Assembly (NCBI GenBank): GCA_951406725.2
Contig: OX597827.1
Span: 62,682,001-62,746,000, forward strand
Source: Octopus vulgaris
Lineage: Eukaryota
DNA length: 64,000 bases
Reading direction: 5' to 3'
This document shows, piece by piece, positions 1 through 64,000 of the stretch. Both the position numbers and the translations under genes were made by a program. The first letter of the stretch is position 1; the number at the start of each line of letters is the position of its first letter. The notes below the pieces were generated by a model. It saw only the letters and a list, made by a program, of their open reading frames with translations, searched no databases and was not told where the DNA came from.

Positions 1-197
1 CTGTGTGTATCGTAGTGAACATTTTTATGGTCTAAGTCAGTACGAAAAAGGCAACATCCCAACATATGTCTAATGCGGCTACGAGACATGTGAAAACGGG
101 GTCTATGGAGAAACAGCAAAACGCAGGGCAGAGATGAAAATTTGTGTTGTGAACCCAGAAATATTGGTCCTTTCAAGATAGAATCTCCAATGTATTA

Positions 198-631
198 CTC
201 TCTTTTACTCCTTTATTTGTTTCAGTCATTTGACTGTGGCCATGCTGGAGCACCGCCTTTAGTCGGGCAAAACGACCCCAGGACTTATTCTTTGTAAGCC
301 TAGCACTTATTCTATCTGCCCCTTTTGCTGCACCGTTAAGTTACGGGGACGTAAACACACCAACATCTGTTGTCAAGCTATGTTGGGGAGACAAACACAG
401 GCACACAAGCATATACACACACACGTACATACATACATACATGCATACATACATACATACATACATATATATATATATGCGACGGGCTTCTTTCAGTTTC
501 CATCTACCAAATCCACTGACAGGCTTTAGTTGGCCCGAGGCTATAGTAGAAGATACTTGCCCAAGGTGCCAAGCTGTGGGACTGAACCCGGAACCATGTG
601 GTTCGTAAGCAAGCTATACCACACATCCACT
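198..631 (-). mobile_element. tRNA-derived CORE-like SINE (family 1, octopus OR2-like) with internal microsatellite
   Basis: Minus strand: pol III A/B-box head (..GGTTCAGTCCC), CORE-like GGCACCTTGGGCAAG, internal (TA)/(TG) tract, 3' tail GGCGGTGCTCCAGCATGGCCACAGTCAAATGACTGAAAC. Many homologous copies in the window. Confidence 0.85.
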
Positions 632-704
632 ATAACGCTTATGTAATATTCTGCATATTACTGCAACATCATTGACAGACATGGAGAAGTTTAAGTATTG
701 GGTT

Positions 705-1226
705 GGCACTGTCCCACAATACGCACACCATCATTTGACGGGGTTAGAGGTCTGGTTTCACGCGCGGTGTCGCTCGTTTACAGGATCTAAGCCATCCTTA
801 TGATGTTTCATATTAATATTCAGGCACCATTTTTCGTAGCCAGTAACGATTCGGTAAAGAAATCGTTGCGTGTGTCCATGAGTTGAGCGGTGACGAGCAA
901 GCAAACTAGCGGAGATTGTGGGTCGTTGATTTTTGTTGTTGTCACTTAAAACATGCAGGGCCCATGCTCCGTACTTCTGGACCTTTCCCATCGAGTGAAG
1001 ATGCTTCTCTAAAGCAGTGTAGGAGCATTCCATTTTCTCTGCCAGTTCCTTCGTCGTTTGACGAGAATTTTCGTGCGAAAGTTGGCTTAATCGCTCTTCA
1101 TCGAACTCAACTGGACAGCCAGAACGAGGTGCGTTTTTTGAGGTCAAAATGTCCATTTTTGAAATTGGCATACCAATCACGAGCAGTTCTTTCAGGTATG
1201 GCATCCTCTTCATACACGACACAAAT
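705..1226 (-). pseudogene. Decayed mariner transposase fragment
   Basis: Frameshifted translation VYEEDAIPERTARDWYANFKNGHFDL / NAPRSGCP..., WALHVL (WVPHEL-like) and IVTGYEKW (IVTGDEKW with the first catalytic D lost). Confidence 0.9.
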
Positions 1227-1251
1227 GTATATATATATATATATATATACT

Positions 1252-1318
1252 TTATTAAAAAGTAGAAACATATCACAAAAGCTTTCTCAGTTGTGATATT
1301 TTTGCTACTTTTTAATAA
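1252..1318. repeat. Short inverted repeat (~27 bp arms) in an insert between (TA)n tracts
   Basis: TTATTAAAAAGTAGAAACATATCACAA ... TTGTGATATTTTTGCTACTTTTTAATAA. Confidence 0.8.
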
Positions 1319-1389
1319 GGCATATTACTCCACCTCTGGTATTCGAGTACTATTTTTTCCAGCTTGTTTCGCATTTACGTGTTTACTGT

Positions 1390-1471
<82 letters not shown>

Positions 1472-1489
1472 TATATACATATATATACA

Positions 1490-1569
<80 letters not shown>

Positions 1570-2479
1570 TTGCGTGAATAAAATTTCAATCGATATTTGT
1601 TCCACCACAAGTTAAAAGACACTTCCTTATTTCTTTGCTTCTCACGCCGTCGGAACTATCATGACTGATGGTTTTTCCCGTATGATACCTTTAACGAAAT
1701 GATACTATTTTACACAAACTGCGATATGAAATAAGTACGTAGCAATATTATTATTATTAGAATTACTGAATCATTTGTAGCTGTTGATAAGATACTATAA
1801 ACTGAACAGTCACCAGCTGAGATCCTATCAATAGCCATATACCATGTCATTGACAAACAACTTCATCCCCTCTCCTAAATACCACAATGAATTGCCGGCA
1901 CTTTACAGTAAGAGTTTGCAGTATTGAAGAAGTAAAGAGATTCTCGTGTGCTTGAAGCTATGGGCTACCATATTCCTGTGGTTAAAGCGTCGGGGAAGGG
2001 TGAGTTCCGCTATGTTGACTTTCCTACTTTCCTACAATGAAAGAAGATATGTTGAATGGTTCTGACCTCTGCTCAATGAAACATGTGATTTATTGCAACC
2101 ACCTGCATGTTAAATCAATAAGCGATCGTTAAACGAGAATAGGCGCCATCTTGTACGTAAGTGTCTCTAGTAATAAAGAAGAGTCACTAGCGTGTTAGTA
2201 GACTGATCAGAAAATATGGAAACTGGCGCCATATCGGAACCGAATGGAAGAAAGCAACAGCTGCTATCTCGTAGCGAGAGGCAAGAAGCATGTGTTTAGT
2301 AATGACCACGCACTGCTTCTTACCATATTCTTGTTCAATTCTTCTATCCTGTCGTCTCTATCATTGTTCGACTTTGTCTTCTTATCTTTTCGTTCATTTC
2401 CTTCCTCAGAGGCTTCATCTTGTTCCATTTATATTCACACACTTTTGACATTTTTAAACAATGTAATCGCGGTGGTTAA

Positions 2480-2840
2480 AACGAGTAAAGAAAAGAAAGC
2501 GAAAGGCATATACACAAAAGAATTGAAAGAATGAATATAAATGAAGGAAATAAAGATAAAAAAGGAAAGAGAGAATAAAGCAGAAAATTGGAATAGAAAT
2601 GAGAAAAATGCGAGAAAAGTAAGGAAAGAAAGAGGCATGATATAAGGCGAAGAAAAGAAAAGGAAAAGGAGCAGAAAATATAATGAAAGAGTCAAATAAT
2701 AAAGATAAATATAAAGAAATAAAGAAACGAGGAAGAAAAGACAAAAATTCAAAGATATACGGTATAAAGAGAAACAGAAAAAGAAAGACGAAAAGGAAAA
2801 ACAAAGCAAAGGATAAAGTCATAGTAAAAAGAAGACGCAT
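2480..2840. repeat. Purine-rich (A/G) low-complexity tract
   Basis: Mostly A/G on the plus strand; the F/L/S-rich minus-strand ORFs are artefacts of this. Confidence 0.8.
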
Positions 2841-3226
2841 ATACGTACATAGATGAGGACATGTTTAAAATGTTAAATGATATAGTCCGTTGCTTATAAT
2901 ATACCGTGATGCAGCTTCATGTTCAGAGTTGCTGAGCAATTATGGCACCAAGAAAAACAACTCAGCTTAACACATGAGCATCAGCCACACATGGGAATCG
3001 TTACAATCTTGGGTAATCTCCAAAATTAATCATGGGTTTGAAAATTAGTGAGAAACGTAAGTAGTCACATATATCGTTCGGGTTTGTTACTTCAAAATAG
3101 TGGGTAAAACTGAAAGTTTAAGAAAGAGAATTTTATGAAGGTATCAATGTTTGTACAATTGTAGAGTACAGCGAGTTACAGTATAAATAGTAAAGACTAC
3201 AGAAGACAGAAACATACCACCCTCAA

Positions 3227-3443
3227 GGCGGCGAGCTGGCAGAAACGTTAGCACGCTGGGCGAAATGCTTGGCGGTTACGTTCTGAGTTCAAATTCCGCC
3301 GAGGTCCACTTTGCCTTTCATCCTTTCGGGTTCGATAAATTAAGTACCAGTTACGCACTGGGGTCGATGTAATCGACTTAATCACTTTGTCTGTCTTTGT
3401 TTGCCACCTCTGTGTTTAGCCCATTGTAGGCAATAAAGAAATA
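3227..3443 (+). mobile_element. tRNA-derived SINE family 2 (Deu/Nin-domain-like), full length, 19 bp TSD
   Basis: Head GGCGGCGAGCTGGCAGAAACG, B box GAGTTCAAATTCC, Deu-like GCCTTTCATCCTTTCGGG.TCGATAAATTAAGTACCAG. TSD AGAAACATACCACCCTCAA at 3208-3226 and 3444-3462. Confidence 0.9.
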
Positions 3444-3989
3444 AGAAACATACCACCCTCAATCATAACCATGGGAAGAATTAAAGACTGATTGCTCCTA
3501 GTAAACACGTAAGTAGTTACTGATTCAATCAAATAGCAGTAAAAGCCTCTAGTGTCTCAATAGGTACTTATCGAGTGGGGAAATTGGTGAAGAACTCTGA
3601 TCTGATATTTAAAAGTTACCGCGTACATTAAGGTTATAGTGTATGAAATCATACAAAACTCGAAAAAGTTTGTTATAATTCTTTATACTTTGCTTCTCTC
3701 AAGAATCTACTTGATGTATTATGCAGTGGCATCTTTTTTATCAAGCGCCACAGATAATCTGGCAGTATTTTTGCACACTTCCTTTCTACTATTCTGAGGA
3801 AGAAGTATTGTTCAAATATCTTTCTTTCAATATTCTTTTAATTATGCCTATATAAAATTTCTGAAAACTATGTAGGTTTAGTTTGGTAAAAGTAACTTCA
3901 GTGTTCCGTAACTTATTAAATGTGTATGCATTGGTACATTTGCTTGTCCAGTTAGTCCAGGATACACACACACACACAGAAGGTTGTCA

Positions 3990-4150
3990 GTTATTTCCAA
4001 ATAGTGTGGGATCGATATTTTTGAGTCTTTTAAAGATATCTTTGTAGCAGTTGATGTGTCCAGGAAATGCTTGTAGTAAGGGCATTAGGAGTTTAGAAAA
4101 GAGCCAAGCAAATCTTTCAAAAAGGCTTGTCAATTCATTAGAGTATTGGT
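3990..4150 (-). pseudogene. Possible ancient Penelope-like reverse transcriptase fragment
   Basis: FERFAWLFSKLLMPLLQAFPGHINCYKDIFKRLKNI loosely resembles the PLE RT region (L..LL.PLL...P..I....D+..+L). Judged by eye only. Confidence 0.3.
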
Positions 4151-4222
4151 CTCTCTTTTTCCTTCTGTAGTTTATATTGTATTTCATCTCATTGTTTCGA
4201 CATTACCCTACAAGTTTATCTA

Positions 4223-4263
<41 letters not shown>

Positions 4264-4266
<3 letters not shown>

Positions 4267-4469
4267 CCTCGTGTGTAGCGTTGGCGATTTTTTTCCTCTG
4301 TTTTCCCTTCTTTGGATCTTTCCTTCTCCTATGTTTCCGACGAAGAGCTCCACTCGAAACGTTAAACCCTCCTTCTTTCCTTCTTTCCTGAGCGTCCAAT
4401 AATACTATATTTGTTCCACGTCCTCGCGTTGTTGTGTTTTTTTTGTGCTTTCTTGTTTGGATTAACTTT
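4264..4469 (+). mobile_element. ~205 bp PLE terminal (pLTR-like) unit with a hammerhead-like motif, in (TA)n
   Basis: Near-identical to 10880-11084 and to the reverse complement of 23644-23860. Motif GTTT-CCGACGA-A-GAGCtccACTC-GAAACGT-T-AAAC at 4333-4367. Confidence 0.75.
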
Positions 4470-5711
4470 ATATATATGTCTGTCTGTCTGTCTGTCTACC
4501 TGCCCGTCTGACTCCGTCTATGTATGCATGTATGTGTGTGTGTGTGTGTGTGTATGGCATTTGCGTGTGAGTTTATGTAATGATAATATCATATCTATAA
4601 CATCGATTAACGCCGATATCTAAGTGGATAAGAATCCGGATGGATATTGTATTGGCAATAGTTCTTTATGGTAACTCAGGCCAGTGATGATCATAGAAAA
4701 CTTCACACGCGGGGATTGATATTTTATTTGAGGCTTCCTGAATCGCTTCACTGGGTTTCAATTTTCCGATTATTCACATGATTGGAGAACTAGCAAAATA
4801 AAGATATATCACAAACTATTTGAAAACACATCTATATATGATTGGTTGCTAATATAACCGTTCAAAATTATATCGCATTTCAAAGCATATAATGGAATAT
4901 GGAGACTCGTACAGCATAGGAAGAGAAACATTTTATAATGACCACGTAAAATTGTTAAGACATTATTATATAAGAATAGAAATATACTTTTGAAATATGA
5001 AAATAATTTTAACAGTATACAAAATATATTGTTCTCTAAAAATGCCTAGTGGCAAGTGGAAATTTCTCAATAAATAGCAATGGAGAATTTCAGTACAATT
5101 TAATTGATTCAAATTTCTGTTCTTCATTGCAAACTTTTGTAATGAAATCTGATATTTCTCAGACAGGTAAATATTATTCTGCCAGCTGCTATTGATATAA
5201 AATCACGCGAGTTCAAAAGCAGAGCAACCAATCGTGTAATTCTCTTTATTTAATATTCTTAAGGTTCCATGAATATTTAGACAACGAAGTATTAAAGTGC
5301 ACGTATCCGTTGTAAAAATGCTCTCTATAGTTTCTATATAGCTTTTAGCTTACTGCCGTTAACAAGGAGACCTTTGTTTGTGATAGGTTCTTTAAAAATA
5401 AAAATATGCATGCTTTTTCGAAGAGAGATATCGGTATTATAACTATTACATAGAAAGGAAGACTTTCGTTTATGCTAGTTATTTCTGGAAAACTTCTCGT
5501 GCATCAACAACTGTTCATAAGTTTTATATATGATGATATATATTCATGGTAAATATGCTTATATAATAAGGGATGTTTGTATCCTACAGAATTACTTTTC
5601 CTATTCTTAAATCCGTAAGTGATATCAATTTCTTGTATAAAATATATCTTTTAATACTACCGTGGTTATGTGTTTCATTGAAAAACATCGGCACATCGAT
5701 TTTGTTTTTAA

Positions 5712-6180
5712 TATTGGTTTCAAATTTTAGCACAAGGGCAACAATTCTATTTTTTTCACGGTGGATTAGAAGTTAAGTCGATTAAAAACCCATGTGCTAA
5801 ACTCATGCTCTATTTTTATCAACACCGAGAGGAGGAATTGCAAAGTCGACCTCAGTAGAATTTGAACCTAGAAAGTAAAGACGGACAAAATGTCGTTAAG
5901 CATTTTGTCCGACGTGCTAACGCTCCTGGCAGCACACAACCTCAACGCTGTTTTTTTTTGTCAATATTCTAAAGCGACATAAGGTGGCGTGCTGGCAAAA
6001 TCGTCAGCACGCCAGGCAAAATGTTTAACGCCATTTCGTCTTTCTTTACGCTGAGATTGACTTTACCTTTCGTCCTTTCGGGGTCGATATAATGAGCAGC
6101 ATTTGAGCGCTGGGATCGATGTCATCGACTTACTCACTCCATAGAACTTGCTAGCCTTGTGCCATAATTTTCAAACCAAC
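5712..6180. mobile_element. Two diverged family 2 SINEs, head to head (minus, then plus)
   Basis: AAAGTCGACCTCAGTAGAATTTGAAC (minus copy) and CCTTTCGGGGTCGAT (plus copy). Confidence 0.75.
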
Positions 6181-7194
6181 AATGTAAAGAGATTTGGTTC
6201 ATAGCTGTGTCTTGACCATGAGCAAACAAAGTGTAGCAATGTAACTTTGTTGCTTTCTTTAAATATACAGTTGTTCATCAGTTTCATGAACTTTATTCAA
6301 ATAAATATATTATTTCAAAAGGCTTTCCAGTCATGACTATACAGTCTTTATTTTATCTGCGTTTAATACAGAAAACAGCCAGGGGAAAACTGAATGGCAT
6401 CCCTAAACGAAAATTGCCTTGGAGTGTTTTAGTAGTGCTTACCCGCTTCTCGGTAAACATTAACCACGTTAACAATGTCTATAGTAGAGTATGATTTCAG
6501 ATTTATTTAGCTGCTATTTCTAACATATCATTCATTTTTCTGAAGGCTTCTTCATTGGTTCAATATACCAGATGAGTAATGCGTGTGTGTGTGTGTGTGT
6601 AGTAAAGTTTCTAAAAGAGGATGTTTACATATTCTTCATTGAATTCGTTCTTGCTTCGCCCGAGGAGCCCTCATTGCAGGTCGATGACCTTTCTGAGTAA
6701 AACGATATCGATCAATATATAGCACAATAGTTTGAATCATAGGATTTGTGCAAGAGCATGGCTAGAGGTAATTCAGAATAGGTAATTAATGTAGAGAAAT
6801 AAAGTGTGCGGAGAGGAGGCATAATCGAAACGAAATCTGAACACCTGCATCGAGTGCATCTTCACACACACACACGCACACGTACACACACACACACACA
6901 CACACGCGCGCGCGCGCGTACATACACACGCGCACACACGAATAAACATGGTGATAGAATAATCTGTGAAGTGATTCCCGATCCAAAGGATGAAAAATGA
7001 GCGATCAGAAGTTCAGATTGCAAAGAAATTCTTGTGTTAAATGTGAAAGTGGAATCAAAGACAGACACCATTATGTTTTTTGGTCGAAGTTTTGAACTAC
7101 CATAGGTCCACGGTACTGTGTATGTTTTGCGTGTGAAGTAGGAAAACGGGTCTCTTTTCATATGTTCCTCGCGTTCCTTTATTTTTTTCACTTG

Positions 7195-7393
7195 CATCAT
7201 TTACTGGGCGGTGACAAGGCTGGAACATCGCTTTAACGCGTTTTCATCAAACAAATCTACTCAGGTACGTGATTTTAAGTCCAGCACTTGTTCAATATGT
7301 CTCTTTAGCCGAACCTCTAGGCAAACGAATACCATTTGTCAAGCGACTGTGTTGGGAAAAATAAGGAGATGCACGAACGTAGACCCACAAACC

Positions 7394-7400
<7 letters not shown>
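7195..7400 (-). mobile_element. Diverged 3' half of SINE family 1
   Basis: Similar to 198-410 (GCTGGAACATCGCTTT ... TTGTCAAGCGA). Confidence 0.6.
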
Positions 7401-7442
<42 letters not shown>

Positions 7443-7483
7443 ACGCACACACGCACACACACACACGCAAACATACTTATACA

Positions 7484-7537
<54 letters not shown>

Positions 7538-7784
7538 CAACAATTGAGGGTAAAATTAATTAATTATTAATCAATTTCACCAAGTATTCAGTATGCAAAG
7601 GGACCATTTAAGGCGAATTCAAATTATTACATTATATAAAAGGGCTTAGTAAAATAAATTACTTTGCCACATACTGAACTCATTAGAAATAGTAGCTAAA
7701 AAAACTTTTTTAAAACTATTTCTAATACTTAAAGAAAATCTCTCTCATATAGTGTTTGCTCAATTCAACTCACGAAAGTATGGG

Positions 7785-8881
7785 GGTAAAGACCCCGGCC
7801 TTGCCCGGGATTAAGTTACGATTATTAAGCTAACCAAGTTCTTTATTTCAAACCAAACTAAGTAATATCGACGTCAAATTTGGGCAAAATCCGTTAAAAT
7901 TGGTTATATTATATATATATTATATATATATATATAATATAATATGATATAATATAAATATATATGGGCAATAGACACGAACACACATTTACGTACACCT
8001 ATTGCATGTTTTGTGCATGTTCATAAACAGAAATGAATGGGAAAATGTTGTTAAATTTGTAGATTAACACTCGCACGATTTTCACTAAGAAAAATAATCG
8101 TTTTTTTTTGCGTGGAATCAACTACTCTGGCCTCCTAATATGCTACAAAACCCTTTTTGTGGTCCGTGAAACGGAGTGGGTGTGGTGGAAGCCTCAGAAA
8201 TTGTACCCATTTATATTGTGCAATTCACTGACAAATTGCTACTCACCTCTTTGTTTCTTTGTTGTTAAATAAATGGATAGTCAACAAAACACTTTTTTAC
8301 TCGGCGTAAAATAAAAACAAAACTCTTTCGCATCCAAAGTAATGTGTGTGAGAGAGAGTGCGGAGTAAGATGAACGATTTAAAATAAATAAGTGATTTAA
8401 ACTAAATATATTGTGATTGTTGTGTGAGATAGTATATATACTATGATTATAAAATATAGTGTACTTCAAAAACATCCTGATTTGAACACTATATCTCGTG
8501 TTTAAGTAAAGACAAAACATTTTACATTTTATATATTATGAACGTCGTCACTTACTCTCTCTCTCTCCCTCTCTCACTTTGTCTTTCCTGTGAAAATCTC
8601 TGCTTCTCTTCCACTTTTCTTTATCTTGTTTTTTTTTTGTTAGACGCCGTCAGAAAGCTATGGCTGAAAATAGATTTTTACCGCTAAAAGTTATGGCTGA
8701 AAATAGATTTTTACCGCTATCCACGGGTGCCTCGGGAAAAAAATTAGTTGACAAAACCCAGATAGGCTGTTGACGAATATCCTCCTAAAATTTGAGCGAC
8801 ATGCGTGCTAATTTGTGGATGTGCATAAACTACAATCACATACACTCACACATACATATCTTGCCGTATATATATACAGAT
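7785..8881 (-). mobile_element. Probable non-autonomous Helitron-like element (decayed)
   Basis: Minus-strand 5' end TCTGTATATATATACGGCAAGATATG.. resembles the 5' end at 40791. GC hairpin CCCCGGC-CTTG-CCCGGG near 7792-7808. No clear terminal CTAG. Internal ~34 bp tandem duplication near 8655-8720. Confidence 0.45.
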
Positions 8882-9494
8882 ATCTATAAATATATATGTA
8901 TTCCCAACCACATGGTTCTGGGTTCAGTGCTATTGCGTGACACCTTGGGCAAGTGTCTTCCGCTATAGACTCGGGCCGACCAAAAACTTGTGAGTATATC
9001 TGGTTGACGTAAACCGTAAGAAGCCCGTCTTATATATGTATATATATAATTATAGTATATTCTGTTAAGAACATAGTAGAATACAGTATAAAGCTCGCTC
9101 GTCCACTTTCACATTTAAACTGGGCTTTCCAGTAGTAGTATTATATGTATTTCCAGGTTTGCGTTTGGGCATCTGTCGTGTGTGAATAGATAATTGAAAA
9201 AATTGGAGTCAACAAGAAGGGTACGGTTGGACATTTATATTTTAATCACTACAATTGTTTACACGCAACGTAGTCAGTACCATCTGTCAAAAAAGTGACA
9301 GATGGTACTGACAAGTTTTTGTTAAAATAAGTCAAAGCCATAAGAGCACTGAACTTAATGACTGATAAAGAGAGGTAAGTCCCCAGCCTGCATAGCCGGA
9401 TCGCAATTTCGGATTTTGATGCCGGCCATCTTAATCTTCATCTGCGACTCTTAAAGCCTAGAGTTAAACACGACTGCCTCTATCAGTCTTACAA

Positions 9495-10006
9495 GAAAAA
9501 ATTTTTGTGGAAAATTTTCAAAAAGTTTTTCAAAAATTTTTGTGGAAAAGTTTCAAAAAATTTTTCAAAAAATTTTTGGGAAAATTTTCAAAAAATTTTT
9601 AGAAAATTTTTGTGGAAAATTTTCAAAACATTTTTCAATAACTTTTGGGGAAAATTTTCAAAAAATCTTTCAATAATTTTTGGGGAAAATTTTTAAAACA
9701 TTTTTCAAGAAATTTTGGGGAAAATTAAAAAAAATTTTTCTATAATTTTTGGAGAAAATTTTGAAAAACTTTTTGTGGAAAATTTTCAAAAAATTTTTCG
9801 AGAAGTTTTGGGGAAAACTTAAAAGAAATAAAAAAATTTTTTTTTTTTAATTTTGGGGAAAATTTTCAAAAAATTTTTCGAAAATTTTTCGGGAAAATTT
9901 AAAAAAAAATTTTCAAAAATTTTGGGGGAAAATTTTCAAAAAACTTGAAAAATTGTTGGGGAAAATTTTCAGAAAATTTTTCAAAAGGTTTGGGGGAAAA
10001 TTTTCA
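9495..10006. repeat. Minisatellite of alternating A- and T-tracts, ~32-34 bp unit, about 15 copies
   Basis: Repeated TTTT(G/T)GGGAAAATTTTCAAAAAATTTTTCAAAAA-like units. Confidence 0.9.
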
Positions 10007-10014
10007 TTGTTTAA

Positions 10015-10460
10015 GACAGCGAGCTGGCAATATCGTAAGTACGCCGGGCAAAATGTTTAGCGGTATTTCATCAGTCTACGTTCTAGGTTCAAATTCCGAC
10101 GAGGTCAATTTTGCTTTTCATCCTTTCGGGATCGATAAATTAGGTACCAGTTGCGTACTGGGGTTGATCTAATCGTCTGGCCCCTTCCCCAACTATTTCG
10201 GCCCTCGTGCCTAGAGAAGAAGAGAATATTTAGATAATAATTAAGGCTGTGAGCTGGCAGAATCGTTGGCACGTTGGGCAAAATGCTGCACGGCATTTCG
10301 CCCGTCCTTACGTTCTAAGTTCAAATTTCGCCGAGGTTGACTTTCCCTTTTATCCCTTTCGGGGTCGAAAAAATAAGTACTATTAGAGCACTGGGAATAA
10401 ATGTAATCTACTTAACCCTCCCTTGAAATCGCTGGCCATGCGCCAAAATTTAAAACCAAT
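10015..10460 (+). mobile_element. Two tandem family 2 SINE copies
   Basis: GAGCTGGCA heads at ~10021 and ~10251, each with a B box and Deu-like core. Confidence 0.8.
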
Positions 10461-10503
10461 ACTACAATAATTATTAGTTCTGAGTTCAAATCCTGTCCTC
10501 TAT

Positions 10504-11079
10504 AGGCGCATGCGTAGCTGTGGTAGGAAGCTTGCTTCCCAACAACATGGTTCCCGGTTCAGTACCACTGTGTGGTACCTTGGGCAAGTGTCTTCTACTA
10601 TAACCCCAGGACGACCATAACCTTCTGAATGGATTTGGTAAACGGAAACTGAAAGGAGCCCGTCGTATATGTAACTATATGTGGGTGGTTGGCGATTTTT
10701 TCCCTCCGTCTTCAATTTCTTTTGAACATTCCTCTGTCTCCTGTTTCTTGAAGAAGACACCTTTTCGTTCCTTCCATGAGCGTCTTATTAATACTTTGCA
10801 TGTATAACGTCCTCGTGTTGTTGTTTATTTCTTGTTGCATTTTCCTCCGTTTCTTTTTGTTGTGTATATATATATATATGTGACCTCGTGTGTACCGTTG
10901 GCGATTTTTTTCCTCTGTCTTCCCTTCTCTGGATCTTTCCTTCTCCTATGTTTCCGACGAAGAGCTCCGCTCGAAACGTTAAACCCTCCTTCTTAACCTC
11001 CTTTCCTGAGCGTCCAATAATACTATATTTGTTCCACGTCCTCGCGTTGTTGTGTTTTTTTGTGCTTTCTTGTTTGGAT

Positions 11080-11125
<46 letters not shown>

Positions 11126-11393
11126 ATAACATATATGTATATATGTATATATGTATATATATGTATGTTTATATATGTATATATATATATTTGTGTCTTT
11201 GTGTCTTTGTTAGTCTCCTTCCCACCATCATTTGGCAACCGATGTTGGTGTGTTTACGTTGCCGTAACTTAGTGGTTCGGCAAAAGAGACAGATAAAATA
11301 AGTCCTAATGTCGAGATGTTCGGCTAAAACCCCTTCAAGTGGAGGTTCCTGCTTGGCCACAGTCAAATGACTGAAAACAACCAAAGAAAAAGA
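10504..11393 (+). mobile_element. SINE family 1 with two PLE terminal units nested in its internal microsatellite
   Basis: Head 10504-10665, tail ~11190-11393. Inserts at ~10685-10865 (diverged) and 10880-11084. Confidence 0.8.
10950..10984 (+). ncRNA. Minimal type I hammerhead-like motif (variant core CCGACGA plus extra A)
   Basis: Stem I GTTT/AAAC, stem II GAGC-tcc-GCTC, GAAA, palindromic stem III ACGT, cleavage triplet GUU. Confidence 0.6.
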
Positions 11394-11902
11394 GTATTAA
11401 ACTTCGTTTTTCATTGTTTAGGAGGAGGAAAAATACATAAGTACTTTTCTGTAATGGTGATCCATTGAACCGATGCTAATCGGTAAAATCAATACTCGTA
11501 TTTGTTTTGTACAAAATTATGTTTAGAGAGGGAGGTACCGCCTTTCAGTGTGTTGATCGAAAAATAAGTCAGAGGGGCATGGCTGGTGAGGCTGGGAGAG
11601 CCTTCTCTATGTAGGCTTTTCTATGCGGGAGTAAATACACTGGAAGACGGATTTCCTATTGCCTTGGAGACTGCAAAATAATCCGGGACATTTCGTATAG
11701 GATTTTCCCCGAATTATCCTTGGAGGATTGCCCCGCTACTAGAGAATCTATTTAACTTATTTTCAAGAAATCAATTTTATATCTTTCGCTATAATCGTAT
11801 TGTTGTTGTTTTGTTTTGCTTTTTCTTTTGACCGATGCAAAGGCCACCATTTTGTATGGCTTTTGATGGAATCTTCAATACGTTGGACCCTTGTGGCGAA
11901 TT

Positions 11903-11948
<46 letters not shown>

Positions 11949-11986
11949 GTCAGCAAAAGTTACTGGTTTGGCCTATGTAATTATTA

Positions 11987-12022
<36 letters not shown>

Positions 12023-12635
12023 GTGGCGGTGGTGATGCTGAACACAAAGGTGGTTGCGTGGTGTTAACGGTTGAGGATGCAAATCTATGGTAGGAGCTTC
12101 GCACTGTAATCAGCTTCACCTTTGTTCTCGAGATTAACGTCGCTGATTACTGGCTTTCCATCCATTCATCCAGCCTTCCGTCCCTCCATCCCTCTGTCAC
12201 TCCATCCATCCATCCATCCATCCATCTATTCATTCATCTATCCGTATATATATACGTGTGTGTGTATATATAATATCAATATAATATATTTATATATGTA
12301 CATGTGTGTGTGTGTGAGTATGTATGTCTGTGTGAGTGTGCATAAGTGTGTGGTGGGTGAACGTGTCGTGTTTACATGTGCGTGTATGCTATATGTATTT
12401 ATATAAATACATACATACCTATTTATATATATATATATATGTACAGACGCGAACACACATATATATGTGTGTGTGTATGCGTGTGTGTGTATGAGTGAGA
12501 GTGTGTGTATATATAAATATGTATATAAATATGTATATAAATATATTTATATATATACACACACATATACATGCATATATATGTTAGTATATATACATAC
12601 ATATATATATACATACACACATATTTAAAATCGTC

Positions 12636-12663
12636 ATTATTATTATTATCATTATTATTATTA

Positions 12664-12721
<58 letters not shown>

Positions 12722-12741
12722 GATTATTATCATTATTATAA

Positions 12742-12808
<67 letters not shown>

Positions 12809-12834
12809 CATTATTATTATCATCATAATCATCA

Positions 12835-12878
<44 letters not shown>
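12636..12878. repeat. (ATT)n/(ATC)n microsatellite
   Basis: Seen directly. Confidence 0.95.
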
Positions 12879-12879
<1 letters not shown>

Positions 12880-12949
12880 TTACACCGTGCTGTGTATATT
12901 TCTAATATTCTTGTATACTATGTGGCTCATTTTCATATTCATTTATTCA

Positions 12950-12996
<47 letters not shown>

Positions 12997-14000
12997 TATA
13001 TATTCATTGTATTATTTTTATGTGAAGCTTACTATGCCGTTGTTGTTGTTGTTATTGTTGCTATAGTCGTGATTGTGAAAATTTGCTGCGTTTGGCGTTT
13101 GATTTTTATTATTGTTGTTTTTGTAGTCATTGTTGCTTGTTGTTATTTGTGTTCGTCTTATATAACTTTATTTTTTTTTTTTTTATACTCCGGCTTTATA
13201 GATGTTAGTTTTGGTTTCAGAGTTAATCGGACTCCAATAATTGATTTTCTGTTTGCGGGAGCTTTTGAAGATTGATAAATAATTCCAGAGTAAACTGGCT
13301 CAGAGGTGTGTGTATGTGTATGCGTGTGTGTGTGTGTGTGTGTGAATGTGTGTATGTGCGTATGTGTGTAGATGTGTGCACGTATGTCTTTATCTCGTCT
13401 CTCCTGTATCTATATAAGCAACGTGCGTGGAGATACCTATATCTGTATTTGGATGTATGTGCAGATACAAATGTACACGCATACATGCATACATACATGC
13501 ATACCCACACACACACACACACGTAATCACGTACACACACAGACACAAACACATACACACAGAGAAACACATATTCATATATAGTTATATATATATATAT
13601 TGATATATATAAATCGATATCAATCTATACATATATATATATATATATATAAGTGTATATATATGTATGTGAGTGTGTATTTACACATAGCTATATATAT
13701 TTATACTTGTCGAGGTCTATGTGTATATATTCATAAATCTGTGTGCCTGTGTACTTGTGTAAATTTATATATTCTAAATTTTTGCATATATATCTACATA
13801 AATTTACATACAAATATCTACCTATTCGTAAAACACATATATAAGTATGAATGCATGCATACATGCTGTACGTACATAGGTGCACCTATCCATATATAAT
13901 CATATATTATTTATATATGCATATATGTATATATGTATATAAATACACATCCACATATATACATACACACCTAAATATTCATGTACTTATATGTATACAC

Positions 14001-14051
<51 letters not shown>

Positions 14052-14057
14052 CATATA

Positions 14058-14111
<54 letters not shown>

Positions 14112-15109
14112 TATATATATATGTTTACACGAATACATACGTCTGCACATCCTACAGTTACTTAATTACACGCATATCCACACACATACACATATTTAAT
14201 GTATACATATATGATTTCGCCTATATGATTATGACTAAGGTATATTTATATATACGAGTTTATAATGCCTGTTGCCTACTTATTTATAATAGATATATGT
14301 AAATCAAAATTATGTATACACGGAGAAATATGCATGGTTCTATACTACACATCAATTTTAACTGTATGTGAATGAATACATGTGTATGTGTATCTATCTA
14401 TCTATGTGTGTGTGTGTATGTGTGTGTGTGTATAATCAGTTTTAATGATTTATATAACGTACACGTGTTTCATAAATATCGCCAAATGTCAATACGTCTT
14501 GCAGACTCTGCACACCAGTTTATGTGAATTTATGAGGATTGTCCAACTGCATCGAATATAAGAGCTGAGTGTGAAATCGATCTACTGCGTCCATACATTT
14601 CGTACCTGTGTCGCGTCTATTGGCACACCTTCTGGATTGCAGATAAACACCAGTATAAATGTCATATTTAGTTGCTACGTACGTTTCCCCATTGCAGATA
14701 ACTATAGATCAGCTTTAAATTTTCCAAGTGTATTTAGATGTCTAATTGCAATGAATCATCAGGGAAACACTTTAAAGAGATTTATTGAAAATCAAGTGTT
14801 TCTGAAGATCCAAAGCTGCTGGAATATCTTATGCTGAGTTCCAATTAACTGCAACGGTAAAACGTACGTAGGAACTGAATATTTATATTGGTGCTTATCT
14901 TAATTTCCACAAGGTATGCTCTGTATACCGTAACATTGCTGAACTTGACTTGGACAATGTAATCTATGTGGAGCTCTTAGTCATACAATAGTAGTTATAC
15001 ATCTAAACGTATGCACAACACGCATGCACACACAGACACACAGACACACAGAAACAGATTCACACACGCGCGCACACATATATGTATTTATTTATATATA
15101 TATATACAT

Positions 15110-15300
15110 AGGTGAGAATTCACAAAACACATAAGACGAAGACAGGTGGTGTAGACAACAGACAGATGTATTAGTATAACACTCGGGAAGTGAAAAAGTC
15201 TTTAACATTTCGAGCCTATGTTCTTCCACAGAAAGAACAGGGAGAGAAATAAGGAGAGAAAATAAAGAAAGTGTAGTGGCTAACGATCTATCATAGCGAA
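15110..15300 (-). mobile_element. PLE terminal unit with a decayed hammerhead-like motif, in (TA)n
   Basis: Homologous to 48409-48620. Minus strand TCTTT-CTGTGGA-A-GAACatagGCTC-GAAATGT-T-AAAGA at 15199-15236. Confidence 0.7.
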
Positions 15301-15488
15301 TATATATATATATATATATATATCTATATATATATATTACAGAAGGCCTATATGGTATCTTATGCTTTATCAAACATTCGATCTTTCAAATCACAACATC
15401 AAGGATTACATAATTGCTGGTTTATTCATTTCAGAATCTCTGTAATTCATCTCATCAAAGATAAATAGATAGATAGAGAAAGAGAGGG

Positions 15489-15546
<58 letters not shown>

Positions 15547-16154
15547 AGTTATAGAAATAGTTTTATTGAAGTTGAAAATATTTTACAAACCATTACTCCG
15601 AGTTTTACATTTTTGTTCATTAGACCGTATTGATGCTTTAGGACCATATATGGATTATAAGTACTGCAATGGCAATCATTCAGCATGTAAATAGTTAAAT
15701 GCGAATGGTCAGTCAGGTAGTCGTCCCAATTACAAAATTAGTGGACTGTGTTGGATAACTCGAAAAAAATCTAAAATATTCGAGTTAAATAACTTCGAAT
15801 AAAATGAAGTGCTGTGTCTTAAGAAAAAAAAGTATAGTCAATTATAAGCTCATTAGGAAACGTAAATGATGTGAATTGACACTTATAAGCAAATGGGAGT
15901 AAACAAACGAATAATTTATAATTGTGTTTTTATTAGTCTAAGTTACTTTCACTATTTGAGAGACGTTTGAAAGATCGTCATACCGATTAAGGCTACTGAA
16001 TCTGAAACGTGTGTCCAGGAACGTGACTACGCTCTTATCTCCAAATAATAAACTTGTTCTTATTGTTAAGGGCCCTTGATTCTTTTCAATTGGAGTTCGT
16101 GTTATAGATGGAGTTGATAAATAATGAAAATAATCTATACTCATTTACTTGTTT

Positions 16155-16650
16155 CATATTTCTTTATTGCCCACAAGGGGCTAAACGTAGAGGGGACAAA
16201 CAAGGACAGACAAAGGGATTAAGTCGATTACATGGACCCCAGTTTGTAACTGGTATTTAATTTATCGACCTCGAATGATTGAAAGGCAAAGTCGACCTCG
16301 GGGGAATTTGAACTCAGAACGTAACGGCAGACGAAATACCTTTTTCTTTACTACCCACAAGAGGCTAAACACAGAGGGGACAAACGAGGACAGACAAACG
16401 GATTAAGTCGATTATATCGACCCAGTGCGTAACCCCGTAATTAAGTAACTGTAGGATGTGCAGACGTATTTATTCGTGTAAGCATATATATATTCATACA
16501 TATAAACATATATATACATATATATACATATATACATACATATATACATCCCCGAAAGGATGAAAGGCAAAGACAACTTCGGCGGAATTTGAACTCGGAA
16601 CGTAACGGCAGACGAAATACCACTAAGCATTTCGCCCGGCGTGCTAACGT
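16155..16650 (-). mobile_element. Dimeric family 2 SINE interrupted by an apparently templated insertion
   Basis: Two core repeats with a junction near 16340. Foreign insert at 16437-16549. Confidence 0.8.
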
Positions 16651-16844
16651 ATCAGTCATTTAACTGTGGCCATGCTGCAGCACCGCCTTTATTCGAACCA
16701 GTCGACCCCAGGACTTATTCTGTGTAAGCCTAATACTTATTCTTTCGCCGAACTGCTAGGTTACCGGGACGAATGTGTAAATGTATGGAGAAGAAGGTAT
16801 GTGTATGGAACGGTAGGTGAAATAACATACAATTATAATCCTTT

Positions 16845-17560
16845 ATTGTTTTACTTGTCTCCGTCTTTAGACGCCGGCCATGTTGAGGCAGGCCCTTCGA
16901 TGCTTTAGTCCAACAAATTGGCCTCAGTACTAATTTTAAAATCTGGTACTTATTTCATCGGACTTCTTTTGTGGAACAACCAAGTTACGTATTCGTAAAC
17001 AAACCAACTGCGGTTGTCAAACAGTTCTGAAGACAAACACTCACCCACTCAATCACTTACTCACTCACTCACTCACTCACTCACTCACTCACTCACTCAC
17101 TCACTTACTCGCTCACTCACCCCTCACTCACTCACTCACTTACTCGCTCACTCACTCACTCACTCACTCACTCACTCGCTCACTTACTCACTCACTCATT
17201 CGTTCACTTACTCGCTCACTCACTCACTCACTCACTCGCTCACTCGTTCACTAACTCACTCGCTCACTTACTCGCTCACTCACTCACTCACTCACTCGCT
17301 CACTTACTCGCTCATTCACTCACTCACTCGTTCACTCACTCGCTTACTCACTCGCTCGCTCAGTCACTCACTCACTCACTCGCTCACTCCCTCACGTGTT
17401 TAGATATACTACGGGTTTCCTCCTAGTTTCAATCTACCAAATTCATTCACTAGGCATTGCTCGGCCCGGGCTACAGAAGAAGATGCTTGCCCAAGGGGCA
17501 ACGCAGAGAGACCGAACCCAAAAGCACGTGGTTGAAAACCGAGCCTCTTAACCACGCAGT
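16845..17560 (-). mobile_element. Old SINE family 1 copy with an expanded internal (ACTC)n tract (~17040-17395)
   Basis: Tail 16845-17035. Head 17410-17560 (GCTTGCCCAAGG, GAACCC). Confidence 0.7.
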
Positions 17561-17951
17561 CATCCTTGTGCCTGTGTTCTGTATTTTTTGTTGGTTATAA
17601 TGGAAACAAATCAAACGGATTGATACAAAATGTGGTCGAAAATAACAGACAAATCAATATTTGTCATGGTGAGGAGAAACCTCATGAGAATATGTATAAT
17701 AACAGAGATTTCAGAGAATTCGAAACGGAAACAATTATTTGTATAAAGACTTTTGTGTAAGTCATTTTTTGAGACATGACAGGAGCGGGGGGAAAGCTTA
17801 TGTAAAAAAAGTTATGTGGTCAAGGACAAAAGATCACACAACGATATGTTGAAAAGGATGAAGGAATCGGAGGAATACACGATGCCGAAATATCGTTCAA
17901 CCAATTTCACATGATAACTATGGCACTCTTCTATATTTTTTTTATTTCTCC

Positions 17952-17991
<40 letters not shown>

Positions 17992-18201
17992 GCAGCAGCA
18001 GCAGCAACAACAACAACAACATCAGCAACAACAACAACAACAACAATAATAATCCCTGTAATATTTGTATCTTTTGTTTATATACATCCATGTAATTTGT
18101 TTTTGTTGTTGTTGTTTTTGTTTATTTTGTTCATGTGTTTACATCCACTTATTATTATCATTACGTATGCTTGTATGTATGTATGTATAACAACAATACT
18201 A

Positions 18202-18267
<66 letters not shown>

Positions 18268-18472
18268 GCATAAAAAGGAAGAGTGCCATTGTTATCAAAT
18301 GAACGATATTTCGACATCTCGTGTGTCTTCCACAGGTTCAAAAAATAAACATTTTAATCTATTTCATTTTGGTAATATTTATAGGATTGAGGTTACTCCT
18401 CCAGGAGGTATACAAGCAAAAAAAAAAAGAAAAAAAAAAAGGAAAGTACCTTAATAATAATAATAGTTCGGT

Positions 18473-19445
18473 ATGGCGCTGGAATCCTGAAATGGACAGA
18501 GGAGGAGCTAAAGCAAACTGACAGGAAGTCAAGAAAGCTCCTACCAATGCCTGGAGACATCATCTACGTGCTGACACTAATCGCCTAAACATGAAAAGAT
18601 CAAATGGAGGAAGGGGATTTATAAGTGCGCAAGACAGCGTGCGTATCGAATTCGGGAGCTAAATGGGATTCCTAGCCCAAAGTAAGGGATCCTAGCTAGT
18701 GACAATTAGGAACGAGGGAGTATTGAAAGCAGAGAAAAATAGGAAAAACAAGGGAAGAGGTACAAAAAGGAAGAAGTACAAAAGAATTACGCAAGAAGGG
18801 ACTACACAATAAATTCCATGCAGCCGCAATAAAAGTTGCTAGAAAAAATAGGTGGAATTGGCTGATGAAAGGAACCCTAAAAAAAAAAGAGACCGAGCGC
18901 AAGACCAAGCAATGGCCACGAAATGGAGGGTCAACCTTTCTAATGAGCAAGTGCCTCCGCTGTGCCGCATCTGTAATAGAGTGGCTGAATCTATTGCCCA
19001 TATCACAAACGAATGTCCTAGACTTGCCCAAAGCCACTACAAGCTGCGGTGACATGATTAGGTAGCGAAAGTGCTATATTGGAAACCGTGCGAAAAGTGG
19101 GGATAGAGAGAGGCAAGACGTGGTATGAGCGCAAATCGCAGAGTAGTGGAGTCGGAGACTAGCAAAATCCTATCGGATTTCTCACTCCAAACAAATCAGG
19201 TGCTAGGGCATAAAAGATTGGACACAGTGGTGGTCAACAACATACACCTCATGTGCTATATTGTTGATGTTGCACGCCCCTCTGACCCACGCGAAATAGC
19301 CCAGATACGGATAATGAAGGTGAAAATAGTGCCAATTGTCGTTGGCTCCTAGGGAATAGTATCAGAAGGTATCAAGAGAAATATCAAGGAAACTTGAATA
19401 GAGTGCCGGGTTATAAAAATGTTGCCTCCTTGGCACGGCCAGAAC
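18473..19445 (+). pseudogene. Decayed R4/Dong-like (restriction-like endonuclease) non-LTR retrotransposon, 3' part
   Basis: Frameshifted motifs HHLRADTNRLNMKRSNGGRGFIS, AQDQAMAT, CCHC knuckle CRIC..ESIAHITNEC, R.HD.VAK, and ILSDFSLQTNQVLGHKRLDTVV..IVDVARP..KVKIVPIVVGS. Begins after (AAT)n. Confidence 0.85.
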
Positions 19446-19507
19446 AATAAAGTATTAGGTAAGAAAATTACTATTTGTAAATCTCACAGCGCGAGATATT
19501 CAGCAAC

Positions 19508-19732
19508 AGTACTTTGGAGTAAATATTGTTTGCCAACATATAACATGGCGGTCCTGGTTCAGGACAAATATTGCCGTAATTTAGCCCCAGGAGATATCGT
19601 CTTCAGCTGGCTGTACGATTGTGTCGTATAGCCAGCTGGAGACGATGTCTCGTGGGTCTAAATTACAGCAACGTTCATCCTAAACCAGGATTGCCATGTT
19701 ATGTTGGCAAATAATCTTTACTCTAAAGTATT
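19508..19732. repeat. Imperfect fold-back palindrome (~110 bp arms, 5 nt loop), MITE-like
   Basis: ..TCGTCTTCAGCTGGCTGTACGA-ttgtg-TCGTATAGCCAGCTGGAGACGA.. extending to AGTACTTTGGAGTAAA / TTTACTCTAAAGTATT. Confidence 0.85.
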
Positions 19733-19799
19733 AGGTAGCTGAAAAGAAGAAATAGCATGGTACCGTACGCTTGCAAGACTCCAGGAGCTCCAACAAAAC

Positions 19800-20205
19800 C
19801 TGTGATAAAAAGAAATAAACTCAGAAAATTTATAAATTTGCCCATTAATATCGAAGAAATGTGACATCTCAAGACGGTCACAATATTTGTGATTGTAGAA
19901 GCACTTGCAATAATTAAAAAAGGAACCGAAAATTATTTGAGAATGATCCCTGGCTTATCATCTATGCAAAACATCGTTTTCACATTGAAAAGAGCATTGT
20001 CACTGTGAAGTTTCTTTCATTTTCGTTTCCTTTTTGTCTTTGTTTCTCCCCCCCCTTTTTTTCTATCACATAACTTGACTTTGTATATGAACCATCTGGT
20101 GAGGTTATTTTAATGACCTGCTAAAGTATACAGTGAACTTCTTTGCCCTAGGTGTCAGGAAGACACACGGCAAGAATTGGAAGTAGAATTGAAAAAATAA
20201 AAATA
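19800..20205 (+). mobile_element. 3' end of a second R4/Dong-like LINE
   Basis: KLRKFINLPINIEEM*HLKTVTIFVIVEALAIIKKGTENYLRMIPGL. 3' UTR with TGCCCTAGGTGT.. and an A-rich end running into (TAA)-like repeats. Confidence 0.75.
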
Positions 20206-20239
20206 AATAATTATGATAATAATAATTGTTGAGAGAAAA

Positions 20240-20612
20240 GCGGCGAGCTGGTAGAAACGTTAGCACGCCTGGCGAAATGCTTAGCGGTATTTCGTCTACT
20301 GTTACGTTCTGAGTTCAAATTCCGCCGAGGTCGACTTTGCCTTTCATCCTTTCGGGGTCGATAAATTAAGTACCAGTTACACACTGGAGACGATATAACC
20401 GACTTAATCCGTCTGTCTGTCCTTGATTGTTTCTTCTGTGTTTAGTTCCTTGTGGGTAGTAAGGAAATAGGTATTTCGTATGTTTTTACGTTCTGTGTTC
20501 GTCTGTTTTTACGTTCTGAGGTTTTAAAATTAAGTACCAGTTGCGTACTGGTGTCGATCTAATCGACTGGCCCCAACACTCAAAATTTCGGACCTTGTGC
20601 CTAGAGTAGGAA
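20240..20612 (+). mobile_element. Dimeric family 2 SINE with TSD-like flank ATAATTGTTGAGAGA
   Basis: Full monomer, then GAAATAGGTATTTCG junction and a partial second unit. Confidence 0.85.
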
Positions 20613-21749
20613 ATTATAATTGTTGAGAGAGAAAAATATTGATGCATGCCATCCATTTGATTAAAGAAGATCAGAACCTAAAGCATCAAAGAATGCAACA
20701 GTTAAATAATTCATATTTTCTGTTTAACGTCCGTATTTTCTGAAACGGAAGTAAATACTTCTCACTCTAACACAACCAAGGATATTTGATGGAATTAGTG
20801 GTAAAGCCAAGTCTGTACGGCGCTGCCCTTTCTAATATTGACTGGTGAGCCTTAAAAAGAGCCGAACAAGATGCATTCAACATACAAATATATTTGGACA
20901 AATCAGTTTCCGATTTGTTTTCCAGATATCTTTTGCGCAGGAAAACTGCTTCTCTTCTTGAAGCTACTTTTCGGTTATTCAGATATAAGATATGTATACA
21001 GGTCTTAGTCGATTTGGACTTTACCTATACATACTATTCCTTTGACCAAGAAACTGCATTTAATCAGGAACTGATTCTGGAAGTAATTCACCTACATTGG
21101 CTTCAAAAGTATTTTCCCATTACGCTAATTAATTAACGAGGCGACGTTTTTGCAGCAAAATTATTTTAACTTCAAAGTGCATATATGAAATAGTCTGTAA
21201 CAAATGTGCTCCCCTGGGAAATACTTTAAATACTGCGTTTAACAATTCTTATGCTACATTAATCTCTATATTCATGCTTAATGTCGGGTTAAACCACAAG
21301 GCTTTGCAGGTCATAGTTCTACGAGATTTGGGAAAGTTTTCAGTGTACAAATAATGGACTAACTTCAGGAATTCGCTGCTCTGAAAGGAATGTTTGTTGT
21401 CGGATGAGGCCATTTTAAAGATAGCCTCATCCACTGATAGCGAAAAGTTTAGGTTACTTATGATCTATGATATTAACAATGCTACCTGGCTGGTTAATTG
21501 GTTAATTGATTTGTTCAGCTCTAAGATAATGTCCAAGAAATCTATTTAGATTCTCTTCGTCGTTCACTTTACAAACGACAGTGAACTCTGCGTCTTTGTA
21601 TATATGTACTAGAAAATTTGGTGATTGCTTATGCAAAGAAAGCAAAATTATGCGCCTATGGCCATCCATAACTCGGTCCTATCATACGTGCCAATGCATG
21701 TATGCATGCATTTATGTATATATATATATATATATATAAATATATAAAT

Positions 21750-22043
21750 AGGAAATGAAAAATGCTGACAAAATAATTTAAGTAATTTAAGTAATTTAAT
21801 TAGGTGAAAGTTCTTTTTACCGGTTGCGCATTTGTTATGCTTATCAAAAGATTAGAGTTCCTTTCTGATAGATGGAAAAAATCTATCAGAAAGGAACTCT
21901 AATCTTTTGATAAGCATAACAAATGCGCAACCGGTAAAAAGAACTTTCACCTAATTAAATTACTTAAATTACTTAAATTATTTTGTCAGCATTTTCTTCA
22001 TTTCCTTTTTTATATATCACAACTCGTGTTCCACATCTCCTTT

Positions 22044-22047
<4 letters not shown>
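21750..22047. mobile_element. Near-perfect 124 bp-arm palindrome in (TA)n; inverted PLE pLTR-like with a hammerhead-like variant
   Basis: Arms 21750-21873 and 21881-22006, 7 nt spacer, unpaired tail to ~22047. Motif TTGATAA-GCATaacaaATGC-GCAA-CCGGT-A at 21907-21936. Confidence 0.75.
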
Positions 22048-22110
<63 letters not shown>

Positions 22111-23585
22111 ATGCATTTCGCCACAGGTACACATACGTATATATATAACTGCCTAAGTGCATTTATGTATGTTGGTGTTTATGCGCGTGTGTATGTGTGT
22201 GTGTGCATGGTGTGTGTGCGCGTGCATCTATGACTGCGCTCGCGTGTTTCAAACCTACGTGTTCCTCGAATTTTTAGAGTGTAGCACATTATGCAATTTT
22301 TTTTATCAACGTGATAAAATTGTTTCAGATCTCTCTAGTTTTTATAACTATACTCAACAACTTACGCTGCAGTTTGATCTGATCTGATCTCTCTGTTAGT
22401 TAAGTGTTGGTTGCATAAATGTTTATACATTAATTGCTGATTGCACGAGTATTATCATTTATTGAGCTAATGACACCAACTCACTCTCTCTCTCTCTCTC
22501 TCTCTACAGCATATATTGATAATATTAATATTTTCATTACGTAATAAGTAGATCAAACAGATGTCAATAAATACCAGAATATTAATAATTTAAATCTATA
22601 TACTAAAGTTTCGGCTTCTTGTACAGAATACTATCTTCTTATTTGAAAACAATTTAATAATCATCTGTAAAATCTTATTCATGGTATAAAATTAGTAGGA
22701 GGCATATTGTTAAAAACAATAAACTGGCCTCGAAGATAAGCAGCAGATGCAGAAACCGTCGGAGGTTTCAGAAAATCAGCAAGATTTTCGCAATTCCTAT
22801 AGTATCCAACAGTCTTTTGGAAAGTGGAATTATACGCTATCCACTAGTGTTGATATTCAGCTTGCATTGGAAACAAAAATAACCGAATAATATACAGACA
22901 AGATGGAATCATAACAATGAATGTAAAAATTTACCGAACCACGTAAGATGTGTGGACATATGATGAAATAAATAGTTTCAAAACTAAAATACCATTGTAT
23001 ACCATACAAATATTATAATATTTCGCAACACGACAGAACAGTATGATTCGAAAAGCATTAAAATTCTGAGTTAATTGAACAAAATGTCCCAAGGGTATCT
23101 AGTTATCTCTCTTGCACATGGATATAATATATAATATAACTTGACGTAATACAATGTAATATAATAATAATATACACAGAGAGAGTGAGAGAAAGAAAGA
23201 GAGAAGATATGCGTCCCTGCGTTGCGTATATCTGAGTATACGGGATTTCGACTAACGTGCAATGAGATGACCGATAATAATAAGATACGGTCTGTCATTT
23301 CACCATTTGAGAAACACCGTTGATATTCAAGGATTCAAAAACAATTACTGCATCAGAGTTGTTAACAATTTGGAAAACTATAATCATGACACTTACATGT
23401 ATACGTATGTGAAAAGTATACGTGTGCCTCTGTATATATTTGTACGTATATAAATCAACCTTCACGTATATAAATCATTCTCTGTTATCAACCTCGACAC
23501 AACCACAATCAACGCCAGCATTAATATAAAGCAGCTATTACTAAGCCACTAACTTGTTAATGGTTAACGACAACAGCAACAAAAT

Positions 23586-23643
<58 letters not shown>

Positions 23644-23645
<2 letters not shown>

Positions 23646-23860
23646 AGTTAATCCAAACAAGAAAGCACAAAAAACACAACAACGTGAGGACGTGGAACAA
23701 ATATAGTATTATTGGACGCTTAGGAAAGAAGGAAAGAAGGAAAGAAGGAGGGTTTAACGTTTCGAGCGGAGCTCTTTGTCGGAAACATAGGAGAAGGAAA
23801 GATCCAGAGAAGAGAAGACAGAGGAAAAAAAAATCGCCAATGGTACACACGAGGTCACAT
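23644..23860 (-). mobile_element. ~205 bp PLE terminal unit (third copy), abutting a SINE family 1 head (23863-24002, minus)
   Basis: Reverse complement of 10880-11084. Hammerhead-like motif at 23752-23786. Confidence 0.75.
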
Positions 23861-24129
23861 TTTGACAGGCTTCTTTCAGTTTCCGTCTACCAAACCCACT
23901 CACAAGGCTTTGGTCGACCCGAGGCTATAGTAGAAGACACTTGCCCAAGGTGCCACGCGGTGGTACTGAACCCGAAACCATGTGGTTTGTAAGCAAGCTA
24001 CTGCTGTTTACTTATAATTCAAGGTGTTTGGAAAGAAGCCATGAAGCTTTACAGTGAAGACAACAAATTATAATAGAAAAGAAGTTAAGCCCTGAAGAAG
24101 TTACGTCATTAAAAATTCGGACCTTAGCT

Positions 24130-24760
24130 TTTCAGAGGTCTATTGTAATCATTAAGATGCAGCAACTCTTGGAGTGCATGGGTTATCCATGAGACTCGGT
24201 GTAATTTGCCGATAATACCTAATTAAAAAGTCCGAAATTTTGTATGACAATTTCCAGGAAAAGGAGGGTGAAAGTTCTAACGGAAACATTTCCCAGTTAG
24301 TAAAGGTTCCTTTGGGTATACTTAAGAAGAGTTTCAATTTGCACAACATACAAACGGTTGGTGAAGCTCCTGAAAAAAATGATTGCAAAACGGGGTTATA
24401 CACCATAATAAGTGCACAATATTGAGAAAACTGTATGTTTTTGGAAGTTCCTGTATTATTTCTTGAGAACAAAATTAACACCATGAATTAAAGCTTTCAA
24501 AAATCGTCTTTCTCCTCTTCTCGGGGGGAAATACCACTGGTGATATGAAATTAAAGCATCTAATCGTGTGATCACTCTGAGAATCCAAGACCTTTCAAAT
24601 ATTACGCAAAGTTCAATTTACCTATGATTTGGCGTACTAATAAGGAAGCATGGACAACTGTCATCTGAAACAGTGATTTACAAATGATTTTCTTCTGCTG
24701 CAGAAAAGTAGAGTGCCAGACATATTATTTCTAACAAAGAAGTTTTTAAAGTAATGCAAC
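24130..24760 (+). pseudogene. Decayed Tigger/pogo (DDE_1) transposase fragment
   Basis: Frameshifted KSEILYDNFQEKEGE, FNLHNIQTVGEA, KAFKNRLSPLLGG-NTTGDMKLKHLIV-HSENPRPFKYYAKFNLPMIWRTNKEAWTT. Confidence 0.85.
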
Positions 24761-24924
24761 ATGAGGATTTACAACTTCTTTCATCACATATGGGACCAAA
24801 TATTGCAAAACCCGCTGCTGATAATCCGCAACAAGAATAATATTAATGTGTGTCATTTTAATCATTTTTATTTTAATCGTATTAATGGATAACGAATGTT
24901 ATCAAAATGTGCGTTTATAAACTG

Positions 24925-25335
24925 TTTATCTTTTATCTTTTGCTTGTTTCGATCATTGGACTACGGCCAAATTGGATTTGAATGGTTTAGTCGAGTAACT
25001 CGGCACCCGTACTTATTTTTTAACTTCGGTACATATTCTAGGGGACACTGTTGCCAAATTTTTAAATTACAGGGATTTAAACAAACCATCAGTGGATATA
25101 ACTCAGACACACAGGCACACACACACACACATATACATATACATACACACATCGGTATGTATATATATACGGCGAATTTTCATGCTGTTTCATTCTAGAA
25201 AATTCACTCACAGTGCATTTGCCGGCCCGGACCTATCGTAAAAGCCCCTGGCCGAGGTTCTGTTTAGTAGAACTAAACCCGAAAGTATGTGGCTGCAAAG
25301 CGACCTTCTCAGTTATACAATCATGTCTGCACTGC
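24925..25335 (-). mobile_element. Old SINE family 1 copy
   Basis: Diverged tail, internal (CA)n and head. Confidence 0.6.
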
Positions 25336-25422
25336 GCCTATATAAATAAGATACTTGTTTATAATTTAGGCACAAAGTAACTAATTTTGCAGGGAGGGTA
25401 TTAGTTGATACATACATACATA

Positions 25423-25481
<59 letters not shown>

Positions 25482-25528
25482 ATATATATATATATTACAT
25501 ATATATATACATACATATATATATATAC

Positions 25529-25595
<67 letters not shown>

Positions 25596-25708
25596 GAGTG
25601 TATTTTTACCTTGTTAACAGTTAACACGGAAAAAATAAATAAATAGTTACCAGGGCAGCAAAAATCATTTTTTGCTAAAATGTCTTATTGACGAGTTTCG
25701 TTTTTTTC

Positions 25709-25794
25709 ACTTTCCTGAGGAGAAGATTGCATTGTTTATACCATTTATTCTTTTAAATAGCATCAGTGGAATTTTCGAAACATGTGTCGAAAGT
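25709..25794 (+). ncRNA. Type I hammerhead ribozyme with canonical core
   Basis: Stem I ACTTTC/GAAAGT, core CTGAGGA (25715-25721), stem II GAAGATT..AATTTTC with a large loop, GAAA, short stem III ACA-tg-TGT, cleavage triplet GUC (25786-25788). Lies in a ~245 bp insert between (TA)n tracts. Confidence 0.8.
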
Positions 25795-25833
25795 AAAAAT
25801 ATTTGATTACACCTGCGTTAACTCCATTTTTTA

Positions 25834-25883
<50 letters not shown>

Positions 25884-26919
25884 TGTATATATATATATTT
25901 ACATACATAGAAAATGCCTTCGACTGTCTTACTTAAACAATTTGAATAAGCCATACGGTCTATAAAACATCGAAATCACTTCCAATTGAATTATTCTACA
26001 TATGCTATACTTGTCTTCACACTAATGATGTACTTTGACGTCTTCGCTTGATTTGCCAGATTTTAACAAAATTTTCACGAAATCATACCGTTGCATTTCT
26101 AAAATATGAATACAACTAAGAAGCATAAGATAATTTAGTATTAGACCTATGATGCTATAAAAGGGGGTAGGGAAAGAAAAAGAAAAAGGTTTAGGCATTT
26201 CTAGAAAGCTTTTTTAATATACGACTGTTCAATCAGAGTAAAACTGCTACGAACAGAAATATGGCATTTATTTCTCATTTGGTTCATTCTTAATTCACCA
26301 ATATCTCAGCAGATAGATATTCTTTTGAAATTGAAAAATAATTTGATAAAAACTTAAAAAAACTGCCGTAACAGTTTTTTAAAATTTCAAATTTCCTGTA
26401 TTTGCTAGTTTTGAAAATATTTTTTACAACTCAGCAATTGAAATTATCGGACTTTTTTCTTGTATTCTTGTAAACAGACCAAAATTCCCTTTCCTCTCTG
26501 TAGTCATTACGGATTTTAGGTTTGTATAAAATATTTCTCCGATAAACATAACACATTTCATTTTTGTCCTATTGATTATCGTGACGGAGTGTCGAGAAAA
26601 CGTATAAATCCCACGCACTTTTATCAGAAGACATTGTTTTCCGTTATTGTTTCGATATCTTATCTTTGCACTTTCATTTGTTTTATTCATTAGACATGGT
26701 CATGCTGGAGTACTACGTTAGAAGGGATTTAGTTGAACGGCTCCACTCCAGGACTTAATTCTGAAAGTCTCGTATTTATTCTGTCGAAATACCAAGTTAC
26801 GTGGACGTACACAAACCAACACCAGTTGTCAAGGGGTGAGAGGGGGGACCAAAAGAAATACACATACACGTACACACATACAACATACATATCTATACGC
26901 ACACACATACAAACATATA

Positions 26920-27445
26920 TTATTATTTTTTACCCTTCCTTCTTCAAATTTTCTTCCGTTTCTCGCCCAGTGTTTTCAGTACACCTAGGGCAGAGAAGCT
27001 CATTTTATGCATTCCCAGATTACACACGCAAATTCACAGGTAAACTATGTATCTAAAAAATTAATAACTAAATAAATTCATGAATGGATGTTGTTTTCAC
27101 AGCGATAATGCTCTTCTCAGTACATGAGCCATTCCAGTTAACACGATTTTTTGCACTTCCTGTAGGGATGGTAAACCTGGTATCATTTTCAAATAGGTTT
27201 TGCTTTATATTTGTACAAGTTGGCTCTAAGTCCCACCCAGAGACCTCAAGAGACAATAGGTTGGAAGTTCATGTTGTTATGCCTAGTGTGCCATATATTT
27301 GTGTTTTTTTTGGTGTTGTACTAGTGAATGTCTAAAAAAAAAAAAACGAAAACTATGTTTGTTTTAAACCTTGAGATTACATAGAAAGTATATTGCGGAG
27401 GATATGAGCAGTTCCCATGAACACTATCTTTTGAATTTCAGCCAG
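26920..27445 (-). mobile_element. 3' end and 3' UTR of an R4/Dong-like LINE
   Basis: Minus translation AEIQKIVFMGTAHILRNILSM*; ends in (TAA)-type repeat. UTR copies also at 45170-45415 and 62586-62655. Confidence 0.8.
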
Positions 27446-27625
27446 CCACCATGATTGACCGCTAGCCTCTAAAACCTTTTTTATTCTCCTGTTTAATTTC
27501 GGTTCTGTTGAAGAAGAGCGTAGGCTCGAAACGTAAAAGACTTTCTCAATTTCCCGAGCGTTAAACTAATACACCTGTTTGTTGTTTATACGCCTGTCTT
27601 CGTTTTTTGTTTTTCTGTAGATTCC

Positions 27626-27628
<3 letters not shown>
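27445..27628 (+). mobile_element. PLE terminal unit with hammerhead-like motif, ending in (TA)n
   Basis: CTGTTGAAGAAGAGCgtagGCTCGAAACGTAAAAGA at 27505-27540. Homologous to 48409-48620. Confidence 0.7.
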
Positions 27629-27699
<71 letters not shown>

Positions 27700-28462
27700 G
27701 TATGTGTTTGTGTATGTTTGTGTGTCTGTGTGTCTGTGTGTCTTTGCATCTGAATTTGTTCTTCACCGCTTGAAAAGTGATGCTTGTTTGTTTACGACCC
27801 TGTAACTTAGATATTCCGTCAAAAGACTGACAGATAGGTACTAGAGTTAAAATACTGAAGTCAATTTGTTCGACTTAAATTACAAAGAATTGCCGCTGTC
27901 TAATGACTGAAATAAGTAACAGTTAAATTCTTCAGTGTTTTCGTGTGTTTCTTCTCCTATGAATGACGTCTTAGTTTGAGCTTTCTTTGTTATGATGTTC
28001 CTAGAGACGTCAAAACTATTACTCATTCGCAATGTCAGTCAAAAATGTCTTCTTTTTCGTTTCCAGCAACCTCTGTATATTTTTCACATCCCTCAAAAAT
28101 TCTCAGTAAACTGAAGACAATGTTTGTTCCTTGCATCTTCCATATTTTTCTCTGTAACTGTTTTTTTTTCCATTTAAAAAAAAAAATAATTCTCTACTGA
28201 GAAAACAGCGCTTTTAGAATTCTTTTAGCCTAAAGTATATTTCATTTTATTAACTGAACAAATCCGCATTGATGACGCAACGCTTTAAATATTGCAATAA
28301 TGCCTCTGTCCATTGTTTGCAAAACTGCCGGTATGTGGCCGCGTAAACATTATTCTAACCTTTCAAGGAACATATTGTAAACATTTTAGATACGAACATG
28401 TATTATTTACGGTCTGTAGCGTCTGGCATTAAATTTTCGTCTTAATATATTAAACTTAAATA

Positions 28463-29072
28463 AGGTGTCGAGCTGGCAGAATCGATAGCACGCCGGGCGA
28501 AATGCTTAGCGGTATTTCGTCTGTCGTTACGTTGTGAGTTCAAATTCCGCCGAGGTTGACTTTGCCTTTCATCCTTTCAGGGTCGATAAATTAAGTACCA
28601 GTTACGCACTGGGGTTGATGTAATCGACTTAATACCTATGTCTGTCCTTGTTTGTCCCCTCTGTGTTTAGCCCTTTGTGGGTAATAAAGAAATAGGTATT
28701 TCGTTTGCCGCTACCATCTGAGTTGAAATTCCGCCGAAGCCGACTTTGCCTTTCATCCTTTCGGGGTCGATTAAATAAGTACCAGTTACGCATTGGGGTC
28801 GATATAATCGACTTAATCTGTTTGTCTGTCCTTGTTTTTCCCTTCTGTGTGTAGAACCATGTAGGCACTAAAGAAATAAGAATCGTTGGCGCGTCGGGCG
28901 AGATGCGTAGCGGTATTTCGTTTGTCTTTACATTCTGAGTTCAAATTCCACCAAGATCGACTATGCCTTTCATCATTTCGGGGTCGATAAATTAAGTACC
29001 AGTTGCATACTGGTATCGATCTAATCGACTGGCCGCCCTCACCCCAAATTTCGGGCCTAGAGTAGAAAAGAA
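28463..29072 (+). mobile_element. Tandem trimer of SINE family 2
   Basis: Three successive B-box/Deu-like cores. Confidence 0.85.
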
Positions 29073-30003
29073 TGTATTTAATTTAAATATGGCACCGAGG
29101 TCGACTTTGCATTTCATCCCTTCGGTAAAATAAGTAGCAGTTAAGCAGTCAAGACAATCGAATATCCCCTTTTGCGTTTGTAATCAATATATTTAAATTA
29201 AGTCTAAATTGTCGTGGAAAGCAACCACCAGTGTTGAAGTAAATCAAGCAATTATTAATTCCTTGCCGTGAGGCTGAGAGTTTTGCAGTAAGGAAACCTT
29301 TATGTGTCCTTGTATTTTTAAAACAACACTACAAGCATGGAGCCCGATTAAATCTCGAGACACGCGATTTCTATCCAACAGCGTTAAACGATATTAAATT
29401 ACTTAAAATGAGGCACCGAGGAGTTTTGTTTGCAAAGAGTTTCTCAGAGAAAATATAATTGATATTTTATGCTTTATGCTCTTTAAAAAACATACACAGG
29501 TCTCGACAAATTTATTGTGAGGAGTACATAATCTCTTGATAAAAAAGTTTTACTGTGTATATACATATATATATATATATTAATATATATACATATATAT
29601 ATTCATATATATATAGATACATATATATATATATATATTCATATATATACATATATATATATTCATATATATATATATAGATACATATATATATATATAT
29701 ATTCATATATATACATATATATATATATATTTAGCAACAAGCATACATAGATACATATAGAAGTGCACATCATGTGTCTATACAAACAGGCACAGGTAGA
29801 CAGACAAACACACACATGCACATACACGCACATACACACACAAGCATGCATGTATGTGTATTATGCATAATTTGTGCGTTGATGAGTGATGTTAACCACA
29901 CATTGAGGGAAATGACAGCAGCCTGACATTCGCATTTTATGTAGACGTGGACATTTTTAGATCTATCTATGCGCATACATGCATTCATGGACACGTATAT
30001 ATA

Positions 30004-30053
<50 letters not shown>

Positions 30054-30151
30054 TATATGTGTACACTTAAATATCTATATAAATGTATATACTTATGTAT
30101 ATAGACATACATACATGCATATATATATGTATATATAAAAACATATAGTTA

Positions 30152-30193
<42 letters not shown>

Positions 30194-30519
30194 TATATAT
30201 TGTGTGTGTGTGTCGATCACACACGAAGAAACATAAATGCGATAGAAAAACATTTTATATAAATATTTTACAAAAGTCAGCTCATAAAGCGTGTTATAAA
30301 AACAACTCTTACGCCATTATGTTAACGATCTTTATTCACTAAAATAATTGCTTTCAATTTCTATCTTGATATTCGTATTTAATTTTTACTCGCGCAGTTA
30401 AATATATATATATATGCGTATAAATGCGTGTTTGTATGTATGGATAATCATTTAACATATTTTCGCAGTATAATTTTTATGATATTTATATATATATACA
30501 TACATAGATACATACATAC

Positions 30520-30616
<97 letters not shown>

Positions 30617-30723
30617 ATATTCTTTCATTACCCATTTCTTGTTATAAATAATGTTGTCTCTATATTTCTTTTCAATATTTTTATCTCTTATCTCTCTTAT
30701 ATAATTTTTATTGCACGTGTACA

Positions 30724-30775
<52 letters not shown>

Positions 30776-30845
30776 CATATACATATATACATATACATAC
30801 ATACATACATATATATATATATATAAATATATATAGACTATATAA

Positions 30846-30876
<31 letters not shown>

Positions 30877-31052
30877 CTAGTACAAACACAAAAACACGCA
30901 CACACACACATATATAATATATTTATATAATATATATATGCATATATATACATATATATATGAACAAATACAATTAATATATACATGTGTTATATGTACA
31001 ATATTTCATAATAAACAGACTCACACATATGTATACACGCGTGCACCCCCAC

Positions 31053-31093
<41 letters not shown>

Positions 31094-31723
31094 TTTTTTC
31101 TGTACGTGTGCATTTCATTTGTATTATGCACATATTATATTTTATTCCCGCTATTCCATCTTATGTTATTACGTATTGCATATTTGTAATTTAATGTCTC
31201 TATTATTTCTTCATTATTATTCTCTATTTATATTTATATTTCATCTTTTCTCGTCATTGTATATTTAGTCACTTTTTAATTCTATTCTTTAAAAAAAATA
31301 TCTGATAGTTTATCTTTATTTCTATTTCCATTATGTTATTTCATTATACTGTATTATACTGTTATTCTTATTTTCATTTTCATAATTAGATTTCGAATCA
31401 TTGCCTTCGTTCAACTCTCCCGCTCTTCTCCCTCTGTCCCAAACTCAAAGACAAAGAGATGTCGATCGATGCATAGATGGGTAGACACATTACACGCATT
31501 AGTGGGTAGATGTATGTACAGATACAAGTAGAGCTGTATATATATACACAGGTAAATGTATCTGTGGATATATACGCATATAATATATATATGTATGTAT
31601 ATTTATGTATGTATATATACACACATGCAAACACATATATATATACATATATATATATGTATGTATATATATATCTGCATATATATATATATATATATGT
31701 ATATGTAAATGTATATATCTATG

Positions 31724-31754
<31 letters not shown>

Positions 31755-31767
31755 GTATGCATATGTC

Positions 31768-31846
<79 letters not shown>

Positions 31847-31855
31847 ATATATATA

Positions 31856-32337
31856 TTTATCTAGTTTCAGCTCACAAGCTGTGGCCATGCTGGGGCACCG
31901 CCATTTGGTGTTGCTACATGATTTTACTTCACGAATGCTTTTTAGCAATTGCCATTTGGTGCATGAGAGAGTTCGATGCAGCTGCCCTCATCTGCACCTC
32001 CTGCCGTGAAGTTGGTTCATCTGGGATACCTGACAAGAAGAGATCCAGTTTCATTTTAAAGACATCTGCATCCACCCCATGCAGGTCTCTTAGGTTCTTC
32101 GGGAGGATATTGAAGAGCTGTGGGCCTCGGAAGCCCAGGCTATCACAGTATCTTGTCCTACACCTTGATGGCAAATTTGGAGTCCTTGGCACTATGCAGT
32201 GGCGCCCAGTTCTGGCATTCATGTAACTCTCGATGCCAAAGTTTGGGACAAGTCCAACTAGGATCTTCCAGATGTATATTATGGCATATCTTTCTCGCCT
32301 ATGCTCTAAGGAATAGAGTTTCAATCTCTTGAGTCTT
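31856..32337 (-). mobile_element. 5'-truncated CR1-group LINE (ORF2 C-terminus plus 3' tail)
   Basis: Open frame [63 protein letters not shown]. Tail GGCGGTGCCCCAGCATGGCCACAGCTTGTGAGCTGAAACTAG. A tail-only copy lies at ~33530-33580. Confidence 0.9.
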
Positions 32338-32997
32338 ATATTTATAGTGACTTCATGTAAGTCTCCTTTCGACTAAATCATATATACAATAGCACCTGTC
32401 ACATTCAAACATATAGAATCTCTTCGGTCTGAATACCTTTAACTGCCCTCACTACTTCCATACCTAATACCCACTCTTTTCGGGTTGCCTTTATCTCTTC
32501 CCTACCTCTAAAGTTAATGCCTTGTCTCTTTAAATGTAGTTTATATGTATTTCTTATTATTTTCTATAAATTCTTATTATTTTGTTTTCTTATTTTGATA
32601 TCCTTACCTATAAACCTCTTATCCCATATAAATTATTTTTCTTGTTCTTTGATAGATATTTTTCAGTTACATAAATCCATGCGAGATGGTTACACTATAT
32701 CCATATAGAAGTATAAATATTTGTGTATGTGTGTATTTATGCACATATATAAATGTATGTGTGTCTGTATGCATCTTTACGTTTTTCTGATTCATGGCTT
32801 AAAATTAATAGATAGCATATATATCTTTCCAGGTATTCCATATGTAAATGCCCAGAGCAGTCTTTATAGAAACCACCTCATAAGTAATTAATTAAGTACA
32901 GGAATGAATATTAAACTGATTCTATGTAATATTTCCTCTTTAATGTTTATAATTGATACATACACACATTTGACCTATTCTGGTTATGAGACAAATT

Positions 32998-33029
<32 letters not shown>

Positions 33030-33030
33030 G

Positions 33031-33076
<46 letters not shown>

Positions 33077-33188
33077 CGGTGATAGGATAGTTTGACCAAA
33101 AGAACCGTCTATTACAAGCAAAATTAAATATTGAAAAACAAAAACAACGTTTGGCCAAATTTGGACATACGACACTTTAACATAAGAG

Positions 33189-33254
<66 letters not shown>

Positions 33255-33664
33255 CGCACACACACACACACATATTATATGTATATATAAGTAACAATTG
33301 ATGGACTAGTGTCATTTCATTACAGCGGTTTCTAAAGAATTTTCTAATTGATCATTGAGTACATTATATCCTTATAAAAAGCATTTTCTTCCGATGAATA
33401 CTTGAATTTTACAACGAAGGAGATTTAAAATAACTTAAAATCCACGACACATACACAGATATGACAGAAGTAAATAGAAAGCTCATAAAACATCGTTTTC
33501 TGTTTTTTCTAACTTGTAATTGATTGATTGATTCTAGTTTCAGCCCATGAGCTGTGGCCATGCTGGGGCACCGCCATTTTGCTGGGGCACCACCAATGAT
33601 TAATATATTTTTATTGACATTTTTATGTTTCAGGGTCTATATGCGACTTTTTAATCATGTCATC

Positions 33665-33930
33665 TACAAAAGAAGCCTGTGTGAATTTAAAAGAAGCCGT
33701 GTTGTGGGTCATTCTGAAGGTGGACATAGCATAAAATCCCAGAAAACCATGGGATCCCGCTTTCTAAGGTTAATAGAGTGATTGTGCGCCTCACCAGAGA
33801 GGGAGAGAGTTCACATCACCTCGCCCAGATCAACCAGGGCCCTCAGACAGGACCCTTCTCTTTAAGAGAGGTGTGGCGTATAATCCTTGTTGCAAGGCTT
33901 CTGACAGCAGAACAAGTTGATGTCAAACTT
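33665..33930 (+). pseudogene. Decayed Tc1-like transposase N-terminal HTH fragment
   Basis: KRSLCEFKRSRVVGHSEGGHSI, then frameshifted IPLSKVNRVIVRLTREG..RP..P..SDRT. Confidence 0.65.
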
Positions 33931-33944
33931 TGATACGATGCCAG

Positions 33945-34275
33945 TAGTTTTGGGGGAGGGGCTAAGTCGATTAAATATACCCTAATACTTAACTGGTACT
34001 TACTTTATTGACCCCTAAAAGATAAAAGGCAAAGTCGAGCTCAGCGGAATTTCAGCTAAGAACGTGAAGACGTACGAAATGTCGATAAGCATATATGTAA
34101 TATTGGTTTCAAATTTTGGTACTAGACCAGCAATATTTGGGGAGGAGATTAATCGGTTACATTGACATCAGAACTTAACCTATTCATCGACCCCAATATG
34201 ACGAAATGTAAATTCGGTAAATTCGACCTAAGTGGAAGTTGAGATCAGAACATATAGACGGACGAAATGCCGTTA
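33945..34275 (-). mobile_element. Diverged family 2 SINE copies
   Basis: AAAGGCAAAGTCGAGCTCAGCGGAATTT and related matches. Confidence 0.7.
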
Positions 34276-34310
34276 AACATGAATATATATATATATATAT
34301 ACAATATCGT

Positions 34311-34474
34311 TAGACGCAGGCGTGGCCGTTTGGTAAGTAGCTTGCTTACCGACCACATAGTTCCGGGTTCAGTCCCACTGTGTGGCACATTGGGCAAGTG
34401 CCTTCTACTAGAGCCATGGGCCGACCAAAGACTTGCGAGTGGATTTGGTACACGGCGGCTGAAGTAGGTCCATC

Positions 34475-34538
<64 letters not shown>

Positions 34539-34715
34539 AATTGTTTGTCCCCTCAACATCGCTTGACAACCGATGCTGGTATGTTTACGTCCCCGTAACC
34601 TAGCGGTCCGGCCAGAGAAACCGATAGGCATACAAAGAAGAAGTCCTCGGATCGATTTGTTTGACTAAAGGCGGTACTCCAGCATGGCCGCGGTCAAACG
34701 TCTGAAACAAATAAA
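34311..34715 (+). mobile_element. Full-length SINE family 1
   Basis: Head, CORE-like region, (TA)(TG) tract, tail GGCGGTACTCCAGCATGGCCGCGGTC. Confidence 0.85.
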
Positions 34716-35213
34716 AAAAGAAAAAAAAGAAGAAATTATATATTTACCAAACATGTAAATCTACAAAATCTATAAGATTTACCCAGAAACAAAATAAATA
34801 TAAAAATATAAATGATATGTATCACTTGTTCTCATTCTGTCTCTTTTCTGATGCTAGACATGGATAAGCATACACACACACACGCACGCGCGCATCAAAT
34901 ATATACACATATCCAAACAAATCGACTCCACACTATTACCTCTAGATGCCCATTCTCTACTGCATGCTCAGTGAATGACTGTTAAGGTAAGTCAGAGAAA
35001 GAAGCATATGAAAAAAACTTTGGTGCAATGAAGTGAATTTGGTGGATAAAAATAAATGGAATTGTCGGATTAATCTTAAAACCCCACATGTAGATAATAT
35101 AAACACCTTTATGAGGGATAATAAATAAATAGTAATCTTTGGGGAAAAATAATTTAATGAAATCAGAAAAACGTAAGATTTTAAATATAATAATGAATTA
35201 TAAATTAATAACT

Positions 35214-35346
<133 letters not shown>

Positions 35347-35385
35347 TATACATTCATTTATATATATATATACATATATATACAA

Positions 35386-35416
<31 letters not shown>

Positions 35417-35469
35417 CATATATGCACACATATATATATGTATTTATATTTTAGAACACACACACACGC

Positions 35470-35561
<92 letters not shown>

Positions 35562-36344
35562 TGTATGCACATATTTATAGATATATGTGCTTGTATATAT
35601 GTATATACATGCATATATACATATATATACAATCACACATATGCCTATGCGTGTGTGTATGTGTATGTGCATGTGTATTATGTATGTATGTATGTATGTA
35701 TGTATGTATGTATGTATGTATGTATGTATGTATGCATGTATTCTCACTTCTGTGGAGTATCTAGATCTGTTGAAAATGGTAAAAGCATTATAAATTTCTC
35801 TTGAGAATTGGATTACAGATGAGATGGATTATAAAGATAGTGATAAAATAAAGCAAAATTAATTAAAAATGTCTGAAGATGACCTTAGGTGAATCATATT
35901 TAAGAAACAGAGTAAAATCTGTTGGCTTTAATTCTGCATTGATATGGTAGCTTAAACCACACTATATAGATCTATGATATGATACTTTACAGAGGAAATG
36001 GTTATGACACCCATTTCATAAATGAGTTTAAGAAAATTGATAACGAAGATTTCAAAGGTTTACGTGTTAATTTTTAGACCCAAACAAATATGTTATACAT
36101 TCTGGTGGTTTATACCGCTTTAATATATCTTTTATTTGCTTCTGAAACTTGACTGCAGATATGCTGGTGTACCCCCTTGCAGGGTCTAGTCGGGCAAATT
36201 GAGCCCAGCACTTATATTTTAAGCTTGGTACTTTTTGGTGGGTGCCTAAATTGCAGGGACGCAAAACAATCTACTACCTGGTTGTCATGCGGTTTTGAGA
36301 AACACGCACACGGACACAAACATACACATACGCATACGTCGGAC

Positions 36345-36422
<78 letters not shown>

Positions 36423-36557
36423 CTAAATATATATATATATACTAAATAGTATTAGTATTACTTAAGTTTTCCATAAAATGGTCCTTTTTCATGCCGAACT
36501 CTACTTGGTGAAATGATTGATTACTTCTTAATTAATTAATTTTACCCTTTGTTATTA

Positions 36558-36611
<54 letters not shown>

Positions 36612-36632
36612 CGTGTGTGTGTATGTGTGTAT

Positions 36633-37015
36633 GTGGAGGCGGAATGAACCATTGGTTAGGGTAACGGACTCGCAGTCGTAGGATCGCGGTTTCGATTCTC
36701 AGACCAGGTGTTGTGAGTGTTTATTGAGCAAATCCAGCGAGAGCTCCACGAGGTTCCGGCACTGGGTGGTGGCGAACCCTGCTGTACTCTTCCACCACAA
36801 CTTCTCTCACTCTTTCTTCTTGATTCGGTTGTACCTGTATTTCAAAGGGTCAGCGTTGTCACACTCTGTACCACGTTGGATCTCCATGAGAACTACGTTA
36901 AGGGCACACGTGTCTGTGGGGTGCTCAGCCCCTTGCACTTTAATCTTTCGATTAGGCTGTTCCGTTGATCAGATAAACTGGGACCCTCGAAGTGGTAACC
37001 GACTGAGTACCACGG
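36633..37015 (+). mobile_element. tRNA-derived SINE family 3 (OR1-like), diverged
   Basis: Homologous to 41545-41929. Confidence 0.85.
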
Positions 37016-37040
37016 ATATATATATATATATATATGTATG

Positions 37041-37111
<71 letters not shown>

Positions 37112-37241
37112 ATGTATACATACATATATATATACATATATATATATAATATATATATATGTGTGTATATATGTATATATATGTATGTATATATATTTAT
37201 GTATATATATGTATATATGTATATATATGTATGTATGTATG

Positions 37242-37290
<49 letters not shown>

Positions 37291-37548
37291 ATATATATTT
37301 ATGTATGTATGTATGCATGTATATATATATACATATATATGTATATATATTTATGTATATATATATATATAACTGTCCGAAATGGTCGTGACATCTGGTA
37401 CTTGACAGAAGAAAGGAAGCCAAGAATAAACCGTCTTTTTTGCCTGTCCTTCTAATTCTTGTTTCTCTTGTCCGCCTTTGAATTGTCTATCTGTCCAATC
37501 ATTTTAATGCCCTCTGCTTTTGTGGTCCATATATATATATATATATGT

Positions 37549-37581
<33 letters not shown>

Positions 37582-38079
37582 TCTATAGTTAAAATTTACA
37601 GAAAACAAAAGGCGAAAGCAAGTGAGAGAACAAGCAGGTGTGTTAGTTTGAAGCTCAGGATGAATGGGAAAGTATTTGAGTCTCCGTCCTACGCACTTCA
37701 ACTTGAAGGGCTGAGAGGAAAGAAAAGCTGGAAAGAGAAGGAAAGAGAAAAAAAATGGAGTGCGAAGAATGTGTAGTGATTAACGGTTTAACAAGATGAC
37801 AAGAAGAGGCTGAGTGGAAGGGAGAGAAAAGAAAGCGGCTGGGTGGAAGGGAGATTATAATGGTGATCCAGCAGAACTGGGTGCGCAAGTACGTGTGTGT
37901 GTATGTAAGAATGGTGTGTGAGTGTGCATGTGTGACTGGGAGCGTAAGCGTGTGATTGTATATGTAGTTGAGTTTCAAATTGTGGGCTTTATGTGTGTAT
38001 AAGTATTCTAGCAAATGCATTGCGTGGAGTGATGTGCATTTCGTGTATTCGTGTGTGTGTGTGTGTGTATGTGTGTGTT

Positions 38080-38399
38080 TCCAGACTGGGCGTTGTGAGT
38101 GTTTATTGAGCGAAAACACCTAAAGCTCCACGAGGCTCCGGCAGGGGGTGGTGACGATCCCAGCTGTACTCTTTCACCACAACTTTCTCTCACTCTTACT
38201 TCCTGTTTCTGTTGTACCTGTACTTCAAAGGGCCGGCCTTGTCACTCTCTGTGTCACGCTGAATATCCTCGAGAACTACGTTAAGGGTACACGTGTCTGT
38301 GGAGTGCTCAGCCACTCACACGTTAATTTCACGAGCAGGCTGTTCCGTTGATTCGGATCAACCGGAATCCTTGTCGTCGTAACCGACGGAGTGCTTCCA
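38080..38399 (+). mobile_element. 5'-truncated SINE family 3
   Basis: Near-identical to the 3' ~320 bp of 41545-41929. Confidence 0.85.
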
Positions 38400-38749
38400 C
38401 ATGTGTGTGTTTGTGCGTGTAAGTACATGAAGTGTGTTTGACTCTGTAATGTGCGTGTGTATTGTGTATGTTTATGAGCAAAAGTTGAATGTATTTATGA
38501 GTGCTGTGTGCATGTATATATTGTCTGTATTATGTGCGCGTGCATTTTGTGTGTCTTTGGGCGTGAAGAGTGGGACTGCAAGGAAGCTGGTGGTGTAGTG
38601 GCTGCGTGGTAAGAACTTTGCTTCCCAAGCACATGTCACCCAGTTCAGTCCCACTGCATGGGCACCTTGAGCGAGTGCCCTCTGCTATAGTCTTGGGCCG
38701 ACAAAAGACTTGTGAGTGGATTTGGTAGACAGAAACTGAAAGAAGCTCG

Positions 38750-38804
<55 letters not shown>

Positions 38805-38887
38805 TTCAGCAAAAATTTAGATTCAAATGAATATGGTACTTAATTTAGATGCACCAGAATTCTGTATGGTGTTATCCATAAAAATCC

Positions 38888-39206
38888 CAAAATAAGCAAC
38901 AAGAATGACTCCGGTAATTTGGTACAATCGTTTCGTACTACATCATTTTATTAAATGTTGTAAGTATTACAACAGTTTTAAAATGCTGAGCACTCATCAG
39001 CCAAATATAGAGGGTTTCCATTAATACAAAAAAATTCATTATAACGTCACTTGATAAGCAAATTTTTGTATTAATGGAAAACCTCTATAATTGATGATGA
39101 GTGCTCAGCATTTTAAAACTGTTGTAATACTGACAACATTTAATAAAATGATGTAGTACGAAACGATCGTACCAAATTACCGGAGTCATTCTTGCTGCTT
39201 ATTTTG
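38888..39206. repeat. Inverted repeat, ~147 bp arms and ~24 nt spacer (PLE inverted pLTR-like)
   Basis: Arms 38888-39035 and 39060-39206 with few mismatches. Confidence 0.9.
38917..39006 (-). ncRNA. Type I hammerhead ribozyme, canonical core, long stem II
   Basis: Minus strand ATTTGG-CTGATGA-[GTGCTCAGCATTTTA..TGTTGTAA tac TTACAACA..TAAAATGATGTAGTAC]-GAAACGATTGT-A-CCAAAT. The mirror copy at ~39087-39176 has perfect ACGATCGT but a damaged core start. Confidence 0.8.
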
Positions 39207-39207
39207 A

Positions 39208-39279
<72 letters not shown>

Positions 39280-39657
39280 GCTTGTGTGTCTGTGTTTGAA
39301 CCCTCAACTTCGCTTGACAACCGATGTTGATATGTTTACGTTCCCGTAACTTAGCGGTTCAACAAAAGAGTGCGATAGAATAATTTCTAGGCTTACAAAG
39401 AATAATATTTCTTCGACTAAAAGTAATACACCAGCATGACCGCAGTCAAATGGGTGAAGCGCGTAAAAGAATAAAAGAATAAAAAAATACATATATTCGA
39501 CAGGCTTCTTTCGGTTTCTGCCGACCAGATCCACTCACAAAAGCTCTGGTTTGCCTCAGGCTGTAGTAAAAGACACACGCCCGAATGTCCACGCAGCGGG
39601 ACTGAATCCGGAACGAGACACAGAGATACACACATGCATACATACAGACACATACCC

Positions 39658-39742
<85 letters not shown>

Positions 39743-39787
39743 CATGCATATATACATATATACATACATATATACATACATACATAT

Positions 39788-39821
<34 letters not shown>

Positions 39822-39875
39822 GCATACATACATACATATATATATAATTAACAAAATGTGATAAAAATCCCAGGT

Positions 39876-39940
39876 TGTGAATAGTTTTCAGAACATTTAT
39901 TTCAGAACAGGTCTTATAAATGTTCTGAAAACTATTCACA
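39876..39940. repeat. Perfect 25 bp inverted repeat in a short insert next to (TA)n
   Basis: TGTGAATAGTTTTCAGAACATTTAT ..15 nt.. ATAAATGTTCTGAAAACTATTCACA. Confidence 0.85.
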
Positions 39941-40194
39941 CACTTGAATTTTTTAATTTTTTGACATATATGCATGCTAGTACACGATCTACGTTGGACT
40001 CTTCGATCGTATCATTAGCGAACCTGGATCTTAACTATAGTCAGTCCATAGCATTTACACAGCATTACCTGACACCTTTGGGTTTTCTTGACACCAATGC
40101 CTCTCATACCCTATATATATATATATATACATACTTGAGTGAGTAGACAAATGAAAAAGAAGCCGCTCAAAACATGTAGCAGAAGTTAAATACG

Positions 40195-40765
40195 TATTGG
40201 TTTAAAATTTTGGCACAAGGCTAGCGCCTTGGAAGAGGGTGTAAGTGATTTACATCGATCCAAGTACTTAACTGATGTTTATTTTATCTACCTGAAATGA
40301 TGAACTGTGAAGTAGACCATGGCGGAATTTCAACTCAGAACGTAAAGACGGAAGCAATGGCGCTTAGAATTCTTTTCGGCGTGCTAACGATTCTTTCTAC
40401 TGGAAAGACAAGGCCTAAAATTTGTGGGATGGGGATTTGTCGGTTATATCGACCCCAGTGTTACACTGGTACTTAATTTAGAGAGCCCGAAAGGCTGAAT
40501 GGCAAAGTTGACTTCGGCGGAATTTGAACTCAGAACGTATCGACGGACGGAATATCACTAAGCATTCCGTCTAGCGTGCTAACGATTATTTTCTACTCTA
40601 GGCACAAGGCCCGAAATTTTGGGGAAGGGGGTCAGTCGATTAGATCGATCCCAGTACGTAACTGTTACTTAATTTATCGACTCCGGTAGCGGAATTTGAA
40701 CTCAGAATGTGGCAACGGGCATTTTACCGCTAAGCATTTCATCTAGCATGCTAACGATTCTGCCA
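40195..40765 (-). mobile_element. Tandem array of three family 2 SINE units
   Basis: Repeated GGCGGAATTTGAACTCAGAAC ... GCTAACGATT ... CACAAGGCC. Confidence 0.8.
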
Positions 40766-40790
40766 GATCTATGCGTTTGGAGTTACATAT

Positions 40791-41267
40791 ATCTTTATCT
40801 CTATATCTATAAACGGCAAAATGTCTGTGTATTTGTGTGTCTGTATGTCCTTTATACAATTCCACAGTTCTTTCACATAAAAGGCTTGCTTTTTCTATGG
40901 GCTTTCAAAACTGTCTGAGGGTGGTCATGAAGATCTTTACTTTTCCCCAGTTACCCCAGAAAGCCATTAAAAAAATCGATAAACCGACCCCTTATGTCCA
41001 TATTCCTCCTTTTTTGTCAGACTAATGGCATGTGCACAGTCCCGCTAATTTTCCATGATTATGCCGTTCCAGGTGTGAAAACCGAAGTCCAATGAATATT
41101 AATTACTCTCATAAAAAGCTCTAACTAGCTCATAAATAACAAAACTTGTCCGGGCTGAAATGTGATAAGAAACTTAGCTCTTGATTTAGTGGGAAATTTT
41201 TACTGCGACCCGGCAACAAACAACAAGCACTAGCACTAGACCCGGCAACGCCGGGTCATGGTGCTAG
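40791..41267 (+). mobile_element. Non-autonomous Helitron
   Basis: 5' TC..TCTATATCTATAAACGGCAAAATGTCTGTG. 3' GC hairpin GACCCGGC-aac-GCCGGGTC followed a few nt later by terminal CTAG (41264-41267). Confidence 0.75.
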
Positions 41268-41544
41268 GTTAAACTATTTCGGTTCGGCTCTATGCAGCTT
41301 ACAATTAAGAGAGAAAAATGTGGGTCGCAATTACTCAATTACGATTATCAGTTTTGCTCTGAATTAATCGTTTAGCAGTTGAGGTTGAAGACTAGTTCTT
41401 ACTGCAGATTCGAACCAGTTCATTCTTACTGCAGAATCAGACACATGTATACTGACCACCAAAAACATTAATCCAAAGTCATGTGCTTATAGAGAGCAAC
41501 GATATCCAACCGGCGTACTTTGTGAATATATCTAAATACTTAAT

Positions 41545-41929
41545 GTGGAGGCGCAATGGCCCAGTGGTTAGGGCAGCGGACTCGCGGTCATAGGATCGCG
41601 GTTTCGATTCCCAGACCGGGCGTTGTGAGTGTTTATTGAGCGAAAACACCCAAAAGTTCCACGAGGCTCCGGCAGGGGATGGTGGTGATCCCTGCCGTAC
41701 TCTTTCACCACAACTTTCTCTCACTCTTACTTCCTGTTTCTGTTGTACCTGTATTTCAAGGGGCCGGCCTTGTCACTCTCTGTGTCACGCTGAATATCCC
41801 CGAGAACTACGTTAAGGGTACACGTGTCTGTGGAGTGCTCAGCCACTTACACGTTAATTTCACGAGCAGGCTGTTCCGTTGATTTGTATCAACCGGAACC
41901 CTCGTCGTCGTAACCGACGGAGTGCTTCC
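41545..41929 (+). mobile_element. Full-length tRNA-derived SINE family 3 (OR1-like) with a 56 bp flanking duplication
   Basis: A box TGGCCCAGTGG, B box GGTTTCGATTCC. Direct repeats at 41489-41544 and 41930-41985. Confidence 0.9.
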
Positions 41930-42283
41930 ATAGAGAGCAAAGATATCCAACCGGCGTACTTTGTGAATATATCTAAATACTTAATACTTAACGTATACCA
42001 ATCGTATAACGAACGATATAACTTTATATCGAAGTCAAATTTATTCGAAGCATCGTATTTTGTATTCGGTTATAGAACTGGGGTTCGTATTGATTTTTTT
42101 CTTTTTGTTTTTGGACGAAATAGAATGGTATTATATATGAAAAGAGAGACATGAAAATAGTATTAAACATATGTAAATACGTGCATTTTTATATACATCC
42201 ATACATGCATACATACATACATACATACATGTATACATACATGTACATGTGTGTGTGTGCGTGTGTGTGTGTATGCATATATA

Positions 42284-42329
<46 letters not shown>

Positions 42330-42367
42330 TACATATATATAATGTATACATATATACATATATATGC

Positions 42368-42400
<33 letters not shown>

Positions 42401-42782
42401 TGTATGTGTGTATATATATATATATTTATACTTGTATTTATATATATGCATACACACACATATATGTATGTATACAAAAAATGCACACGTATATATATGT
42501 TTAATAGTATTTTCCATGTCTCTCTTTATGTATATGTGTGCATATATATGTGCATGTACATATATATGCATATATAGGCATAAACATGCGCATATATATA
42601 AATGCATGTATATATATGCATATATATATATACATATATATATGTGTGTGTATATATATATATATATACATATACACACATATTTATGCATTAAAAATAT
42701 GCAGATATACATTTATACAAAAGAATTTCAGCTCTATTTGCTTCGGGGTCTCTCTGTCTCGCGATTCGTATATATATTTATG

Positions 42783-42854
<72 letters not shown>

Positions 42855-43017
42855 ATCCACATATTCTCATACACACTCTAATATGTATATATATATGTGT
42901 GTATATATATATATGTGTATATATATATATATAATATATATATATGTTATATATATATATATATATAATATATATATATATATATGTAATATTTAATATA
43001 TATATATGTATATATAC

Positions 43018-43064
<47 letters not shown>

Positions 43065-43999
43065 TTTCGTGTGGTGTACGTGTGTGTGTTCTTGGTTGTA
43101 TGTCTGTGAGTGCACATATATATATATATATATGTATATGTATTTATACGTGTGCAGCACTGAAATCTCACAGAATTAGTCACTATATAATAAAATAAGA
43201 ATATTACATTCACTGTAGTGAAGATTCTGTCTCTGTGTTTAAGTGTGTGTGTGTATGTGCATGTATATGCGTGTGCGTGTGTATATGCGTGTGTGTGTGT
43301 GTGTGTGTGTGTGTCTGCGTGTGTGCATGTGCGCGCATGCGCGTTTTACTGTCGATGTTTCTAAATGCGGTTAACTGAATGCCACCGTTAATATGCTAGT
43401 TGTTTTTGTTTTTGTTGCTGTTGCCTTTGCTGCTGCTGCTCCTGCTGCTACTGCTGCTCTTCGTGCTGTTCCTGTTTGCTGGAGACGTTGTCGATGATGC
43501 ACATATTCTGGGAAGAGAGCAAATTTGATTACAATTACTGTAGCATCGTGAAGACAGTGTGACTACTGCTAAAGAAATGGAAGTTAGTTACTTCAGTTTC
43601 TCAGTCGTCTTGACATTGTTTAAGAGGAAAGAGTGTAATTTCATGCCATGATCAGACGATTGGGCGCAGCCGTTTGTTCGCTGCCGATTCGGCGCGGTTG
43701 ATTGCGTATTCAGACTGTTTGGGCGACAGCATTTTTTTGATACTGAAGTAAAACGCCCGCGCGAACACACACACACACACACGCACACAAACCCAGACAC
43801 ATACTACACAAATACTGATACACATGCACGCACAGATTAGAAAGTGAAAGTAGGGATAGAGAAAGAGAGACAATTTATTAATTGCACTTAATTGAAATTA
43901 ATACTTATCCTCTCTTCATAAATTCATATAAAAATATCTTCACACCTATTTTTTAGTAATTTTGGTAACTTTTTTAGTATTTTAGTAATTGTAATCAAA

Positions 44000-44232
44000 G
44001 GCGCCGAGATGGCAGAAACGTTAGTACGCCGGACGAAATGCTTTGTGGTATTTCGTCTGTCGCTACGTTCTGAGTTCAAATTCCGCGGAGGTCGACTTTG
44101 CCTTTCATCCTTTTGAGGTCGATAAATTAAGTACCAGTTATGCACTGAGGTCCATGTAATCGATTTAATCCCTTTGTCTGTCCTTGTTTGTCCCTTCTAT
44201 GTTTAGCCCTTTGTGGGCAATATAGAAATAAG
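44000..44232 (+). mobile_element. Full-length SINE family 2
   Basis: Matches 54897-55124 along its length. Confidence 0.9.
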
Positions 44233-44929
44233 AAATATGTTCATACACATAGAGAAAGAAAGAAATAAAGCAGGAAAGTGGAAGGGTGGGAGTGAGATAC
44301 CATTACAATTTTATAATTGAAAACAAAAGACAAACAGTTTCCTTCTCCTCAAACATATAAATATAATTACACACATAAAGAGAGAAAGAATGCAATAGAA
44401 AGTGGAAGAATTTATTAATTGAACGCGACTGACAGATATTTTCCCTCTCCCCATACCTACAAACATGAACAGAGAGAGGGAGAAAGAAAGAGGGAGGGAT
44501 TGAGTGACAGGGTGGGGAAAATGAGACCAAGAGGCACATTAAAACGCATCACACCTTCAACATTAAAACGTCTGATGTCAAACAGGTCAGCGTTTAATCA
44601 TCGACGTCAAATAGGCGGCATTAATGCGGTTGTGGCAAATGTCTCATTTCCGTTTCATGAATGAGCCTTCCTTGGTTTGTCTCGTGTTATGATTTTATAG
44701 AGGTAGACATTGAAGTCGATGTCGAATATTGGTCAATGACAATCCATAAATTGCAGCACATTAAAATACTTTGCTATAATTAGTTGCATTCCTTTACATG
44801 CTGCGTTCAAATCCTACTGAATGGGACTTTGCATTTCATCATTACAGAGTCGCTAACATATAGCACCAGTCATTACTGGAGCAAATTTAATCTACTAAGT
44901 CAGCAAAAGTTACTGGTTTAGCCTATGTT

Positions 44930-45690
<761 letters not shown>

Positions 45691-46132
45691 GCAGGTTATA
45701 ATTTCTGTAGAACTAACCCTAACAAAATAATGTAAAGAATGGAATAGGGCATTTCTTTATACTTGCACTTATTGGTTTTAAAGTGAAAGTATGTTCAAAC
45801 CATCCGATCTCAATTTTTTAACCAAGGGGTCTAGCCATAGTGGCTCAGCGTCCTTATTTGATTGATGTCTAACAGTTAATTTATGGTCACTGGTTTTCAA
45901 TCTCACCAGATGTCAATATTTGTATTTTAGAGTTAAAAGAATCTTCTCTAAATATTCTCCATTTGTGTCTGACGATTGTTTAACCATACTTTCTGCTGTG
46001 AGAAACATGATTTTACACGAAACCGTCCGGGAACTTTACTTTGCGGAATATGGTTCTAAGGTAATAATGTCGTATAAATCACACACACAGAGATTGATAC
46101 GTATAGATATGTATATACCTGTGTACACCTAC

Positions 46133-46180
<48 letters not shown>

Positions 46181-47292
46181 TAGACATATACACGCACACA
46201 CACGGACATACACTTATACGAAATATAGATAAATTTTCCCTTTGATGGATTGATACTTTATACACTTTTTCATGGCGTGTGTTGAATTCAGGTTTTTCAC
46301 TGTCGTGATAAATATTTCCTTTATAATCTGTCAGTACGACGCGTATCTTGTTTTCAACATTTGGAAGTTTCTTTTCCTTCAAATTCTACCGCTGTCTTTT
46401 AGTCTCTTTATCTCTCTTTCGCTCTCACACACACAAGTAAACACAAACACTCACACGCGCACATACATATGCAAACTCATACACACATACACGTACACAG
46501 AAACACACATATCAACGCAAAGTTTTAAAATATTATTATTGTTGTTGATGCTGTAACTCTTGGTTTTGTTGGTTTTGTTGTTGCTGTTCTTATTCTTGTT
46601 AATATAATTTCCTACTGACTTTGTAGCGTAAAGCTAAAGTTCTTCTGCGATTTATTTCCGATGTTTTTACAAATGTAAATGAAAAAATAAAGTTCCATTT
46701 CAAATTTTATATAACCGATACCTTTATTGAACATTTTGGAAGGTCTAACCCGTTACTTACCTCGGCAAAGTTAAATTTTTACAACTATTTCCGTTTTATT
46801 TTACTGTCTAATGTTAAGTAAGAAAAAATGGTTTCTTTTTTAAGGATTCGCCTCTTAGAAATACTACAGTAAATAAAGCAAACCTACAACGAAAGAAAAG
46901 GAAACCGAATGTCATAAAATATTAATGAACGCACAAATATGTCAACGAAAAAACGCAGCGTAATAAACAACTCGTTTAACAACGAAAGCATCAACATTAT
47001 ATATGCACAGACACTAACCAAATGTAAATGTGAATGCAAACGTTCTTTCGGACTAAATACTTCGTATGGAACATTTTAATGAAAGAGCGAAAGCGTGGAA
47101 TTAGTTTCTCCTTAAAGTAGCTGCTACCACTACCATCTTTCATGACAGAGGATCACAAGAGGAGGGAAGAAAGTAACCAAGAAGGTCTTGGAGCCAACCC
47201 TGCAATTATTTTGTCTGATATATCCTTTACTGGTAGAGAAGTCTCATATGGCATCTTATGTGTTATTTTCAAAAAATGCTGTTTGAGCATTT

Positions 47293-47605
47293 ATGAAGGC
47301 GCGTGGCTTAGTGGTTAGGGATATTCGGTTCACGATTGTAGAGTTCCGAGTTCCATTCCCAGCAACGCATTGTGTCTGTAAGGAAGATACTTTTTTCACG
47401 TTACACAAGTTCATTCCGCAAGCAAAAGCGGTGAGTGCCTGTCTTTTCAAAGGGCCAACTTTGTCACATTCCCCCTGAGAACTACGTTGAGTTGTACGCG
47501 TGTCTGTGGAGTACTCATCCACTTGCACTTTAATTCCAAGTGCAGGCTGTTCCGTTGATCGGATCAGCTGGAAGCCTCGTCGGCGTAACCGACGTAGTTC
47601 CAGTG
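47293..47605 (+). mobile_element. Older relative of SINE family 3
   Basis: GGCGCGTGGCTTAGTGGTTAGG head and shared 3' GAGAACTACGTT..GCAGGCTGTTCCGTTGATCGGATC. Confidence 0.8.
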
Positions 47606-48343
47606 TAAGAGCTAAATTGCGTGCCTAAAAGTACATGGCTCATTTGCCTACAAAATGTTCCATTATTATTTTGCAAGGAAGAACACAAGGGACATCTCAG
47701 GGTCATCGGTGACCATGTCGATCCCCGGCATTTTGGGTAATTCTTTGTGGCAGAGTACCGGAAGCCGGTGTATGCAAACATAACGTTAGGCGATATGTGA
47801 CCCTGTAGGATCATCAAGAACATACAAATCCTCATTACCCCATATGAACCCAAATCCTTATCAGAGCTGTGTCCCGTGAAAAATGCTGAGAGAAAGGCCA
47901 TAACAATCAACAACCAAGGTATACGTTTTAGACGGAACATATGTGGGAGTAAAAACCATTTAACAGATTTGTGAAAATAGAACAAATAGAAGTTATGGAG
48001 GAGGTTGTCTGTTCTTATTGGGCATCAGACCCAACTTGCAAGATGCCAAAAACCACTTTTTGTACAAAAACCGTACAAAGTCATCTCGTAGCTAAAAACA
48101 GGTGAAATCAGGGAGTGTCATCAACAAAAGCACAGCAGCAGCAGCAGCAGCAACAACAACGACAATTGATTAACTATTGTTAATGTAAGCAAGCTAAGAC
48201 CGTTTTCAAGAGATTGTGGGACGACAAACACATACACAAAGATTCACACACATACAAATACATATACATAGATACATATATATGTGTGTGTGTACCTATA
48301 TATGCATATATATAAATATGTGTGCATATGTGTGTGTATGTAT

Positions 48344-48391
<48 letters not shown>

Positions 48392-48507
48392 GTATATATA
48401 TATATATAACGGGAAGCTTTATGAAAATAGACAAAAGACGAAGGCAGGTGGACAACAAACACACAATTGTATTAGTATGGCGCTCAGGAAATATAAATAA
48501 AACAAGT

Positions 48508-48544
48508 ATTTAACGTTTCGAGCCTACGCTCTTCAACAGAAAGA
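48508..48544 (-). ncRNA. Minimal hammerhead-like motif in the PLE 3' terminus (core CUGUUGA plus extra A)
   Basis: TTT-CTGTTGA-A-GAGCgtagGCTC-GAAACGT-T-AAA. Confidence 0.6.
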
Positions 48545-48709
48545 TGCACAGAGAGAAAAAACACAGAAAGAAGGAGAGAAAAAAATGCGTGCAGTAACTA
48601 ACGAACCAACATGGCGATCTGATTTCGGCCAGAAGTCAAAGATCAAACATGAGACGCGAGAGCGAAATTAGGGGAGATAATAGGGTTGAGTGACCAGCTC
48701 CAACATAAG

Positions 48710-48814
48710 GGTGTGTGTGTGTGTGTGTGTATGAGAGAGTATTAGTGCGTATGAGAGGTCTGGACGTGTGTATGTATAGGGTTGGTGTATGTATTAGTAT
48801 GTATTAGTATGTAT

Positions 48815-48849
<35 letters not shown>

Positions 48850-48930
48850 AGAGAGTATTAGTGCGTATGAGAGGTCTGGACGTGTGTATGTATAGGGTTG
48901 GTGTATGTATTAGTATGTATTAGTATGTAT

Positions 48931-48965
<35 letters not shown>

Positions 48966-49046
48966 AGAGAGTATTAGTGCGTATGAGAGGTCTGGACGTG
49001 TGTATGTATAGGGTTGGTGTATGTATTAGTATGTATTAGTATGTAT

Positions 49047-49083
<37 letters not shown>

Positions 49084-49190
49084 AGAGAGTATTAGTGCAT
49101 ATGAGTGGTCTGGACGTGTGTATGTATAGGGTTGGTGTATGTATTAGTATGTAGTAGTATGTATTAGTATGTATTAGTTGGTGTATGTAT
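48710..49190. repeat. ~120 bp tandem repeat, 4 copies, each containing (TG)n, within the PLE 3' UTR
   Basis: ATGAGAGAGTATTAGTGCGTATGAGAGGTCTGGACGTGTG.. occurs four times. Confidence 0.9.
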
Positions 49191-49519
49191 TAGTATGGCA
49201 CATCATATATGATGTGATGTGTAAAGTCGTGTGGTGTAGTGTGGAGAGAGGAGAAGAGGGGTAGGGGGAGAAGAGGGGGGAGGGAGGGGGAGAGAGAGGG
49301 GGAGAAGGAAGGGGAGGAGGAGGGGAGGAGGAAGAAGGAAAGAGGGAGAGGGGAGAGAGAAGGGGAGTGAGGGAGCAGAGGGAAGGGGAAGAGGGAAGGA
49401 GGGAGGGAGAAAGAGGGAAGAAGGGAAGGGGAGTATGGGTGAAAGGATGAAGGACTGAAGAACTGACTGAAGAAGTAGGGGTCGGGGGGAAAGGTAGGTG
49501 AGGAGGGGGGAGAGGGGGG

Positions 49520-49774
49520 TTAGATGAGGAGGTGGGATGAGTTGAGACCAAATGGTGTATAAGAGCGAAGAGAGAAGATTAATTCCCGTTCACGGCGCAA
49601 ACGGGAATCCGGATGGCCTCTGTGTAAGGACAAACCGAACACAGATAGGGGTTGCAAGGAGTGACCGGTGGAGCGGAAATGGCGAGAGACCGGTGTGTCG
49701 TTCGCAAGGTGGATGTCACGAAGGTGTTCCGCGAACCGGTCAGCCAAGCGGCGTCCCGTTTGTCCGATGTACAA
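49520..49774 (-). pseudogene. PLE GIY-YIG endonuclease C-terminal fragment
   Basis: YIGQTGRRLADRFAEH..PVSRHF..GHS..RLRRERELIFSLRSYTPFGLN. The frame is open to the stop; the GIY motif and RT are missing. Confidence 0.9.
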
Positions 49775-49776
49775 GG

Positions 49777-49884
<108 letters not shown>

Positions 49885-49924
49885 AACGGCGATGTCAGCC
49901 GGTTTCGATCTCCAGGCTTTCAGA

Positions 49925-50035
49925 AAATTTCTTCTTTACAAGTGGTTTCATTATATATTCAGGCGCCAAGATATTTGTACAATTTAACCTGTTCAAGGTT
50001 CTCATTGCACAGTTCGATGTTAACGTGTTTTCTCA
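49925..50035 (-). pseudogene. Small LINE reverse transcriptase remnant (RTE-like)
   Basis: NIELCNENLEQVKLYKYLGA*IYNETTCKEEI. Confidence 0.6.
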
Positions 50036-50429
50036 GTAGTAGTATTTGTCGCTGGACATGGAAAGTCATGACACTGTAAATTCTATAGGATGTACTATTG
50101 TGTCAAGCATAACTGGAGGAGAAAAGCATTCTTTCTCAATCATCTCTTTCGAAGAAATCTTCTGAATCATATCTGGATAACTGTTACACGTGATGTGAGA
50201 AAGGCTTGGTTATTTTTCAGGCACTTTACACGCATAAAACTTTGTGGTTGCATTCGATCTAAAAAGTAGTTTCCATTCGCCCAGAGACAAAGAGAGTTTG
50301 AGCGAGCGAGTGAAAAGGAGAGAGAGAAAAACAGAGAGATAGACAGAAAGAGGGAGAGAGAGATAGAGAAAGAGAGAGATAGAAGGAGAGAGAGAGAGAG
50401 AGAGACAAAGAGAGAGAGAGACAAAGAGA

Positions 50430-50461
<32 letters not shown>

Positions 50462-53309
50462 CAAAGAGAGAGAGATAACGCCTACAAAATATTTAGTTGA
50501 ATATAACAACACAGAAAGTTGAAAATGAAAAAGGCAGCCAATTTAATCACACAATGAAACGTAAACATTGCACAAAGAGAATAATAGTAATTATTGGCCG
50601 AAAACTCAAACATTGGAGTAGACATTAGTAACTACAGGCTAAACAATAAAACAATAACATGAATAAAAACCGGTTTTCTTCATCCAACAGTAGTAATGCA
50701 CACGCATTTTATCAAGCGGAGAAATGAATTGATAGTTCGAATTGAGAAACAGCGATTAGCGTCTAAACCAGTCTTTATTTCGTGAGAAATATGACGAGTA
50801 GATGAACTGTTGATAAACATCGTCAAACGTATAAGAAATCTGCATGGCAGATATTCGTAACAAAGACAAGAGTATCAGCGCCTCAGTCGCTAAATTGAAA
50901 TGTAGAAAAAAAGAAAATAATAAATTTCTGTATACTGAAAGATACGAGAGTTTTTCTCATAACACGAAAAGAGTAACTACAAACAAACTCTAGCAGATAT
51001 GAGGAATTTTATATTCTCCATCATTCTTGAAAGAAAACGTAGGACTATTTTTTGAATTCAAATCAAAGGATGAGTCGAAATGACAACCAGAATTAATGTA
51101 TTACATACCCGCCCTAAAACACCACAATATATGGGGTGGTTGCTTCATAAGGTTTACAATAAAAGATATTTGGGTCAATCTCAAACATTTGCTCATTGTC
51201 ACTTTCTTTGCACTGTAGGCAGTTGGTCAACACTGAAGAAACCGAAACAACTATGCATTTAACCGGAATTTGCATGGGAAACAAGTTCAAAGAATTCTTG
51301 AGGATATCCGAAAAGTTCCAGAATTGTTTCTTGTCCAGGGTGCAAAACAAAATGAAATGGGAATTGTATTTTAGGAGATGAAGTAATATTCGAGAGCCTT
51401 CTGCTCGTTCAAACACGAGACGGAGAGAGAAAAATGGAGAGAGAGAGAGAAAGCGAGAGAGAAAGGGAGGGAGAGAACCCTCAATAAGAGATTTTGGAGG
51501 TTGCTGCTTGTCTAGTCACATTAGCTGCCAGTGGGTGCAGCTCCGATAATAGCTGGAACGTTCACTCTCGTAGTCTAACTCGAAAACCGACGATCAAAAG
51601 CCACACAACTGCTAAAGTTGGAATGAAGCTGTATTGTAGCATTGGAACATTAGTTGAGCGGCAGACAAAATGCAACGCGATATTTAGTTTCATTTTGTTT
51701 TACTTACTGAATTTGAATCTGATCGTGGTTGTGTTTGTCCTTCATTCTCCTTCTGACGACATAAAAAGCATCAAATACGATGTATCGTAAATTGACAGAA
51801 ATAGTAAGCGGTTAGAAATATTTCCGCTGTGATATATAATTACATCCCTTTACGTTCTGAGTTCGAATCCTGCAGCGTCCAAGTCCCATCCAGGTTCGAT
51901 GAGATACTTTTACCAGTTTGATTGTTGCTGGAAGTGATACCGTACAAAAGATTAAACTGATTTTAGGACAGCTGGCATCTGTTCCTTGTATGTTCTAGTT
52001 TCTTTAACTTACTTTGCTTATCAATCCAATGAATAAATATCATGCTTAGCCAATTATTCTAAAATAATTTCTGATTTTGGCACAAGGCCAACTACTTGAA
52101 GGCAATAGGTTAGTGGATCTCAATACTCGACTATTACCTATTTTATCGACGCTGAAAGGATGGAAGACAAAGTCAACCTAAGCAGAAACATGACTCAGTG
52201 ACTCAGATCTTCCATCTGTTTACTTTCTGAGTATGGCTTTGCCTTTCATCCTTTTTGGAGACGATAAAATAAGGACCAATTGAGAACTGGGGTCAAGTTA
52301 GACGACGAAACCCTCTCACGTAATTGCTGGCTTTGTTGTGGAATTTTGAAACTATTATTAAGAAAACACAATCAACCAGACATATTTTCTTTGTTGTCTA
52401 TTTTAAATACGACTTTAAATTTCAAATTCTGGTGTGATAATTTCTCTTCTTATTTCAAGTCTGGTAAGTAAAATCCAAATAAAAATCATTGTTAAGTCCT
52501 ATTTACTAATTACCGTTGATTTAGTTATTTTCTAGAAAAATATAAAATATATTTTTTTTATGAAAATAGTAATTTCATTGAATTTATAGCCAAATCATTA
52601 TTAACGTATGTTACAACATTACATTTTATCGAAAAGAATAAAAAATACCATAAACAGCAGTAGAATGCTTAAGATGTTCAGACTATTAATCTTAGATTTT
52701 TATGTCTTTTGTTTAAAATTTTCGCCATTAAATTTCAATGTGTATATGTTCACTAGTCTTATATATTCGAAGATCTATCTCTCTACCTAACTCTCTCCTT
52801 CGATCTGAATCCGTTTCTATTTCTCACTCTCCAACCTCTCATTCTGTGTTTCTTTCTCTCTCGTTCTCTGTCTGTCTGTCTCTGTAGAAATACACACACA
52901 CACCTATATGTATGTATGTATATATGTGTATGTATGTATGTATGTATGTATGTATGTATGTATGTATGTATGTATGTATGTATGTATGTATGTATGTATG
53001 CATGCATGTATGTATGTATGTATGCATGTATGTATATATGTATGTATGTATGTGTGTATGTGTGTGTGTATTGCATAAGTATGTGTAAATATATTTGTAT
53101 TTATGTATTTATGTATGTTGATGTATACATGTAAGTCTGAAACTAGATACATAAACATCCTTATATGCATATATAGTCACACACACACACACATATGTGT
53201 CATATGTACACGTGCATATATATATATATATATACATATATCTTCAAATATAAATTCCTATACATATATATACGCATATATAGATATATGTGTGTGAGAG
53301 TGTGAGTGT

Positions 53310-53350
<41 letters not shown>

Positions 53351-53734
53351 TGTGTGTGTGTGTGTATAGAACATTGTAGTTACATTGTGTGTAATGTCAC
53401 GAAGATCATTTGTAAAACACATACAGTGTTATATTGAATTTTGCTTTATTTCTTGACACTATTGTGTATAATTAAGTGTCAAAGGTTTCATGTTACGTCA
53501 ACGACCTGGTCGGTGTTTGACTTTAATAAATAGCTACCAAAACTCTTCCATTATGCAATTGTTTCATTTCAAATACTCACTCTCAAAGCAAGGCAATAAG
53601 GCGATTTTACAAGTAACAACGCCTCATATATCCATCTATACACACATACAAACATATAAATATATATATATATAAGTAAAAAGTAATATTCATTGCCACA
53701 TCCACATGGTCTTCTCTCTATTTCTCAATATATA

Positions 53735-53924
53735 TTTCTTTATTGCTCACAAGGGGCTAAACATTGCATCGACCCCAGTGCGAAACTGGTACTTTATTTA
53801 TCGACCCCGAAAGGGTGAAAGGCAAAGTCGACCTCGGCGGAATTTGAACTTAGAACGTAACGGCAGACGAAATACAGCTAAGCATTTCGCCCGGCGCGCT
53901 AACGTGTCTGCCAGTTCGCCGCCT
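53735..53924 (-). mobile_element. SINE family 2 with an internal deletion
   Basis: Head, B box and core are intact; the GTCT-rich 3' part is shortened. Confidence 0.85.
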
Positions 53925-53972
53925 TCTCAATATAGTTACTGCTTTCACATACATACATACATACATACATAT

Positions 53973-54334
<362 letters not shown>

Positions 54335-54340
<6 letters not shown>

Positions 54341-54568
54341 CAAACATCGGACAAGAACGCAGGCAGTTAATGAAACAAAAAAAAGGAAAAGAAAATATCA
54401 AGATAGACGATATAAGGAAATCAAGGACGGATCATTCGGAGTTTTCTATCCTCAATCGAGTTCCAGATTATCTTTGCAATTTCGGCTGGTTATACTCGAG
54501 ATTGCTCCAATCTGGGCAGCCCCATGAAAAAATATGCTAAGAGCATTACATTCCTTGGAAGAAAGCAT
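54335..54568 (-). mobile_element. Probable PLE terminal fragment between (TA)n, with a decayed hammerhead-like stem II and GAAA
   Basis: Minus strand GGCTG..CAGCC-GAAATTGC; the upstream core is degenerate. Confidence 0.4.
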
Positions 54569-54595
54569 ATATATATATACTTGTGTTTGTGTACA

Positions 54596-54818
54596 CGAGA
54601 GGGTGCTAAAAAGTTCCTGGCTTTGCGGGTAAAAGAAAATACAGAGGGATTAGTTAAATATAATTTTACTCAACAGATTCTCCTTCTCAGATTCACACAC
54701 TAAACGCAGCGGTCCATCAGTTTTCCAAAACCCTGTAAAAGAACTCGGAAATTTCGGCATCGAACCAGGCCTTTCGCGACACCGTTGAAACCCTGAATCT
54801 TTCAACCTACACCTCCTC
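54596..54818 (-). mobile_element. Non-autonomous mariner remnant
   Basis: TIR-like CGAGAGGGTGCTAAAAAGTTCCTGGC. Minus translation QGFGKLMDRCV*CVNLR resembles the mariner C-terminal GI.KL..RW.KCV..G.Y. Confidence 0.65.
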
Positions 54819-54832
54819 AACACGCACACACA

Positions 54833-54869
<37 letters not shown>

Positions 54870-54896
54870 CCACACACACACACATATATATATGTG

Positions 54897-55124
54897 CGGC
54901 GAGCTGGCAGAAACGTTAGCACGCCGGGCGAAATGCGTAGCCGTATTTCGTCTGCCGTTACGTTCTGGGTTCAAATTCCGCCGAGGTCGACTTTGCCTTT
55001 CATCCTTTCGGGGTCGATAAATTAAGTACCAGTTACGCACTGGGGTCGATGTAATCGACTTAATCCGTTTGTCTGTCCTTGTTTGTCTCCTCTGTGTTTA
55101 GCCCCTTGTGGGTAGTAAAGAAAT
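54897..55124 (+). mobile_element. Young full-length SINE family 2
   Basis: Best-preserved copy; A/B boxes, Deu-like core and tail AAAGAAATA. Confidence 0.9.
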
Positions 55125-55390
55125 ATATATATATATATATGTATATATTGATATAGATGTATTTGAACGTGTCTGTGCATGCTCGTGTTTGTTTCTTATG
55201 TTTGTTCTGTGAATGATTGATGTCTGATTTGTCTGTAGACTTCTTCGCTTCTTCTTATTTGTATATCGTTATTTGCAATGAGAAAGTACAATGCATGACT
55301 ACGTCAAACAAGCGGGACTGGACACAGACAAAGCAGTGCTATTATTAATGGAAATATATCCGAAGAAATACGGTGGAGTAGCTACTGCTG

Positions 55391-55534
<144 letters not shown>

Positions 55535-56084
55535 TTATTGTTGTTAAGCAACCAGACGGGTAAGGCTGATTAGGTGATGGTCTAGGGCTTAGAGGTGGGA
55601 GACCCCCCCAGACCTTGGAAAAAAACCAAGAAACTTTTGGTCGTCTTGTTGTAGTCGAGGGCTCTTCGTTGACGCCCGACACCACTGGGAGGTTGCCGTC
55701 GAAGTCGTTGGAAATGGAGATCTCCAGGTCCAAATTCTTGAACGGCTGCTACTGCTACTGCTGTTACTGTTGTTGCTGCTGTCTTCTCTTCTTCTTCCAA
55801 TCAGGACTCATGCCATTAGCCACAAAGAATAATCTCTAATTCGAGCCTACTCTAAGCTACTAAGAATGCGTATAGCACCTTGAAGATCCACCCACCACAC
55901 GCGATAGACTGGCGGTTGCACGGTCGCGAAAGCTACGTTGTTATCCTCATTCTGTAAACGGTGGCTATTTAACGGGTGGAGAGCTGAACCATTCTGGGGT
56001 ATAGAGGATTCGCAATGTAGACTAGGGTCTGAAAGTTTACCACACCATAGTGGGTTACACCATGGTTCCTCTGCTTTGTGGTAG

Positions 56085-56274
56085 AAGTAGGAAGAAAGAG
56101 TGAGAGAAAGTTGTGGCGAAAGAGTATGCGGGGTTCAACAACCCACCCCGCCGGAGCCTCGTGGAGCTTAGGTGTTTTGCTCAATTATCACTAACAATGC
56201 CCGGTTTGGGAATCGAAACCGCGTTCTTACGACCGCGAATCCTCTGCCCTATCCACTGGGCCATTGCGCCTCCA
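56085..56274 (-). mobile_element. 5' half of SINE family 3
   Basis: Reverse complement of the 41545-41735 region. Confidence 0.8.
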
Positions 56275-56338
56275 CCGCTGCTGTTGTTGCTGCTGCTGCC
56301 ACTCCAAACACACATACACACAGACACGCGCGCGCACG

Positions 56339-56369
<31 letters not shown>

Positions 56370-56392
56370 ACACACACACAAAACAACCAGAA

Positions 56393-57680
56393 TATTCGTG
56401 TCAAATTTTGGCACAAGGGCAACAATTTCGGTGAGGATATAGAGTGATTAGATCGATCGACCCCAGTGCTTAATAGGTACTTATCTTATCGACTCGGAAA
56501 GTATGAATGTCGAACTCGGCGAAATTCGAACTCAGAACGTAAATTTAAACGAAATGTCGCGAAGCATTTTGCCAGGCGCGTTAACAATATGGCCAGCGCG
56601 CTGTCTTCACCACAACCAAAATGTTCCTTTCACATTTTGGTACAGGGGCAGCAGTTTAAGAGAATGGGTAAGTCGATTATATCGACACCAGTGCTCAACT
56701 CGTACTTATTTTATCGATCCCGAAAGATGAAAGGCAATGTCGGCCTTGGCGGAATTTGAACTCAGAATGTGAAAGCACGAAATGCTAACGATTCTGCCAG
56801 GTCACGTAAGAATTCTTTCAGATTTTGGCACAAGGCCAGCGATTAGGTACAAGGGAACCGGTAGGTTACATCGACTTCAGTATTTCACTGGCGCTTATCT
56901 TATCGATCTCTAAAAAAGGATGAAATGGCAAAGTCGACGGCAGCTGAAATGTTGCCATGCATTTTCTCCAGTATGCTCACGATTTTATAAGCTTACCACC
57001 TTAGTAATAATCCTTTCTACTGAAGGCACAAGGCCTAAGATTTAGGGGAAGGGATTAAGTCGATTACATTGATCCCAGTGTTTCACTGATATTTAATTTA
57101 TCGACATTGAAGGGATGAAAGGCAAAGTTGACCTCGGCGGAATTTGAACTCAGAACGTAGCGACGGACGAAATACCCTCTAAGCATTTCGTCCTGCGTGC
57201 TAACGATTCGTTTCTACTCTAGGCCCAAGGCGCGAAATTTTTCGGGAGGGGATCAGTTGATTAGATCGACTCCAGTACGCAACTGATACTTAATTTATCG
57301 ACCCCGAAAGGGATGAAAGGAAAAATCGATCTCGGCGGAAATTGAACGCAATATTTGTCACATTGCCGCGATAAAAGAAACTATAATGACGAATAATTAA
57401 CACCCTTCAAAAAACAAAGTGCTCCAGCATGACCACAGTCACATGACTGAAACAAGTAAAATAGTATAATGACTTTTATTTTAAGGCAAATTCCTGTAGT
57501 TTTGAAGGGAAGAGATAGGTAGATACATTTGACCCCAAGTCATGACTGGTACTTTGTTTTACTGACGACGGAGATTGAAATCAAAGTTGATCCCGGCGGG
57601 AATTGAACTTAGAATGTAAAGTGCTTGAAGAAATACCGCAGGGCATTTTGTTAGGCGTTCAAACAATTCTGCCATCTCAC
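56393..57680 (-). mobile_element. Cluster of at least five family 2 SINE units in the same orientation
   Basis: Repeated GGCACAAGG..ATCGAC..CAGT..AAAGGCAAAGT.GACCTCGGCGGAATTTGAACTCAGAA. Confidence 0.8.
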
Positions 57681-58217
57681 CAAATTTAAAAGACGAAAAG
57701 TTAGATGACCAGACGATATTGTATAGACACAACCAGACGAACATCCACTCTTATACCAAAAACCATCTCCTCAATTTCACACTTAACATCAAATAGAATA
57801 ACTGATTACACAGCAGAATAATCAGAGACAGACAAACAGTAGTAATATTTAATGGAGACAATACAGAACATAGGAAAAAAAAGTGTTGATCATAAAGGAA
57901 CAGCGGATGCATCTCAAACTGTGAACAATACAAGTTAAACAACACCGGGGATATAATAGCGGAACGTAATTAAGGTTAACAAATATTTTTTTCTATGTAT
58001 ATAAACCCGAAACAAACAGGAACATAAGTAAATTGTATAGTTTAATTTACTCTGTAAACACATTTATATTAAAGAATTTCAGTTTGATTCTAATAGAAAC
58101 GTATATTCTCCAAATCTCTCTCGATCCTCAGAGAAATACCAAAATTAAAATCATCACCATCATTATCATCGTCGTCATCATTTAACGTTCACTTTTCCAT
58201 GCTTGTTATTTAAATGG

Positions 58218-58620
58218 TTTTATTGCCCACAGGGGGCTAAGCGTAGAGGGGACAAACAAGAACAGACAAAGGGATTAAGTCGATTACATCGACCCCAGTG
58301 CGTAACTGGTACTTAATTTATCGACCCTGAAAAGATGAAAGGCGAAGTCGATCTCGGCGGAATTCGAACTCAGAACGTAACGTCAGACGAAATACCTATT
58401 TCTTTACTACCCACAAGGGGCTAAACACAGAGAGGACAAACAAGGACAGACAAAGGGATTAAGTCGATTACATCGACCCCAGTGCGTAACTGGTACTTAA
58501 TTTATCGACCCTAAAAAGATGAAAGGCAAAGTCGACCTCGGCGGAAATCGAACTCAGAACGTAACGTCAGACGAAATACCGCTAAGCATTTCGCCCGGCG
58601 TGCTAACGTTTCTGCCAACC
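58218..58620 (-). mobile_element. Young dimeric SINE family 2
   Basis: Two near-identical ~187 bp units. Junction GACGAAATACCTATTTCTTT at ~58387-58405. Confidence 0.9.
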
Positions 58621-58659
58621 CGACCTTTATATTTCTACCCAAACAACTCGCCGTGCTGT

Positions 58660-59200
58660 CCATCAAGTGCGTTCACTGGCTTCTTGATTTACTACACTTT
58701 AAACTTCCTTCCATGATAATGTTTTACACACATCTGAGTGTTTCGTCGATTGTGCTTATAATAGATGTGCTTTTGTTTTTCCACAATGTTCAGGAGATGT
58801 CTTTCACCAACATGATGCAAATTCATATTCATCTGTTCGATTGTCTTTGTAACAATCTCCTATACACCCACCTTTCAAACGCACTGTTCTCTTCAAATTT
58901 ATTCAGAGTCGATGTTTCACGGCCGTGAATGCCTCTTGGCCAAATGAGCACTCTCAGTGGCTTAGTTTTGAACTTAGCTGGAATAATTAGGCGGCTCCAG
59001 ATGTTAAGACATTTCCACGGATGTTCATACCATGGCCAGTCATATCCTGATTTCTTTCTTATATGTGGCTTCATCAGAAAATTTGGCCTCCAAGACACTT
59101 GTACAATTCAACTTGTTCGAGACTCTCCTTGCCTAGTTTGATGTTAATATTCACTTTCTCATATCCTGCAACCGTGACTTTTGCTTTGTGTCAAAAATGC
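58660..59200 (-). pseudogene. Decayed RTE-clade LINE ORF C-terminal region
   Basis: LNIWSRLIIPAKFKTKPLRVLIWPRGIHGRETSTLNKFEENSAFERWVYRRLLQ resembles the RTE K.RL+..L+WP...YG.ETWTL..AFE.W.YRR+L. Confidence 0.8.
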
Positions 59201-59333
59201 GCTGCAGGGCTACAATAATACATGGCAAAGAAGAGCATAAAGGAGAATTTTTCCTACTCAGTAATTACAACGAATTTGCCTTTAGAATTTAAGAAAATAT
59301 GCCACAGACATATTTTAAGTAATCTAAAGTTCA

Positions 59334-59505
<172 letters not shown>

Positions 59506-59677
59506 GACTATTTGTCTCTCTGACTATTTGTCTCTCTCTCTAGTAATAGATAGATACATGAAGATTGACAGATACAAGGACAGCCAGTTGTGAATATGTC
59601 TATTTGTCAAGTTTAATGTATCTATATCAGTATAGCTCTGTCTATCACCCTGTCCATATATATACATATATACATAC

Positions 59678-59710
<33 letters not shown>

Positions 59711-60414
59711 ATATATATAGATGCATATGCATATATGTATGTGTATATGCATGTGTGTACATGCCATGTGCGTGTATGTAGGCAAATATCTCTCTCTGTA
59801 TATGTGTATCTGGGCATACATACATAGAAACGCACACAAACACTCACAGGCTGATGCATACAAACATTGATACTCCCATACAAAATACACAGATATTGTA
59901 TGTTTTCATCGTCTTCTTATAAAATATGCTGTCGTACCAGGAAGTAAATCGAAGCAAAACGCAAAAGGAAAAAAAAAAAAGGGAAACAGAAGGATATATT
60001 AACCAGATACCACCGTACGTATCCTATATCCAGTAAACCGTTTGCATTTACAAGACTGCATTTAGATGTTCGCCATGTTTACATCAGATCAACATTACAG
60101 AAACCCCTCCTACGCCGACAACGAATATGGCAGGAGAAGAAGCGGCGGTGGCAGCTACAGCGGCAATGTTACCATTGCTGTCACCTTTACTATCAAACAG
60201 AAATGGTTTTCCATCAATACCGTTCTCACATCCAAAAAGATTGTTGAGCATTTCAGGGGCTTTATACGATCCATTTGAATCGCTAACAACAAGGCTCGTC
60301 TCCCATTACAAGACACATCACGCTTCCATCACTCAACAACCGATGCTAAGTTGTGCGTTCTTTATATTTACATACGGCCATGAACAAGCAAATATACACA
60401 CGTAAATAGTATGC

Positions 60415-60459
<45 letters not shown>

Positions 60460-60519
60460 CACATATATGTACACACACACACACACATACATATACATAT
60501 ATATATATATATATACATA

Positions 60520-60572
<53 letters not shown>

Positions 60573-60810
60573 GTAGACACAGAAGCATACACACACACAT
60601 ATAGATATATATATATATATATGGATGTATATACACATATTCGTACGCATTTATATATACGTACGCAGACTCGTATGCGTATATGATTAGATAAATGGAT
60701 GCGTAACAATGTTATTGCGTGTAAGTATATAAGAGTAAAAGTATATATCGCTGTTTGTAATTTTATATAATCTGCAATTGGACAAAGATTTTGTGTACAT
60801 AAATTTATCC

Positions 60811-60853
<43 letters not shown>

Positions 60854-60966
60854 CATACATAAGCACACGCAGACGCACACACACACACTCACACTCATGT
60901 TTGTGTGTACATGATTGATAATCTAGAGATTCATGTGTATGAATATAAGTAGATACATATACATAC

Positions 60967-61025
<59 letters not shown>

Positions 61026-61142
61026 CATATATATATAGATATATATCTATCTTTCTATTTATCTATCTATATATTTGTCTATCTAGAAATGGACTTATAG
61101 AATGATTAATAATAGTATATATGAGTATATGTAGATAGAAAT

Positions 61143-61201
<59 letters not shown>

Positions 61202-61356
61202 TTGTTGCATTTAAGGTGTCATTTATGTTGTAAAAGCTTTCAACTTGAAAAGTCATATGTATGTGTGTGTGTGTGTGGGGTTGTGTGTTTAGACGAGTTA
61301 GTTTATACAAATTGCATATATTATCTGTCTATACATACATACATACATATATATAT

Positions 61357-61425
<69 letters not shown>

Positions 61426-62084
61426 CATACATACATATACACACATACACATATATATATATATATATATGTATGTATATATGTATTTGTATGCGTAAGC
61501 AGTTAAGAGTTTTGATGTATTAAGTATAGATTAAGGGCCTCTAGCCCTAACTCTATACTTAATACATGCATTCATATGTGCATATGCATTTATGTATATC
61601 TACATATATATGTTTGAGTGTATGCTTTGTGTGTGTTTATATATGTATATATATATATATAGACACACACAAATATGTAATCTATATACACGCATATATA
61701 TATATATATGTGTGTGTGTGTGTATAGATAAGTGGTTGCACACGCACACACACACACACGCGCACCATACATACTGGCACTCACAGTCACACACACATAT
61801 ACACACACAACACACACTCGCACACACACACACACACGTACATATATATTCCTTTTTATGTTTATATGTGGGAGTAAATTTACTAACAGAGTTTATCAAT
61901 AAACACTCTACATGTTAATCTCCCCACTCGATATTTTTGCGCTTCTTGTATTGAAATGTCTGCATAAAATAGGAATTTGAAATAAAAGAAGTAAAATAGA
62001 CTGCAACCACTAACAACATAACTACTGGCAATATCGCAGCGCCATCTACCGACTCATGCTTCACCACAAACGAACACCACCACC

Positions 62085-63420
<1,336 letters not shown>

Positions 63421-63602
63421 AGCAACGTCAATTAGAATCCAAATACTGCTCAATGTCTTAATAAAGAATTTACAAGACAAAATATGTTAAGTCCTGTTCA
63501 GTGGCGACGATCGACCGCGTATTCGTAGACTTCGTTGTCTATATATTCAAGCATATATGTTTATATGTGTCTGTGTTTACATACATACATACATACATAT
63601 GC

Positions 63603-63644
<42 letters not shown>

Positions 63645-63685
63645 TTATGTATTTATATTTATATATATATGTACATATATATAAT

Positions 63686-63717
<32 letters not shown>

Positions 63718-63793
63718 CCTATTTATTTATGTATATATATATATATGTACATATGTATATTATATTTAGGTGTATATATATATATTATATATA

Positions 63794-63861
<68 letters not shown>

Positions 63862-63879
63862 AGCGAAATAGATACACAG

Positions 63880-63941
63880 ATTGATAGATAGGTAGTTAGA
63901 TGGATAGATAGAAAAATAGATAGATAGATAGATGGATGAAG

Positions 63942-63994
<53 letters not shown>

Positions 63995-64000
63995 GAGAAA
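63880..64000. repeat. (GATA)n microsatellite
   Basis: Seen directly. Confidence 0.95.

Follow-up and report, generated by a model that had tools for sequence, protein, structure and literature searches.

The unit that begins at position 4,264 of the 64,000-nucleotide stretch of Octopus vulgaris DNA analysed here (the window) is, judged by its sequence, the hammerhead-bearing pseudo-LTR (pLTR) of an endonuclease-positive Penelope-like element (PLE), because longer copies join the same pLTR to a PLE ORF, to its 5' UTR and to its 3' UTR. We favour, with a probability of about 0.6, the reading that the unit is such a pLTR inserted alone into (TA)n, and that its preferred 5' end would mark the 5' end of the element RNA. 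Solo pLTRs had been named as one option in an earlier reading of the sequence alone (the sequence-only reading), and this option was borne out by the parent copies, in which the unit is contiguous with the ORF.

Copies that continue beyond the unit were retrieved by a search anchored just 5' of it; they enter a CA-rich region of more than 1 kb, and their 5' ends lie at spread positions. The layout of the parent is pLTR, 257-nt 5' UTR, an ORF with reverse transcriptase (RT) and GIY-YIG domains, CA-rich 3' UTR and pLTR. In family A, to which the unit belongs, the pLTR passes through TTTATATACCGC into the 5' UTR, the ATG and a decayed PLE ORF that keeps the DKG, YIDD and KPTDSH motifs (L306, L307 and L296), and it is continuous with the 3' UTR in L121-L150. 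An RT-thumb fragment on one continuing copy led to many intact ORFs of the sister family C and to 6.2-kb tandems. The pLTRs of L199, a close relative, are 85-89% like the unit and flank the ORF on both sides, and the order pLTR-ORF-UTR-pLTR is found both in L199 and in intact family C. Partial tandems, in which pLTRs about 6.2 kb apart flank the ORF, occur together with full tandems. The minimal hammerhead lies inside the pLTR, in the sense orientation to the ORF, and variable 5' truncation, inverted 5' copies and an optional tail are all present.

The 949-aa ORF of family C combines RT with a C-terminal GIY-YIG domain and carries DKG, YIDD and a CX4CX2C linker (CSRSRCNTC). Pfam RVT_1 and GIY-YIG matched weakly, below their curated cut-offs, in families C and A', and a PDB sequence search with the family C ORF gave no relative at E<=1. 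The Neptune and Nematis clades are defined by a CX2-5CXXC linker before GIY-YIG (PMC8557442), and the PLE of family C and of the unit is of the Neptune/Nematis type by its predicted linker. Family C (L189, G000:C2:59921501-59931500; L181-L198) is young, with many intact near-identical ORFs and 6.2-kb head-to-tail tandems, and is probably still active. In these PLEs the 3' UTR consists of 1-2.9 kb of degenerate, microsatellite-like CA/CT sequence (L189:5523-8250, L199:2150-4630, window 48720-49515), in which long spurious His/Thr-rich ORFs arise and which may spread microsatellite-like DNA through the genome.

Three family A copies lie in the window (Table 1), mutually 90-96% alike in the sequence alignment. 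As the sequence-only reading had stated, each ends in GGATTAAC or GGATTAACTT (that is, GGATTAAC(TT)) before (TA)n; each carries a minimal hammerhead motif. The identical starts claimed for them were not found, the three copies beginning at different positions when the T of TGTGACC is numbered 1, and the predicted GUU site, at which that reading placed the ends of an RNA of about 200 nt, falls mid-unit in each. In copy 1 the hammerhead has stem I GTTT/AAAC, the core CCGACGA (U4C), the extra A and GAAA-CG-UU, with one stem II pair broken. An Rfam scan of the window gave nothing at gathering thresholds. For sister family B, the proposed homologous start held for the copies at 15300 and 27445, which begin near that point, but the third copy extends 1.3 kb upstream and reaches a GIY-YIG ORF remnant; its CT/CA-rich 3' UTR includes four 116-bp repeats, and its hammerhead lies at 48508-48542.

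Table 1. Positions of pLTR copies, hammerhead motifs and associated features in the window
Feature	Position	Strand	Remarks
(TA)n target 5' of copy 1	4233..4263		
Family A solo pLTR, copy 1	4264..4468	+	start +3, or -1 hidden in the TA repeat; ends GGATTAACTT
Hammerhead motif, copy 1	4333..4367	+	minimal type I; predicted cut after 4363
Older diverged relative of family A pLTR	10669..10864	+	abuts copy 2 upstream; 3' half of ribozyme deleted
Family A solo pLTR, copy 2	10878/10880..11083	+	start -1/+2
Hammerhead motif, copy 2	10950..10984	+	family majority sequence; predicted cut after 10980
Sister family B solo pLTR	15110..15300	-	start 6-7 nt 5' of the conserved ATG
Family A solo pLTR, copy 3	23645..23865	-	starts -4 to -6, fused to the end of another repeat
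Hammerhead motif, copy 3	23752..23786	-	core CCGACAA (G8A, predicted dead); predicted cut after 23756
Sister family B solo pLTR	27445..27629	+	
Sister family B 5'-truncated PLE	48408..49775	-	GIY-YIG ORF end, 3' UTR, pLTR, then (TA)n
PLE GIY-YIG endonuclease C-terminus, 84 aa	49520..49774	-	59% identity (47/80) to intact family C protein

An ATG is kept at the unit start in all families (window 10878, 15294, 27451 and 48613; L189:2140; L199:2110), and it opens a tiny frame, Met-stop in A and A' and four codons followed by a stop in B and C. Two other repeats were noticed in the window. One is a SINE-like repeat (41483-41985) with an apparent tRNA-type head (41545-41930) and a flanking direct repeat whose length, about 60 bp, is high for a target duplication; the other is a very abundant unrelated repeat in 184-bp tandem units (28511-28854 and 58219-58580), which recurs in about 20 further places.

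Copies were counted with exact 22-mer patterns. The 3' 22-mer of the unit occurs at least 4,448 times genome-wide and the unit-start 22-mer 4,176 times, while the reversed controls both gave 0. Sixty evenly placed 10-kb stretches (600 kb) contained nine copies more than 84% identical (a tenth match, at 74%, was excluded), and scaling from this sample to the 2.8-Gb genome gave an estimate of 19,000-80,000 family A copies. The genome is rich in microsatellites.

The 5' ends were examined in the first 90 of the 4,448 matches to the 3' 22-mer, all from contig C1, of which three duplicates were dropped to leave 87; the top-40 BLAST list, which favours full-length matches, was kept out of the end statistics. 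The 5' end fell within -15..+15 in 58 of the 87 copies, 25 were shorter and four were longer. Among the 62 copies reaching this 30-nt interval, 58 stop inside it, a stop rate of 0.087 per nt against 0.002 per nt in the body of the unit. Random truncation could not yield such shared starts, as had been argued beforehand. The clustering expected of an endpoint histogram was strong in this 87-copy sample, although the 5' end proved to be preferred and not fixed. The 22-mer that spans the boundary, a pattern fitting one subfamily only, has 181 exact matches, compared with 4,176 for the one at the unit start, and 8 of the 9 copies in the evenly spaced 600-kb sample start at query positions 1-13, none extending upstream. 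The 3' end is fixed at the junction of the pLTR and the 5' UTR, where the element's own continuation is TTTATATA. It takes two forms, TATATA (31/90) and TTTATA (40/90), the latter matching the element's own 5' UTR, and a TA-type repeat follows 82 of the 87 copies. AT/GT microhomology to the target blurs the positions (peak at +145).

Stopping at this point differs between families. The 5' ends of family B lie, by eye, within about -30..+12 of the conserved ATG in 18 of 25 copies, with five shorter and two reaching the ORF. In family C, 21 of 30 are at least 357 nt long, three stop at the homologous site and two start at 115 nt; the difference from family A in stopping at the site has a Fisher p-value of 4e-13, some family C rows being two ends of one element.

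The same site recurs where the unit is joined to other parts of its own element. Among 30 loci chosen by a piece of the 5' UTR, 26 join the 5' UTR or the ORF start directly to the unit, 18 of them at -21..+13. A larger set comprised 64 distinct loci, drawn from all 49 junction matches and 30 of the 46 5' UTR matches, with one further locus unclassified. Mini-elements make up 33 of these 64 (a set that overlaps the 30 loci), and they land at -21..+13 in 15 cases, at +28..+56 in 12, at -41..-57 in five and at +103 in one. No junction beyond -57 was found in the sets of 26 and 33 junctions. Because junctions to the element's own 5' UTR and ORF also cluster, the stop belongs to the template and not to the target, and microhomology to the target alone was rejected as an explanation on the same ground. 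The upstream pLTRs of the junction-bearing copies start all along the pLTR, with only 5 of 30 at -17..+15. In 30 loci selected for reaching -8, fold-backs (three) and short duplications (four) have their junctions at that point. At their other side, 23 of the 33 mini-elements break off from the 5' UTR at 203-267 nt, near the start codon at 257 (L353-L426), which hints at a short RNA of about 450 nt.

Tails bear on where copying begins. Four of the 17 rows first classed as tails were reclassed, leaving 13 downstream-primed copies, in which priming lies 42-130 nt downstream overall; 12 of the 13 end 102-132 nt into the 5' UTR. Since the tails end inside the 5' UTR, priming would have taken place inside an RNA that held both the pLTR and the 5' UTR. 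Among the 13, three copies of about 250-340 nt stop at -2, -7 and -7, and in the other ten the forward arm does not stop at the site. Five of the 13 are paired head-to-head with a unit in inverted orientation; in three of these the inverted arm stops at -9, -4 and +2. Because these longer downstream-primed copies and inverted arms also stop there, the stop appears to be set by the site and not by length. A fixed-length stop (about 210 nt) was considered and rejected: three copies of 205-218 nt proved to be head-to-head inversions, and others stopped at -2 and -7. In the head-to-head pairs (L355, L358, L367, L384 and L398) priming of one arm lies at the pLTR end and that of the other about 120 nt beyond it; since the two arms share sequence, two RNA molecules would have been used.

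The preferred 5' site reads CAKTC-NNN-ATG in one A subfamily and in family B, with TCATTC in the former and CATTC or CAGTC in the latter, each three bases 5' of the conserved ATG. Other A subfamilies have CTTT(T)C at the site, and the commonest A subfamily has an imperfect initiator match only. These motifs resemble the Inr (TCAKTY) and TCT (YYCTTTYY) initiators (PMC4581360), a Drosophila consensus that may not apply to octopus. No DPE was recognised by eye, and folding found no RNA structure at the site (z -0.28). Start sites inside the pLTR have been described for D. virilis Penelope (PMC2377424) and Chlamys-3 (PMC8557442), and internal initiation by RT on uncleaved RNA has been reported in vitro for an anole PLE (PMC11167929).

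An RNA 5' end could also arise by processing or trimming, which would leave a protein-protected fragment of about 450 nt with the priming site inside it, or the RT could stall at the site through a feature unseen by folding; in either case the site would not be where transcription begins. We consider these rather unlikely. Trimming would suit the donor points of the mini-elements, which lie about as far downstream of the priming site as the preferred 5' end lies upstream of it (about 210 nt) and suggest one RNA trimmed at both ends, and also the 30-nt width of the 5' edge and the second group of landings at -41..-57. It is at odds, however, with the initiator-like motif and its constant spacing in diverged families, and the start sites known inside pLTRs and the absence of structure at the site argue against trimming and stalling alike.

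The excess of solo units over ORF-linked copies, roughly a hundredfold (4,448 against 49 exact motifs), would fit a self-propagating non-autonomous SINE-like family with an internal promoter, transcribed into the (TA)n flank and copied in trans. Transcription by Pol III would not get past the stretch of 6-9 T that lies about 27 nt from the unit start. We give this explanation less weight than trimming or stalling, although several further observations point towards it: the ORFs seen in family A are decayed, whereas family C has intact ones; position 8 is more often a G in solos (19/51) than in long copies (2/31); and non-autonomous PLEs are known (MRC1, PMC8557442). Against it, short and long copies are equally diverged (58 solos with a median of 2.13% and 31 long copies with 2.14%, p=0.32), and no allele is private to the short copies in this small sample of one subfamily. 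The position-8 allele is also found in 4 of 4 copies linked to the 5' UTR, and resemblance to one subfamily was the criterion by which the long set had been picked. The anole PLE moreover requires sequence downstream of the RT start (PMC11167929), which the solos do not have. The self-standing non-autonomous family that the sequence-only reading had proposed is thus not upheld by equal age and shared alleles, though the enzyme may be supplied in trans. Equal age and shared alleles make the short copies look like by-products of the activity that also made the long ones. Having no 5' UTR, solo units are probably dead ends. Four contig sets guessed to be RNA, when compared with L313, contained the unit but no usable start, end or joint. 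Four pairs of loci (L211/L212, L220/L221, L250/L280 and L365/L394) share the same insertion and flanks and are segmental or assembly duplicates.

The hammerhead motif reads GUUU-CCGACGA-A-GAGC-UCC-GCUC-GAAA-CG-UU^AAAC. A relaxed descriptor matched 16 times in 664 kb and 0 times in shuffled DNA, and stem I, which lies outside the descriptor, pairs 4/4 in 15 of the 16 matches; it shows a compensatory change between families, G-C in A and C-G in B. By its sequence, the motif is the minimal PLE type (Cervera and de la Pena 2014), a type I hammerhead with which it shares stems I and II (stem I of 4 bp), the extra nucleotide after A9, G10.1-C11.1, the palindromic CG at 15.2-16.2, the lack of helix III and a mostly single, dispersed occurrence. 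It differs in having no more than 4 bp in stem II, in a U at position 17 in family A, and in the core, which is U4C in the young A, A' and C subfamilies and A6U in B; U4C was found in 42 of 58 family A solos (9 not parsed), and canonical CUGACGA in an older subfamily. The hammerhead of family C has a GUC site but a stem I mismatch. No structure was significant by z-score when the hammerhead, the whole unit, the 5' boundary and the 5' UTR were folded; for the hammerhead this is expected of a dimer- or protein-dependent motif.

This real type I motif, with its compensatory change, invites comparison with retrozymes, in which a hammerhead-cut monomer is circularised and re-inserted, and animal retrozymes are related to pLTRs (bioRxiv 2026.07.22.740005). 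Starts just past the predicted cut, in at most 5 of 81 family A copies at risk (3-13 nt after it, p=0.06) and in 4 of 30 of family C (5-13 nt after it), also suggest that cut RNA is sometimes copied. We nevertheless find a retrozyme highly improbable. Because the hammerhead sits mid-unit, with the predicted cut about 100 nt from either end, the unit ends are not ribozyme cuts and the unit does not represent a monomer running from cut to cut. Nor did the unit turn up in tandem arrays: no 205-bp period appeared in the window among the matches listed, and hammerhead units in the sampled loci are single copies, with another copy's end 45 nt or less upstream in 1 of 90. The 6-bp helix I and the helix III that are hallmarks of retrozymes are lacking, and the motif is minimal and has no Rfam match. 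The minimal type is inactive as a monomer in S. mansoni (PMC4209133), and U4C lowers hammerhead activity in vitro (PMC3088659). With the unit also directly contiguous with the PLE ORF in its parents, the ribozyme-defined, retrozyme-like monomer offered as the other option in the sequence-only reading was set aside. Solo units could also arise if the pLTRs on either side of a full copy recombined at the DNA level, an origin suggested for a few solo pLTRs of rotifers (PMC3846280). This is scarcely credible here, since recombination would keep the 5' ends of the upstream copies, which are widely spread, and since the fold-backs and varied junctions at -8 point to cDNA ends.

Compared with known systems, the octopus element agrees with endonuclease-positive PLEs of the Neptune/Nematis type (Craig et al. 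2021, PMC8557442) in its single RT and GIY-YIG ORF, CX4CX2C linker, partial tandems, pLTR with hammerhead, inverted 5' copies, tail and (TA)n targets. It departs from them in a very long, CA-rich 3' UTR of about 2.7 kb, in a tail of about 120 nt as against 30-40, and in the fact that solo pLTRs, whose start is strongly preferred, make up the bulk of its copies. Poseidon PAc of Anolis (Frangieh et al. 2024, PMC11167929) likewise has two RT starts downstream of the hammerhead, an AT-rich target and uncut RNA as the main template, whereas its starts lie in the ORF and have no target homology, the main start in octopus lying at UAUAUA, which matches (TA)n. In D. virilis Penelope (Schostak et al. 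2008, PMC2377424) the transcript comes from an internal TATA-less pLTR promoter, as we infer for octopus, in which, by contrast, no intron or DPE was recognised. Metazoan non-LTR retrozymes (Cervera and de la Pena 2020, PMC7229834; Li et al. bioRxiv 2026.07.22.740005) are also non-coding units of 200-300 nt with a type I hammerhead, related to pLTRs and in part occurring as dispersed monomers; their tandem units, canonical hammerheads and cut-to-cut circular RNA were not seen here.

Already known are the pLTR, the minimal hammerhead, solo pLTRs, the (TA)n preference and non-autonomous PLEs. The accessible part of an octopus repeat annotation reports recently active Penelope families without mention of ribozymes (PMC13282606). 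In the openly accessible literature searched, no study came to light that treats a clustering of 5' ends in solo pLTRs, a strong-stop model for PLEs or octopus PLE hammerheads; supplements, subscription papers and Repbase may already contain the family.

If the preferred 5' end does mark the end of the element RNA, a promoter within the pLTR would start the RNA at about -8. The PLE protein would nick (TA)n and prime within the RNA at the pLTR end, or rarely 100-130 nt further on, and the RT would then copy about 210 nt, through a mostly uncut hammerhead, and run off at the RNA 5' end. A jump to the 3' part of a full RNA would give a long copy or a partial tandem, and a jump to a short RNA whose end lies 200-270 nt inside the 5' UTR would give a mini-element. 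Without a jump, the solo unit would integrate, and a fold-back would be another outcome after run-off. That family C mostly passes the site needs, in this model, a family-specific efficiency of jumping or supply of RNA. Also counting against the model are the scattered starts of the upstream pLTRs, the mini-element junctions at +28..+56 and -41..-57, the ten downstream-primed copies whose forward arm does not stop at the site, and the imperfect initiator match of the commonest A subfamily. More generally, and tentatively, it is possible that PLEs use a retrovirus-like two-step copying, with priming at the pLTR, a 'strong stop' run-off and a jump to the 3' part.

The sequence itself is ordinary, one more PLE family with the usual minimal hammerhead; what makes it valuable is the statistics of its ends. 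Annotation should class such units as PLE ends and not as retrozymes or unknown SINEs. Most copies of one family here stop at a single site, and a young sister family of 99%-identical copies with intact ORFs mostly passes it; with this contrast between A and C, the run-off-and-jump model is directly testable. The formation of pLTRs and tandems was unexplained in 2008, when the D. virilis study saw no obvious mechanism that regenerates the pLTR (PMC2377424), and the later steps of PLE insertion were left unvalidated in the 2024 report (PMC11167929). If the model is true, the tens of thousands of solos, the mini-elements and the fold-backs would be a fossil record of failed or misdirected jumps, from which the start site could be read and a short RNA of about 450 nt predicted, and the two-step route would supply the missing mechanism for the formation of pseudo-LTRs and tandems.
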